The position numbers and the translations under genes were made by a program. From Sphaerodactylus townsendi (taxonomy: Eukaryota), in contig NC_059426.1 in the NCBI RefSeq assembly GCF_021028975.2, positions 93,992,001-94,056,000 on the forward strand: DNA of 64,000 bases, given 5' to 3'. Within the stretch, counting starts at the first letter, position 1; every line of letters starts with the position of its first letter. Shown here in pieces: positions 1-64,000 of the stretch. The notes under the pieces are model-generated. The model ran no database searches. It was not told where the DNA came from and saw only the letters and a program-made list of their open reading frames with translations.

Positions 1-126
1 ACATTGTCAAACTTTTCACAAAAGTACACTTGTCAATATCATTTGATGTTTTGGTTTCCTTCACTTCATGAAATGCCACAACACAGTAGCATGCAGTGAT
101 ATTTATTACATCACAGGAATTGCAAT

Positions 127-1980
127 TAGGCTTGGAGATTCGGGTGTGCTGAATCCCGAATTCAGCCTGAATCTGGGCACATTCGGGAATATGCGGGCCA
201 AAATCGGCCCAAATATAAATGAATCTGAATGCAAGGCATTCAGGCTGGGTTTTTTTTGTTTTTTTCATGTTTTGGCCTGCAGGGGGTGCATTTTTAAAGC
301 TAGTGGCACCAGAATCTCGCAGTCACATTCGGAGACTGTCCTGATGATGTCATCCAGGTTTGGTGAAGTTTGATCCAGGGGGTCCAAAGTTATGGACCCC
401 CAAAGTGGGTACCCATCCCCCATTGTTTCCATTGGGAACTAACAGGAGATGGGGCTACCCCTTTGAGGGTTCATAACTTTGGCTCTCCTGAACCAAACTT
501 CACCAAATTCAGGTGGTTTTATCAGGACAGTATCTGGATGATACCCCAAAATTTTGGTTCCAGTAGCTTTAAAAATGCGTCCCTGACAGGCACCCCAATA
601 ATTTGCCCAGATTCTCTGCTATGAAGTGCCTTGGCTCCATTGTAGCCAATGGGGAATTTCTGAGTGTGTAAGCAGGCTGCACTTTTTTGAAGACAGAGAT
701 ACCAATTGTCAAGGTGGCTCCAGGAGGCCCTTCTAGCTATAGCATCCAGGCTTGGGGAACTTTGCTTCTGGAGGTTCAATTTTATGGGCCCCCAAAAGGC
801 TTATTTTGTTTTCCCACTCCTACACATGAAGTCTGCTGGCTGAGTTCTCTCAGAACTCTCTCAACCTCCCCCCCCCCCGCCCCCAGAAGCAAAGTTCACT
901 AAGAGTAGCTGCTAATACCAGGAGGGCCTCCTGGAGCCACCTTGAAAGTCTGGTGCCTCTATATTCAAAAATGTGCAGACTACACAGAAATTCCCCATTG
1001 GGTACAATGGAGCCACTGCAGAGCACAGAATCTGCCAGGCTCTTCAGCAAGTTCTATGGTGGGAAAAATTAATTAACTTTTCCCATCATAGACTTCAGTG
1101 GGGCTTGCTGTTATGCCCAGCTGGCTCTGTGCTGGAGATTTGGGGAGAGCTCTGGCGAGGGGGTTGTTCTGGGTAGGGGCATCTAATTTCCTGCAGAGCT
1201 GCTGGTGTGAGTCAACCAGCCAACTTTGCTAAAGTTTGCTTGGGAGGGGCAAATGCTGTGGGGCACCCAGTTGAAGGTGAACCTGATGCCCACAGAACAA
1301 GTGCCCAGTCATCCAAACGTTAGCAAAATTTGCTGGCTTGGTGAACTTTGCTTCTGGGGGTGGGTTGAGAGAATTCTGAGAGAACTCAGCCAGCAGGCTT
1401 CATGTGTAGGAGTGGAGAAACAAAATAAACCTTTTGAGGACCCATAAAATTGAATCCCCAGGAGCAAAGTTCACCAAGCTTGGATGCTATAGCCAAGATG
1501 GAGTACAATGGAGCCAAGGCACTGCAGAGCAGAGAATCTTGAGCAATTTATTGGGGTGCCTGTGCATTTTTAAACCTAGAAGCACCAAAAGTTCAGGGTC
1601 TCATCTGGAGACTGTCCTGATGATATCACCCAAGTTTGGTGAACTTTGGTCCAAGGGGGCCAAAGTTATGGACCCTCAATGGAAACAATGGGGAATGGGG
1701 GCACCCCCTTTGGGGGTCCATAACTTTGGGCCCCCTGAACCAAACTTCACCAAACTCAGTTGGTATCATCAGGATAGTATTGGTATTATCAGGTATTATC
1801 AGGCCCTGCAGGCACAAACACGAAAGAACCACCAAAAAAACAAAAAAAAATCAGATGGACCCAAATTTTTCAGGTATACCTGAGTATGTTATTGGTCTTA
1901 TTCAGGCATACAGATAATTTTATGGCTAAAAAAATCCAAATCCGAATTTTACCACATTTCTAGGGTATTGACCAAGCCTA
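127..1980. mobile_element. Non-autonomous hAT-type element with nested internal palindromic modules
   Basis: TIR taggcttgg/ccaagccta; 8-bp TSD attgcaat (119-126)/attgcaac (1981-1988). Confidence 0.8.
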
Positions 1981-2121
1981 ATTGCAACCCTAGTTCTTTC
2001 AATAAAACAATTAAAGCATCAATTAATTTTGTAGCCTTAGTGAAAAATGCAAATTCTACATTAGGATTTTTAAGAAGGTGATTGAAAATAAATTAAAATT
2101 CAGATGTGAGTTTCTTGGAAC

Positions 2122-2307
2122 CGGTGGCGTAGCACCAACGGGGCCGAGTGGGGTGCAACGCCCTGGGTGAAACAGCAGCAGGGGCATGGTCGGGCCACAG
2201 AGGGGCGTGGCGATCCAGGGGCATTCCAGGGTGGGACGGGGGCAGACGGCACCACAGCAGGGGCACAGGGCATGCGCGTGCCCTAGGCACAGTTTCCCCT
2301 CGCTCTG
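2122..2307. mobile_element. hAT-type MITE (cagtggcgtagc-like family, degenerate)
   Basis: Left end cggtggcgtagc; imperfect 8-bp TSD cttggaac/cctagaac. Confidence 0.55.
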
Positions 2308-2631
2308 CCTAGAACCATCTGGCTAGCCATTGCTAGGAAGGGGAAAAAACATATACACCCTCCGTCTGATCAAATGGAATTATTACATATGTAAATACTC
2401 TCCATATTCAGTTCCCTTGAACGAAGAGGAAGCCAGGATATAAATGTTCTAATGATAAATACCTAGAAGCAATGTCCTTATTTTGAATAGCTTATTCCTC
2501 ATATTTGATCTCTGACCTTGCTATGTTGATGCTGGAATAAGAGCAATGGAAGAAAGTTATATCAGACCCACCTTAAGCCTACTCCAAGCTATGCTTGTAC
2601 ATTCAATATTACTGATTTTCACAGCCTACCA

Positions 2632-2716
2632 GCACAATCCTATGCACATCTATTCAGAGGTAAATCCACTGTATTCAGTGAGGCATACTCCTAGTAAAGC
2701 ATTCATAGGATTGCAG
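2632..2716. mobile_element. Short hairpin MITE-like element
   Basis: Inverted ends caatcctatg...cataggattg; a related copy lies at ~23271-23358. Confidence 0.45.
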
Positions 2717-3059
2717 TGACAACTGATTCTCCTGCCTTTATTAAGTACCTATTGTTATACCAGCTCCCAAACACAGCACAACTGAAGATCTTATGGTTCA
2801 CAATGATTTTTAACATGACCCGATACATATTTACTTATTTAGAAAATATATATGCTACAGTGAACCGCTTGAGATAGTTGCAACGAAAACAAAACAAGCC
2901 AAAGCCATTACAATCAATTAATTAAAAAGAAGGCAGAGCATAAACATTGCATAAACAGAGCATAAACATGAGCGGCCTCAATTTACACTGACAAAACAGT
3001 CCCCAGGCTAGAAGAGAGCTAATAATTTCCATACCATCAAGCCAAAAATGGCTTTCAAA

Positions 3060-3710
3060 ACGTATGGCTGAAATTGGTGCATAACAAAATACAAAGCCTG
3101 GGCCTTTCCCTTGAAACCCTGAACCAAATGAACCTCTACTCTGCATGCAAGCTAATTAAATCTAGCATTTTACAGTTTGATAAATGGAGTATATGTTTGA
3201 CCCCTCCATTTATGAAGACCCTACCTTCATACTGTAGGCTTATAACAGTTCCCAAATATGGAATACTGTTCTCTTAAGAAAGACTCTATGTTCTGCTATT
3301 AGGAGAACTAATACACTTCATGGGATCCCCTTCTGTAAGCAGTTCTGTGACTACAAATAGGGCGACTTAGATACCATCTGGCATTTGTTTTTACTGTAAG
3401 AAATATAAAATGGCCCAAGAAAAATGGATTACTAGATACGCCCCCAAATGGATCCCTGGTATAAAATAGAAGCTTGTAGCCAAGTCACTAGCAGATACTG
3501 ATCTAAGTATGATTTTGGCAGTTGCAAAATGTTTGTCTATGGCATTTAATGATATTACTTTTTAATTTTCATTGTAAAATCCTGTTTATTCATTATTTTA
3601 TGAAAGTTTTATAAAACTGAATTCTGTATATATGAATTTTGAATATTATGCCATTTACAAATGTATTCTTTTTGCACACAGCTAGTTGGACTATGAGGAT
3701 CAAATAAAGA
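3060..3710 (+). mobile_element. Degenerate L1/Tx1-like LINE 3' relic
   Basis: Interrupted frames resembling ORF2 C-terminus; ends near aataaa. Boundaries approximate. Confidence 0.35.
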
Positions 3711-4524
3711 ATGAGACTAAATGATGAACCCCTTCAGGTCTTTAGGGGTTTGTTTTTAAAAAGGTTTAAAATTTTGAGAGAGATAATTTGGTAACAACAT
3801 TGTTGTTTTGGTTACGGATAAGTGTTCTGATGTAAAAAGTGCTTGAGGTGAGAGACTCCATTGTTAAGATATAATATTACTTTTGAGTAAAGGATTGAGT
3901 TTCATTTAAATGGATATTTGATTTGTTTTGAATACTTGGGAGAAGTTATTTGAGATCTTACATTAGTGGTGCTTTTGTTGATGTATCATGTTAGGTAGAA
4001 GTCTGGGCAAACCAAAAAATGTGTTAACCAGGTGCCAATAAAGGATAGTAAGGTAAGCGTCAGGTGACCCTCAAACAGGAGGGCATTTGTTGCTGAAGAA
4101 TTTTCCTGGTTCACAATATGAACACATGCATCTTTATAACATTTCTATCTTATTATTCTCAAAAATGTTATAGGATGCATGATTTCCTCCTCTATGTTAT
4201 CGTGAAAGCAATTTCATTAAGTAAATTAGGCTAAGAGCCCCACTGACCCCAAGTCACCCAGAATGCTCCATAGCCATGTGGGAATTTTACCCTGGTCTCT
4301 TAAATATTAGCCTGACACTCTAACCAATACACAAGTCTGGCTTGTCTCCAATCTGAGGCAAGTGTTAGGACCAAATAACGTTTCCTCAGCTTGGACAGCA
4401 ACTATGTAAAGTGTGTTATCATGGTTCTGATCACATCAAGGGAAAATACAATGGGGAGGACAGGAATAAAAACAGCCTGGAAATAAATTCTCGTAGAAGC
4501 TGGAATATATCTATGATTCTATTA

Positions 4525-4948
4525 CAGTGATGGCGAACCTATGGCACGGGTGCCAGAGGTGGCACTCAGAGCCCTCTCTGTGGGCACTCGCATACACATC
4601 TAGGCTGGCCTGGGCCACTGAGCACGACATTTGCGCACTGCGGTGAGCAGGAAGGACTCGGCTGGCGGGCCTGGTGCCTGTGCTCTGGGTGGCTGCTGCC
4701 CAAGGGGGGGCACAGAGGAGGCAGAGATGCTAGAGAGGCACAGAGCGGTGCGCGCGGGACTTGCTGGAGACTATAGCAGGCTGGCCCCTGCTCGAGCGGG
4801 TGGGGCGGAGGAAGGGGGAGCCAACCTGTTTTTTTTAAACTAACACCTCAGCATTCAGGTTAAATTGCCGTGTTGGCACTTTGCGATAAATAAGTGGGGT
4901 TTGGGTTGCAATTTGGGCACTTGGTCTCAAAAAGGTTCGCCAACACTG
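4525..4948. mobile_element. hAT (Charlie-like) MITE
   Basis: TIR cagtgatggcgaacct/aggttcgccaacactg; perfect 8-bp TSD ttctatta. Confidence 0.9.
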
Positions 4949-5596
4949 TTCTATTACATCCTACATCCACAAACAATACATCAAGGGTCTCCAAATTCAA
5001 CCCAGAAAAAAACCCTAAATTTTAATGCTATACAAATGATTTATGCTATACAAATTATTATGTGCATCTTTACAAATTAGTTTGAAGAATAACTTTTCCT
5101 TCAGCAATTAATACAGCGAAAGGATTTATACCAAGCAGTAAAGTACAATCCTTTAACAATTTTAACATCTGATCAGTACCCCACCACTAGCCCTAGGATT
5201 TACCATACTATCCCTGAAATTCTTTTAAAACTCAGTGAAACTATAATAGTACTTGGAAGTTGTTTAAAAAAGTAAAAGCTGGCATTTTCAAAATGCAGAC
5301 TTTCATACGTAATACAAAATTCCAAACTATTAAATCTTGATTTCAAAAACTACCTTTCCTTATTTAATATTGTACTTGCTCAGTTGGATATATCAAAAAT
5401 TGAATAGGAAGCTTCACTGTAAAATGGACATCATCATGAAGCTGCAACTTGACCTCTGAATATATGGATCACTACAAATTTACATTTGCAATTGTCGAAC
5501 TTTTATTTAGTTAGTTGTATATGCCATTCATTATCCTTATAAAACCATATATAACCAGTACAATTTGCTCAGCAAACAGGATTTCCATATACTTAC

Positions 5597-5726
5597 ATCA
5601 TATCCACTATTGCGAATACCACGCCTTTGCCTCTCTCGGGTAACCAGAAGATCCATTTCTGTTTCGCCTGGACTAGGGCTGTTTAAGGACTGCCTGCTTC
5701 GGTAAACTGAGTTCTTGATCTGCTGC
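5597..5726 (-). CDS. KIAA1549L: KIAA1549L exon (130 nt, phase 2-0): RQQIKNSVYRSRQSLNSPSPGETEMDLLVTRERQRRGIRNSGYD
   Basis: Acceptor gtccag|, donor GAT|gtaagt. Matches KIAA1549L; the next exon was not found in 1-5596. Confidence 0.96.
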
Positions 5727-7055
5727 CTGGACAAGGGTAAAATAACATTTAAATGAGATCTAGTTACATAAATATGTACTGTTATTTTAAAAGTAACATA
5801 ATCTTGACCTGAGCAAAAGAAAAAAAAAGTTTATTTGTTTGGAAAGAAACTGGTTAACACTTGATCAATTTTGCAGTGTTCACAAAAGAAAAGTATCATG
5901 CACATCACTATATGACTTGCAAACACACATACAGACACAGTTGTTAATGATGAATACACAATTATTCTACAAATGCTTTTATTCCACTAGCTAGTCTCCT
6001 GATTTTCACAGTGCTTGGGACTTACAAATAATTTAATGTGACCATCTCAATCCTTCCCCAGATGAGCTCTGAGGGGAAAGGGCAGGATACAAATCTCATA
6101 AAATAAATAAATAAATAAATTTCAGAACTTCAACAAATGGCTTAAAATGGAATATAAATTTGACACAGTTCTAGCAGTCATCTCTGCTGCTTTGTTTTCC
6201 TCAGTTCTTCCATCAACCCAAAAGCAGAATGTGTGACAGAGCACTTAGAAGCAGTTGTGTCTACTGCTGAACCCAAACAGGAGAAATTTAGTGTTGAGGA
6301 GACAATGGTGACCAGGGGCGTAGATACCATGGGGAAATGTTGGGACAAACGTCCCGGGCGCCCATCATTTGATCACGTGGGGGCGGGGGCACAGAAAAAT
6401 TTGGGTTCATTTCTATTTTTTTGTATTTTTAGTGTTTTTATTTTGTCGGCCGGCAGGGGGCGCCGTTTTTAGGCTAGTGACACCAAAGTTTCAGGCGATC
6501 ATCAGGTGACACTCCTGATGATACCAGCCAGGTTTGGTGAAGTTTGGTTCAGGGGGTCCAAGGTTATGGACCCCCAAAGGGGGTGCCCCGACCCCCACTG
6601 TTTCCAATGAGAACTAATAGTAGACGGGGCTACCCTTTTGAGAGTCCATAACTTTGGACCCCCTGACCCAAACTTCACTAAACTTAGGAGGTATCATCAG
6701 GATAGTCTCCTGCTGATACTGCCCAGGTTTGGTGAATTTTGGTTCAGGGAGTCCAAAGCTATGGACCCCAAAGTGGGTTCCCCATCCCCCATCCAATGAG
6801 AGCTAATAGTAGATTGGGCTACCCTTTTGAGGGTCTATAACTTCAGGACCCCCTGAACCAAACTTCACCAAACCTGGGTGGTATCATCAGGAGAGTCTCC
6901 TGAAGCTAGCCTGAAATTTTGGTACTGCTAGCTTAAAAATTGATCCCCTTACAGGCACCCCCAAATTTTCCCCAGATTCTCCCTTTAAATCCACCCTCTT
7001 TGGAGTGGATTTAAAGGGAGAATCTGGGTTCTCTAGATTAAAAAAAATTGAAAGT

Positions 7056-7340
7056 ATTGTCGAAGGTTTTCACAGCCAGATTCAGATGGTTGTTGTGGGT
7101 TTTACAAGCTGTGTGGCTGTGGTCTGGTAGATCTTGTTCCTAACGTTTCGCCTGCATCTGTGTCTGGCATCTTCAGAGGTGTATCAGAGAGAAGTCTGTT
7201 GTAAGAGAAGTCTGGACACAGTGAATAACAGACTTCTCTCTGTGATACACCTCTGAAGATGCCAGCCACAGATGCAGGTGAAACATTAGGAACAAGATCT
7301 ACCAGACCACAGCCACGCAGCCTGGAAAACCCACCACATC
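7056..7340. mobile_element. Inverted pair of Penelope-like pLTR fragments with two hammerhead motifs
   Basis: Arms ~7087-7200 and ~7226-7340 are reverse complements. Each has CTGAAGA-stemII-GAAAC. Flanked by aaaattgaaagt/aacattaaaagt. Confidence 0.8.
7138..7180 (-). ncRNA. Minimal type I hammerhead ribozyme motif (Penelope-type)
   Basis: Minus strand cct-CTGAAGA-tgcc...ggc-GAAAC-GTT-agg: stem I cct/agg, palindromic ACGT helix III, NUH triplet GUU. Confidence 0.65.
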
Positions 7341-7770
7341 CAACATTAAAAGTGATGCTGTTTCAGGCTGGATTCCTCCACCCCACCCCAAAACAGCATC
7401 ACTTTCAATGTTGTTTAAACTAGGGAGACCAGAGTCTCCCTTTCAGGTAGATTTAAAAGGAGAATCCGGGCTCTCTAGTCAGCATCACTTCCAATGTTGT
7501 TTAAACTAGGGAGCCAAGAGTCTCCCTTCAAGGTGAATCTGGGCTCCCTAGTTTAATATTGAAAGTGATGCTGTTTTGGGGTGGACCCCCCCCCCCGAAA
7601 TAGCATCATTTTCAATGTTGTTTAAACTAGAGAGTCCAGATTCTCCCTTAAAGGTGGATTTAAGAGGAAAATCTGGGCTCTCTAGTCTAAACAACATTGA
7701 AAGTGATGCTGTTTCAGGGTAGATCCCCCCACAGCATCACTTTCAATGTTGTTTAAACTAGGGAGCCCTG
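7341..7770. repeat. Tandem array of alternating hairpin units
   Basis: Repeated aacattgaaagtgatgctg...cagcatcactttcaatgtt and gtttaaactagggag...ctccctagtttaa. Confidence 0.75.
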
Positions 7771-10700
7771 GGTGTACAGATTTGTGAGTTGGGGCATGTT
7801 ATATAATGTAATGGTGACTTTGAGATGATCTGGTGCAAAAAAATCATTCTTCTGTTGTGGGGGGGATTGGTCGGCCATACAAAGGGCCCCCAGAAAACTC
7901 AGATTTTGCCCCAGGCTCTATTTTCCCTAGCTATGCCTCTGATGGCGACTAATTTCAAGAGGAGACATCCATTTTAGACAAATTGGGGAATCAGACTGAA
8001 GATTTGCCACTTACAAGCCTTGGCATTAAGGAAACAACAACTTAGATAAAGAGGTATTAATCTTTTTCGCTTTGGCGGTTCCCCTCCTCCACTGGGACCC
8101 TCGGATGGCTGGTCCTTCCCACCTTCCCTGACCTGGGGGTTGTCCACCCCAGATGTTGATTTTTCCAGTTGGCCCAAGAAACAACCATACCCACAGGGTG
8201 CCTGCCGTAGGCGGCAACCCTCACTTCCTGCAGTCCCTCACCAATTGGCCTTCTAGCCTTCCTCGGGGCAGGACTAGCCTTCTAGCCTTCCTCGGGGCAG
8301 GGCTAGAGCTCTCCTGTGTTACTACACAGGGAGTGGAGGGGGTTGGGTGTGGCTCCCACCCTGTTGCTTCACAGGGGTGGAACCAGTCTGGGGTGAGGCT
8401 CTCACTCGGGCGAGGTACACCGGTTTCCAGGCACTTGTCCTCCCACCCCACTTCCCACCACCGTACTTCCCCTCCTAGCTGTGTTCCACCACCCTTCCCA
8501 GCCCCTGCTGCTGCGGCAACTCCCGTCTGCTCGTTCCCCACTCCCTTATATCCCCTTCCTCCTCTCATTTCCCTCCCTCACCCCAGCTGCCGCTCTCAGC
8601 TTTCCCTCACAGTCATCACAGCTGTGGGGGGTCACGCCCGCCTGGGTTTGGAGCCATGCCCCGCCTTTGCCTCCTCGGCAGTCGGGGCTGCAACCACCTC
8701 CTCTGCCACCATGGGAGGCCCTGCCGCTGCCCCGCATGTCTGTGGGCCTCCACCCCCCCCTGCAGTCCTGGCTCTGCCCAAGGGGCTGGGGCCCCCCGCC
8801 GCCCGTGGTGGTGAGCGGGCGCGGATGGCCCATCTGGGTGCCGCGCACCCCCCTGCTGTGCCTGACGAAGCACATGCGGGGCTGGCTAGTCAGAGTGCCA
8901 CGGCAGCTGTCATGGCCAAGCCCAGACATTGGCCTTTTAAACAGGAAGCTCATTTGGCCACCAAGTCTGAGTCAGAAGTCAGATCAGACAGAGTCATTGG
9001 GACTGAGGCAAGCAAAGGAGTATGAACCCTCTTTGAAGATTTCTCCATGGGAGTATCCACCAAAGTAAGAGACTGTCTTCACAAAGCGACCTTAAGACCT
9101 GAGACACGTTCATTTCTGGCCTTTGGAATAAAAAGGCAGCAAGATGGGTAAGTCTCAAAGACATAAGTTGCACCAAGGCAGAAAAGACATTCATTATGGT
9201 CATCATTTTTGATCTGTTTTCATTCTACACTGAGAACATTTCTTGAATAATGTCATCTCAACAAAGATGAATGAAAAGAAAAACTCTGAGATAAATGAAG
9301 TGCTCAGCTGAAGTCAGTCTTCTTTCCAAGACAGTGAAGAAAGAACTGGGGGAGGAGCATTCTCCCCACCTCCGTCATGTGACTGGGCAGGAAACCAGAC
9401 TGTTCTCGGCTCTGGAGTGGGAGGGAGCACTCTAAGGCTGTTTTTGCACAGTCAAATTATCCCAGGGTAGAACTGGAATCTTTCATACTGCAGCTGATTT
9501 GTCATGGTTTGTCCTTCAGCACAGCTCCCTGGTGCTTCCAAGGAGTCGAGGCAGGACCTGGATGTAATGCCCCAGCAGTTTCCGCACTAGCCCACATCTT
9601 TTTCCATTTGTACTGTGATCTCTTCCGTGATCTCTTCCACACATGCACAGACAACCATTGTTTCCCGCATTCTGATTGAATGATTCTCCCCCCCATTCCC
9701 CCACTCACTTTCACAACTGTAGCTTTAAATGACTTTGAACCCAAAACTCCTTCTGTGTTGATAAAAGACATGGCTTTGATAGCAGTGGAAAAAAAACACA
9801 GAGGGAGAAACTGCGGATTTAGACAGAAGAAGTGGGCTTGACAAAAGGCAGTGGGAAATGGCCCTCCTCGAACCCCTCCGCATTCCCCTTTGCCATCCAC
9901 ACATTTGCTGGCTCCAAAGCCAAGAGGAAAACAGCTCTCCCGCTGCCACCCCACATTTCCCTCCACCATCCACACATTTGCCGGCTCCAAACCCAATACA
10001 GATAAAAGGGAAGGGGGAGCAAGTCTATCAAGCAACTGCAAGCACTTCCTAAGTCAATGCAAACATTTGTTGCTCCCAGAGCCTGTTGATTGGTGGGGCA
10101 GGCCAGAGCGGCAAGGCAGGAAAAGGCTCCAGTTCTGCTCCAGGTGCATTTGCGCAGTGCGGGGTCACACAGGGATATTGGAAAAGAACTGCCGATTTTG
10201 CCATTTTTGAAAGTTGCAGAGCAAAGGCAATATCGTGGGGGTGACGCCGGGGCCACACCAAGGCAGACCTGCTGCAGCTTCGGGAGCCGTGCAGAATTTT
10301 CTGCTGCACAGAGATATTTCTTGTGCTCACACAAGTGCAATTTTGCCATGAAAAAACAGCTAAAGTGTTCTGAAGCTTCTAAAAGACTTCTGTCAGTTCT
10401 CTGTGGCCGGCTTGCACAGTCCCACGTAGGAATGCACTGAAGACACAACAAAGGAGTTTGGTTTCCAAAACAGAGGCAGTGTGGTATCAACGACTGATTT
10501 CCAGTAGTTGTTACAAAATGCTATTATACAATAAAAAGTCATCAGTGTAACTTCAGTACACGAAAGCTTTTGTATTATCATTCAGTTTTTCATCATAAAA
10601 AGTCCTGTACAAGAAACCATGCAGTTTAGCACAGGCCATAATTCCAGTTAAATGTTCCAATTAAATGTTCTGATCAACAATAACAACAACATACCTACAA

Positions 10701-10946
10701 TCGTATTCCTTTCCAACTTTCTTCTTAGAATCATAGCATAGCAGTCAAAGGGCCTACTTCTTTGAGCAAATGCACCTCACCAAACACAGGAATCGATTCT
10801 TCCTAGGCAAATAAGTGTTACTGCATATCACCATTCCTCAACATCTACGCTAATTAGGCTGAAACACTTTTCTTCATAATGTGTCCCTTTTGTGGATGGA
10901 ACCAAGGGTACAGACATGGGTAAGCATAAAGTAGGTAAATACTCAC

Positions 10947-11164
10947 CTGTTTTTGGGTTCTACAAATGGGGAAGATCCATCTGTATCAGGATCCAAAATA
11001 TGATCTATTTCATTTTGTGCATTTTCATACATCTTTTTCCTCTCTACCAGTCCCTTGTTGTTATCAACTTGAGGAAAATCATAATACCCTTTCCGTTTGG
11101 CTTTCAGGCGTAATTTGTTGCGATAGTGCTCTATATCAGACTTCTGCTTGAGGGCTTTATTAAC
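10947..11164 (-). CDS. KIAA1549L: KIAA1549L exon (218 nt, phase 0-2): VNKALKQKSDIEHYRNKLRLKAKRKGYYDFPQVDNNKGLVERKKMYENAQNEIDHILDPDTDGSSPFVEPKN
   Basis: Acceptor ccttcag|, donor AG|gtgagt. HYRNKLRLKAKRKGYYDFP family motif. Confidence 0.97.
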
Positions 11165-12447
11165 CTGAAGGTAAGTAAAAACAAATTTAAAATGACAACA
11201 CCAAAATAAATTATTCTAACTAAACTAAAATTAGAAATTAGTTTTCATGGATAACATGTGCAAGAATACCTTCACGTTCACACCCATAGTCTAAATTAAG
11301 AGATTCACATATATACAGATTAATCTAATCACACTATTACCAGTATTCAGGTGAAGACAAACAAATTTATTGTGGCATAAGTTTTAGAGCCTACATTATG
11401 ACACTGATATGAAAAAAACTGTTAGTCTTTAATGTAAATCAAATCACTTTGATTTTGCTACTCCACTGATTATGAAATGCCAAATTCATGTGTTTTTTGG
11501 CAATCATTTTTATAGCTTATAGATTGCGTCTAATAACTGAAGGAACAGGGTGGAGTTATATTATTTGTAGTGTTAGAGCCATATTTTAATTTCCTAGACA
11601 AATGTTGATAGACCCTAACAAAATTGTAGTAATTGATCCATAGGCTTTCATGGAGATTAAAATGGGACACCATTATGAACTACCTGTGCCAAGCCCTAAG
11701 CAAATCAAGCCCTAAGCAAATCAAATCACAATAGTATTGAACTAAGAAACAGGGGAATTTGAAAGCATTCTTTGACTAAGAGCTCCCATTCTGAGACATC
11801 TGTTTACTTTTTCCAGTCACCATTCACCTTATGTGTAAGTATAAGTTATAATTTTCTGGGTCCACTCCTGGGCCCAGTCAATAGATGAGGTTTCCTTGTT
11901 TGGAACTCAATTCCCAGGTGCATACAAGCCAGATTATAGATTGGGAGCAGGGCTTAACTATGCAATTCAAAGGAGGTGGGCTTGAAGCCGCACCCATCGT
12001 GCCATGCAAACTGGCATGGACAGAATCTGGCGTACAAACACTTAGGTTGGCGAAAAGCAGAGCAGTAGTGCGGCACCCGAACCCAGAAATAAAGTTGGAT
12101 GCGATTGCTGCTGTGCCATTCAGGTCTGTGCTGGCATCCCGGGAGGGGGTGGGGTGGCATTCCCAGAGGTGTTTCCAGTTATTTTTAGACCAGGAATGCC
12201 CCCTTTCAGGGGTACATATTTACACAAGCAAACTGCATGGCATAATGCATTCTTAGGGAATGGACTAACTGGGTAGAGATGAATGTTTTCTCTCTGCTGG
12301 CACCCGTGCTACTGATTCCCTCTTTGGGAGAAGTGATGCAGTGCTGTCCCTGGCTGCCCCCCTACTCTCTCTCTATTGGATTAGAGTGTAAGTCTTCCTC
12401 TCCCCATGTTGTTTTCCCAGCCTGAAAAGGCAAAACTACATGGAGCT

Positions 12448-12535
12448 CAGTGGCGAAGCCACCAGGGGGAGGGGGGTGCGCCATGCACCAGGCGCATGGA
12501 TTTGGGTCACGCATTCTGGCCCAGCTACGCCTCTG
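12448..12535. mobile_element. 88-bp hAT MITE
   Basis: TIR cagtggcgaagc/gctacgcctctg; perfect TSD atggagct. Confidence 0.88.
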
Positions 12536-12800
12536 ATGGAGCTTGCATGTATACTTCAGACAAGTTGTCCTAATTTAGCAAAAACAGGCTCTGTTGGTTG
12601 GGAAGGCTCTTGTTCTTAGACTGCTTTGTGGCAGCTTTTATATATTCAGAGTGCCAGAAACAAAAAAAATGTTTCATATCCTACTGGATTTTAATATCTA
12701 TGTCAACCATTCACTGACTAATAATCCCTTAACTCTGAATATTTTATGAAGACTTGTCAATACACAAATCAATGCATAAAATAATCAATGGGATATGTTC

Positions 12801-13097
12801 AATGTATTGTCGAAGGCTTTCATGGCTGGAATCACTGGGGTGCTGTGTGGTTTCCGGGCTGTATGGCCGTGTTCTAGCAACATTCTCTCCTGACGTTTTG
12901 CCTGCATCTGTGGCTGGCATCTTCAGAGGATCTGATAGTAGGAAAGCAAGTGGAGTATATATACCTGTTGGAGTATCCAGGGTGGAGAAAAGAACCATTG
13001 TCTGTTAACAAGTAAAGGGTGCAATTAGCAAGCTAGATTTACATGTGTTGAGTGGGATCCACCCATTAGCATGTGAGTAACAATGAAGATAGCAAGG
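12801..13097 (-). mobile_element. Penelope-like pLTR fragment with mutated hammerhead
   Basis: gtcgaaggctttcatggctgg...ggcatcttcagagga motif; 16-bp flanking direct repeat tcaatgggatatgttc. Confidence 0.8.
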
Positions 13098-13117
13098 TCA
13101 ATGGGATATGTTCTCAC

Positions 13118-13290
13118 CTCTCCATTAGCAGTTTCCTGACTCCTATCTGATGTTGGATGTACAGGAGGCAAAGCTACAGGTTTTATGGCAATGAGTTGTA
13201 CGGATCCAGAGGATGTGTCAAAAGGATCAAGGGAAGACTTGGCAACACTGTCAAAGAGTATGTCTCCCTCTTCTTCATCACTTATGGGCA
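13118..13290 (-). CDS. KIAA1549L: KIAA1549L exon (173 nt, phase 1-0): VPISDEEEGDILFDSVAKSSLDPFDTSSGSVQLIAIKPVALPPVHPTSDRSQETANGE
   Basis: Acceptor gttttag|, donor GAG|gtgaga. PFDTSSGSVQLIAIKP motif. Confidence 0.96.
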
Positions 13291-14789
13291 CTAAAACACA
13301 TAGGGATTAAATCAGCATATATTTTTGGATTTTTTAAATTTTGAGCCTCTGAAGCAAAAAAAGAAAATGAATTCATGCATTAGATCAGGGCTGTGGCTTG
13401 CCATAGGCTTGAAAAACAGATCCATGAGGAATACAGGTTCCATGCTAACTTAAAGCAACAAAGAGGCAAGAAGAAATCACACATACTAGGCAGCTTTATG
13501 TTTTCCTAATTCTCCACCCATTCTTGCTCAAAACAAGCCTTCAGAATAGTAATCCATAATACATTTATTCTTTGAAGTACTCATAGTATATACACTCATC
13601 CTAATTTCTGGGGGAAACCCATAAGTAACCTGGAATAGCTATAGAAATTACCAGAAACTCTATGGTGCAGTCTTTTTTTAAAATTGCCTGCTGCCACTTA
13701 AAGAAGCAGCAGGCAAGGTCAGCTGCAGGGGGAAGCCTCCCATCATAGCAGGAGGCCTGGCAGCACTAATCCAAAGAGGCAGAGACACTGAAAGACATTC
13801 ATCAGAGGTTATTGGCAGTCATCCACAGCACAGGTTTAGTCAGATGGTGGTCACCATCTGCCACCATTGAAAATAAAAACACAATAAGCAATTACTAGTT
13901 AACTGATAATGTTACCTGCTTTTTTGTTTTTCAAAAAGTATGTCCAATGATTTTATAAAGAGAATTAATCTGTTAGCACTCATATGAGGTCTCATCAATA
14001 AAAATCAGTTCAAAAGCTAAATTATATTCTTTACCATCACCCCCACCCCCCCTCCAAAAAAAAATAACATTTTTCAGGCACACATCAGACCAGTTCTTTG
14101 GACTGGCAATCCCAACTTCAGGAGAAAATTCAAAGGCCATAACTAAACTGTACTGACAAAAATACATCCATGTCGTCAAGTTTAAGGTTCAGTTTATTAC
14201 CCCACATGGACTCTAAAGCTATCTCCAGGCATTTGGTTCTGGGTTTCTTCAGCCTCCGTGGGCCCATTCCACATGGGCCAAGAAAACAGGTGTAGGACAC
14301 TATATAATCCATTTTGGGAGGGGACTTTGCACAAATACCGCCCCCAAAACGAGTCTGCTCCGTTTTATTTTCCCCAACCCAGGTTTCTGAAAATCGCTAA
14401 ATAAGCAATCTTTTTGAAAAATCCCAGATTGGAGCTGCTCCCTCACGAACAGCCAGGCAGGAGGCACTTTATTTCCCTCCATTCTGCTCCATCCTCCATG
14501 GTCAGGGAGAAGCCACCCACCATTGCCTGGCCATTGCAGGGAGGCCCTTTTTCCTTTAAAAAATTTTTTGCGGGTTGCATTTGCATAGCTACGCAGCTGC
14601 AGCTGGTCATATTGTGGGATATCAACATGGATGTGGGGATTCATTTCACCATGCCTGTGTAGCTACACATGTGTTGCAGGACAATAGAAAAAACCAGAAG
14701 TGCCTTCATGTGAAGGCATGACAGCAACCTGGATTGTTTCCGTGGCCCCCAATTGCTGCCAGCATGGGATGCATGTGAATGGGAAAACA

Positions 14790-15135
14790 GGAAAGTGCAA
14801 CCTGTTACACATTTGCTGGGCAAAAGGGATCTGGGATCAACTAGAAGTGCAAGATAGAGCTTAAAGTCATTTGCATATTGGTGACACAAACAAACTATCT
14901 AGATGACCTCATCCAGCGATTTCACATAAAAAGAACATACGGGACAAGATGACATTTTGTAAGACTGAACAAGAGCCCCTCAGAATTATTTTCTGAATAC
15001 CACCCTCCAGGTAGAACTAGCACCCTGGCAGAATAGTTCCTCCCAATTCCAGCCCAAACATGTTGTCTGGAAGGATGCCATGACTGATGGTTCAAAAACC
15101 ACTGAGAGGTCCAGAAGGTCCTGGACATCCTCAGT
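14790..15135 (-). mobile_element. L2-like LINE RT relic
   Basis: CHQYAND(YADD-like)FKLYL frame. Confidence 0.5.
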
Positions 15136-15169
15136 ACAAATTATCCACAAGGGTGACCAAGGAGAAGAG

Positions 15170-15410
15170 GAAAAAGAGTTGGTGTTTATATCTTGCTTTT
15201 CTCTACCTTAAGAAGTCTCAAAGCAACTTATACTTCCTTCCTCTCTCCACAAAGGCACTTTGTGAGCTAGGTGTCACTGATAGAGTTCTGAGAGAACTGT
15301 GACTGGTCCAAGGTTAGTCAGTAGACTTCAAGTGAAGGAGCAGTGAATCAAACCTCATTCTCCAGATTAAAATCCACCACTCTTAATCACTACACCATCC
15401 TGGTTCTCAT
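15170..15410 (-). mobile_element. tRNA-derived SINE (Squam3-like), degenerate
   Basis: Reverse-complement similarity to the 55853 copy (ggtgtagtg head, ctttctc tail). Confidence 0.6.
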
Positions 15411-15819
15411 TTGTTTCAGTCCCATAACCAGACTTGAAACCAGATGATTGGAAGAGATCTTAAAAAACTGGTCTCATCTAGGAAGGCTTGGAGTTGTCCA
15501 GCCACTTACTCAAGAATAGAATCACTTACTCAAGAATAGAATATTTAAGACTGGTTGACAATTATTGAGATCTCTTTGGTCAAGGGTAGGGTTCTTTTAA
15601 GTGGAAGAATCAAACCCTGTTTGAAGGCTTCTAAAGAAGCGCTAACTACTTGAACCCCGTCAGCCAGTCTCATTCCCCAACCTGGAAAGATTTAAGTAAC
15701 CAGGAAGATCATAAAAGCAGGTGATAGAACTTAAACTTCCAAGGATTCTATCCATATCCTCCAACTGAATAAACTGAAAAATATCCCACATAACTGGACA
15801 TAATTGGATGCAGGAAGAC

Positions 15820-16184
15820 TGGCAATCTTAGGGGAGAAGAAAGCAGAAAAAGGGGAGAATCTATAAGGGCTTTCAGGAAAGGGAAAGAGGAAATATTAGG
15901 GGAAATGAAACAACTCCTGCAAGTCCTTGTGTGTTCCCAATCGTCTATATCCTAATAGCCAAGTGGGCCAAATCTGAGATTACTTACATCTGGATATTGG
16001 ACCCTTGTATCCAGATGTAAGTAATCTCAGATTTGGCCCACTTGGCTATTAGGATATAGACGATTGGGAACACACAAGGACTTGCAGGAGTTGTTTCATT
16101 TTCCCTAATATTTCCTCTTTCCCTTTCCTGAAAGCCCTTATAGATTCTCCCCTTTTTCTGCTTTCTTCTCCCCTAAGATTGCCA
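15820..16184. repeat. Near-perfect fold-back inverted repeat, 177-bp arms, 11-nt loop
   Basis: 15820-15996 is the reverse complement of 16008-16184, with one mismatch seen by eye. Confidence 0.95.
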
Positions 16185-16265
16185 ACCTCCTGGTGGGACC
16201 TGGGGGCCTGCTGGAATCACAACAGATCTCCCAACTGCAGAGATCTCCCAACTGCACTTCCCCCT

Positions 16266-16569
16266 TAGGATTGCCAGTTCTGGGTTGGAAAATTAATGGA
16301 GATTTGGGGGTTGAGACTTAGCAGTGAGGTTTGTGACCTCAGCAGGATATAATGCAAAGGAGTCCCCCCTCCAGAGCAGCCATTTTCTCCAGGGGAGTTG
16401 ATCTTTGTATCTGGAGAGCAGCTGTAATTCTGGGTGATTTCCAGTCCTCCCATGGCTACTTAGCAGGGTGGAGTTGAGGGTATAATACTTTCTGGGGTCT
16501 TTCTGCACCATTCCAAAGCTCTACTCTCTAAATCTCCAGGTATTTCTTAACCCAAAGTTGGTAACCCTA
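16266..16569. mobile_element. MITE with taggRttgcca-type TIRs
   Basis: taggattgcca ... ttggtaacccta. Confidence 0.6.
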
Positions 16570-17005
16570 GCTCCTTTTCATCTCCTATAAAGTCATAACT
16601 CAACAAAATATCTGAATTAGCCCAAAGATTTACACACCAATTAGAGTGCTCCTACAAATTCGAAAATAGTTCATGACAAAAAGGTAGATGAATAGAAGTA
16701 AAGACTTACAATAAAGAAAGGTAACTACTTTAAGGCTGTTAAAACAATATATAAATATTTGGAAACTCAGAAGGACATAATTCTGAGTTAACATGAACAG
16801 GACTGAGCAGCATGTTGCCTTGCATAACTGAAAAATGACCAGATGTCATCATGTCATAACAAGCAGAAACTAAAAGTGGAATTTCTTTTTTACCCAAGAA
16901 ACAGCTGTTTGATAAATGTCACTTAAATTACAAATCTGATTTCAACTTTTATTTTCATCCTACTGACACATGAACATAAAATCAGGATGTAGTCTACAAA
17001 TGTTA

Positions 17006-17981
17006 CCGTATATACCGGCGTATAAGACGACTGGGGGTATAAGACGACCCCCCCCTCTTTTCCAGTTAAAATATAGATTTTGGCACATACTTGCCGTATA
17101 AGACTACCCTGCAGCAGAGGCTGCGACGACACCCTGTGTGGCCTCGGCCTCAGGAGAGGCAGGCCGATCATTGCGGGGGTGGGACAGAGCCCTGCTGCCG
17201 CCGCCGGCACCCCCGGGTGGCCTTCCTTGGCCTCGGTGGAGGCCGGCCTATCGTCGCGGGGGCAGGACAGAGTGGCAGCAGCGGCACCCCAGGTGGCCTT
17301 GGTCTTGATCATCAAGGGGGCGGGTCGAAGAGCGGGCTGCGGCGACAGCGGCAACACTGGGATCCGCCCCGGCCGGAGGCCAGGTGCGACAGAGGCAGGA
17401 CACCTCCTGAGCTCCCTCCCCCTCACTCTCCCCTTTGAGTACCTCCCGCTCTTCACCAACTCCATGCCTTCCCTCTCAGCCACAACACCCACTCCTTCCC
17501 CCGCCTTCCACCACACCGTCCCATCTCTTCCTCTTTTCCTCCTTTTATCCCCTCCCCTTCCCCAGCTGCCCTAAAACCCCACTGCCTCGTTGCTGGCCTT
17601 CACGCAGGACTTCCGGTTTGTCAGGCCGCTGATCCCCGCTGGCGTGGGGTTGTCAACGGGGGTGCCCCCGGAGGAGTTCCCCTTCCCTGGCAAGCCCGGG
17701 GAGAGGACGGGGGAAGCCCCGCTGTCGAGGGGGCCATCCCCGGGGGTTCCCTCCACTGCGGGAGTCCCCCGGCCCATCCGCGCAGGAGCAGGGAACGCCC
17801 CTGGGCCCTCGTCGTTGCCGGGCTGGCTGCAGGGAGCTCCCTCGCTGGAGTGGCCAGTCGATCGGCCAGGCGGTGGCAAGTCTGAGAAGGGGGTGGGGGA
17901 TGCCCGGCGTATAAGACGACCCCCGACTTTTGATAAGATTTTCCTGCATTAAAAAGTCATCTTATACGCCGGTATATATGG
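17006..17981. mobile_element. Tc1/mariner (pogo/Tc2-like) non-autonomous element with CpG-rich interior
   Basis: TIR ccgtatataccggcgtataagacgac / gtcatcttatacgccggtatatatgg; TA TSD on both sides; subterminal gtataagac repeats. Confidence 0.9.
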
Positions 17982-18416
17982 TAGCAAACTTAAGCTGTCA
18001 TTTAGGTAAGCAATGAACTGTAAGCAAACACTGTGGACACTTCCATGTTTGCTCTGACCTCTTTCTCAGTGAATCCACTAAGAGTGTTCAAAAGAATACA
18101 ATTAAGCTCTATAATCACCATTTCAGAGGGTCATGAAACTGATAAAATGTGAGGATGTTCATGATCAGATCCCACCCCCACCCCCCAAGTTGTCACAATG
18201 TAAATCAAGATACTATGCAGCTTCTATTTACATTTCAAAAATGCTGGAAGGATCCAGTCAGAAATGTTCAGGCATCTTATCTGTTTTGACTGTCTTCAAT
18301 AAGCTGAAAAATGTATAAGGAACCTCGAGACACATCTAAGCATTGATACTGTGTGTTGAAACACACACCCCCCCCCGCCCCCGATCCTGGCCTTGGGTTT
18401 CATAAATACATGATAC

Positions 18417-18496
18417 CTGTGATAGGGATGGTACTGGACTGTCCGCCTTTCTTCAATGTCTCATGAACTACTGAAGCACTGGGAAAATCTATTTTC
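18417..18496 (-). other. Candidate 80-nt cassette exon (phase 2-1, KIDFPSASVVHETLKKGGQSSTIPIT)
   Basis: Acceptor gcattctgcag|, donor CAG|gtatca. Open frame returns to phase 1, matching the exon at 13290. Confidence 0.4.
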
Positions 18497-19845
18497 CTGC
18501 AGAATGCAGCTGTCTTTCAGAGTTTGAAAATATACTTGAACATACTTGTATATTTCCACTCTAATTATGAATGCTTTAACTACAATTTTTAAATATATGG
18601 TAAAGTCTTAAATCTAACATTTTATCATAGGGAGAGCAAAAAATCTCTAGTTGCTTGTTCTAATTAACACCATGGGTATGTGTGTGTGCGGGGGGGAGTT
18701 AATAGACAACATTTAAACTCTTTTTTTAACCTTTTGCTTTAACACAACTGAATGTCAGCATCCTTTTATAATCATTACTCCATCCCACTCTTTCTCAAGC
18801 TCAGGCATACAATTTACCACATTTATTTGAATGGAAAAGAAGAAAATCAGTTTGTTTCTATAGTAACTACAGTTTCCTGAAATATATTCTACATATTCAT
18901 ACAAGCATTCTTATGCTGCTGGGATTAATGTATGGAATAAAATTTGGCCACAGACTGTTATTGGTATGCTGGCTGACGGAAGCAGGGGCACAGCATATGG
19001 GACAGCTCTGAAATTGGGTAGAATGTCTGCTGTTCCCCAGTAATAACCTTCCCCCCGTCTGTTGCAAGGGGGAAAAAACAACACGCGGAGCAGCAAGATA
19101 GTGGGAGCCATCGGGGTGCTGGCATCTTGATGAACTCCCCTTACTGCAAGGGGGCATGAGCTACCTGCAGTCCCTGCCTGGGTATGCGGTACACATGATT
19201 ACCATCACCCCCCAGGCCTCTTATAGAGGCCCCCACCAAATGGGGAGGCCCGGCATGCAGCTCTTCCTCCCCTGAACGATTCCCTATGAGCAACTCACCA
19301 GGCTGTGACGAATTAATGTAAATCACAACAAAACACAACTAACAATATGGCAACACTACAAGGTCAAAAAACAAGGGAGGGTGGGTGAAAGAAGCCGCTG
19401 CAGCCCGAGCAGAAGAGAGGCCCGGGAAGGCCCGGCATGCCCTTACAAGGCTGCGGCCTTGCCCCCTCCACTTACATCACATGTTCGCGCCAGCAGCAGA
19501 ATGGCCCTGCCTGCTGGGCTGGACATTGGTGTTGAGCCCGCCCATTTCCCTGCCTGCTTCAGGCAGCAACCGTGGCCAAGGTCACTCTCAGTCATGCTTT
19601 GCTGCCTGAGGAGGGGAGAATGAGCTTGAGGATGTGGAAAGACAACACAGACAACCACCTTGTGCAGAATAAAATTTGGCCACAGGCTGTTTGTTGGTAT
19701 GCTGGCTGAAGGAAGCAGAGGTGCAGCATAGGGAACAGATCTGGCACTGGGCAGCTTGTCTGGTGCCCACCTGTGGTTGATGATGCAGTCAAGGAATGAA
19801 AGCCTTTAACAGTTTCAATTTCCTCACTGTCTACCCTAAAGCTAA

Positions 19846-19984
19846 GGCTCATTCCGCACATGCAGAATAATGCACTTTCAAACTGCTTTCAGTGCTCTTT
19901 GAAGATGTGGAATGGCAAAATCCACTTGCAAACAGTTGTGAAAGTGGTTTGAAAACGCATTATTTTGCGTGTGCGGAAGGGGCC
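19846..19984. mobile_element. Harbinger-like palindromic MITE
   Basis: ggctcattccgcaca...tgtgcggaaggggcc; taa/aaa flanks. Confidence 0.7.
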
Positions 19985-21180
19985 AAAGTAATTCCCCAGT
20001 AGTCATTACTTTTGTATTAACTGCTGTTCAGCTGTAGTTCTGCTTTGGCATTTTCTCCTTTAACTTTCAGCAGTAGTCATTTCAAGTCCTCACTATTTTC
20101 CTTTAGTAATGTATTATCAGCAGCATATCTCAAATTGTTAACATTCCTCCTCCCAATTTTAACACCACCTTCAACTCAATCCAATCCAGTTTTCCTTATG
20201 ATAGGTTCTGCAAACAGATTAAAGAGAAAAGGAGATAAAATTGTCTAACAACTTTGCCAGTTGGAAACCATTGTTTCTCCATATTCTATCCTAACAGTAG
20301 CCTCTCGTCCAAAGTGCAGGTTATGCATCAAAACAATCAGATGATGTGGCACGTGCATTTCCTTTGAAACCAGCCATAGTTTTTCATAATCCACACAGTT
20401 AAATCTATGAAACACAAGATTATTTTCTTTTGAAATTCTCTCATATCCTCTAGTGACCAATGTTAATTTTCAATATGATCTGTTGGGTCTCTTCCTTTTC
20501 TGAACCTAGCAGTGAATATCAGGCATTTGTTGTTCCATATATGGTAACAGTCTTTGTTGTAAGCTTTTCGTCATTGCTTTACTTACATGAAAAATGAATG
20601 TGATGGTCCAATAGTTGCTCCAATCTTTGACATCTCCTTTTTTGAGAACTTGAATGTAATTTGATCATTTCCACTCTGTGGGTCATTGTTTTGTTTTCCA
20701 TATTTTGATAGCATATTTTTGTCAAGATTTGGATGGACTCTGTTTCTGTGGCTTGAAATAGTTCTATCGATATCCCATCTACTCCTGGTGATTTGTTTCT
20801 CCCTATTGCTCTCAGTGCAGCTCTTACTTCACTTTCTAAAACTGTAGATTCTTCTTCAAAAGATTCTTCTTGGAAGGAATCTCTCATCCTAGCAGCTATT
20901 TTGTATAGTTCTTCAGTGTATGGTTCCACCTTTTCTTTATTTTGTCCTGCTGATCTTTCAGCATACTAACTGTGCTGTAAACTGCCCTTTGATTTCTTGG
21001 ATCTTGTGGAACAGATCTCCTTTTTTGTTGTTTTCTTCTATTTTTACACTGGTTATTATAACAGTACTCTTTGTCTCTGTGTATAAGTTGTTTTGATTCT
21101 GTTTCTGTCACTTTTTACTTTTGCTTCTTGTCTGATTTGGTAATTTAAAACATTTTCTCAGTCATCCATTGAGGCTTTTC
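19985..21180 (-). mobile_element. RTE-clade LINE ORF relic
   Basis: Frames EVRAALRAIGRNKSPGVDGISIELFQ and LWLVSKEMHVPHHLIVLMHNL...EATVRIEYGET are typical of RTE/BovB-type RT regions; frameshifted. Confidence 0.85.
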
Positions 21181-23811
21181 ATTTCTTTTGACACTGAATT
21201 TATTTCTTTGGGCTCTGAAAATAAACTGGAAATTAGCTGTTTTGGTCAGCTTGGGGATATCTGAAAGCTTCCAAAACACTCTCATATTCTTAGAGCAGTG
21301 GAAATTTATCTTCCAGAAATTTAGAAGTGTTTCAGGTATCAGGGATTGGAAACCAAGGGGGAAACCAAGGAAGGTGGTCTGCCATACAGTTGATTGGTGG
21401 CTTCATCCACCCTTTAAATTTTAAAAGGTCATTGTTTTTTGATAGGAAGACCTGGTCCTTTAATATTTAATAACTGCTGATCAGGTAGACCAGGCCTTCT
21501 GAGTAGATCTGGCCTCTCTACTATCCTCAGGAAGTAATGGTTTCTATATACCTGATCGACTGTTAGTCAGAATCTCCATTTTAAAGCACCAGTTTTACGA
21601 GGGTACACCTGGCCAGGTCTTCCCATAGAAAATAATGGTGCTTTAAAATTTAAAGGGGATGGAGACGCTGACTAACAGATGTTTGGAGAAACAACTTCCT
21701 CCTTCTCCCTCCTTTCTTGTTCATGCAGCCTCTGGGACTGAGGGAATTGGTGTGTGTGTGGGGGGGGGGACAGGTATTGATAAAATGTTCACCAATGCTC
21801 AATGCCCGAAAAAATCCCAAAATGTTAAGGAAAGTCCTAGTAATTCAGAATAACAAAAAGCATGCCCTCCCCAAATCTGAATTCATCCAGTTTTTACATG
21901 TACACTCCTAGATACAATAGGTTATGTCAGAATATATTTACAATAATATCACAACCATTTGAGATTATGTAAAAATAGTTAGTGTCCTTTCCAGAAAGCA
22001 CTAAGGGCTGATCACAGATATTATAATATTGGGCAGTGACTTGTTTCATGATCCTGCAAAATGTAGAGCAAATTAATGAAGTAACAGAAGTTTAATGGCA
22101 TTACTTCTATGATACCAGTACTCCAAACTAAGTGGTTTGGATCACCAGATACCACAATAGTTTGGTTGAAGTCCATAAGCCCCTAATTTACTTGCCACAT
22201 AGCTTACAACAATGTAGCTTTTTAAAAGATCCAACATAATGTCTAAACTGGGTCATAATGCAGAAGCTTCTCCCCTGTTTTCAGCTGAATATTCAGTAAC
22301 TTGCAGAGCATTAAGTAAACCCAAGAAGGAGCCTACAGCACTTCAGAGAATGTGCTGGTAAAAGAATCCTATTATGTCTGTGAGAACAGAGGCTTCCTGT
22401 TACAGAACTGCAGAGTCTATCTTCTAAAAAAGAACTGTAGCCCAAAGGCTTATTTTTTTCAGAGAGAGAAAAGTTTGCTAACAGAAAATACTCGTTTTTG
22501 TTCAGAGCTATTTAATGTTTGGTCATACATGCACAATGCTGTCCTGCATCACAACAGGTGCATTGCAGGAATGCTTGTTTCTGGCTTTCACCATTATTTG
22601 ATACAGACTGTAATCATGCAACTGAAGAACCCACACAAATGGGCCATAGAATAAAGCACTGAGCTTAGATATTATGTCTTCTGCCTGAAAATAGGGACCA
22701 TTCTCCTCCCCCATATAAACTAGAGCCAATGCTGTCTAAGGACTAAACAACCTTGCCTAAGTTAAAGGAACTCCATGTAACTGTAAAAAGAGTACCATCT
22801 AAAAATGAAAAACAGAGCAGAAAGCATTAAAACATGCCTCTAGCAAAAGTTACTGTCTTTTTTGGCAAAAAACCATCTGGAAAACTCTGTGACCTGTGAA
22901 GAGCTGATCTGTGATCTGTGCCATTATTCTATAAAATATGAGGATTTAAATTAGTTTTATTTTAAAGATATGATACAATTTTAACAATGAATGACAGGTC
23001 AATTCCTCCAAAACACTGGCTGCATCAGTCAATCTTTCCTGCTTCTATCAGTTCATCCAGCTCCTAATTGTCCACTTGCAGATGCCAACAGAACATTCTG
23101 TGTGTCTAATTTGGGATGCTTTTGAAAAGAATTATAATTTCAAGTTTTATCCTTTACAAGTAACCACCAAATGCTATCATTTTCCTCTCTATCTAAATGT
23201 CAGAGGGATAGGATCTAAAATTGGTTTGTTACTATGACAACTCATGAACCAACCTTAACTTTTTGGCTCAACAGTGCAATCCCATGGACAGTTACTCCAC
23301 TCTAAGCTCATTGACTTCAATGGGCTTTAACTGGAGCACCTCACTTTAGGATTACACTATTAATCAAGCAATCTGAATAGCAAAGAAATGTATTCCAATG
23401 TTCAGATATCCCTGAGATCCCATCTTTAAACCAAGATGTTAAAAGCTTAACCGGTAATGGACCAATGCATGCCCTCGACATTTGCTACCATGGAACTTTG
23501 TCAAGGACAGAAAAAAGACATACAGCACAAACCAGCAGCTTTTTAATCATGCCGAAATGTTTTCATTTAAATATAGCTTTCATGCATGCAAAAGAATAAA
23601 TATTAATTTTAGTGCCAAGGAAGCTCTACACATGCACCTGACTGAGCATGCCATGCTGTCAATTTCTTGCCATGAAAAGAAACAGGGAACCTTGCATACA
23701 TAGCATCACAGAATCAACTATATTCATATGAATATATGATTTCATTAAGATTCTAAGTAGCCTCCTTCGAATTGTACTGTATGTTACCCAAAGAGCTAGA
23801 TTCCTACTCAC

Positions 23812-23825
23812 TTTAACTGTTCTGT
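23812..23825 (-). other. Candidate 10/14-nt microexon ((T)EQL-K)
   Basis: ttttttccctcatattttctcaag|ACAG|AACAGTTAAA|gtgagt, with a UGCAUG cluster downstream. Confidence 0.45.
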
Positions 23826-24313
23826 CTTGAGAAAATATGAGGGAAAAAATATTTTACTTTTTACTTTATTTTGGATTTTTAACTCACCCTACCGCAAACA
23901 ATTATTTTGATACTTATACACTATTTTTCATTGCACTGGCAACCCAAAGCAGCTTACAGTATTCTCAATTTTATCCTCATAGCAACCACCCTCTGAGGCA
24001 GTTTAGGCCGAGAGAGTGACTGACCCAGTAAGCTTCCTGGGGGGTTTAAATTTGAGGTTCCCAGATACTGGTCCAATACTGTAACAATTACACTGCACTG
24101 GCTCATATGTAACAAATATGTAAAGTAATATAATTTATACCTTCACATTGTAAAATGGTAAGGGATTACTTTCTTTTCTTAAATGGGGTATTCTACATAA
24201 TACGAAAGCGGTGATTTCAATAGCCATTAATCTAAAGGCACATTATAATTGTAGCCACTGTTGATTCAATGAAATATCAGTACAATTTTAATGAAGAAAC
24301 TAAAATTTCTTAC

Positions 24314-24337
24314 CAATTTTCTTTGAGGAATTAAAAC
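24314..24337 (-). other. Candidate 24-nt microexon (GFNSSKKI in phase 1, or VLIPQRKL in phase 0)
   Basis: Long pyrimidine tract ttttctgtttatttgtttttcttgacatttag|; donor TTG|gtaaga; length divisible by 3. Confidence 0.45.
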
Positions 24338-24539
24338 CTAAATGTCAAGAAAAACAAATAAACAGAAAATAATGTCCTCACTAAGATATATCAGACTGAC
24401 AAATGGACAATAATCATGTCTCTTTAATTGCTCCCAGGAAAGATTAAAAAAAACAAATTGCATTTTAAACATTCCAATTTTATTTGTTATAAATTACACG
24501 TCTTTTTCTCTTCAAATTTGAATTTTTAACGTCAAAAAT

Positions 24540-27110
24540 GAAGGAATTTGTTGCACTACTGACTTTTAAAGTTAAACAGAAAATAAAGGTTTTAACAAAA
24601 ATATGGATTTACAGAATAAAGTAGAGTTGATGGATAAAATAAGATTTAAGAATAAAAAAGTAATATCTGAGTATTACATTAACTAATATGATTTGTATGT
24701 TATTTCAAAATAATTACGTCAAAACGTGGAATGAAGTAAAAAAAGATTTGTTAAGGGGAAGCAAACGTCAACTATCCTTGTTATGGATAATTGCTGTGAT
24801 TAAGATGAATGTTAATTCTGCTTCAAACCACACCTGTGTTAGCAAACAATATTACATTTAAACAATGACAAAAGGGAATAAACCTCAGACTAAACATAAA
24901 ATTCTTCAAAATGCAAGGGAAAGAGGAAGATTAGATTTACTTGACCTGAAATTGTATTTTGCCACCTGTTGCTTGGTTTGGTTGATTTTGTTGAGAAATA
25001 GAAGGCTTTTGGAATTAGAGGGACATGATAAGAGATTCAGATGGACCCTCAAAGGTGTAGCCCCCATCTTCTATTAGCTCCCATTGGAAACAATGGGGGA
25101 CGGGGCATCCCCTTTTGAAGTCCATAACTTTGGGCCCCCTGAACCAAACCTCACCAAACCTGGGTAGTGTCATCAGGAGAGTCTCCCAACAAATCCCTGA
25201 AATTTTGGTGCTGCTAGCCTAAAAACAGCACCCCTGCAGGCCAAAAACTGAAAAAAAAACCCACTAAAAACCCCACAAACAGGAAGCAGAGCTTCGGACA
25301 TGTAACGGGGGGAGGGGGGGGTCAAAACTGGGAACATCCTTGAAGAGAACACATGGTTTTGAAGATCCACGACACAGTTTGAGGTAGAATGATATAAGAA
25401 TGATTATTATGTTATTGCCAAAGGGTATTAGTTTCTGTTGAAACTTGAAACAGAAGAATGAATGAAAAAGCATATGACAAAAAGGCCAGTAAAGATGCAA
25501 TATAGAAATGGATCAATGGGAAATTATGTAGTTAGAGGACCTTAAATTTATATTAAGTTCCAGTCTTAAAATGTTTCTATAAAAGGACACATCATTGATA
25601 TTTGTCACAGGAGAAATTAGTAAAAATGTATCAAAAGGTTCTGAATGTGTGTTGGAAATGGGAACACCATGAAAGGTCATTTTACCATTTATGATGGACT
25701 TGTCTCTAATTTTTTTTAGCTTTATTACAACTACATTCAATAATTTGGAAGATTTTAAAGACTAATGTAGAAATGAAACTGGAGGCTTACCTTACAGGTA
25801 TTATGGATAGGTAGTTTGAAAAGAGATATAGAATTTCTGTAGATTTTCCAAGCTGTGTGGTTGTGGTCTGGTAGTTTTTGCTCCTAATGTTTTGCCTACA
25901 TCTATGGCTGGCATCTTCATAGGCATGTCATGGTAAGATGCTTTTCTCTGCATAACACAGCGTAGAGATATTGTGTGATGGGGCATATATTTTATCCATC
26001 TCACAGGTAGGAGGGGGGGTGAGGTATACTTTCATGTGTCCAGGTGGAGTTCAATTGCAGTTGCAGTAGCATTGACAAATGCATTTGCAATCTCATTCAC
26101 AATTACATTAGAATATGTCTCTGCATTTGAATGTCTTGCTTTTTGGTTTTGGTGTTTTTTAGAACTGGTAGCCAGGTTTTGTTGATTTTCAGACACGCTT
26201 CCTTTTTGTTGAAACTGTCCCGGTGTTTGTGGGTTTCAATAGCTTCTCTGTGTAATCTGACATAGTAGTTGTTGGAGTTGACAAGAATTTCTGTGTCTTT
26301 AAATAAGATCCCATATCCGATTATTTTCAGCTACTGATGATACCTCAGGCTATGAGTCGGCAGTGCTTTCATGTTCTTTGTGCAACTGCAACTGACACAC
26401 ATGCCTGGACACATGCAAATGCACATCACTTTCCTCATCTGTGAAGTAGACAAACATATACCACCACACAATCACTTCACACTGTGCTATGGAGAGAAAC
26501 ACATCTTACCGTGACATATCTCTGAAAATGCCAGTGATAGATGCAAGAGAACAGCCACAACAGCCAATTCATTCTGACTCTGAAAGCCTTCAACAATATA
26601 CAGAGCTTTATTTTTATATATTATACCAGCAGTGAAAGTATTGGATACGCAAAAATGGAAAACTTCCTCTGTACCCGCAATATGTCTTTGTTTGTTTGTT
26701 GGATTTAAATCTAAGAGAAGAATGTCCTGGGAAGATTGAAATCAGCTGAGATGGCTAAACTTACTTCCTTGATTACAGAAAATAATCTACTGTAACTTTA
26801 TAGATAGCTGAAAAATCTTGATAGACTTTTTACTTAAAATGGAAAAAATGAACTGATCTGTGGATTTGAAGACGAGGAGAATAAGAAAATAGAGAAAATA
26901 GTAATTCATATTTAATTAGTAAGAATTCAGTAGCAATGAACTGAATTTTACTTCTATATTGGCAACTAGAAAGCAAGTGGTGAATTCTTAATTGGATTTG
27001 TATTTAGCGCAGAAGAAATCAGAAGCCGATCTTTTTATTTTTCAGTAGCGTTCTTGTTTGTATGTAGCTTTAATTGCTGTTAGTCTTTTAAAACATTAAT
27101 AAAATAAGTT
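24540..27110 (+). mobile_element. Deleted L1/Tx1-like LINE ORF2 3' relic with nested insertions
   Basis: KILQNARERGRLDLLDLKLYFATC resembles the L1 GGL.LP..K.YY segment; ends at aataaaa; interrupted at ~25045-25340 and ~25820-26600. Confidence 0.7.
25820..26600. mobile_element. Penelope-like (Poseidon-type) 3' fragment with inverted pLTR
   Basis: Minus-strand GIY-YIG C-terminus YGILFKDTEIL...VRLHREAIETHKH...NKKE...INKTWLPVLK (~26160-26320). pLTR is repeated in opposite orientation at ~26380-26600. Confidence 0.75.
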
Positions 27111-27250
27111 CAAACTGAAAAAAGTAAGCAATAATCTATGAAGTGTGGAAATGGCTACAATAGATTGAAATAAATTGGATCATTGTGGCATCTTAAAGAC
27201 TAACATGTTTTCATTCTAGCATAAACTTTCATTGACTGATCACACAGCTT

Positions 27251-27482
27251 CCGTGTTTCCCTGAAAATAAGACAGTGTCTTACATTAATTTTTGCTCCCA
27301 AAGATGTGCTATGTCTTATTTTCAGGGGATGTCTGATTTTTCTGTGTTTTGTTCATCGGGCATGCTTCCAAACAAAAACTTTGCTACATCTTACTTTCGA
27401 GGGATGCCTTATATTTTGCACTTCAGCAAAACCTCTACTATGTCTTATTTTCAGGGGATGTCTTATATTCAGGGAAACAGGG
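27251..27482. mobile_element. Tc2/pogo-like MITE
   Basis: TIR ccgtgtttccctgaaaataagac / gtcttatattcagggaaacaggg; TA at the right flank. Confidence 0.75.
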
Positions 27483-27709
27483 TACATAGGAAAAAACTGT
27501 AAATACCAGAGTCAAAGGACCATGAAATACAAGAACTACCAGGTGATATGTAATTATGTCACATTTAAATGTGATAAAGAAAAGAATGTAGATCATTCTC
27601 ATGAGCAGTAATTGGTGATAACATCAATTTTCGTATTTTTAGTTAGTTAGCAATTTGAATGGCTGTGAAATCTGTATTTGATTCTGATCATTAGACGGGG
27701 ACTCACACC

Positions 27710-28899
27710 CAGAGGCATAGCTAGGAAAAATGCAGCCAGGACAAAAATCTGAATTTTGTGCCCCCACCCACCCCCCATGTAGGTGACCGCCCTCCCCCAT
27801 CATGACCAAACAATGATTTTTTGCACCAGGTCATATAAAAATAAAATAAAAGGACCCACAAAGGCACTTCCAAATGGCATTAATTTGTTGTCCTGTATGA
27901 CACTCCAGGGCAGAAGAAGCATCAGGCTTGGTATATATGTGCGGAGACTTAGGTAGTAACGTTTAACTTTTACACAAAAGCCCTTAAGACTAGCAATATA
28001 GAAGGGATTTCAACAATTGATACAAAATCAGAGTGAGGGGGAGAGTGATAGGGAGTTCTCAAATTGCCTAGATGATAAACCCTAAGCAGAGCATTAAAAA
28101 TGCAGCCAAAAAAAGATTTTAAAAATGTGGCCAAAATCCATAGGTTCCAAGAGACTGTCTAGTAAAAACCCATGTACTTGGTGTCTTATTTTTTTTAAGG
28201 GAGCAAACACCACTCCTTCAGGAACATAATTCTGTCCTATCTAGTAGCACACATACAATAAGCAATTTGTAGTTCCCTAAAGTCTGTGCCAGGGAGGCTT
28301 GCTGGGGATGGTGGGGACACTGGGAGGGCTTGCTCTGCCTGTGTATCCTGTTATCCATGGACAGGGAGGTGTGCTGTGGATGGCAGGGGGTTGGGAGGGT
28401 TTGCTCTGCCAATGGATCCTGCAATTCATGGGCTGGGAGGTGTGCTGGGGATGGGGGGAGGCTGGATCCTGCAATCCATGGGCAGGGAAGCGTGCTAGGG
28501 ATGGGGAGTAGCTTGTAGAGCTTGCTCTGCCTATGGATCCTGTGATCCATGGACAGGGAGGCTTGCTGGCATGGGGAAAATTGCACCCAGGGCAACACCT
28601 GCTCTGGGCGACCCCTTGCCCCCCCGCCCCACTAACCTTAGCTGGTGGCAGTCTTGGGTGGCAGTCCCTGGTGGGGCCTGGTGGGGCTGGACATGGGCAC
28701 CCAGCTCAGGCCTCTGCCAGGCCGTGCAGGCCTGAGGGGCGCCCGACAGCGGCCTCCGCCAGGACCGGCAGGTCCAAGTTGGGCTGAGGAGGGAAAGAGG
28801 GGTGTGGGGGCAATTTTCCACATGACCAGATCATGTGACTAGATCGGCAGCAGCCCAGGGCATATGTCCCTATATGTCCCCATGGTAGTTACGCCCCTG
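27710..28899. mobile_element. Non-autonomous hAT element with internal minisatellite (~28290-28575)
   Basis: TIR cagaggcatagc/gttacgcccctg; perfect TSD ctcacacc. Confidence 0.87.
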
Positions 28900-30115
28900 C
28901 TCACACCTATCTGTATATCAGAGATGTACATTATGCACTCTTGGGATTTTAAAATCTACTCAGTGAAGTTAGGATTATCTATTACTCAGAAATAGCCTAC
29001 TACCACTTAGAGCTATTGTGAACTGGTTCTATACTTTTCTTCAAAACATTTGAATTGTACACTTATCTATTTCTCAAGTGGGGTCCTCATCTGTAATATG
29101 TGAACTGGGGTCACACTGATATTACCAGATTTTCCTGCAAAGTTTGTGCACCCCCAGGTTTGCAGAAAAATCTGAAATCTTTTTTAAAATGATGGTTTAA
29201 ATTTCAAAAATGCATAATCTGTGCAAACAAAAACAATGCAGTTACCTTTCTTCATCAGAGCTGGTAGTGTTGGCATCCAGGAGCCTCTCTGGGCCTGGTT
29301 GCAGTGATGTCTGGGAGCTGAGTTCAACAACATGGGAGCCACTTCCAGACACTGCAGCTACTGCAGCTGGGCCCAGAAATGGCTGCTGAGGCCTGAGCTG
29401 CACCTGGCTCAATGAAAGGGGGAGGATGGGATTCCACCCCTCCATGAGTCTTGCGGGGCCCCATTAGCAACAGGAGATCAAAGCTTGGGGGAGAAATGGG
29501 AGGAATAATGATGAGGGGAAAAAGAGCGGATATTATCAGAGAATGGTAGGGGTAGAACTAGAGAAGGGGTAAGAGGGAGAAAGAGAGGTGAGAAAGATGG
29601 ACAGAAGTGGAGGGGTGAGAAAAAGAAAGAACACTGTTAGAGAGGGAAGGAAGCAAAGGTGGAGAAGATTCAATCTCCACACATTTCTTTCAGATCCCCA
29701 CTTGTAATTATATAATCCTTAGTAATTCCTGCATTTCATGATTCTGCTTTTTACAACTTCTTTCCACCTCATAAACAACACATATCTGCCAATGATCAAT
29801 TCTCCTTAGGTCTGACTTGCTCCAGTACACAAAAACTTGTGCTAGAATAAAAATGTATTTCCATGACTATCCTTCTAGAAATATTCCACAAGTCAGTTGC
29901 TATGTATTATTAGTTATTGTTAATGTGTCAGTCCTGCAAGCAAAGGGCTTTGTTGTCATCATGAGTCTATGCACAATACTACTGCAGTATTCTTTACTGA
30001 AGTATTCTTTACTTCTGAGCAAAGAACTACTCTAGTGTTCAATAGGTCTTCCTCAGAGTATGTGTTTAAGAAGAGAACCCCAAATTTCCAATCTTCAGCA
30101 TCGGCAACCACTTAC

Positions 30116-30150
30116 ACTGTAATGCCAGAACAATGTTCTATTCTGTGAAA
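30116..30150 (-). other. Candidate 35-nt microexon (phase 1-0, VSQNRTLFWHYS)
   Basis: Acceptor ctgctaaattttgcattaatacag| with UGC motifs; donor gtaagt. Confidence 0.3.
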
Positions 30151-30901
30151 CTGTATTAATGCAAAATTTAGCAGACTCCGTTAAACTTTTTAGATGTCAC
30201 TGCAAGTTTTAAGATGAGAACACTGACAGCTAATCAAGACAGAAGGTTATAAAAATATGACTATGATTGTCATGCATTAATTTGTATTGTACAACATTTA
30301 CAGCTCAAGTAGTGGAAGCAAACAAGAAGAAAAAAAACACATAAAATACTTGGAATTAAGATACACTTCTTATCAAGTATAGCCAGTACACTATTAAATC
30401 ACAGAGCCTCCTAACACCAGGGTGCTCTTTAACTTAGGGCCATAGAAAACATCAGTGGGAGAACGCCTATAGAAAAAAAAAGCCAGCTAAAGCTTGGAGG
30501 AATATTACACATTTTCATATTGCCTTATTATCAGACCTGGCCCAACTGAAGCAGAAATAAAGGATATGAAATACAGGTACAAATCTAGGTTCCCATGTGG
30601 AAATCTCGGTTCCCATGTGGAATCCATTATCATAATGAAAACTAACAAATATTTACGAAGTTTCCAGATTCTAAATAAATATTGAGTACAATGGTTACAG
30701 GGGTTGCTTTTTACATCATGGAAATTTGTAATAACAAACAGGGAAATATGGTCATGAAGCAGAATAAATGCAAAGGCGATTATTAGGCATAGAGTATTTT
30801 AAAAGGGATGGATTGCAACATTGCATTGTCTGCAGTAGCAATTGGTCCATGGGAGAGATTACAGCCATGTGGTAGATTTTTCACTAGGAAACATTTCTCA
30901 C

Positions 30902-31029
30902 CATTTCTCTTTCTTCCCTCCTCTTTTGTCATTTTCTGCTGTGCCATTACTTTCTGCGGAGAGCCTCTGCCTGAATTGGGCTTTCCTGATTTGTTGCTGA
31001 TGACAGAACCATTCTCACTGGGCGACCTG
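30902..31029 (-). CDS. KIAA1549L: KIAA1549L exon (128 nt, phase 2-1): SRSPSENGSVISNKSGKPNSGRGSPQKVMAQQKMTKEEGRKRN
   Basis: Acceptor ttgcag| (tandem CAGCAG), donor G|gtgaga. Matches KIAA1549L SRSPSENGSVISN. Confidence 0.95.
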
Positions 31030-32246
31030 CTGCAAGTAACCATAGCAACAAGGAAGACTGTAAGTTTCTCCTGCATATTCCTCATTTCAAGGTTATTGCA
31101 TTTGCTTTGTTTGCATCACTGACTGTTCAAATTTGATTTTATCCAAGAAAGAAAGAAAATATGTTGCAATAGAGAAATACAATATTTCTATGGCATCTTA
31201 AAACTGAAAAGGATTTCTGTGCATTCCTAACTGAGCACCTCTTCTGTAAAAATCAATTATTTAAAAAAATGTTGCAAGGGATAAAATATTATTTTCCCAT
31301 AAAAAGGCCACCAAACCATTCTGATTTCACACTTTTTTATCCCAATATTCCTTGAGAAACATGACTGCAGATTCTTTGCAAACATTTCCTTGTTCTCTTG
31401 CCATAATTTATATTCTTAGCAAGGTTTTACAATATTAATATGCTATATATGCACACACAAACATACAAATATACATTTTAACAATAAAGTGAAAACAATA
31501 CAATACAGCAGTTTCAACCTTCAAACAATTCTATTGCAATTCTCATCATGGAGACCAATAACAATATCAATCCATGCAAAACCAGTAATGTGAATTTCTA
31601 TTTGTTTCATCTTTTCAAAGACCCCTTGGGCCATTCTGTAAACCTTTGCTCTCACAGACACCTGCAAAAATATGAGCAAATGGAAAGAGGCAGTTACTAC
31701 AGAGTATTTTCTGTATAGATAATACTATTGGGAACAGTTCTGATTATTAGCTGCTGGATGGGGTGGGGGGAAGCAATGGCTGGATGGGGGGGTAAGCCTT
31801 GGGCTTGTTTATTCATACTTGGTCTGGTTACCATGGGCAAATGAATAATGAGCAAATGAATAATGAGAGCCCATATACATTTATGAACTAAAGTCTGCTG
31901 CTGACTTTGCAAAATTACACATTGACACTGTGAATCATGCTCCAAATCTTTTTGGAGATAAGCTTGGGTTTGGGCATGTAACAGCTCCATGACAGAGAGA
32001 TTGCTGAATTACAACTAAGAATGAAGTTCAAGACAGTGAATTCTCCTGAACAGAGATCTAAGATTCCTGTCTCATTACCAATGCTGATTTTGCCATGCCT
32101 ACTATCCCTTTGCATATCACATCTAATCCAATTAAACTTGCCATTGTTATGCTATTGAAACTATTGCTATTGTCTGAATTAACTCTTTTCCACTTAAGAA
32201 CAGAGGGACTCATATTCTGGCGGTATCTGAAGAAATAAGCTGTAAC

Positions 32247-32488
32247 CAGTGGCGTACGGCCCGAAGGAATGGGGTATCCCATGTCCCCGGGCGCATGCCT
32301 TTTGGTCTTGTGGGTGGTCGCTGGATGGCCCCCCACGTGACCAAACAGGCAGCCCCTCTTCCCTGCCTACAAGCCAGGCACGAGTTTCACTCACACTCGA
32401 CTTCTAGGCAGCAAAGAGGGGCTGGAGTCCAACTCGCAAATAAGTGGGGATTTGTCTTCAGGCGCCATTTGGCCCTGGTACGCCTCTG
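32247..32488. mobile_element. hAT MITE
   Basis: TIR cagtggcgtac/gtacgcctctg; perfect TSD gctgtaac. Confidence 0.9.
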
Positions 32489-32689
32489 GCTGTAACTCAC
32501 AAAAGCTGACCATGTCAGAAATTTTAATAGACTTTAAGGTGCTACTAGGCTCTTGCCCTTTTCTATTGCTATGGATAGACTAACATGACTCCCTTCATGA
32601 TGTAGCTCCCTGAAAGTAAGGTGCTAGACAAGACAGACTGTTTTGATGTAAAACAGAATACATGCCAAAAAAAGCTTTGAAAACAGACC

Positions 32690-33195
32690 CTATGAACTCA
32701 CAGAAAAAGTTCGAAGGGACCTAAAGACCATCCAGTCCAACCTCCAGCACCTTGCAGGAAGTCCTAAAGTATGCCTAGCAAATAAATGTCCAATCTCCAC
32801 TTAAACAACTCCAAGGAAGGAAAACCCACAACATCCCTGGGGAACCGATTCCACCACTAAACTGTTCTTACTGTTAAAACATTTTTCTAATGATCCCACC
32901 AATATCTCCCAACTTGTAATTTAAACCCATTATTACATGTCCTATCCTTACCAACTGAAAAAGTACCCCACCTTCCTCTAAATCACAGCCTCTCAAATAC
33001 TTAAAAAGAATAATCATATTCCCCTCAACCTCCTCCAGGCTGAACACTCCCAGTTCCTGCAGTCTTTCTTCATAAGAATTACTCCCCAAACCCCTAATCA
33101 TTCTCATTGCTCTCCTCTACATACACTCTAAAGTTGCTTTGTCCTTCCTATAAAAGAACTCCAGAACTGGACAGTTCTCCAAATGAGATCTGATT
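32690..33195 (-). mobile_element. CR1 LINE 3' fragment
   Basis: MIRGLGSNSYEERLQELGVFSLE...FKYLRG matches the CR1 ORF2 C-terminus. Confidence 0.85.
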
Positions 33196-33812
33196 AGCGC
33201 AATCTTTGGAGCATTGCCCTTTTAAGAAACTCATAGAGACAGGCTGCTGGAGCGGCAGCTTCCCTGAAGCTGAGCCTCAGGGCCTGCGGGGAAAGGAAAA
33301 GATGAGTTAGTGAGGGGGATGATGGGTGGCAGCAACGGGCGGGCAGGCAGGAGCCTGCTGGGCACCCCACAGGCATGCGCCCGGCATCATGGGTGGCCCC
33401 GGCTCTTCCCTGCCCCTGCCTGCTCTGGCGTTTCCTTGCTTGCAAGCAAGGAAACAGAGCAATCGTCGGCTTTTTGGGTTTCCTTGCTTGCAAGCAAGGA
33501 AAAGCCAGAGCAGCCAAGGGCTGGGGCTGCTGTGGGTATCCGGGAGGCAGCGACGGGGGCAGCGATCCGGTGGGGAGCGGGTGCCCCTGCTCTTCCCTGC
33601 CCCTGCCTGATTTGGAGTTTCTTTGCTTGCTTCCTTCCTTTCTAGAAATATGGCTAGTTGTGTGAATTGGTCCAGGGTCCTCACAAACATATGAATCTTG
33701 TTGAATTATCTTTTCTTCAGAAATGTTAAATATACAATTACTCAGTAACTTGGGGGAGAGAAATCTCTTGATGTACGCACCAAAAGAATAATGAGCTGCT
33801 GTCAATATTTAC

Positions 33813-34000
33813 CTCTTTCTTGTATCATTGGACTTAGCTGTTTTAGCTGTGGTCCCATCCTGGACAATTTCCCTCTCTTGGGATGCAGGATCTCTCACAG
33901 GAAGTGGCAATACTACAGTCTCCTGGGTTACAGGCAAAACCTCATCTTCAGCTCCCTGTTGGCCTAAATGTTGCTTGGCATAGTCAAAACCTTGGACTGG
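33813..34000 (-). CDS. KIAA1549L: KIAA1549L exon (188 nt, phase 0-2): PVQGFDYAKQHLGQQGAEDEVLPVTQETVVLPLPVRDPASQEREIVQDGTTAKTAKSNDTRK
   Basis: Acceptor ttttgtag|, donor AG|gtaaat. Carries the GFDYAKQHLGQ motif of the KIAA1549/KIAA1549L family. Confidence 0.96.
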
Positions 34001-36432
34001 CTACAAAAATAGAAAGCAAAAGAATATTGAATCCATTATCCACTTTTTGATGCAAAACACGACCATTCTTTAATTTTACTGTGACGCTATAGCTACAGCT
34101 GTAAATTTTTCATATACATTACTGATTAAAAACTGCAGTTATATATTTACTCTTGCTCTTGCGAAATTAATGAACTAATTTGTAACTATTTGTATTGCAA
34201 TTTTTGAGATATGACATTTTCAGCAGCTCTTGACTCTGAAACAGTTGACTTTTCCTGAAATGAGGAGATAAAGGACAGAAAATCTAGGTAGAGAGAATAA
34301 CAGTCAGCAACAGGCATCTGAGAACTGAAGGGATACCAGTAAAGATAAAGAACCTGCTTTATAATTGAAGCTCCATGTTTACATTTGTTTACCTTTGACT
34401 GTCAAGACAGCCTTGGCAAAAAATATCTAGAATCAGTGAATTCTTATTACTTTACTGGCAAGCACACAGGGCCTAATAAAAGACATGTTAAAGAAAACAA
34501 CAGTGTTAATTTCTTTTAAATCACCTGGTAGTTTAATTGAGACATTTTGTAATTGATCAAATAATTTAAAAGCATGTATTTCTTAAACCACAACTCTCCC
34601 ATTACAATGGAGGACATTTTGAACTTGTAGAAATCAGTGTCTTCAAAGATAGTTGCTTTGCTCATCGTGAAATGTTAAGTGCATTATTAAGTGTATTATT
34701 CTAAAATATAAAGGAACAAAAGTTACAATCAATGATCTACCAGAAAGATAAACCCCATCACTCATGGGTTTTTGTATTAGCTACAGCCTGGAACATATCC
34801 ATTTTTAAATTTTACAGATTGGATGAAACTGCCAGCTATCCACAGTGCCATCTGCTTTGTGTAAACATCAGTTCTTTTTCTGTAACTTTGTTACATCTTA
34901 CAAACTTAAGCCAATAAATGAAGTCTGAAGTATTGATCAGTAACGTTTATTGAACAGGCATCAAAGCACCACACTTGGCAAAGCCAGTTCTGATGAAGTT
35001 GGCATTCACAATTCACTTTATCCCCCGTAGAGACCCCCCTCCTGTTTTCCCAAGAGTTTGTGAAAAACAGTCTTTGGAGACAAGGCACCCCAAGGTCAGC
35101 GGCATATAGCAAGAGAAAGCCACCTGGCTTCCTGCCCTACGAGATAACGAATATAATACAGTTCCCATGGGACAGAGGCACCAGGGGAAGCCTAGTTGTC
35201 TACACAGCATGTGAAGCCATAAAGTAAAGATTAAGGAAAGAATGCACAGGTGGCAGTGGATACATATAGCAGGCTGGTTACATCTATCTTTCTAGCAGCA
35301 GTAATTTGTTATTTTAAGCAGTTGCATGGTTCCAGGAATGTATCTCATTCACCTAGATGGCATCCTCCTGACAAACTTGTGGCAATAAATTATATTCAAC
35401 AGATGCATATAACACTCTGCAGGTATGTCAGTCCAAAAATTATATGTTGTGTATAAAAAATATGCGTTATGACTGAAGGGGTTTCAGCTACATTTTTGCA
35501 CTGTCAAAAATACTGCTTAATACAAATGCAAAAAGAATTCTGCAAATTGTCAGGAAAGTCTCAGTGATACCAACTTGGAGACATTTATTTAAAAATATGA
35601 AATGCTTTGATATAATAATAATAATATTATTAAATATTCTAAGCACTAGCCCTAAAACATAATATCATAAAGATACAATAACCAGTATAATTTTCTGATT
35701 CTAAGAACTGATGGTGCACAAACCACTGCCTGTCACATTTGGAATGAATTAACCTAAATATTCAGTGGATATTCAAAATAAAGTCCTTTTAATTCAGGAT
35801 TTATTCCAAATGATTTTAACAGGAATACAACGTATCACCACCTCTAAGTTACTCCCCCCCAGCACACACAATATGGTTTTTACACAGGTGAGAAAGGGAG
35901 ATCACAGGATACGAGGCAACTAGAGTGCCTCAGGCTGCAAGCCTAGTGATGCAATAAGCATACCCAGTAACATCCAGGGAAACCTGTTGACATAGGAACA
36001 ACATTTTTTTATGATTCCTAGTGTCCAACCATATCCTAACTACAGTATCTGCAGTATTACTAGGGATAATTTAATGAACTAGGAAAAGAGTCACTGAGTG
36101 TCAGGTAACATTACATAGTCTTTTCTAAGGTCATTTTCCTCCAGTTGATGAATCACTCACTTTCTCAGATAAATTCAGTATTACTAGGGATAATGTAAAT
36201 TCCACAAACTGAAGCCAGACAATAACCTCACCAAAATATTTCTGCTCAAAACTTTATTTGTGAATGGTTCAGTACTTCACTTCATCACAGATTATTTTAC
36301 ATAATTACATACCACCATTTTCATCTTGCATGTGCTGGCCCTTTGCCACAACCGTTCACAATTTGTCTTCTTTAAAACTTCTGCTCACTAAGTACTTAAT
36401 GTCACTTTGAAATCTAAGTTTATGTGTATATG

Positions 36433-37815
36433 CAAAATGTGTATATGCAATATGGTGTCCATGTCCACGTCTATATGTATTATTTTCAACAAATTCGATA
36501 TCCTTCAAAACCAATTTCTCAAAGGTAATAATGGATGGGTCATACACTGGGGGAATAAATTTACGGTAGATTTCAAAGTGACTTGACCAGGTGCTGGCAT
36601 AAGTAACTGCGGGATATTCTCCGCAAAAATGACTCGTAATTTTATAGCCCATATAAGTTTGAATAAATCTATTCTAGTCTGATAAGAGTCATATTTTGGT
36701 GTTAAAACACATCCCAATCCCAGGTTCAATACTTTTTCTTTCTCTGGGGTAAGTTGTCGAGATGACAAATTAACTATTAGGTTTTCTTTCGTCCTCTCCA
36801 TGCCGAATGGAAAAAAGTCGGTGGACGGCGTTCCCAGGCACTTCGTCTCCCTATTTCAGTCCCTCTTCTGTCATATGGCTCACCCTTTCCTTGCCAGACG
36901 TTAGTGCGTGTGGATTTGGCTTCTAAACAACTTATGCCCTTGACTCAATATGGGCATTTTCCTTGTGGCCGGTGCGCACAATGTATTTGTTCCATGTCTA
37001 CGTTGACATTAGTTATTCCTAATAGCAATATTACTTGGCAGTTACAACATTTTACAACATGTGAAACGGCAAAATTTGTATATGCAATATTGTGTCCACG
37101 TCCAAAATTGTATATTGGAAAAACAGTGTGTTCTTTGAAGACTCACATCTCTCAGCACAGGAGTTGTGTTAGATTAGGCAAAGAAGAGGCACCTTTAGTT
37201 CAGCATTTTCAAGATAAGAACCATAAAGACTCTGATTTACAATTCTGTGTGATACAACAATTTAAAGATTTTGCCACACATGTAAATCTTGATAAACTTA
37301 TTCTGCAAGCTGAGAACCGCTTTATTTATAAATTTAAAACAGATTTATTAGGGTTAAATAAAGCTTTAGATTACGCTTGTCACTTATGAGCAATTATAGC
37401 TGAGCCCAGGTGGGATTAATTTCAATGGACTATATAGCCACTGATTACCTACAGGTGAACACCTGAGGAATGGATGCTGTGGGATGTTTTTCAGCTCTGT
37501 TAACAGAGAGTATGTAAGTACTGATTAGTTATTGTTCTGAATATAGGGTTCCTAAGAGTGGATAGTACATAGTAATATATAGTTTGCATGGTAGTAGTAG
37601 ACTGTTTTGTGATTTATTTGACAGATTACCCATTGGACACCTCCATGATATAATTACACATAAGGTTGTGGTACTGAAGGAGGAGACAAAAAACGCATTT
37701 TACATGAGATGCATTCTTGCTAATGCAACCTAATAGGAATGGATTACAATTTCTACCATCTATATATGGATTATAATAAATAAGTTCTTTGGACTATTGG
37801 ACTATTGATACGGTG
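36433..37815. mobile_element. Rearranged Penelope-like (Neptune-type) element: inverted N-terminal piece plus GIY-YIG endonuclease and pLTR
   Basis: Minus 36468-36801 IVNLSSRQLTPEKEKVLNLGLGCVLTP (PLE N-terminal motif). Plus 36904-37389 CGRCAQC...VYAILC...LYIGKT...H...E...GLN (GIY-YIG). Confidence 0.88.
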
Positions 37816-39545
37816 AAAGCTACATTGGATATAAATAGGATTGTATGAACTTGGAATTTGGTTCCTTAATCCAAAAAAAAAAGAGTTCTGTTACTTTAAT
37901 GGAATGTATAATGTACTGTCTTAGAAGGTTATATGACTTAAATAAGAAATAGAGCCAAAGGTGCGGCATGTTTATTGTGTTATAGTATTGTGGACACTGC
38001 ATTTTCATTACTTATATTGTACAGCTATCACTGCCACACACCCCTCCAGTGCAGGATGCTGTGGCACCGTTCCTTTACTGCCATCACCAGCGCAGCAGGG
38101 GCAGTTCAGGGCATGGCCAGATCAAACAATCCAGACTTCTGAAAAGCCCCACAGAGGCTACTGGGCAGCAGAGATGTCTTTTCCTTTTGCAGGCCTCCCC
38201 ACACCACTGGAAAGCCTCTGAGGGAGTGGCAAGGTGGCACGAATGCAGTGCCACGGCCAGGTGTCCACCTTGTGGATGGAACTGCCCCAGTACCTACTTT
38301 TTCCTGTGCTCCAGGCTTCAACTCCTTCAAACAACAGAAGGCATCTAGAAAAAATTTTCCAGTGGCAGGATAAAACTTTAGCAATGGGCTAAATCTTTCC
38401 TTCAAAAAAGTCTTGCCTGCTATATGTGGAATTCCCTCTACATATGACACTTCGTATGTGACATGACATCATCCTTTTGAGAATTTTCACACATTGCTCC
38501 ACTACGAAGCTGTTGTCTACAAGAATGCCAAAACGGTCGAAATGACATCACGTGTAGAAATGTATTAGACACTACCAGGGGAGAGTGGAAAGAGAAGATG
38601 CAGTGTCATGCTTTCTCATCTTGTTCCATTTTGCATTCTAATTTAGAGACTTTTTAAAAATACTTTGGCATGAGTAAGTAGGAGGGAATTTTCTTTCAAT
38701 GGAGAAACTCCCAGATGACAACTTCACAGTAATAGCCTGAACTGATAAAGGCTCCTATCTAGTTTGGCATAATGATTATTCCAACTCTGACAACATCTGT
38801 GCAAGACTTCAACATGAAGAAAATGTGAGAACTCTAGAAATGATCCTGAAAATGTGCCCACTTGGTGGTTGGAATTCTATGCCACTGAGAACTAAAGATG
38901 GCTCATTTCTGTCAAACATGAGAACATACACATACAATGGAACCTGTAAAATGCATTCATTTAGTTATGTTACATAACAACTTTAAGATGAAAGAAATCT
39001 GCTGCCCTTCAATAGGACACAGATCTGCCATTCAAATGTAGGATCACTGTTTCTAAAATAATGCCATGAATGAAAAGTAATAAAAGTTTAAAAGTGAACA
39101 CTGGAAACCTCAGCCATAGCCGCCCTGTCAAATCTGTTATAACAAACATAACTAAATTTAACCATACAGTACTTATCTCAAACAGGATTAGAACATGTTA
39201 CTGTTTATATTAGACAAAAAAAAATCATTTTCATTTATTACAGATTGCTATTCATCTTCTGAAACAATGTAAAAAAAACCAGAACAGTTCTGTGAATGCA
39301 TTCTCTTTCTGTGCTAATAAATTCATTTTATTCCAGTTCTGTAGCTTAGACATAACCCCTGTTGGAAGAGTAATTAATACAGCAATGGTACACAACCTGA
39401 TTAAAATGTAAATAAAACTTTATTTGGGAACCAACATACTTGATAGTGAAAAGGAAAGATAGAGATATGTCCCAATCCAGGTGGGGGGAGTGAATCTCCC
39501 TGTGGAGATGGTGCAGGACTGTGCTAGTGGATTTGTCCTCCCTGG

Positions 39546-39737
39546 TCATTTATCTTGGCGGAGAGGCAAATACAATGGTGGGAGGTCACTGCACACTTCC
39601 GGGATGTCCAGATGCACCACTGAGTGCCTTGTCCAGACAGAGAATCTTCTAAACTTATCTGCCGGTCTTGTATTTGAATATTCTAGAATGTCTTCTATGA
39701 CATGTAGTGAGTAAATATGGTAATGGCCACTATTGCT
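39546..39737 (-). CDS. Candidate alternative terminal exon of KIAA1549L (63 codons + TGA)
   Basis: Acceptor ttttaactatgtgttctag|. Phase-0 frame open for 63 codons and compatible with the TM exon. Minus-strand AATAAA at 39419-39424. No transcript evidence. Confidence 0.4.
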   Translation of the reverse strand, partial: SNSGHYHIYSLHVIEDILEYSNTRPADKFRRFSVWTRHSVVHLDIPEVCSDLPPLYLPLRQDK

Positions 39738-40757
39738 CTAGAACACATAGTTAAAACTGTAAAATGGGCCATATTAAAACATACTGAGGCCCTAGGTTTT
39801 GTCAAATTTGAGAGGCTCCACAACAGTAGTACAATAGAAATTTAGTTTAACGTCCAAGGCCAGGCACAACCTTGGACTTGACACCTGGCCCCTCCCCACA
39901 TAGCCCCAAGCTCACCTGAGGTTAGGAAGGGGCAGGGCATGATGAGCAGCCGTTGCTGCTGGTCGCCAATCCGCAGCAATCTGGGGGGTGATAGCCCCCC
40001 AAGGCCAGATCAAGTGCAGGGCCAGAAACTAGGGGGAGGCTCGGGAGGTGCCAGATGAGCCCCAGCAGGGCAGCAGGGCAGACTGGGCCTGAGAAGGCCG
40101 CAGCAGTGCTGCCAGGGAAGGGCAGGCCAGCTGGGAGGCAGGCCAAGCCCAAGGGACTGAAAGGGGGCGGGGCACTGATTAAGGAATAGGGGTGGCACAA
40201 ACAAGAAGGAGAGGGGAACAGGATACAAGGAGGGTGATGGGAAACACTGGGGGTGGATGTGAAGAGGTGGAAGGAGGTGGTGGTGGAGAAGCAGCAAGGA
40301 AGCGAAAGGAGTGAGTCTGAGAGCACGGAGAGACGGTGGAGGAGAGAAGGAAGGGGCAGGTGCAGGAGGGCGGGGGATTTGCACGCTGAAGACTGGTGAG
40401 GAGAGCTAAGGTTGAGGGCAAGGCACCTCCATAGCCAAACTGTGACTCAAGAGGCTGAACACAATTGACCACTCCCTGGCAAACGGAAGTGCGGCCAGGA
40501 GCAAAAACACCTGAGTCAGGGAAGGAGGGGTGGCAACCAGTCCCCTAACAGAGTTGGAGAGGGGTGATGCTACATTTTAAAAATAAATTTAGAGGCTCTT
40601 TGTAATCAGAAGCCCTAAACTGTGGCTTATCTGGCTTCCTTCTAAATCCAGTTCCAACATAAACCCCCTTGGGAAATTTAATTCAGTAAGGTAGGGAAAG
40701 AAACCACTTAAATAAACAGTTTACAAATATTTCAGAGTTGGCTTAAAAAGTACTCAC

Positions 40758-40921
40758 TTTGGCTCTCTGTGGTAGGTTCATCATGGTGTCAGCCTTGAAG
40801 TCATTTTTATTTTTCCTGCAGAGAACAGCTGTGATGATGATGATGATTACTGTAACCACAGCAATGGGAGCCAATACTGCTGCAATTATCCACAAATTGT
40901 TGGGTGGATTTTTCACCACAG
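40758..40921 (-). CDS. KIAA1549L: KIAA1549L transmembrane exon (164 nt, phase 1-0): PVVKNPPNNLWIIAAVLAPIAVVTVIIIIITAVLCRKNKNDFKADTMMNLPQRAK
   Basis: Acceptor catacag|, donor AAA|gtgagt. Hydrophobic TM helix followed by a basic stop-transfer segment RKNK. Confidence 0.97.
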
Positions 40922-41105
40922 CTGTATGAATATATACATATAGAGAGAGACAGAAAGAGCAAGAGAAATAGTTATATGAAAAGTCAAATTATTGGTCCAA
41001 ATATTTATTTATTTTTATTAAAGATTTCTATGTCACCTTTCCACTCATTTCAGGGTCCAAGGGTAGCAAATATTTCAAACATTAAAAAGCATTTAAAATG
41101 AAGAT

Positions 41106-43027
41106 GTATATAATACTAGCGGGGCCCAGCCACGCGTTGCTGTGGCAATTGTCCTTCTAATCACAGTCTGCAACCCACACAGATGTCCATGCAGGTCCAA
41201 TGATCCGCAGCACAGCCTTTAGGGGTGGTCAAATGGAATCCCTCTTTCCCTTTTCAATTCACATTGTTATATGGTGGTGTCTTTTTTTTAGTATAAGGGA
41301 ACACTTTCCATTCCACAACAGAACTGTCCAGAGTGTGAATCCCGCTGTCCATGAGGCTGGTTGACATGCACAGTCCTGGCTTGGGGAAGGCAGAACGGGG
41401 GCAAGGAGGCTATCCCAGTCAGGCAGCAGAGGCAGGGTGGTGAGGCGCTCAGATCGAGGCCAGCTCCCTGGGTTCTTAAAGGGCCATGTGCAAAAGAAGC
41501 GGAGCCAGTAGTGTTGGTTCGCCCCCACCCCGCGGATTTTCTTAGAAGAAAAAGGCACACTCCAGCTCGCTTTTAGTAAAAGAGAGCTGTGGCGAATATG
41601 GGTGAGGAAGTGGGTAAGTGGTGGTTGGATGTGAGGGAGGGCAGAGTGAGGTATGTGAGGATGAGCTGTATATGTATGAAAGTATGTGTGTTATGTGGTA
41701 GCAGTGGATGAGGCACAGAGAGTGAAAGTTACCTGCGTGTGAGGGGGGGAACCCCACCTGGTGTTGTTACCATCGGGGTAACGTGTTTAATAAAAAAATT
41801 AGCTAATAAGCTTGAGCCAACAAGGAATAGAATTAAATAAACAATTTTTATTCCAAACCAACAGAGGGTCTATTTAGAATTAGAGGAGTCGTGCTGATTA
41901 CACAAATGTCACAGTTCTTATAGGGTAAAAACAGCTGATGCACCATAAATGTTGCAAAGCCAAATTCTGTCAATTCATGACGTTTCAATATTTTCATCAT
42001 TGTTAATCATGGCGATACATTGTTAAATAGCATTCTTAAGAATATGATTTCTCACATGGCTTGACTCACACTTTGCTTTAATTTTGCTGACCAGTTCTTT
42101 TCCTACACACACACTTTTTCAGCTAGTTGCTAAGTCAAAGTATCTTTTCTTTGGAATGTGGGAAGAAACAATAGGACTGTTTAGAAAGCAAAGTGCCTTT
42201 GCTATATTTTTAAGCAAGAATTTTTAATACTAAACATGTCTTCAAAAAGACTTGCTTAAGTTACATATAAGTATGCTTTAGCTGAAATGTTTAAAAGTTT
42301 TATTTCTATTTTCTAATTTCTGGGTCTGTGCTTTTAGATATGCTTTAGTTGAAGATATTATTTTCATGAGCTTTGACTTGCATACAAGCATAAAAAAGTA
42401 TCTTTTTCTGGAATGCAGGAACATTGAATGCTTTCTCTTAACAAAGACACTTTTTATGATTCTGTGCAATGACTTTAAGATGTATTTTTACCAGAATCTT
42501 TTTCAGAGAGCTTGATTAAGGCCTACATGATTTTTCCTCAGAAAACCTTAAACATGATCTCCTGCTTCACAGCTTATGGTTGTCAGCACAGAGATGTAAA
42601 AGGCATTGACTGGCTTAATATAAAATAATTTCCCTGTTCTGTGCCTACAGTGTCTCACATGGGAAAGTGTGTATATGTTTCACTTCCAGTCGTATTACCT
42701 AACAATGTTACCTATTTACTGTCTTCAATGCTCATCTCTGCCCATCTGCGTGAACATTCTAAGCCCTCATGCCGAGCCCTCAGGCCACAGACAGGCTGCA
42801 CCAACATTCTAAGGGTGACAGTTAAACAGAGGCAGCTTCATGGCCGGGTGCGCCAGGAAAAAGACGTTTTACCTGGCTCAGGTATGGACTTTTGACGATT
42901 TGAAGGTCTGATTACCTGCCTGCAACAGGGAGGAACATCATGTGAAAATTTGGGGGCGATCCGTCCAGCCGTTTCGGCGTTAGGGAGTGACTAATAAAGT
43001 CACTGTTAGCTTTTTATATATATAGAT
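41106..43027 (+). mobile_element. Helitron/Helentron-like non-autonomous element (orientation nominal)
   Basis: One end tactagcggggcccagccacgcgttgctgtggc. Other end has hairpin agtgact-aataa-agtcact followed by ttttatatatatagat. No TSD. Confidence 0.65.
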
Positions 43028-44131
43028 TTATTACAATTAAATAAACACATCACATAAACCCATCTCTCTATATAATTGAACAAGCCTAGAAGATGGAGCC
43101 AACTCACTTCAAGCCAATCTCCAAGCCTGGCTTACTTCCAACCACTTGCTTGGGGGCAGGGCTGACACAGAACCAGTAAAAACCAACACAAACAAAACAG
43201 AGGAATTTGGTGGTTACTTGCTCTATACACAGCAGACTGCTTAGCTTCTGAGCTCTAATGAGACTGGGCTAGCTTGAACCATCCAGGTTAAGCACCCCAG
43301 GTAACCCCAAGTTATAACCTAGAGGGACATTTTGAGCTGTAGGGAGGTGAGAAAGTCTCTTCTATAATGCTCTTAACGAATACTGGGTTACAAGGAGAAG
43401 GGGGTAGAGAAAGAATGCCTCTGACTATACTTGAAGGAGTTTTCTCAGCAGACTTTTCCTGCTTAAGAATCACAGCCAGCTTCTACACAGCTGAGACTTC
43501 AAAGCCCCGGCTGCAACTTCCATGAAGCCATGAAGCCCAGAACCTTTTCATTCAGAAACTCAGCACAGAAAGTAAAAGATGAGGGAGTGTGAGTTCACCC
43601 AATCTCTCCCCTCACTACAATGCTTACAATGGCACATGATGTTTTGGCCATGAGAACCCCCCAATCTTCATCAAATGTTTTCACAGGTTCACAGGAAATG
43701 GCTAGAAGGGAAAGATGTGTCTCCAAAAGTAATTTGTACAATTCCATACAGTGTCTGCCAGTCAAACTGTCTTCTGCAGTAATCCACAGAACGTGTAAAT
43801 GTAGCCTAATTAATTAGAATGCTTTGTTGTACTGATGCACAAGCTGAAGACTTCATCCAAATAGCAAATGTTGCAAAAACAGTTGCAAATGTTCTAAGCC
43901 TAAAGTTCTAAGATACAGTCCAAAACAAAGATCTTTCTTCATTCACCTGTCAACTGTCAAAAATAAGTGTGTCGGGAAAATCATTTAAAACATAATCTGA
44001 AATTTTAAAATATATGTATAAACAGCATTCAGAAGTCACATTCAACTGAACAATGGGAATTCATTCTAAAGGGGAAAAAGGGGAAAGGTCAGCCTGGAAA
44101 CTCCACTTGGTATATAATGCTGCAGTTCAGT

Positions 44132-44685
44132 TATTATCAGGAGCTAGGTAGAGCATGCATATCACACCCATTCTTCAGTCACTCTGCCAGCAACTTTACT
44201 CAGAGCTGGTAGAGCCCAGAAAGACCACCAGATTGGCTGCCCAATGATTGTAAGTTGTCCACAGAATCAGAGCCATTAACTCAACTCATTGCGGCAACCC
44301 ACCTCCACCAAAGTATAAAAGGGTGACTGCTAACAGCTGTTCACAGAAGTTAAGTGTGTTGTTTAGTCTTGCTGCAACTCTGTCCCAAAACTGTTCTCTG
44401 TACCTAATACCCACAACTCTGGACGTCAGCTTGACCCCTAGCTTCAGATTGTTACCTCAGACTTGCCTCTGGAAATCGTGTTTGGCCTATTACTTCCAGT
44501 ACACTCGACCATGCCTTGGATCGTTGGACCTTCCCATACACTGGACCATGCCTTGACCTACTCTTTCAGACTCTGCCTGGACTCTGTTTGCCTTACTCAT
44601 ACTCTGACCTTGGACTGATTGCACACTTCTCGGGACTGTGACACTGCTCTCTCATTCGGAGCCCTCCCGCTGCTTTGCCCAGACA
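44132..44685 (+). mobile_element. Solo LTR
   Basis: 5-bp TSD tcagt; ends TA (presumably from TG)...CA; TATA box tataaaag at ~44314. Confidence 0.65.
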
Positions 44686-45841
44686 TCAGTCAGACCATTT
44701 TATTTATTTATTTATTTATTTATTTACTTACTTATTTAAATTTCAACTTACTATACCACCCACCCCCAAAGAGCTTTGGGCGGTGTACAATATTTCAGAT
44801 AAAACATCATAAAAACATAACCATAAAACCAGAACAAACCCATAATGTTATAACAATTGCAAGATGGCAAAACAACTCTATATAGACCCCTTCACTATAG
44901 GGAATGACACTAGAATATCCCCCTCCCCACTCAGCATTTAACTGTCCACCATGACAATAGATGATAAACAGATGTGCCACGTAAGTATTCACAAATCATG
45001 TATTCTCTCCTTTCTCCAGCTGATTTTGGGTCCAATACAGATGGGAGCGGTGGAGGCTTATGGGAGCAGCAAAGGCCCGCAACAGTGCATTTGCCCACCC
45101 CACCAGCATAAGGGCACCTACACCAGTGTACAGAGCAACGACATGTGTCTTCCAGGTTACCGCAGCATCCAACCCTGTAAGTGCCCGCCATCTGGGTGCT
45201 ACACCTGCATCCAAGGGTGCACCAGCACAGTGGAGGTGAGCTGGGGGAGTTCCCGGGGGTAGAGTCAATTTTAGTTGACTTCCACGGGGGTTTCAGCTCA
45301 GGAGTACCCCTCTCCACAGATATACACCACTGGTAATTATGGTGTTTTTTTCTGCAATGGGGCTTTTTGAGTGGCAGGAGGGTTTTTCAATTTCCCTTCT
45401 TTTCACACTGCCAAAGCACCTTTGGAGGCAGCACAGCACCACGTTTGCTGTGCCATCCCTGGCCTCCACGGAGCTTCCACCTCATCTGGATAGCATCCAT
45501 AAGAAATCCAGTTATTCAGATACAGGAGAGCAGAACAATACATATATCTTTTAAATCATCTGCCATGGAAAGAAAGAACAATGTTATTTTAAGTCAAATT
45601 TTCAGCTCCACTTCCCTCCTCAACACAGAAGAGTCAACTGATATGCAAAATTATTCCAGCTATATGATACAACAAAATTTACTGATGATACAACAAAATA
45701 CATAAGAAAAACAGCTAACCAGAAAAAATATTAGAAGTAATGTGTACAAACCTCATGTGACATACTGACTTGTTGAATTATAAACAATCATTACAGACCA
45801 CTCTTATTAAAAGGGAAATTTAGCATTAAAAATATTCTTAC

Positions 45842-46013
45842 GATCAGCTTGTACTTGAACAACATATCCCAGTGTCAAGGCCATCCTTTGTGAATCAACA
45901 GTGGTCAGAATTTTGGCGGCTGTTGTGCCCAGCAAAGGTTTTCCATTGTATAAAGTATAATAAGTCAATTCAGCAGGCTCCTTGGGACCTGGAATTCGCT
46001 GCATTTTTACCAT
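45842..46013 (-). CDS. KIAA1549L: KIAA1549L exon (172 nt, phase 0-1): MVKMQRIPGPKEPAELTYYTLYNGKPLLGTTAAKILTTVDSQRMALTLGYVVQVQAD
   Basis: Acceptor ag|ATG, donor C|gtaaga. Peptide is near-identical to recalled KIAA1549L. Confidence 0.96.
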
Positions 46014-46556
46014 CTTATTAAAGAAAACAACAACAGAAAGATATATAAAGGAAAGATCATATTTATCATATTAATAGGTTCATGTCTATGCCACAAGAGA
46101 CAGAATTATTATGCTAATGAATTTGTAAATTAAATCGACATTTCTAATTAAAATTCAATATGTACAGATAAGCAAAGGGAAAATATTCTATGTGGAGGCA
46201 AAAATATCATTTCAGTTGAGAGGTTTGCATTAACTCAGTAACTCAACACATTGGGTGTCCTGTTCCTCCCTCTCCTGAAACCTTGTTCAGAGTTGAAACA
46301 GGTTCAGCTATGGACATCTCACCAGTTAGTCCTCAGATAAGCTTTGTTGGCTGGTGCACAGGTTGACAACTCCTTTATATAATGATTTTTAGTATTAAAA
46401 ACTCACAAAGCTAAAAATGAGAGGAAAGGGAAAGGCGGGGAAAAATGAACCATTGGGTAACTTATTTCACACTATCACTCTGACAAAGCAACAAAGACAT
46501 GTTTTGCCTAATATAAAGTATTTGGGATTCAGAATATCCCAATAGAATATGATGAG

Positions 46557-46915
46557 ATTTTATTATTATTATTTTTAATGTTACGGCTGCCAGTTCTTTA
46601 GCTGGTTATTGGCTTTTCATTACAATTTGAGCCTCACCTAGAGGCCTAGGAAGTTGTAATGTATCGGTGTAGTATTCATGCAGATCCCAGCAGGGCTGCC
46701 TTCTGAATCTGACAGATGTAAATTTTGTTGATTTGAAGTATTTCAAGTGCAGCCCTAGGGGTTTCGGAATGGCGCCCAGGGTGCCGATTACCACTGGGAC
46801 AACCTCAGCTGGTTTGTGCCATAGACGCAGAATCTCAATTTTCAAATCGTGATATTTAGTGACCTTCTCATGTTCTTTTTCATCTACCCTGCTGTCACCA
46901 GGTATTGCTATGCTA
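46557..46915 (-). mobile_element. Dong/R4-clade LINE 3' end (restriction-like endonuclease)
   Basis: IAIPGDSRVDEKEHEKVTKYHDLKIEILRLW...VVPVVIGTLGAIPK...QKAALLGS; terminates in a (TAA)n tract. Confidence 0.85.
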
Positions 46916-47230
46916 TTGTTGCTATTTGAAAACCAAGCACAAAAATACTTTGTGGATGTGATTGCAGCATAGATAAAACTTCAGCTCATTCTTTCTTTGA
47001 TCAGCAATGTATTATTTTTATTCCACCCTGGATTAGAGAGAAGGAAAGCATTTTGCATATTGGATATAACATTAGTTTCTTATTTAAAAATAAGCTTAAT
47101 CACCATATTTTGTTGCAATTTACTCTAATCATAGTACCACTCAATGCAGTTTCCAGAAATACATTATTCTTTAAGAACAATAATTGAGGTAGATGATCCC
47201 ACCCCCCACCCCCCTTGCTGTATCAGTTAC

Positions 47231-47382
47231 CTGCACAGTGTAGCTGCCAACTGTAGTGGCCCGTTTAAACCGTCTTCCTTGTTGATGGGACATCATGAAT
47301 AGTGGGGCTAAACGCTGCTCCATTAGTCTGGCAAAACTCTGATTATTCAGCCCCAGCAAAGTGATTTCAACTCCCTGTATAA
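47231..47382 (-). CDS. KIAA1549L: KIAA1549L exon (152 nt, phase 1-0): VIQGVEITLLGLNNQSFARLMEQRLAPLFMMSHQQGRRFKRATTVGSYTVQ
   Basis: Acceptor attctcag|, donor CAG|gtaact. Strong similarity to KIAA1549L; contains a furin-like RFKR motif. Confidence 0.96.
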
Positions 47383-47733
47383 CTGAGAATGGAGAGAAAT
47401 AATCAATAGGAGGGCATTAAGGATATACTAATTTATAGGCTGCAGGTATAGTCTTAAAGAATGAAGCAACAAATTGGATAGCAAATCTAGAAACTTATTT
47501 AATAATGGTTCATACTATATACCTTCAGCATGTATATGCAGCCTTTCTTGAAGCTGCTGCAGAGGGGAGTTTTGCTGTCTTCCCACTAAGGCACCTTATT
47601 CCATGGTTGAGTTATGCCTATAGTTATATATTTCTTCTAATATTTAATTCAAATTTGCCATTCTGTTGGAAAAACCTCTTTGGTGGCTTCCTTTCCTTTT
47701 AAATGTCTTGTTTAAGTACCTGAATTGTTACTA

Positions 47734-48072
47734 CCGTGTTTCCCCGAAAATAAGACAGGTTCTTATATTAATTTTTGCACCAAAAGATGCATTAGGGCTT
47801 ATTTTAGGGGTAGGGTTTATTTTAGGGGAAATACAATACCTTCACAACTCATTAAGGTGGGCTCTCTGCAGCCCTTGCTTTCCTGTCACATGTGATGCAA
47901 GCTGAATCCTCATTGGCAGGGAGCACCCTGCTGGATCACACCATCCTGATCTGTAACTACTGGTAGGGCTTATTTTTGGAGTAGGCCTTATATTTTAAAC
48001 CTCCTCCAAAAATCCTGAAAAATCATGACAGGGGTTATTTTTGGGGTAGGGCTTATTTTCGGGGAAACATGG
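47734..48072. mobile_element. Tc2/pogo-like MITE
   Basis: TIR ccgtgtttccccgaaaataag / cttattttcggggaaacatgg; TA TSD. Confidence 0.88.
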
Positions 48073-49095
48073 TATACTCCTTCCCCTTTCTCTAAACTAA
48101 GTTCCCATGATTCACTTTTGAGAAATGTTGCAACCATTTTCAGTAGCTTCAAAAATACACACATGCATACATTGGGAATGGGAGCCAAAATCCACTCCTA
48201 CACTATAACATTTGAGCTAGCAATTAAATCCAAAAGAACTCAAAACCAAGGGTTTGCAGTGCAGAAGCCTCAATAGTCATTATACCTGCTACATTAGTAT
48301 GAGAACTATACTAAACAGGAAAGAGCAAACAAATATGAACATGGAAATTTTTCTACAAAAATGCTAAAAGATAAGAATTCAGAAAGGGCCAGAAATAGGA
48401 AACTTCTGGAGCAGCAGGATTCCATGAGGTCTGGATAGGAAGACATAAGAGCACAGCAAAACTGACCCTGCAACCAAGACCAGGAGACTTATTTACACTG
48501 TCAAGGTGAAATGAATCAGGCTGTGTTAAAAATAGCTTTACTGGTTTGTTTGTTTGTTTGTTTGTTTGATTGATTTCTGCCCCATATCTTAAACCAGCAA
48601 AGCTGAGAGACTGAATAACGATCTCTATGGAAGCAATCTCTGCCTAGACAGATTTTTCTTAGTGTGGGAGCCATATTCATCTGCAGCAGCAAAACAACAA
48701 AGGAGTCCAGTGACACTTTAGAAGACTAACAGTACAAACCAGTACAATTCTAGTACAAACATTATGTGATCAAGTGAGGTCTAACTCATGAAAGTTAAGG
48801 GATGTCAAACAAGTTGCCCTGGGGATGAATCAGGCCCCTTAAAAGGGTTTATCTAGCCTGGTAGTTAGCTGAGGCAACATCCCCGCACCCACAATCTGAC
48901 CCTGAAAGACCCCGCCCCCAATCTTACTGTGCAAGCCTGACTGGATTTGCCAGTCCAGGTACCTACCCACCCAGAGGCGTATGGCCTATAGGGACATGGG
49001 GTCACCCCCCCCCCACATAACCAAAAGGCTTGTGCCCCAGCCGCACACCACAGAGCCCCTGCTCCTCCGTCTCCCGGTCAATCTGAGCTGGCAAG

Positions 49096-49390
49096 TGTAA
49101 GGAATTTCATAGAAGCAGAAATAAAAGGCTCTTTGGTGTAAAAGACCGTTTATTCAGACATCTTAGAAAGCTCAAGTACACGCAGTGGCAGGAATAAGAT
49201 CTCCCGCCAGAAACACAGGTTATAACTCTGTCCATCCCATCCCCCCTCCCGGATTCCCATGGGAACGGAGGTCTCATCTCCCTCGCAGAGATAAGGTCTC
49301 CGCCGGAGAAGCTGGCCCATCGCCCGGGCTGTGGAATGCAGTCAAGGCCAGGCGGCTGCCCCTCTCATCAACACCATTGAATCCTTTACA
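49096..49390 (-). mobile_element. Solo LTR (295 bp) nested in a composite hAT-like element (~48797-50185)
   Basis: tgtaagga...tcctttaca termini; perfect 5-bp TSD gcaag; minus-strand AATAAA at ~49149. Confidence 0.85.
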
Positions 49391-51777
49391 GCAAGCCTTA
49401 TGCAATGAGCCTGCTGTGGGCTTGCCAACTGAGGTAGTAATCCCCCCAAGTGTAGACCTTCTCCCCACTGCCATTTTGAGCTGGAGATAGCCACATAACC
49501 AAAAGCCGTGCGCCCAAGCCGCACACCACAGAGCCCCACCCCTCTGTCTCCCTGCAGGGGAGCCGGCCTGCAGTGAGGCAAGGCAGACTTGGCAGCAAGC
49601 AGTTGCCCAAGCTGCCTGCTGCTGCCAAGCCCCACCCCCGGCCTTTGTGCAGACCAGCTTTTGCCCTCCTCAGGCCCTGCTGGCCTGCACAGAGTGTAGG
49701 AGCAGGGCTTGGCCTGCATGCAGGCAGGGGGTGGGGCTCAGCACCCCTGAGCCATGTCCTTGAGCACATGGGGGCACAGGGGCAGGGGGCACAGGGGCCA
49801 CCCGGAGAAGGTGTCTTAGATGCCATCCCCCCCAATACACCTCTGCACCCACCTCATTCCCAATCTGATCTGGCAAGCCCGTCAGTCGAGGTACCCACCC
49901 CACTCCCAACTTGGCCTGGTGAGCTACCCCACCCCACTCCTCCGGTGTCAATCTGAACTGGCAAGACTTATGCAATGAGCCTGCTGTGGGCTTGCCAACT
50001 GAGGTAGCAATCCCCCCCCAAGTGCAGACCTTCTCCCCAGTGCCATTCTTGGCTGGAGATAGCCTCCCTCCAGAATCAATCTGGGCTGGCAAGCCCACTG
50101 GCGACGGACCAGTCCAGGATTCAGTTTGACCAAATCAGATTAATGTCATATCCAGTCCTCATAACCAATCAGTTCAACACTCCTCTTTTAAGGCGACACT
50201 AAACCTCTATTAAAGTCCAAGCAGAGCAACTGCTGCATATTTATGAATTTTTTTTTATTAAAACATTTTTGCCCACATCTCCTTGTAGTTCAAATCAAAG
50301 AGAATGAATTTCCATTACCTATTAACCTTGATACTAATATATAGCAAAAAAAATAAACATTAACACCAAAAACCAGCTTTAGGCTTGGATGTTTCTGTTC
50401 TTATTAATGAATCAACTGATTAGAGAGGAGAAACATGTAAGCAGAATCAAGTACTAATAAATAAATTATGGAAAGTGAAAAGGTAATTTTTCACCCTTCT
50501 CAATTTCCCTCTGCTATTTTTCCTTCACTCCAGTACTGGAGCTACTGACATTGGCTACTGACATTGGCTAGAGGGAAATATGTGAAAATATCCTTGGAGA
50601 AAGGCTGTGAGGCAAAGGTTAAGCTCCCATTCCTACTTACTGATTCATACTTGCAAATGATCTTTCTGTCACTACATTAGAATTATGATCATAAATGCAG
50701 ACATGATTTTCTAATGTACATATTGAAAGGACTAGAAAATAAGTGCTAATGGTACAAATGCACATGAATTTTGCCATACCTTCATGACATATTTTTGTCA
50801 ATTAATGCACTGTTTGTGAAAGAATGATGATCCCACTACAAATGCTACAAAATGCTACAAAAAGACATTTTTCATTAAAGTAAAAACTGCAAAATCAGAT
50901 TTGTGAAGCCACCCTGCCCTACTGCATGCCTGTTGTACATACCTGGGAGGGTATGTGTGTACCATTTCAGGGTCTGTTTTATTGGACCTGAAAATTTTTT
51001 TGGAAAAACTACAAAAAATCCAAGTACTCATACTGGTAAAGCCCCCCCCCCCCCCGTTTTTGGATATCTGAAAAATGTCCAGCTCCGTTAAACTCTATGG
51101 AAAATGTGGCGGGGGGGGGGGCTGGAGGGCTATTTTTCAAGGTATAGGCATCAAATTTGCAGCACAGTTGCAGGTGACCTTCTTTAGAAGGACCCCCAGT
51201 TTGGTGATGTTTGAGTCAGGGGTTCAATTTTATGGGTACCGAAATTTTATGGATCCCCAAAAGGAATGCCCCCATCTATTCAATGTTTTCAATTCTTTCC
51301 AGTGGAAGACAGAGGCACCAAATTTAGGGGTCCATAAAATTGGCCTTGCTAATCCATATTTCACCAGACTTGGCAGTTCTTTTGAAGAGAATCACCTGGA
51401 GTTGTGCTGCAAATTTTGTTCTTCTTCATTGAAAAACAGCCCCCCAGAAACCCTACAAATTCCCCATAGATTTTAATGGGCTAATGTCACACCCAAGAAT
51501 TTCCTGGGAAAAGTTCCAACAGTGACTTCAATGGTGATGGGGAACTGTTTGTTTCAATTACCTACAATGGGAGATCTTTGTGGGGCTCTGGGGGGGGGGG
51601 CTGCTTTTCAAGGAAGAGGCACCAAATTTGCAGCACAGCTGCTGGTGACTCCCCTGAGAAGAAATTTGGTGAAGTTTGGTTCACGGAGTCCCATTCCGTG
51701 GGCACTTAGAATCAGAAACCTTTAATGGCATTTTAAAAAACAAATGCAGGTCCAGTTGGTTGTCATTACATATAATA

Positions 51778-52790
51778 ATCTATCTATATCTATAAATATA
51801 AAAAGCTAACAGTGTTTTTGTTGATGATAGTATAACTCAGTAACTGCTGGGCCAATTCCTCTGAAAATTCCCAACCTCTATAGTCAGCCAGGTGAGAGTG
51901 TTTTTAGATGTTCACATACCTGAAATTTCACACCTGGCCCAGGTAAAACACCTTTTTCCTGGCCCTCCATGGTGAAGGACATGCCTGTGAGTAACTGTCA
52001 CCCTCAGAATGTTCGTGCAGCTTAGATTGTTCACTCAGATGGCAAGATATGAGCAGTGAAAACAGTACATAGACAGTAACTCTAGTGGAAGTGAAACACA
52101 TACACACATATACACATGAGGGAGAGGGAAGGGTGGCATGCAAGGGAAGAGAGGGAGGGAGAGGAAAGGGATGGAGGGGGAGGCATGCAAGGGAAGAGAA
52201 GTGAGAGAGGGGAGACAGTGAGGGATGGCATGCAAGGGAGGGGAAGAAGGGGCCTAGCATCTTGATATGACCCACCCACCCTAGCGGAGGGAAAGAAAAG
52301 AGAAGGAGGGGAGGGGTGGCATGCAAGGGAAGAGAAGTGAGGGAGGGAAGAGAGTGAAGGGCGGCATGCAAGGGACGGAGGGAGGGGCCAGGCACCCTAG
52401 ATTCCCTAAATACTGCTGTTACAGTTAAGAAAACCAGGCACGCATTACTCAGGAGTAAGCTCGGTACAGCAACCGTGACATACTTTGAATGGCTACGTCG
52501 CGCCCCTCAGAGGGTTTCCTCAGAAGCGACACCCATTGCCACCAACCAAACTTACTCCCAGGTAAAAGATCATGACCAGCCAGCCTAGATGTGTGGGAGG
52601 TGTGCCTTTCCATTCCCCCCCCCCCCAAGGAATGCGGGCACACACATCAATGACATCACACAGTATCAGGCTGCGTGTTTGCATGAGCACGTACTGCTGG
52701 CCTCTGCAATTGATTTGCTGCTACTGTTCCTTTTCCATTTCACCACAATAAGCCACAGCAACGTGTGGCCGGGCCCCGCTAGTGATATCT
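51778..52790 (-). mobile_element. Second Helentron-like element, opposite orientation, with ggcatgcaaggg purine-rich tandem repeat
   Basis: Ends are reverse complements of those at 41106/43027. Confidence 0.65.
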
Positions 52791-55441
52791 AAATATAAAA
52801 TCATACATAACAATAACTATACCAGCTATTGCATTATCTGAAAGGCCAATTCACATTTTTCTGCTCCTCTTTTTAGCTCCAGATATTCTATTTGAGATCT
52901 TTAGATCAGTTCTGTGGTCAGAAAAAGTGCCACCAAGGCACTCAAATGGAGGAAAACGGATGCCCATAAAATTAGTTCCTCTCACTAAACTTCACTAAAC
53001 TTGGGGGTTCTTCTGAAGGGAGTCACCAGAGGCTGTGCGGCAAATTTGGAAAATTTGGCTGTGCGGCAAATTTGGTGCCTCTACCTTGAAAAATAGTCCT
53101 GTCCCCACTGCATGAGCCCTGCAAAGATTTCCCATGGAATTCAACTGGAACAAAACAATTACCCAGGCCCCCATCCTCCCATTGTTTCCAATGGAGGAAA
53201 AAACAGCTTTCCTGCTCCAGTGGACAAGCAAAGAGGGATGCTTATGAGCACCTACAAGACAATGTGTTCATTCCAAGAACCAACACAAGTCCAATAGAAG
53301 CATACCACAACCCAATCCAGTGGAACCACAAATCATGAAGCCTAACAGAACCAATGTTCCCTCATTCCCAGAGAAACAAACGCAAGAAAATCAAAACAGG
53401 AGGCACTTATGCCTGCTGATATGAAGCTGCAAGCCAATCCAATGCACAGGTGCTCAGCAAATCCCAAGCACATTCTGGCAGCACAAGCCTAGCAAAGTCC
53501 AACCACACAATGCCAGATCCACTATGTATGTTCTCAACAAAACCCAGGCAGCACAAACTCAACAGAACTCATGTCCAACCAAACAACAGCAAAAAAAATA
53601 CACTAAAAGCAAAAAATAAAATACCACCTAAAATACCACCTAAATACCAAAAAATAAAATGCCACTAAACTACACACAAAAATGCCACCAACTAAACTAC
53701 AAACAAAAAACCCAACCAACAACCACACTACCAAACAGAAGAAGACAACCAGTCTCTCAGAGACACCCAAAAAAACCAGCTCAGAAAAAAAAATCCAGCA
53801 GAGCAACCCACACAAAAAGGGTCCTAAAAATACAACCAACCAACAAAACAAAACCTTAAATAATTTTTCCAGAGAGGCAAACCAAACTCTAGCAGCTGCA
53901 CTGCCTTTAAGCCTTGCTAGGCTCTGAGTTCCCACCAACCCACCAACAGACTAAAGACTAAAAAGTTCACACAAAAATACAAATTATTAAAAAAATAAAC
54001 CAATTATTTCAAGCTGTTTGATGTCTTCTTCTCAAGGCAGCAGGCAGGCAGCAGGAATCCAAATGTAGGAAGGCAGGCAAAGCACCAGAAACTCAGAGGA
54101 AGGAGCAGCAGCTAAGCCCAAACTTTGCGCTGAACTCTCTCAAACGTCTGTCTGGAATGGGGACTGCTGGAACCAGGCCTCCAGTTTATGCTCCTTGGCC
54201 ATGCACAGAAATATTTGAAAGAAATTCAGGCCAAAAACACCTTCTTTTATTAGCAAGGGAGCAGTGTTGTCCTTATCCTGAAATCCTATTTGCCATTCTA
54301 ACTTTCTGACCCCACGTCTACCCTCCCCTCTCTATAGGTTGCTGCAACCCACATTAGGACTGCAGCAGCCTAGCAAAAATGTAATGCAAAATGCATTACA
54401 GCCATTGGCTGAATAGGAAATCTCCAGTGAGCTCTCCTATTTGTCCATTCAAGATGCCTCTCCACCTCCCTCCTTTTGCCCTGGAAACCAGGCAAAGGGC
54501 AGAGAAAGATTGCTCCTTCCAGAGCAATCCAGCAAGATGGGGCAGCTTTGTCAATCCAGCAAAAACTACCTGGAAGCCTAGCAGAGTATTAGTCAAAGTA
54601 AGTTTAAAGGGGCGTTAAAATTTAAAGTCCAATTGCCAGTTTCACAAATGGGCTTTAAAATTTTACATGGTATTAGAAAAGCAAATTTTTCCTAGCTTTT
54701 CGGCTTTATCCAGATAGCTGAGGGAGATAGGGGGAGTTACACTTGGCACAACTGAATGCACACCCCTTGTACATACTATTTTTCCTGCTCAGCATAATAT
54801 CTGCATAATTATTTCCCTCAGGTATTTCTAATACCTTTCTTTGTCATCAGAATGTCCGTTCTCAATTTCACACTTTTCAACCAACTTTATTATTAAATTA
54901 TGTTCTGCCAATATCAGGTTTGCCGGCACTATGAGGAACATGTACCTCAGAAAACAAAATCTAACAGCCAGCTCTTCAATACCAGATTTGCTATGACCCA
55001 AGATATTAACTAAAGTAACTTATATGCTAAGCATTAAAATTCACATTATATTTTTGTTTAACACATTCACAACTTTCTCCTATGTGATGGTTGACTTCAG
55101 ATGATCTACAGTATTAGGATATCCTTAATAGTGAATAACATGAACCCAAATAATCACATATCTTAGGTTTAATATATCTATAGGGCACCATTTAAAAATA
55201 TATATACACAAAGCACAAAAATTGAAAGATATTTTACACAAATAGACAAACCAGGAAAAAGAATAGAATAGGGGTGCGGTCCTATGTTTATTGATGCTAT
55301 GTTTATTGTTTTTTTCTTACTTGGTGTTATGATTACTGATGTTTGGTATTATACTGTTGTTGTTCACCGCCCTGAGCCCTTCGGGGGAGGGCGGTATACA
55401 AATCGAATAATACAATACAATACAATACAATAAATAACATT

Positions 55442-56796
55442 GGTCCATTCTGCACAGCACAAATAAGACATTCTGAGGACCTAAAAAAGGATGGGAAGGA
55501 ATTCCGCACAGCTTTTTTCCCAAGACGTCCTCAGGATGCTTTATTTCTGCTCAAGGTGTCTTTTTTGAGAATGCTTTAAAGTACACCTTTTTTTCTCAAC
55601 TGCCTGCAAGACATCTCCTGCCTGATTGTGCAGAATGCAGAGCTCAGGGGGCATCTTCTTTTTCTCACCCAATCGTTTTGCTCCTGGTCAGTTTCACCCT
55701 CAGTTTGCACCTAACATTTTGTGTGCAGTTGCCCTCCTGCCACCATTTGCAGAAGTTGCCCCAGGACATTTACTCTGCAGGCTCCAATCCTGGGTGCATT
55801 TTCAGCCCAAAAAGTACATAGTTGTACTCTGCTCATCCTGCCAATTCCAGCAATGAGAACCCGCATGGTGTAGTGGTTAAGAGCAGGTGGATTCTAATCT
55901 GGAGTACTGGGTTTGATTCCACACTCCTCCACCTGAGTGGCAGAGGCTTATCTGGTGAACCAGATGTGTTTTAGCACTCCTACCTTCCTGCTGGGTGACC
56001 TTGGGCTAGTCACAGTTCTTTGGAATTCTCTCAGCTCCACCTGCTTCACAAGGTGTCTGTTATGGGGAGAGGAAGGGAAGGAGCTTGTAAGCCACCTTCA
56101 GTCTTCTTACAGGAGAGAAAGGTGGGATATAAATCCAAAATCTTATTCTGCTTCAATGTTTAGTTTCCCTATTGTTTTTATTTTTGAAGAGCTATCATTG
56201 TAGCTACACAGGCACCCATAAGAGATTCTTGCTGCTTGGAAGATGAGTCTGCCATCTTCTGAGTTAACCTGCCCTGCACAAAATTGGTCACAGAAAGCAG
56301 TTCTACCCAATGCTTTTCAATGGGCAGCAGATCCATCTTCTGAGTGGCTAAGATTCTTGATTTGTGTCTGCGTAGCTCTGGAGATAGCTCCTCAATTAAA
56401 AACAAAATAGGAAAACTATAGATTGCTGAAATTGGCAGGACAAGCTGAGTACAACTATGTACTTTTGGGGCTGTAAAGGCACCCATGATCATAGCCAGCA
56501 GAGCAAACGTCCGAGGGCAACCTTTAGCAAATGGCAGCAGGAAGAATCCCTTCAACTGCACACAAATGTCAGGCACAAGCTGAGGGTGAAACTGACCAGA
56601 GAGAAAAATGGTTGGGTGGGAAAAGCCAAACAAGAACATACTATTTGCATAGCATGGATATTCACACACATCAGATGCCACCTCTCTTTAAGAAGTCCTC
56701 TGAATGTTTTATTTTAAGTGTGTAGTATGCAAAGAAGCAGTCAATCCTTTTTAAGATGTCCTCCAGATGTCTTTTTTGTGCTGTGTGGAATGGACC
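55442..56796. mobile_element. Harbinger-like non-autonomous element with long inverted arms
   Basis: TIR ggtccattctgcacagcaca / tgtgctgtgtggaatggacc; 3-bp TSD att; ~55660-55850 pairs with ~56420-56610. Confidence 0.75.
55853..56155 (+). mobile_element. tRNA-derived SINE (Squam3-like)
   Basis: A box tggtgtagtggt, B box ggtttgattcc, LINE-like tail; another copy at ~60735-60995. Confidence 0.8.
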
Positions 56797-56961
56797 ATTA
56801 TTCAAAAATCATGAGTAATTGGAGAATCCATCAACAAAATAAACAACTGGCAAAGATTCAACTTATACTAATAGTACAAGAGCCATTAAGACCTGTTCTC
56901 ACAAGCCAAGGTGAAAAATAACATCATGGAATTCTTGTTCCATAAAAATGTAAATATTTAC

Positions 56962-57021
56962 CTGTAACAATCCAATATTCTCTGGTTGTTTCTGAAATAT
57001 CAAGGTTTGGATATTCCAAAG
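56962..57021 (-). CDS. KIAA1549L: KIAA1549L internal coding exon (60 nt, phase 1-1): xLEYPNLDISETTREYWIVT
   Basis: Poly-T tract and acceptor tttcaaag|, donor ACAG|gtaaat. Peptide matches the recalled KIAA1549L segment PLEYPNLDISETTRDYWVIT and joins the next exon in frame. Confidence 0.93.
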
Positions 57022-59483
57022 CTTTGAAATAAAAAAAAAAGAGGCATTAGTCTATAATAATTAATTACCCAATTTATTTAAGGATCTAAAACTGATTTTT
57101 ATAATGCTAAACAAACTTTATCAATATGTCTTTACCACAATTTAATCTCATATAAATACTGAATGGTAGCTCAGGTTCAGATAGTGGGATGGTTTGGATT
57201 ATGTCTTTCTAATGTGTAGAGCTGGAGTTAGAGCTCCCTTTCATGCAGTCCATAATGCCTGAGACATCCAAACATGAGCATACTATTTGCATAGCATGGA
57301 TATCCACACACATAAAAAGCCTCTCATTATTGGTTCATGTTGGCCCCAACATTTTTATTATTTTTCTTTACTATTGTAGTAATGTTGGTTTTCTCTATTT
57401 CCACTGATTTCAATGGGAAGCAGATGTTTGTCTATAGCCTTTTCTCTATTAGTCAAGAAACTGCCAGGAATTTAACCCCTTGCCCAACAGATCCTCCCAC
57501 CTAAATTTTGTTCAGAGAAAACACTTCAATTTTTATATGCAGCTAAAATACTCATTTGGTAGAGGCAGATATTTGGAAACCTAAAAAAACAGGTGCTGGC
57601 TAAATCAAATACAATAAATGGCAATCCTCGTGGGTTAGTCCACCCACTTATATCTAAATGAAGCTGGGAGACTATTTTCAAACAAAAATTGACTACATAG
57701 GCATGACCTGCTGCCTTGGTGCACCTTACCTCACTGCACTTAAGTGCTTGAAGCATTTGAATTCTATCCAGACTCTACCTGAAGTGGTTTGACTAAAAGA
57801 AAAATGCACATAGACCCCACCTCTCCAGCTCTCTGTACATATAGAACTTTAGACTGTTTGTCCTTTCTCCATTCTGAGGCTAATAGGATCTAGAGGGTTT
57901 TTAAGTGAGGTGATGGTGTGCAAGGACTTTTTAAAGGAGCATTAAAGACACTGAGAAACATTAGAACATACACTTCAGTGATCTCTTGTGTCTCATTCAG
58001 TCTGGCCCTGTTTTGTGCATACGCTGGGCACAGAATTTGCCCTTGCATTTGCACTACCTGACTGCATGCCAGTGTATTCAATCAAAGCATTTGGCAAGCA
58101 GCAGATAACGCCTGTCATTGGGAAAAGGAAGTGTGGCATTCTCATACACTTCCCCTGTAGTGCTGCCTGTAGTGCTGCCTGTCCATATGCCAATGTATGT
58201 TAACAGGTGTAGCCTAAGGAAGAATAGGACAGTAAGCAAAAAGAAGAAACTGCATTAGAATATAATCAAATGCCTCAAGCAAATTCTCTCTTACCTAGTG
58301 TAACATGAGGAGTCATTGAGCCATTAACTAGTTTTGACTAGCAGTTATAAAAAATAATAAAGATTTGTGTGTTATCTAAAGTTACTGTATTCGCAAACAC
58401 AATTTTTTTGTTCTTCTGAATTATCACATTTAAAGAAATGTGTGTAAAACACAGAGACATCAGCCTAATCCCTGTTGAAATCCATATGGTCAAGAGGAGA
58501 TATTGAACACAGATAGTTAATGTGTCTAAATTGGCTCTATAACATAGGCATATATGACTGCATACAATATATGCACATGGCTGCATGTTACACACACAGT
58601 ACATATAAATGTATGCAAACTGCTATTTAAAAATCTAAGTTATACAAAAGTTTACTCAGTGCTTTTATTAAGGAAACAGCATATGAAACTGACCACTGGT
58701 ACTGTGTTTTCTGTAAAAAATTTAACTATCAAACTTTAACTGCACATTTCTACCACAGCTCACAAAGAGTTTGAAAGACTCCTTACCAATCTGCTAGGAA
58801 ATTAAGCCTTTGGAGAATGCTTTCAGTATTTGCCTGATGAATTAAACGCCTTTCAGTATTATGTTAAAAGCCCGCAGACAATTTTTCCAGGCAAACGTTT
58901 ACAGAAGAGAAACCATAAATACTGTATGCTCTGCAGGTTTGCCAAGTAGCATAGCAACAACATAAAAGAACTAAGCAGCCTTACCAAAGCACAGTGTTTT
59001 ATGGTACTGTTCACATAAGCTTTGGAGGAGGATTGAAAGCCAGTGTGGTGAGGTATGGTGCTAAAGGTGTTGGACTAGGAAGGACCCCATTGATGTCTGC
59101 GAGGTGATCTTGGACCAATCACATACTCTCACTGTGATCCAGGGTAGTATTTGGGTAGGAGACTCTCCAAGGAATACCAGGGCTGAGACACAGAGCCAAG
59201 CACCACCAAACATCTCTTGCCTTGAAAAACCTACAGGTTTACCATAAGTCAGTTGTGATCTAATGGTAAAGGGAAGGGGGAGTATGCAGGAATTACTACA
59301 TATACAGAGCCCTTCAGGGACGGGGCGGTATAGAAGCCTATACCGGGACAACAAAGATAATTCAGAAGTGACATTCACACAGTACATGAAGACTGATTAT
59401 CAGTATACACCTCCACACTCTTATTTACAAAACTAATTACTGAGCACTTGGGCCAAGGAAGCAGCTGCAACTTTGGTAACTCT

Positions 59484-59977
59484 GGCTGTTTCTGCATGGG
59501 CGGAATACAGCGACCCAGGGATGCTAAAAACAGCATCCCTGGGGAGGGGTTCACACAGCCTCGCAATCCCTGAGCGGCGTGAAGCCGCTGTTTCCGAACC
59601 TCGCTCCCTGGCCGAGGTATTTCGGAAACAGCGGCTTCCAACTGCTGCCATGCGAATGGCAGCGACTGGAAGGCGCCATCCCCTTCCTTTTCTCGAACGC
59701 CTTAACTTCCCTCCGACCTTCCAGCACATTGTCCAGGCCTGGGGACATGCCCCCCACCCTGCGACTCCAGAGCTGTCACGCAGGGCAGGAGTGTGTGTCC
59801 CCTGGCCTGGGCGACGCGCCAGAAGGTCGGAGGGAAGGGAAGGCATTCGGGCGACGGCACAGCACTGCGCCCTCTTCCCCGCCCCTACCGGGACCGTTCG
59901 TGAGAAAGGTCCCAGGGGGGTGCGTCGGCATTGTATACGCCGATGCACCCCCCGAGCGTGGCCGTACGGAAACGGCC
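59484..59977. mobile_element. Young CpG-rich Harbinger-like MITE
   Basis: ggctgtttctgcatgg / ccgtacggaaacggcc; tct/tcg flanks. Confidence 0.65.
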
Positions 59978-62900
59978 TCGGATTCCAACAGCAATAGCAC
60001 TTCCACCTACACCTTAGACCCGTTCATTGTACTGTTAATTTTATGATTGACAACTATAAAAACATGTGTGAAGCAATTGAAAAATAAACATGCCTTTTCC
60101 TTGAAAAGAATCACGACAAATGAAAAAGTCCATTCATTTAGCTTGAAAATCAACCATTGTAAAAATTCAGAACAGGCCAAAGTTCATCAAAATGTAGAAT
60201 ATGTAGAAACAGTTGAATGCAGCTGCAAAAAATGGTTTCTTCCAACTCAATCTAGCCCACAAGATTGCTCCCTACCTTGATGCAACCAATTTTGTCACCT
60301 GGATCCATGCCACAATAAGGTCAATTCCGCACAGTAAATGTATAACAATTGCAGTTGTTATAAGGGAACCCATTTTCCTTTTCCCTGTTCACATGCATAC
60401 TGTGCAGGCAGCGATTGAAGCCCATAGAAACAATCTGGGTTGCTTTTGTGACTTTGCACGGAGATATTTCTCCCTTTTTAAAATTTCCTGCAACACATGT
60501 ATAGCTGGGCAGGCATGCAGAAATGAACCCCACAGTCATGGCAATCATTGCACAATTACGATCAGCTGCACCTGCGAAGCTACTCAGGTGGAACACAAAA
60601 AATTCCTAGGGTTGAGGGAAATAAAATGGGGCAGACTCATTTTGGAGATGAGACCTGTGTGAAGTCCCCCTCCGGCCCAAAAAAACAGTTTATATAGTTT
60701 CCGACATCCATTATATTTGCCCTGACCAGAATACACCTATCATTGAGTCTAGGCTATTCTAATGCACTCTACATTTGCAGAACCAGTTTTGATTCCCTAC
60801 GCCTCCACTTGAGCAGCAGACTCTTATCTGGTGAACTGGATTTGTTCCCCCACTCCTCTATATGAAACCTGCTGGATGACCTTGGGCTAGTCATAGTTCT
60901 CTCAGAACTATCTCAGGTAAGGGCAGGAGTTTGTAAACTGCTTTGAGATTCCTTACAGGAGAGAAAGGTGGGGTATAAATCCAACCTCTTCTTCTGAATC
61001 AAGAAGATGTAGAAGAAGGTCAACTTAGAAACTCCAATTGGTGCAGAACACCATAGGAACAAGGCGGAGCATGCAACTCCCAATTCGCAGTCACTCCATG
61101 GTATGACTCAGTTACCGGGCTAAATTCAAGGTACTGGCTATCATATACAAAGCTCTTCATGACCTTGGTCCCTTATATCTGCAGGACAACTTCTCCCCCT
61201 ATTCTCTGCCATGTAAGATTTGTTCATCAGAGCAGAGCCTCCAGCACATGCCACTCTGCAAATGGATGAATCAACAACTGCACATACGTGCACATTCTCT
61301 ATTGTGGCCCTCATCTTGAGGAACAGCCTGCCCAACAAGGTAAGGAAGGCTCAGACCCTCCTGACCTCTTGCCTTTCCCTGTATTTGCAGTTGAGCTCCT
61401 AAAACCCCCCAGAAAACCCCCTCTTGGGGCTGCCATTGTACCACAGACTGTCAGTCAAATCCTAGTGGTCCCCTGATTGGCCCCTTTGCTCACAGGCCCG
61501 CCTCTCTTCTTAGGCCAGGGAGGGGAGAGGCAGGTGCAGCTCTCTTGTGGTTGTTTCTCTGCTGCTGCTAGGCATATCTGGTTCTTCCTCCGCCGCCTGG
61601 CTGTTTTGCCTCCAAGCCCAGCCTCCTACCTGCCTTCCCTGGCTCCATCAGTTCTCCCTGCTCAGCTCCAACTGCCTGTCTGCAGCAGTGACACATGGCC
61701 CGGTGTTCTGGTGCTTCCTCACAGCCCCGTCCCAGGTCTTTGGGTGAGTGCAGCTTGGGGGGGGGGGGGCGGCAGCAACAGCAGGGAGAAGTGCAGTAGC
61801 CATGGCAGAGATCAGGATGGCAGGCATGGCCATTCCCCTGATTATTTTTTACTTTTCATAAAACTGATATTGACATTGGAGTATGACAGATGAGGATCTT
61901 CCTCCCCTGTCCTCCCTGATCATACATCCCTGCTAACCAGTCTCCTATAGCTGGGATTACATGGCAGGATTTACAGGTCAGACTGTTCAAAAAATTTAGA
62001 AGTTAAGCACAGGGACCTCTGCATTTATACTCATCACAGTCTGGTTGGTCTAATTAACTTTTTGATCACTGAGGGATAGAATGACTTTCAGTAACTTACA
62101 TAAGAAACTTCAAAGGAATATTTTTTGTCAACACTAACCAGTGAGGGTGAGGAACTCAAAGTAAAATCACGAATGCTTATTTTTCAAAAGCAGCTTTTAA
62201 ACTATACATGAAAGAATCTATAAGAATGTAGGAGATTGTTTTAAACTCAAGCACAACTAATAGTTGCCTGTGGGCTTCTGCTTTTCCTTGAAGTGTGCTA
62301 CTTGCTATGTACTACCTTTACCATAGAACACTGGCTAAATTAGAAATCTATGACTGGATCCTCCGACGAATTTTTTAAGCAAAGTGGCAGCTGCACACAT
62401 TTCTGGTATGGATCACACCATGTAGAGAAGGGTTTCAATAACTCAACCTCTGCATTAGTTGGCCAGTCAAGTTCACCTTCCTTGTGCTGAAATTTGCCGT
62501 GAAAGGATAAAAAAGACAGCAGTTGTCTTTTGCCTGTCTTTCCCCCACCCACCTCTTTCAAGGGCTGATAGTAGCATGTTTTCCATGGGCAAAATCTATG
62601 GGGCACTAGAATAAACAAACATCATTTTCCCTCATGTGGTTCTTATCTGCACTGGAACAAGAGTAACCTACAACATTGCTTTATAAAACCATGGTAACAT
62701 ACTACTCTCTCAGCATCTGACTCCCTTTTATCTCTTTTGATGCAGTGCAAGGAGATGTAAATGGGTCTTAGATGTCTATCATGTTTTCACGGAATGTAAC
62801 TTAAAAAGGGAAAGATGTCTTAAAATTGTAATACGTAATACAGTCCTTGCAATCTTTTTTATTCTGTCAATCTGTTTGCTACCTTTCTTTGTTACCCTAC

Positions 62901-63508
62901 TTCATTTTCTGCTCAGTTGTGAGCACTTAGGAGAAGGAAATTATAAACCATTTCACCCATTTATCCGACTTCCAACCCTTCTCATGTCATGGTCAAGTAG
63001 GTACAAACTTCTCCCACTACTTAGCACGGATAGCATGTAATGTGGGCACCTTCATATTTTGTGAAGAATCAGTGATATTTTTAAGTGGAGTGCAGATTCA
63101 TCAGGTGCTGCTCTGCCACCTCCAGAGGGCTTGAGACCAGAGATATGATATGAATCTCAATAACAATCTATTGAGCATTTAGGAAACATTGGGGGGGGGG
63201 GGGAATTGGAACAGATCTAGAAAGGTTTTTCAGAGGTAACCATAGATGATGTCACAGAAGTTACAGTCTGGGAAGTGAGCAAGGGGTTTTTATATCTGAG
63301 GTTTATTTATATCTGAGGTCTCATTTCAAAAAGAAGATAAAGAACAACGAAGGAAATATAAGATGAAGTTGCTGAGGAAAAATATCATAATCCTAAAAAA
63401 CATAATAATCCTGATGAGACTCTTACTAGGGCATTAAATTGGGCCAAATAGCAATTAGGAAGTTTAAATGTATATAAGATTAATCAGAATATGTTGTTCA
63501 TTAGGCAG

Positions 63509-63942
63509 CAGTGGTGAAGCCACAAGGGGACGTTAGGTGCATTGTGCACCGGGCGCATGCCTGGGATGCAAAAATCAACCCAGGCCCCTCCCCCTCCCCC
63601 CAAAGCAACCCCCTGTGCGCACCCCCCACCCCCTTCCCATACTTACCTTAGTTCCTTTTTCATAACTTTTTCAGGCTTCAAAAGGCCTTGTTCTCAGTAA
63701 AAACGGCCTGAGGAACTACAGTTCCCAGGAGACCTTGGGCCTCACAAGGTCCCTGGGAAGTATAGTTCCCATCAGGCCTTTTTTTAACCGAGAATAAGGC
63801 CTTTTGAAGCCTGAAAAGGTTCTGAAAAAGGAACTAAGGTAAGTGTGGGAAGGGGAAAGGAGGGCGCCACGAAGGGGGGACATGGGGGCGGCGGAAAATG
63901 TGGAATGCGCACCAGGCGCAGTTTGGCCCAGCTACACCTCTG
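63509..63942. mobile_element. hAT MITE with ~105-bp internal hairpin arms
   Basis: TIR cagtggtgaagc/gctacacctctg; perfect TSD ttaggcag. Confidence 0.9.
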
Positions 63943-64000
63943 TTAGGCAGATATATTTTAAATCCAGTGGATGGGCGGTATATTTCTTTCAATAAAAGTA

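What the first reader, a model, noticed from the sequence alone, without database searches (positions are those of the whole stretch)
18417..30150. Hidden chain of frame-compatible micro/cassette exons in the 17.6-kb KIAA1549L intron
Seen: four short minus-strand segments in apparently non-repeat sequence have AG/GT boundaries: 35 nt (30116-30150), 24 nt (24314-24337), 10 or 14 nt (23812-23821/23825) and 80 nt (18417-18496). Two stop-free paths bridge the phase-1 intron. Path A is 24+10+80=114 nt (GFNSSKKI-EQL-KKIDFPSASVVHETLKKGGQSSTIPIT). Path B is 35+24+14+80=153 nt (VSQNRTLFWHYS-VLIPQRKL-TEQL-KKIDF...). The 4-nt-shifted acceptor (aag|ACAG|) exactly compensates for the 35-nt exon, so the 24-nt exon would be read in two frames. 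Knowledge: neural microexons are driven by SRRM3/4 (UGC near the 3' splice site) and RBFOX. Inference: an unannotated combinatorial insert in the cytoplasmic tail, absent from the human protein as I recall it (RKRN|VPASDEEE).
Basis: partly seen in the sequence, partly recalled or inferred. Interest (0 to 1): 0.78.

Follow-up and report, generated by a model that had tools for sequence, protein, structure and literature searches.

The report
One real KIAA1549L microexon, three pseudoexons
Of the four short "hidden exons" proposed in this lizard KIAA1549L intron, only the 24-base one is genuine, and it is an ancient alternative microexon already annotated in many vertebrates; the other three and the proposed exon chain look like chance.

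Summary
All four minus-strand segments exist exactly as described, with AG/GT borders and the stated frames. The chain is not beyond chance. At the strength of its weakest sites the 17.6-kb intron holds 170 pseudoexons and about 15,600 three-exon and 234,000 four-exon stop-free, frame-restoring chains. Composition-matched random sequence gives medians of about 6,000 and 66,000.

The 24-nt segment (24314-24337, minus) is real. It encodes G-FNSSKKI between ...KEEGRKRN and VPISDEEE. The same 8-aa insert (GFKSSKKI and variants) is annotated at this junction in geckos, lacertids, Rhineura, Sceloporus, Hemicordylus, birds and alligator. Lungfish has GFRTKKKI, and frogs have 9-aa forms. Skipped isoforms are annotated beside it. 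It aligns to the starling intron (21/24 nt, both splice sites kept) and has the best crude splice-site score of 1,052 frame-preserving candidates.

The 35-, 10/14- and 80-nt segments have no counterpart in 201 matched ortholog isoforms, 52 of them squamate, and no similarity in the starling intron. The 35- and 80-nt segments have weak sites.

No RNA runs could be found, so usage in this species is untested. No lizard intron DNA could be fetched.

Verdict: a known conserved microexon plus three pseudoexons; the two-frame combinatorial insert is not supported. This scan had not noted the microexon before.

The parts
30902..31029 (-). Constitutive KIAA1549L exon upstream of the intron (RSPSEN...KEEGRKRN, ends in phase 1)
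   Evidence: tblastn of alligator, python-group and lungfish orthologs.
24314..24337 (-). Genuine 24-nt alternative microexon. It adds G-FNSSKKI and regenerates the Val codon (G|TG).
   Evidence: The same 8-aa insert sits at this junction in 26 of 149 orthologs first fetched and in 30 of 52 matched squamate isoforms, and also in frogs and lungfish. Starling ortholog: 21/24 nt identical. Ranked 1 of 1,052 frame-preserving candidates by crude PWM sum.
24338..24372 (-). Polypyrimidine tract and 3' splice site of the microexon (T-rich run ending ttgacatttag)
   Evidence: Acceptor PWM rank 27 of 1,160 AG sites. The TTAG acceptor is conserved in starling.
24307..24313 (-). 5' splice site of the microexon, gtaagaa, identical in starling
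   Evidence: Donor rank 18 of 904 GT sites.
13118..13290 (-). Constitutive exon downstream of the intron ((V)PISDEEEGDILFD...)
   Evidence: The phmmer search found 30 relatives.
23172..23251 (-). Unexplained conserved intronic element about 1.06 kb downstream of the microexon (0.88 kb in starling).
   Evidence: blastn against the starling intron: 78% over 82 nt, E 7e-12; alignment. No Rfam match and fold z-score -0.6.
30116..30150 (-). Claimed 35-nt exon: most likely a pseudoexon
   Evidence: Acceptor rank 191 of 1,160. No starling counterpart, best E 2.2. No ortholog isoform carries it.
23812..23825 (-). Claimed 10/14-nt exon with a shifted acceptor: most likely a pseudoexon, although its donor is good
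   Evidence: Donor rank 5 of 904 and acceptor ranks 103 and 49. No starling counterpart, best E 1.6. No ortholog isoform carries it.
18417..18496 (-). Claimed 80-nt exon, the linchpin of both paths: most likely a pseudoexon
   Evidence: Acceptor rank 199 of 1,160 and donor rank 100 of 904. No starling homology. No ortholog isoform carries it. It is single-copy DNA, with one third-position difference in the related organism B.

Best explanation
The intron between the KIAA1549L exons at 31029-30902 and 13290-13118 (minus strand) contains one real cassette exon, the 24-nt microexon at 24337-24314. It is phase 1 to phase 1. When included it inserts Gly-Phe-Asn-Ser-Ser-Lys-Lys-Ile into the cytoplasmic tail. 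The insert lies about 110 residues after the transmembrane helix, between a basic stretch (KEEGRKRN) and an acidic one (VPISDEEE), and the Val codon is regenerated. A long T-rich tract before ttag and a gtaagaa donor define the exon; both are conserved to birds. Inclusion is alternative, because relatives have both forms annotated. The 35-, 10/14- and 80-nt segments are ordinary intronic pseudoexons. Paths A and B are two of many thousands of stop-free chains that any intron of this size offers. Shown here: the sequence, the conservation, the annotated inclusion and skipping in relatives, and the chance expectation. Inferred: that this species splices the exon in the same way, and that inclusion is enriched in neural tissue.
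For: The junction inserts in full-length orthologs are GFKSSKNI (alligator X4), GFRTKKKI (lungfish), and GLTKQKRKI and GLKKHKKKI (frogs). Of the 149 orthologs first fetched, 114 matched the junction pattern: 26 have the 8-aa insert, 2 have the 9-aa insert, 78 have none and none has a 38- or 51-aa insert. In 52 matched squamate isoforms from 11 species, the junction is either plain V (22) or the 8-aa microexon (30). Isoform pairs differing by exactly 8 aa occur in Heteronotia, Paroedura, Lacerta, Podarcis, Rhineura, Sceloporus and Hemicordylus. At the DNA level, window 24341-24286 aligns to starling L004 59209-59267 (E 4.6e-8), with 21/24 exon bases and both splice sites kept. The 24-nt exon ranks first of 1,052 frame-preserving stop-free candidates. 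Chains are expected by chance. The other three segments have no starling homology, and the 80-nt and 35-nt ones have weak sites.
Against: There is no RNA evidence for this species. The single run search returned only DNA-like holders. My 7.75-kb query was only about 5% exonic, right at the tool's one-twentieth cut-off, so this blank says nothing. No lizard or gecko intron DNA could be fetched, because the gene ranges were 101-242 kb. A gecko-specific young exon would therefore escape both the starling comparison and annotation-based checks. This species has Asn where relatives have Lys at insert position 3. The splice scoring is crude.
Confidence: 0.85

Rival explanations
1. One reading: all four segments are cassette exons used combinatorially (Path A is 24+10+80, Path B is 35+24+14+80), with the 24-nt exon read in two frames.
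For: The borders and frames add up as described. The 10/14-nt segment has a good donor, rank 5 of 904.
Against: Thousands of equally valid chains exist by chance. None of 201 matched ortholog isoforms, including 52 squamate ones with up to 9 isoforms per gene, has any insert longer than 9 aa here. Every annotated microexon copy uses the G-F-x-S-S-K-K-I frame. The 80-nt exon needed by both paths has weak sites and no starling homology.
Confidence: 0.03
2. One of the three other segments is a young, lineage-specific, low-inclusion or NMD-coupled cryptic exon in this gecko lineage, without forming the proposed in-frame chain. The 10/14-nt or 80-nt segment is the most plausible.
For: The 80-nt segment is single-copy, and its only difference in the related organism B is at a third codon position, which has almost no statistical power. 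The donor at 23811 is strong. Lineage-specific exons would not appear in the starling or in other species' annotations.
Against: Used alone, the 10-, 14-, 35- and 80-nt segments all shift the frame. There is no support of any kind beyond the dinucleotides. Pseudoexons of this quality number about 170 in this intron.
Confidence: 0.08
3. None of the four segments is spliced in this species; the microexon has been lost functionally here.
For: Usage in this species is untested. There is a Lys-to-Asn change at insert position 3.
Against: The frame, both splice sites and the pyrimidine tract are intact. The exon is kept in four other geckos and across sarcopterygians.
Confidence: 0.03

Closest known systems
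The annotated 24-nt alternative exon of KIAA1549L orthologs (for example RefSeq isoform pairs of Heteronotia binoei X1/X3, Paroedura picta X1/X2, Lacerta agilis X1/X2, chicken X1 and alligator X4)
   Same: Same junction (…RKRN | V-P-x-SDEEE), same length, same phase and the same peptide apart from one residue (GFNSSKKI against GFKSSKKI). The DNA is orthologous to the starling copy, with both splice sites conserved.
   Different: Asn replaces Lys at position 3 in this species. Inclusion in this species has not been shown by RNA.
Vertebrate neural microexons (SRRM3/4-dependent class of 3-27 nt, as described by Irimia et al. 2014; cited from my own knowledge)
   Same: It is 27 nt or shorter, frame-preserving, deeply conserved together with its immediate flanks, alternative, and lies in a charged surface or tail region of a brain-expressed gene.
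   Different: In the gecko there is no UGC between the pyrimidine tract and the AG; the nearest is at -125. Tissue specificity and SRRM4 dependence are untested, and no paper in the searchable library links KIAA1549L to microexons.
Intronic pseudoexons (decoy AG...GT pairs)
   Same: The 35-, 10/14- and 80-nt segments behave like them: abundant at this score level, not conserved and not annotated anywhere.
   Different: Nothing distinguishes them, except that the 10/14-nt segment has an above-average donor.

Membership tests
KIAA1549L (UPF0606, Pfam PF12877) gene, cytoplasmic-tail region | The flanking exons encode the conserved KIAA1549L tail in the right order and on the right strand | tested here: met
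   Ten exons map colinearly on the minus strand at 80-98% identity to alligator and python-group orthologs. All hits carry PF12877 and KIAA1549L names.
Conserved KIAA1549L 24-nt alternative exon | Same junction, length, phase and peptide as the annotated insert in orthologs | tested here: met
Conserved KIAA1549L 24-nt alternative exon | Orthologous DNA with conserved splice sites | tested here: met
   Starling L004 59213-59236, E 4.6e-8, with the TTAG and GTAAGAA sites kept.
Conserved KIAA1549L 24-nt alternative exon | Both included and skipped mRNAs exist in this species | not testable with these tools
   No RNA run was found; only DNA contigs were laid. Both forms are annotated in 7 other squamates.
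SRRM3/4-dependent neural microexon | Length of 27 nt or less, frame-preserving | tested here: met
   24 nt, phase 1 to phase 1.
SRRM3/4-dependent neural microexon | UGC-containing element just upstream of the 3' splice site | tested here: not met
   In the gecko the nearest TGC upstream is at -125; in the starling they are at -56 and -63.
SRRM3/4-dependent neural microexon | Neural-specific inclusion and dependence on SRRM3/4 | not testable with these tools
   No RNA data were available.
RBFOX-enhanced exon | (U)GCAUG within about 300 nt downstream, conserved | tested here: not met
   None within 300 nt in the gecko; one UGCAUG at +180 in the starling only.
Genuine cassette exons (claimed 35-, 10/14- and 80-nt segments) | Conservation, or presence in any annotated ortholog isoform | tested here: not met
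   No insert of this kind in 201 matched isoforms. No starling homology. Squamate intron DNA could not be tested.

The most novel reading that the evidence does not exclude
The 82-nt element at 23172-23251 is conserved between gecko and starling at about the same distance (roughly 1 kb) downstream of the microexon. It could be a distal intronic regulator that controls inclusion of the 24-nt microexon, rather than an unrelated enhancer. Separately, a gecko-specific exonisation of the 80-nt segment cannot be excluded without RNA.
Probability: 0.12. Interest if true: 0.4.

Novelty: already known. Interest (0 to 1): 0.15.

Why it matters
It matters little beyond annotation. The result confirms that this genome carries the ancient KIAA1549L tail microexon, which is conserved from lungfish to birds and squamates. 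It also shows that stop-free, frame-compatible AG/GT chains in long introns carry no evidential weight on their own. The microexon's function and regulators are unstudied in the searchable literature. The insert places a small Ser- and Lys-rich patch between a basic and an acidic stretch of the tail. The conserved element 1 kb downstream is a small open lead.

Tried and rejected
1. RNA evidence. The look-up of sequencing runs gave only four DNA-like holders. My query (window 10900-18650) was too intron-heavy for the one-twentieth word cut-off, and the cap was one search.
2. Read laying could therefore only lay DNA contigs. It showed high-copy repeats at 18800-21200, a single-copy 80-nt segment and holes over 21800-24399. 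The holes may be filter artefacts and were not interpreted.
3. Squamate intron DNA. The gene ranges were too long: Eublepharis 242 kb, Varanus 120 kb, Tiliqua 101.6 kb, Elgaria 190 kb, Podarcis lilfordi 155 kb and Python 104.7 kb. Chicken X5 and Anolis X2 were not on record.
4. Short fragment proteins were all single-exon genomic fragments with 2.9 kb or less of upstream intron and no microexon.
5. Rfam and folding of the conserved element gave nothing. A SNORD91-like hit just upstream of the microexon scored 24 bits against a gathering score of 51 and was treated as chance.
6. Literature searches gave nothing relevant: KIAA1549L or D430041D05Rik with microexon, SRRM4 or alternative splicing.
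7. The joined Path A and Path B sequences were not sent to any search tool.
8. Contigs behind mammal-like fragment proteins were not fetched.
Full report
**Observation.** All four minus-strand segments are present with the stated borders and lengths. The flanking KIAA1549L exons are 31029-30902 (…KEEGRKRN, ending in phase 1) and 13290-13118 ((V)PISDEEE…). tblastn of orthologs maps ten colinear exons on the minus strand: 57025-56963, 47404-47204, 46016-45843, 40919-40758, 34000-33815, 31029-30902, 13290-13118, 11167-10946 and 5737-5594, plus the microexon discussed below. The exons are about 92% identical at protein level to four geckos (Paroedura, Euleptes, Heteronotia, Eublepharis) and 88.5-90.8% identical to other lizards. 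The genome is therefore a squamate, probably a gekkotan.

**Is the chain more than chance?** It is not.
- With cut-offs at the weakest claimed sites there are 170 pseudoexons of 150 nt or less.
- There are 22 / 707 / 15,620 / 234,437 stop-free chains of 1 / 2 / 3 / 4 exons that carry phase 1 to phase 1.
- The opposite strand gives 19 / 346 / 6,901 / 87,674.
- Forty first-order Markov simulations give medians of 15.5 / 392 / 6,024 / 65,586.

Two such paths, including one that needs a 4-nt acceptor shift, are therefore expected in any intron of this size. The 80-nt segment, on which both paths depend, has an acceptor ranked 199 of 1,160 and a donor ranked 100 of 904. The 35-nt segment's acceptor ranks 191 of 1,160.

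**What is real.** I ran a phmmer search of the downstream exon against 1.84 billion representatives. A full-library search was needed because the word search sees only proteins of similar length. It returned full-length KIAA1549L orthologs, several with a short insert exactly at the RKRN|V junction (names):
- alligator X4: GFKSSKNI
- lungfish (Protopterus): GFRTKKKI
- Xenopus tropicalis: GLTKQKRKI
- Mantella: GLKKHKKKI

The window's 24-nt segment encodes G-FNSSKKI in the same frame.

A word search with the alligator protein, restricted to the region around the junction, gave 686 hits. Among the 149 proteins fetched up to that point, 114 matched the junction pattern. Of these, 26 have the 8-aa insert, 2 have the 9-aa insert and 78 have none. 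Eight have 1-5 extra residues that look like shifted donors or acceptors. None has a 38- or 51-aa insert.

I then opened ten squamate clusters. They gave 52 matched isoforms from Heteronotia, Paroedura, Lacerta, two Podarcis species, Zootoca, Rhineura, Sceloporus, Hemicordylus and two Anolis species. The junction is either plain V (22 isoforms) or the 8-aa microexon (30 isoforms). Isoform pairs differing by exactly 8 aa occur in seven of these species. That shows the exon is alternative in relatives.

**DNA-level conservation.** The starling gene could be fetched as L004. Its microexon lies at 59213-59236. A blastn comparison of the whole gecko intron with the starling intron gives only two significant intronic blocks.
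- The first is the microexon with its donor flank: window 24341-24286 against L004 59209-59267, E 4.6e-8. Of the exon bases 21 of 24 are identical, and TTAG| and |GTAAGAA are kept.
- The second is an unexpected 82-nt element: window 23251-23172 against L004 60116-60197, 78% identity, E 7e-12.

The 35-, 10/14- and 80-nt segments have no counterpart. Their best short matches have E values of 2.2, 1.6 and 0.058, and the last dissolves on alignment. By the crude PWM sum, the 24-nt exon ranks first among 1,052 frame-preserving, stop-free single candidates in the intron.

**Mechanism.**
- Shown: a phase 1-to-1 cassette of 24 nt sits behind a long T-rich tract with a gtaagaa donor.
- Shown: inclusion inserts GFNSSKKI between a basic stretch and an acidic stretch of the cytoplasmic tail and regenerates the Val codon. 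The transmembrane helix is encoded by exon 40919-40758.
- Inferred: this species uses the exon alternatively, as its relatives do, and probably with neural enrichment as for most conserved microexons.
There is no UGC within 120 nt upstream of the 3' splice site and no GCAUG within 300 nt downstream in the gecko. The starling has one UGCAUG at +180.

**Limits.**
- No RNA evidence was obtained. My 7.75-kb query was only about 5% exonic, at the tool's holder cut-off, so the blank is uninformative.
- Laying those contigs on 18400-24399 showed high-copy repeats over 18800-21200. The 80-nt segment is single-copy, with one third-position difference (18457) in organism B.
- The same call showed holes over 21800-24399, which I do not interpret because the tool filters records without notice.
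- Squamate intron DNA could not be fetched, because all gene ranges exceeded 100 kb. A young gecko-specific exon therefore cannot be formally excluded.
- The joined Path A and Path B sequences were not sent to any search tool; exons were handled one by one by reference.
- I did not fetch contigs for fragment proteins that looked mammalian.
- Whether the microexon exists in human or other mammals was not examined.

**Comparison and novelty.** The real feature is the annotated 24-nt alternative exon of KIAA1549L, an ancient sarcopterygian microexon. It is not a new kind and not new as a member, apart from a Lys-to-Asn difference. It resembles the neural microexon class in size, frame and conservation, but it fails the UGC-motif test here, and its tissue specificity is untested. 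The searchable literature says nothing about it. The combinatorial chain is best regarded as not real.

**Scores.** Interest is 0.15. Confidence in the main reading is 0.85.

Noticed in passing
window 23172-23251 (minus), matching L004 60116-60197: An 82-nt intronic block is 78% identical between gecko and starling (E 7e-12). It lies about 1 kb downstream of the microexon in both species. It contains stop codons in all likely frames, has no Rfam match and has no unusual fold. It may be a distal splicing element or an enhancer.
   Followed up: partly
window 18800-21200: This is a high-copy repeat block. Contig word depth reaches 1e3-1e7 against about 78 for unique DNA. An extremely abundant unit of about 141 nt lies around 19845-19985 (joints that 'go back 141'). 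LINE reverse-transcriptase-like ORFs lie on the minus strand at 20245-21111.
   Followed up: no
window 24343-24427 (minus): A weak SNORD91-like Rfam match (24.2 bits against a gathering score of 51, E 0.22) lies immediately upstream of the microexon's 3' splice site. The region is poorly conserved in starling, so it is probably chance.
   Followed up: partly
orthologs P0105-P0109 (Zonotrichia), P0056 (emu), P0133, P0137 and P0145: Some bird models carry other tiny variants at the same junction (GEN, VRCAL, GE...). They look like shifted donors or acceptors of the flanking exons or model artefacts. They are unrelated to the claimed segments.
   Followed up: no
window 18457 and 18628: These are the only two differences between the window and the related organism B (run X4) across 18400-19052. 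One falls at a third codon position of the claimed 80-nt frame, which is far too little to indicate constraint.
   Followed up: no
window 21800-24399: Contig coverage in all four DNA runs is nearly absent here, including over the microexon. The tool filters human-like or conserved records silently, so this was not interpreted.
   Followed up: no
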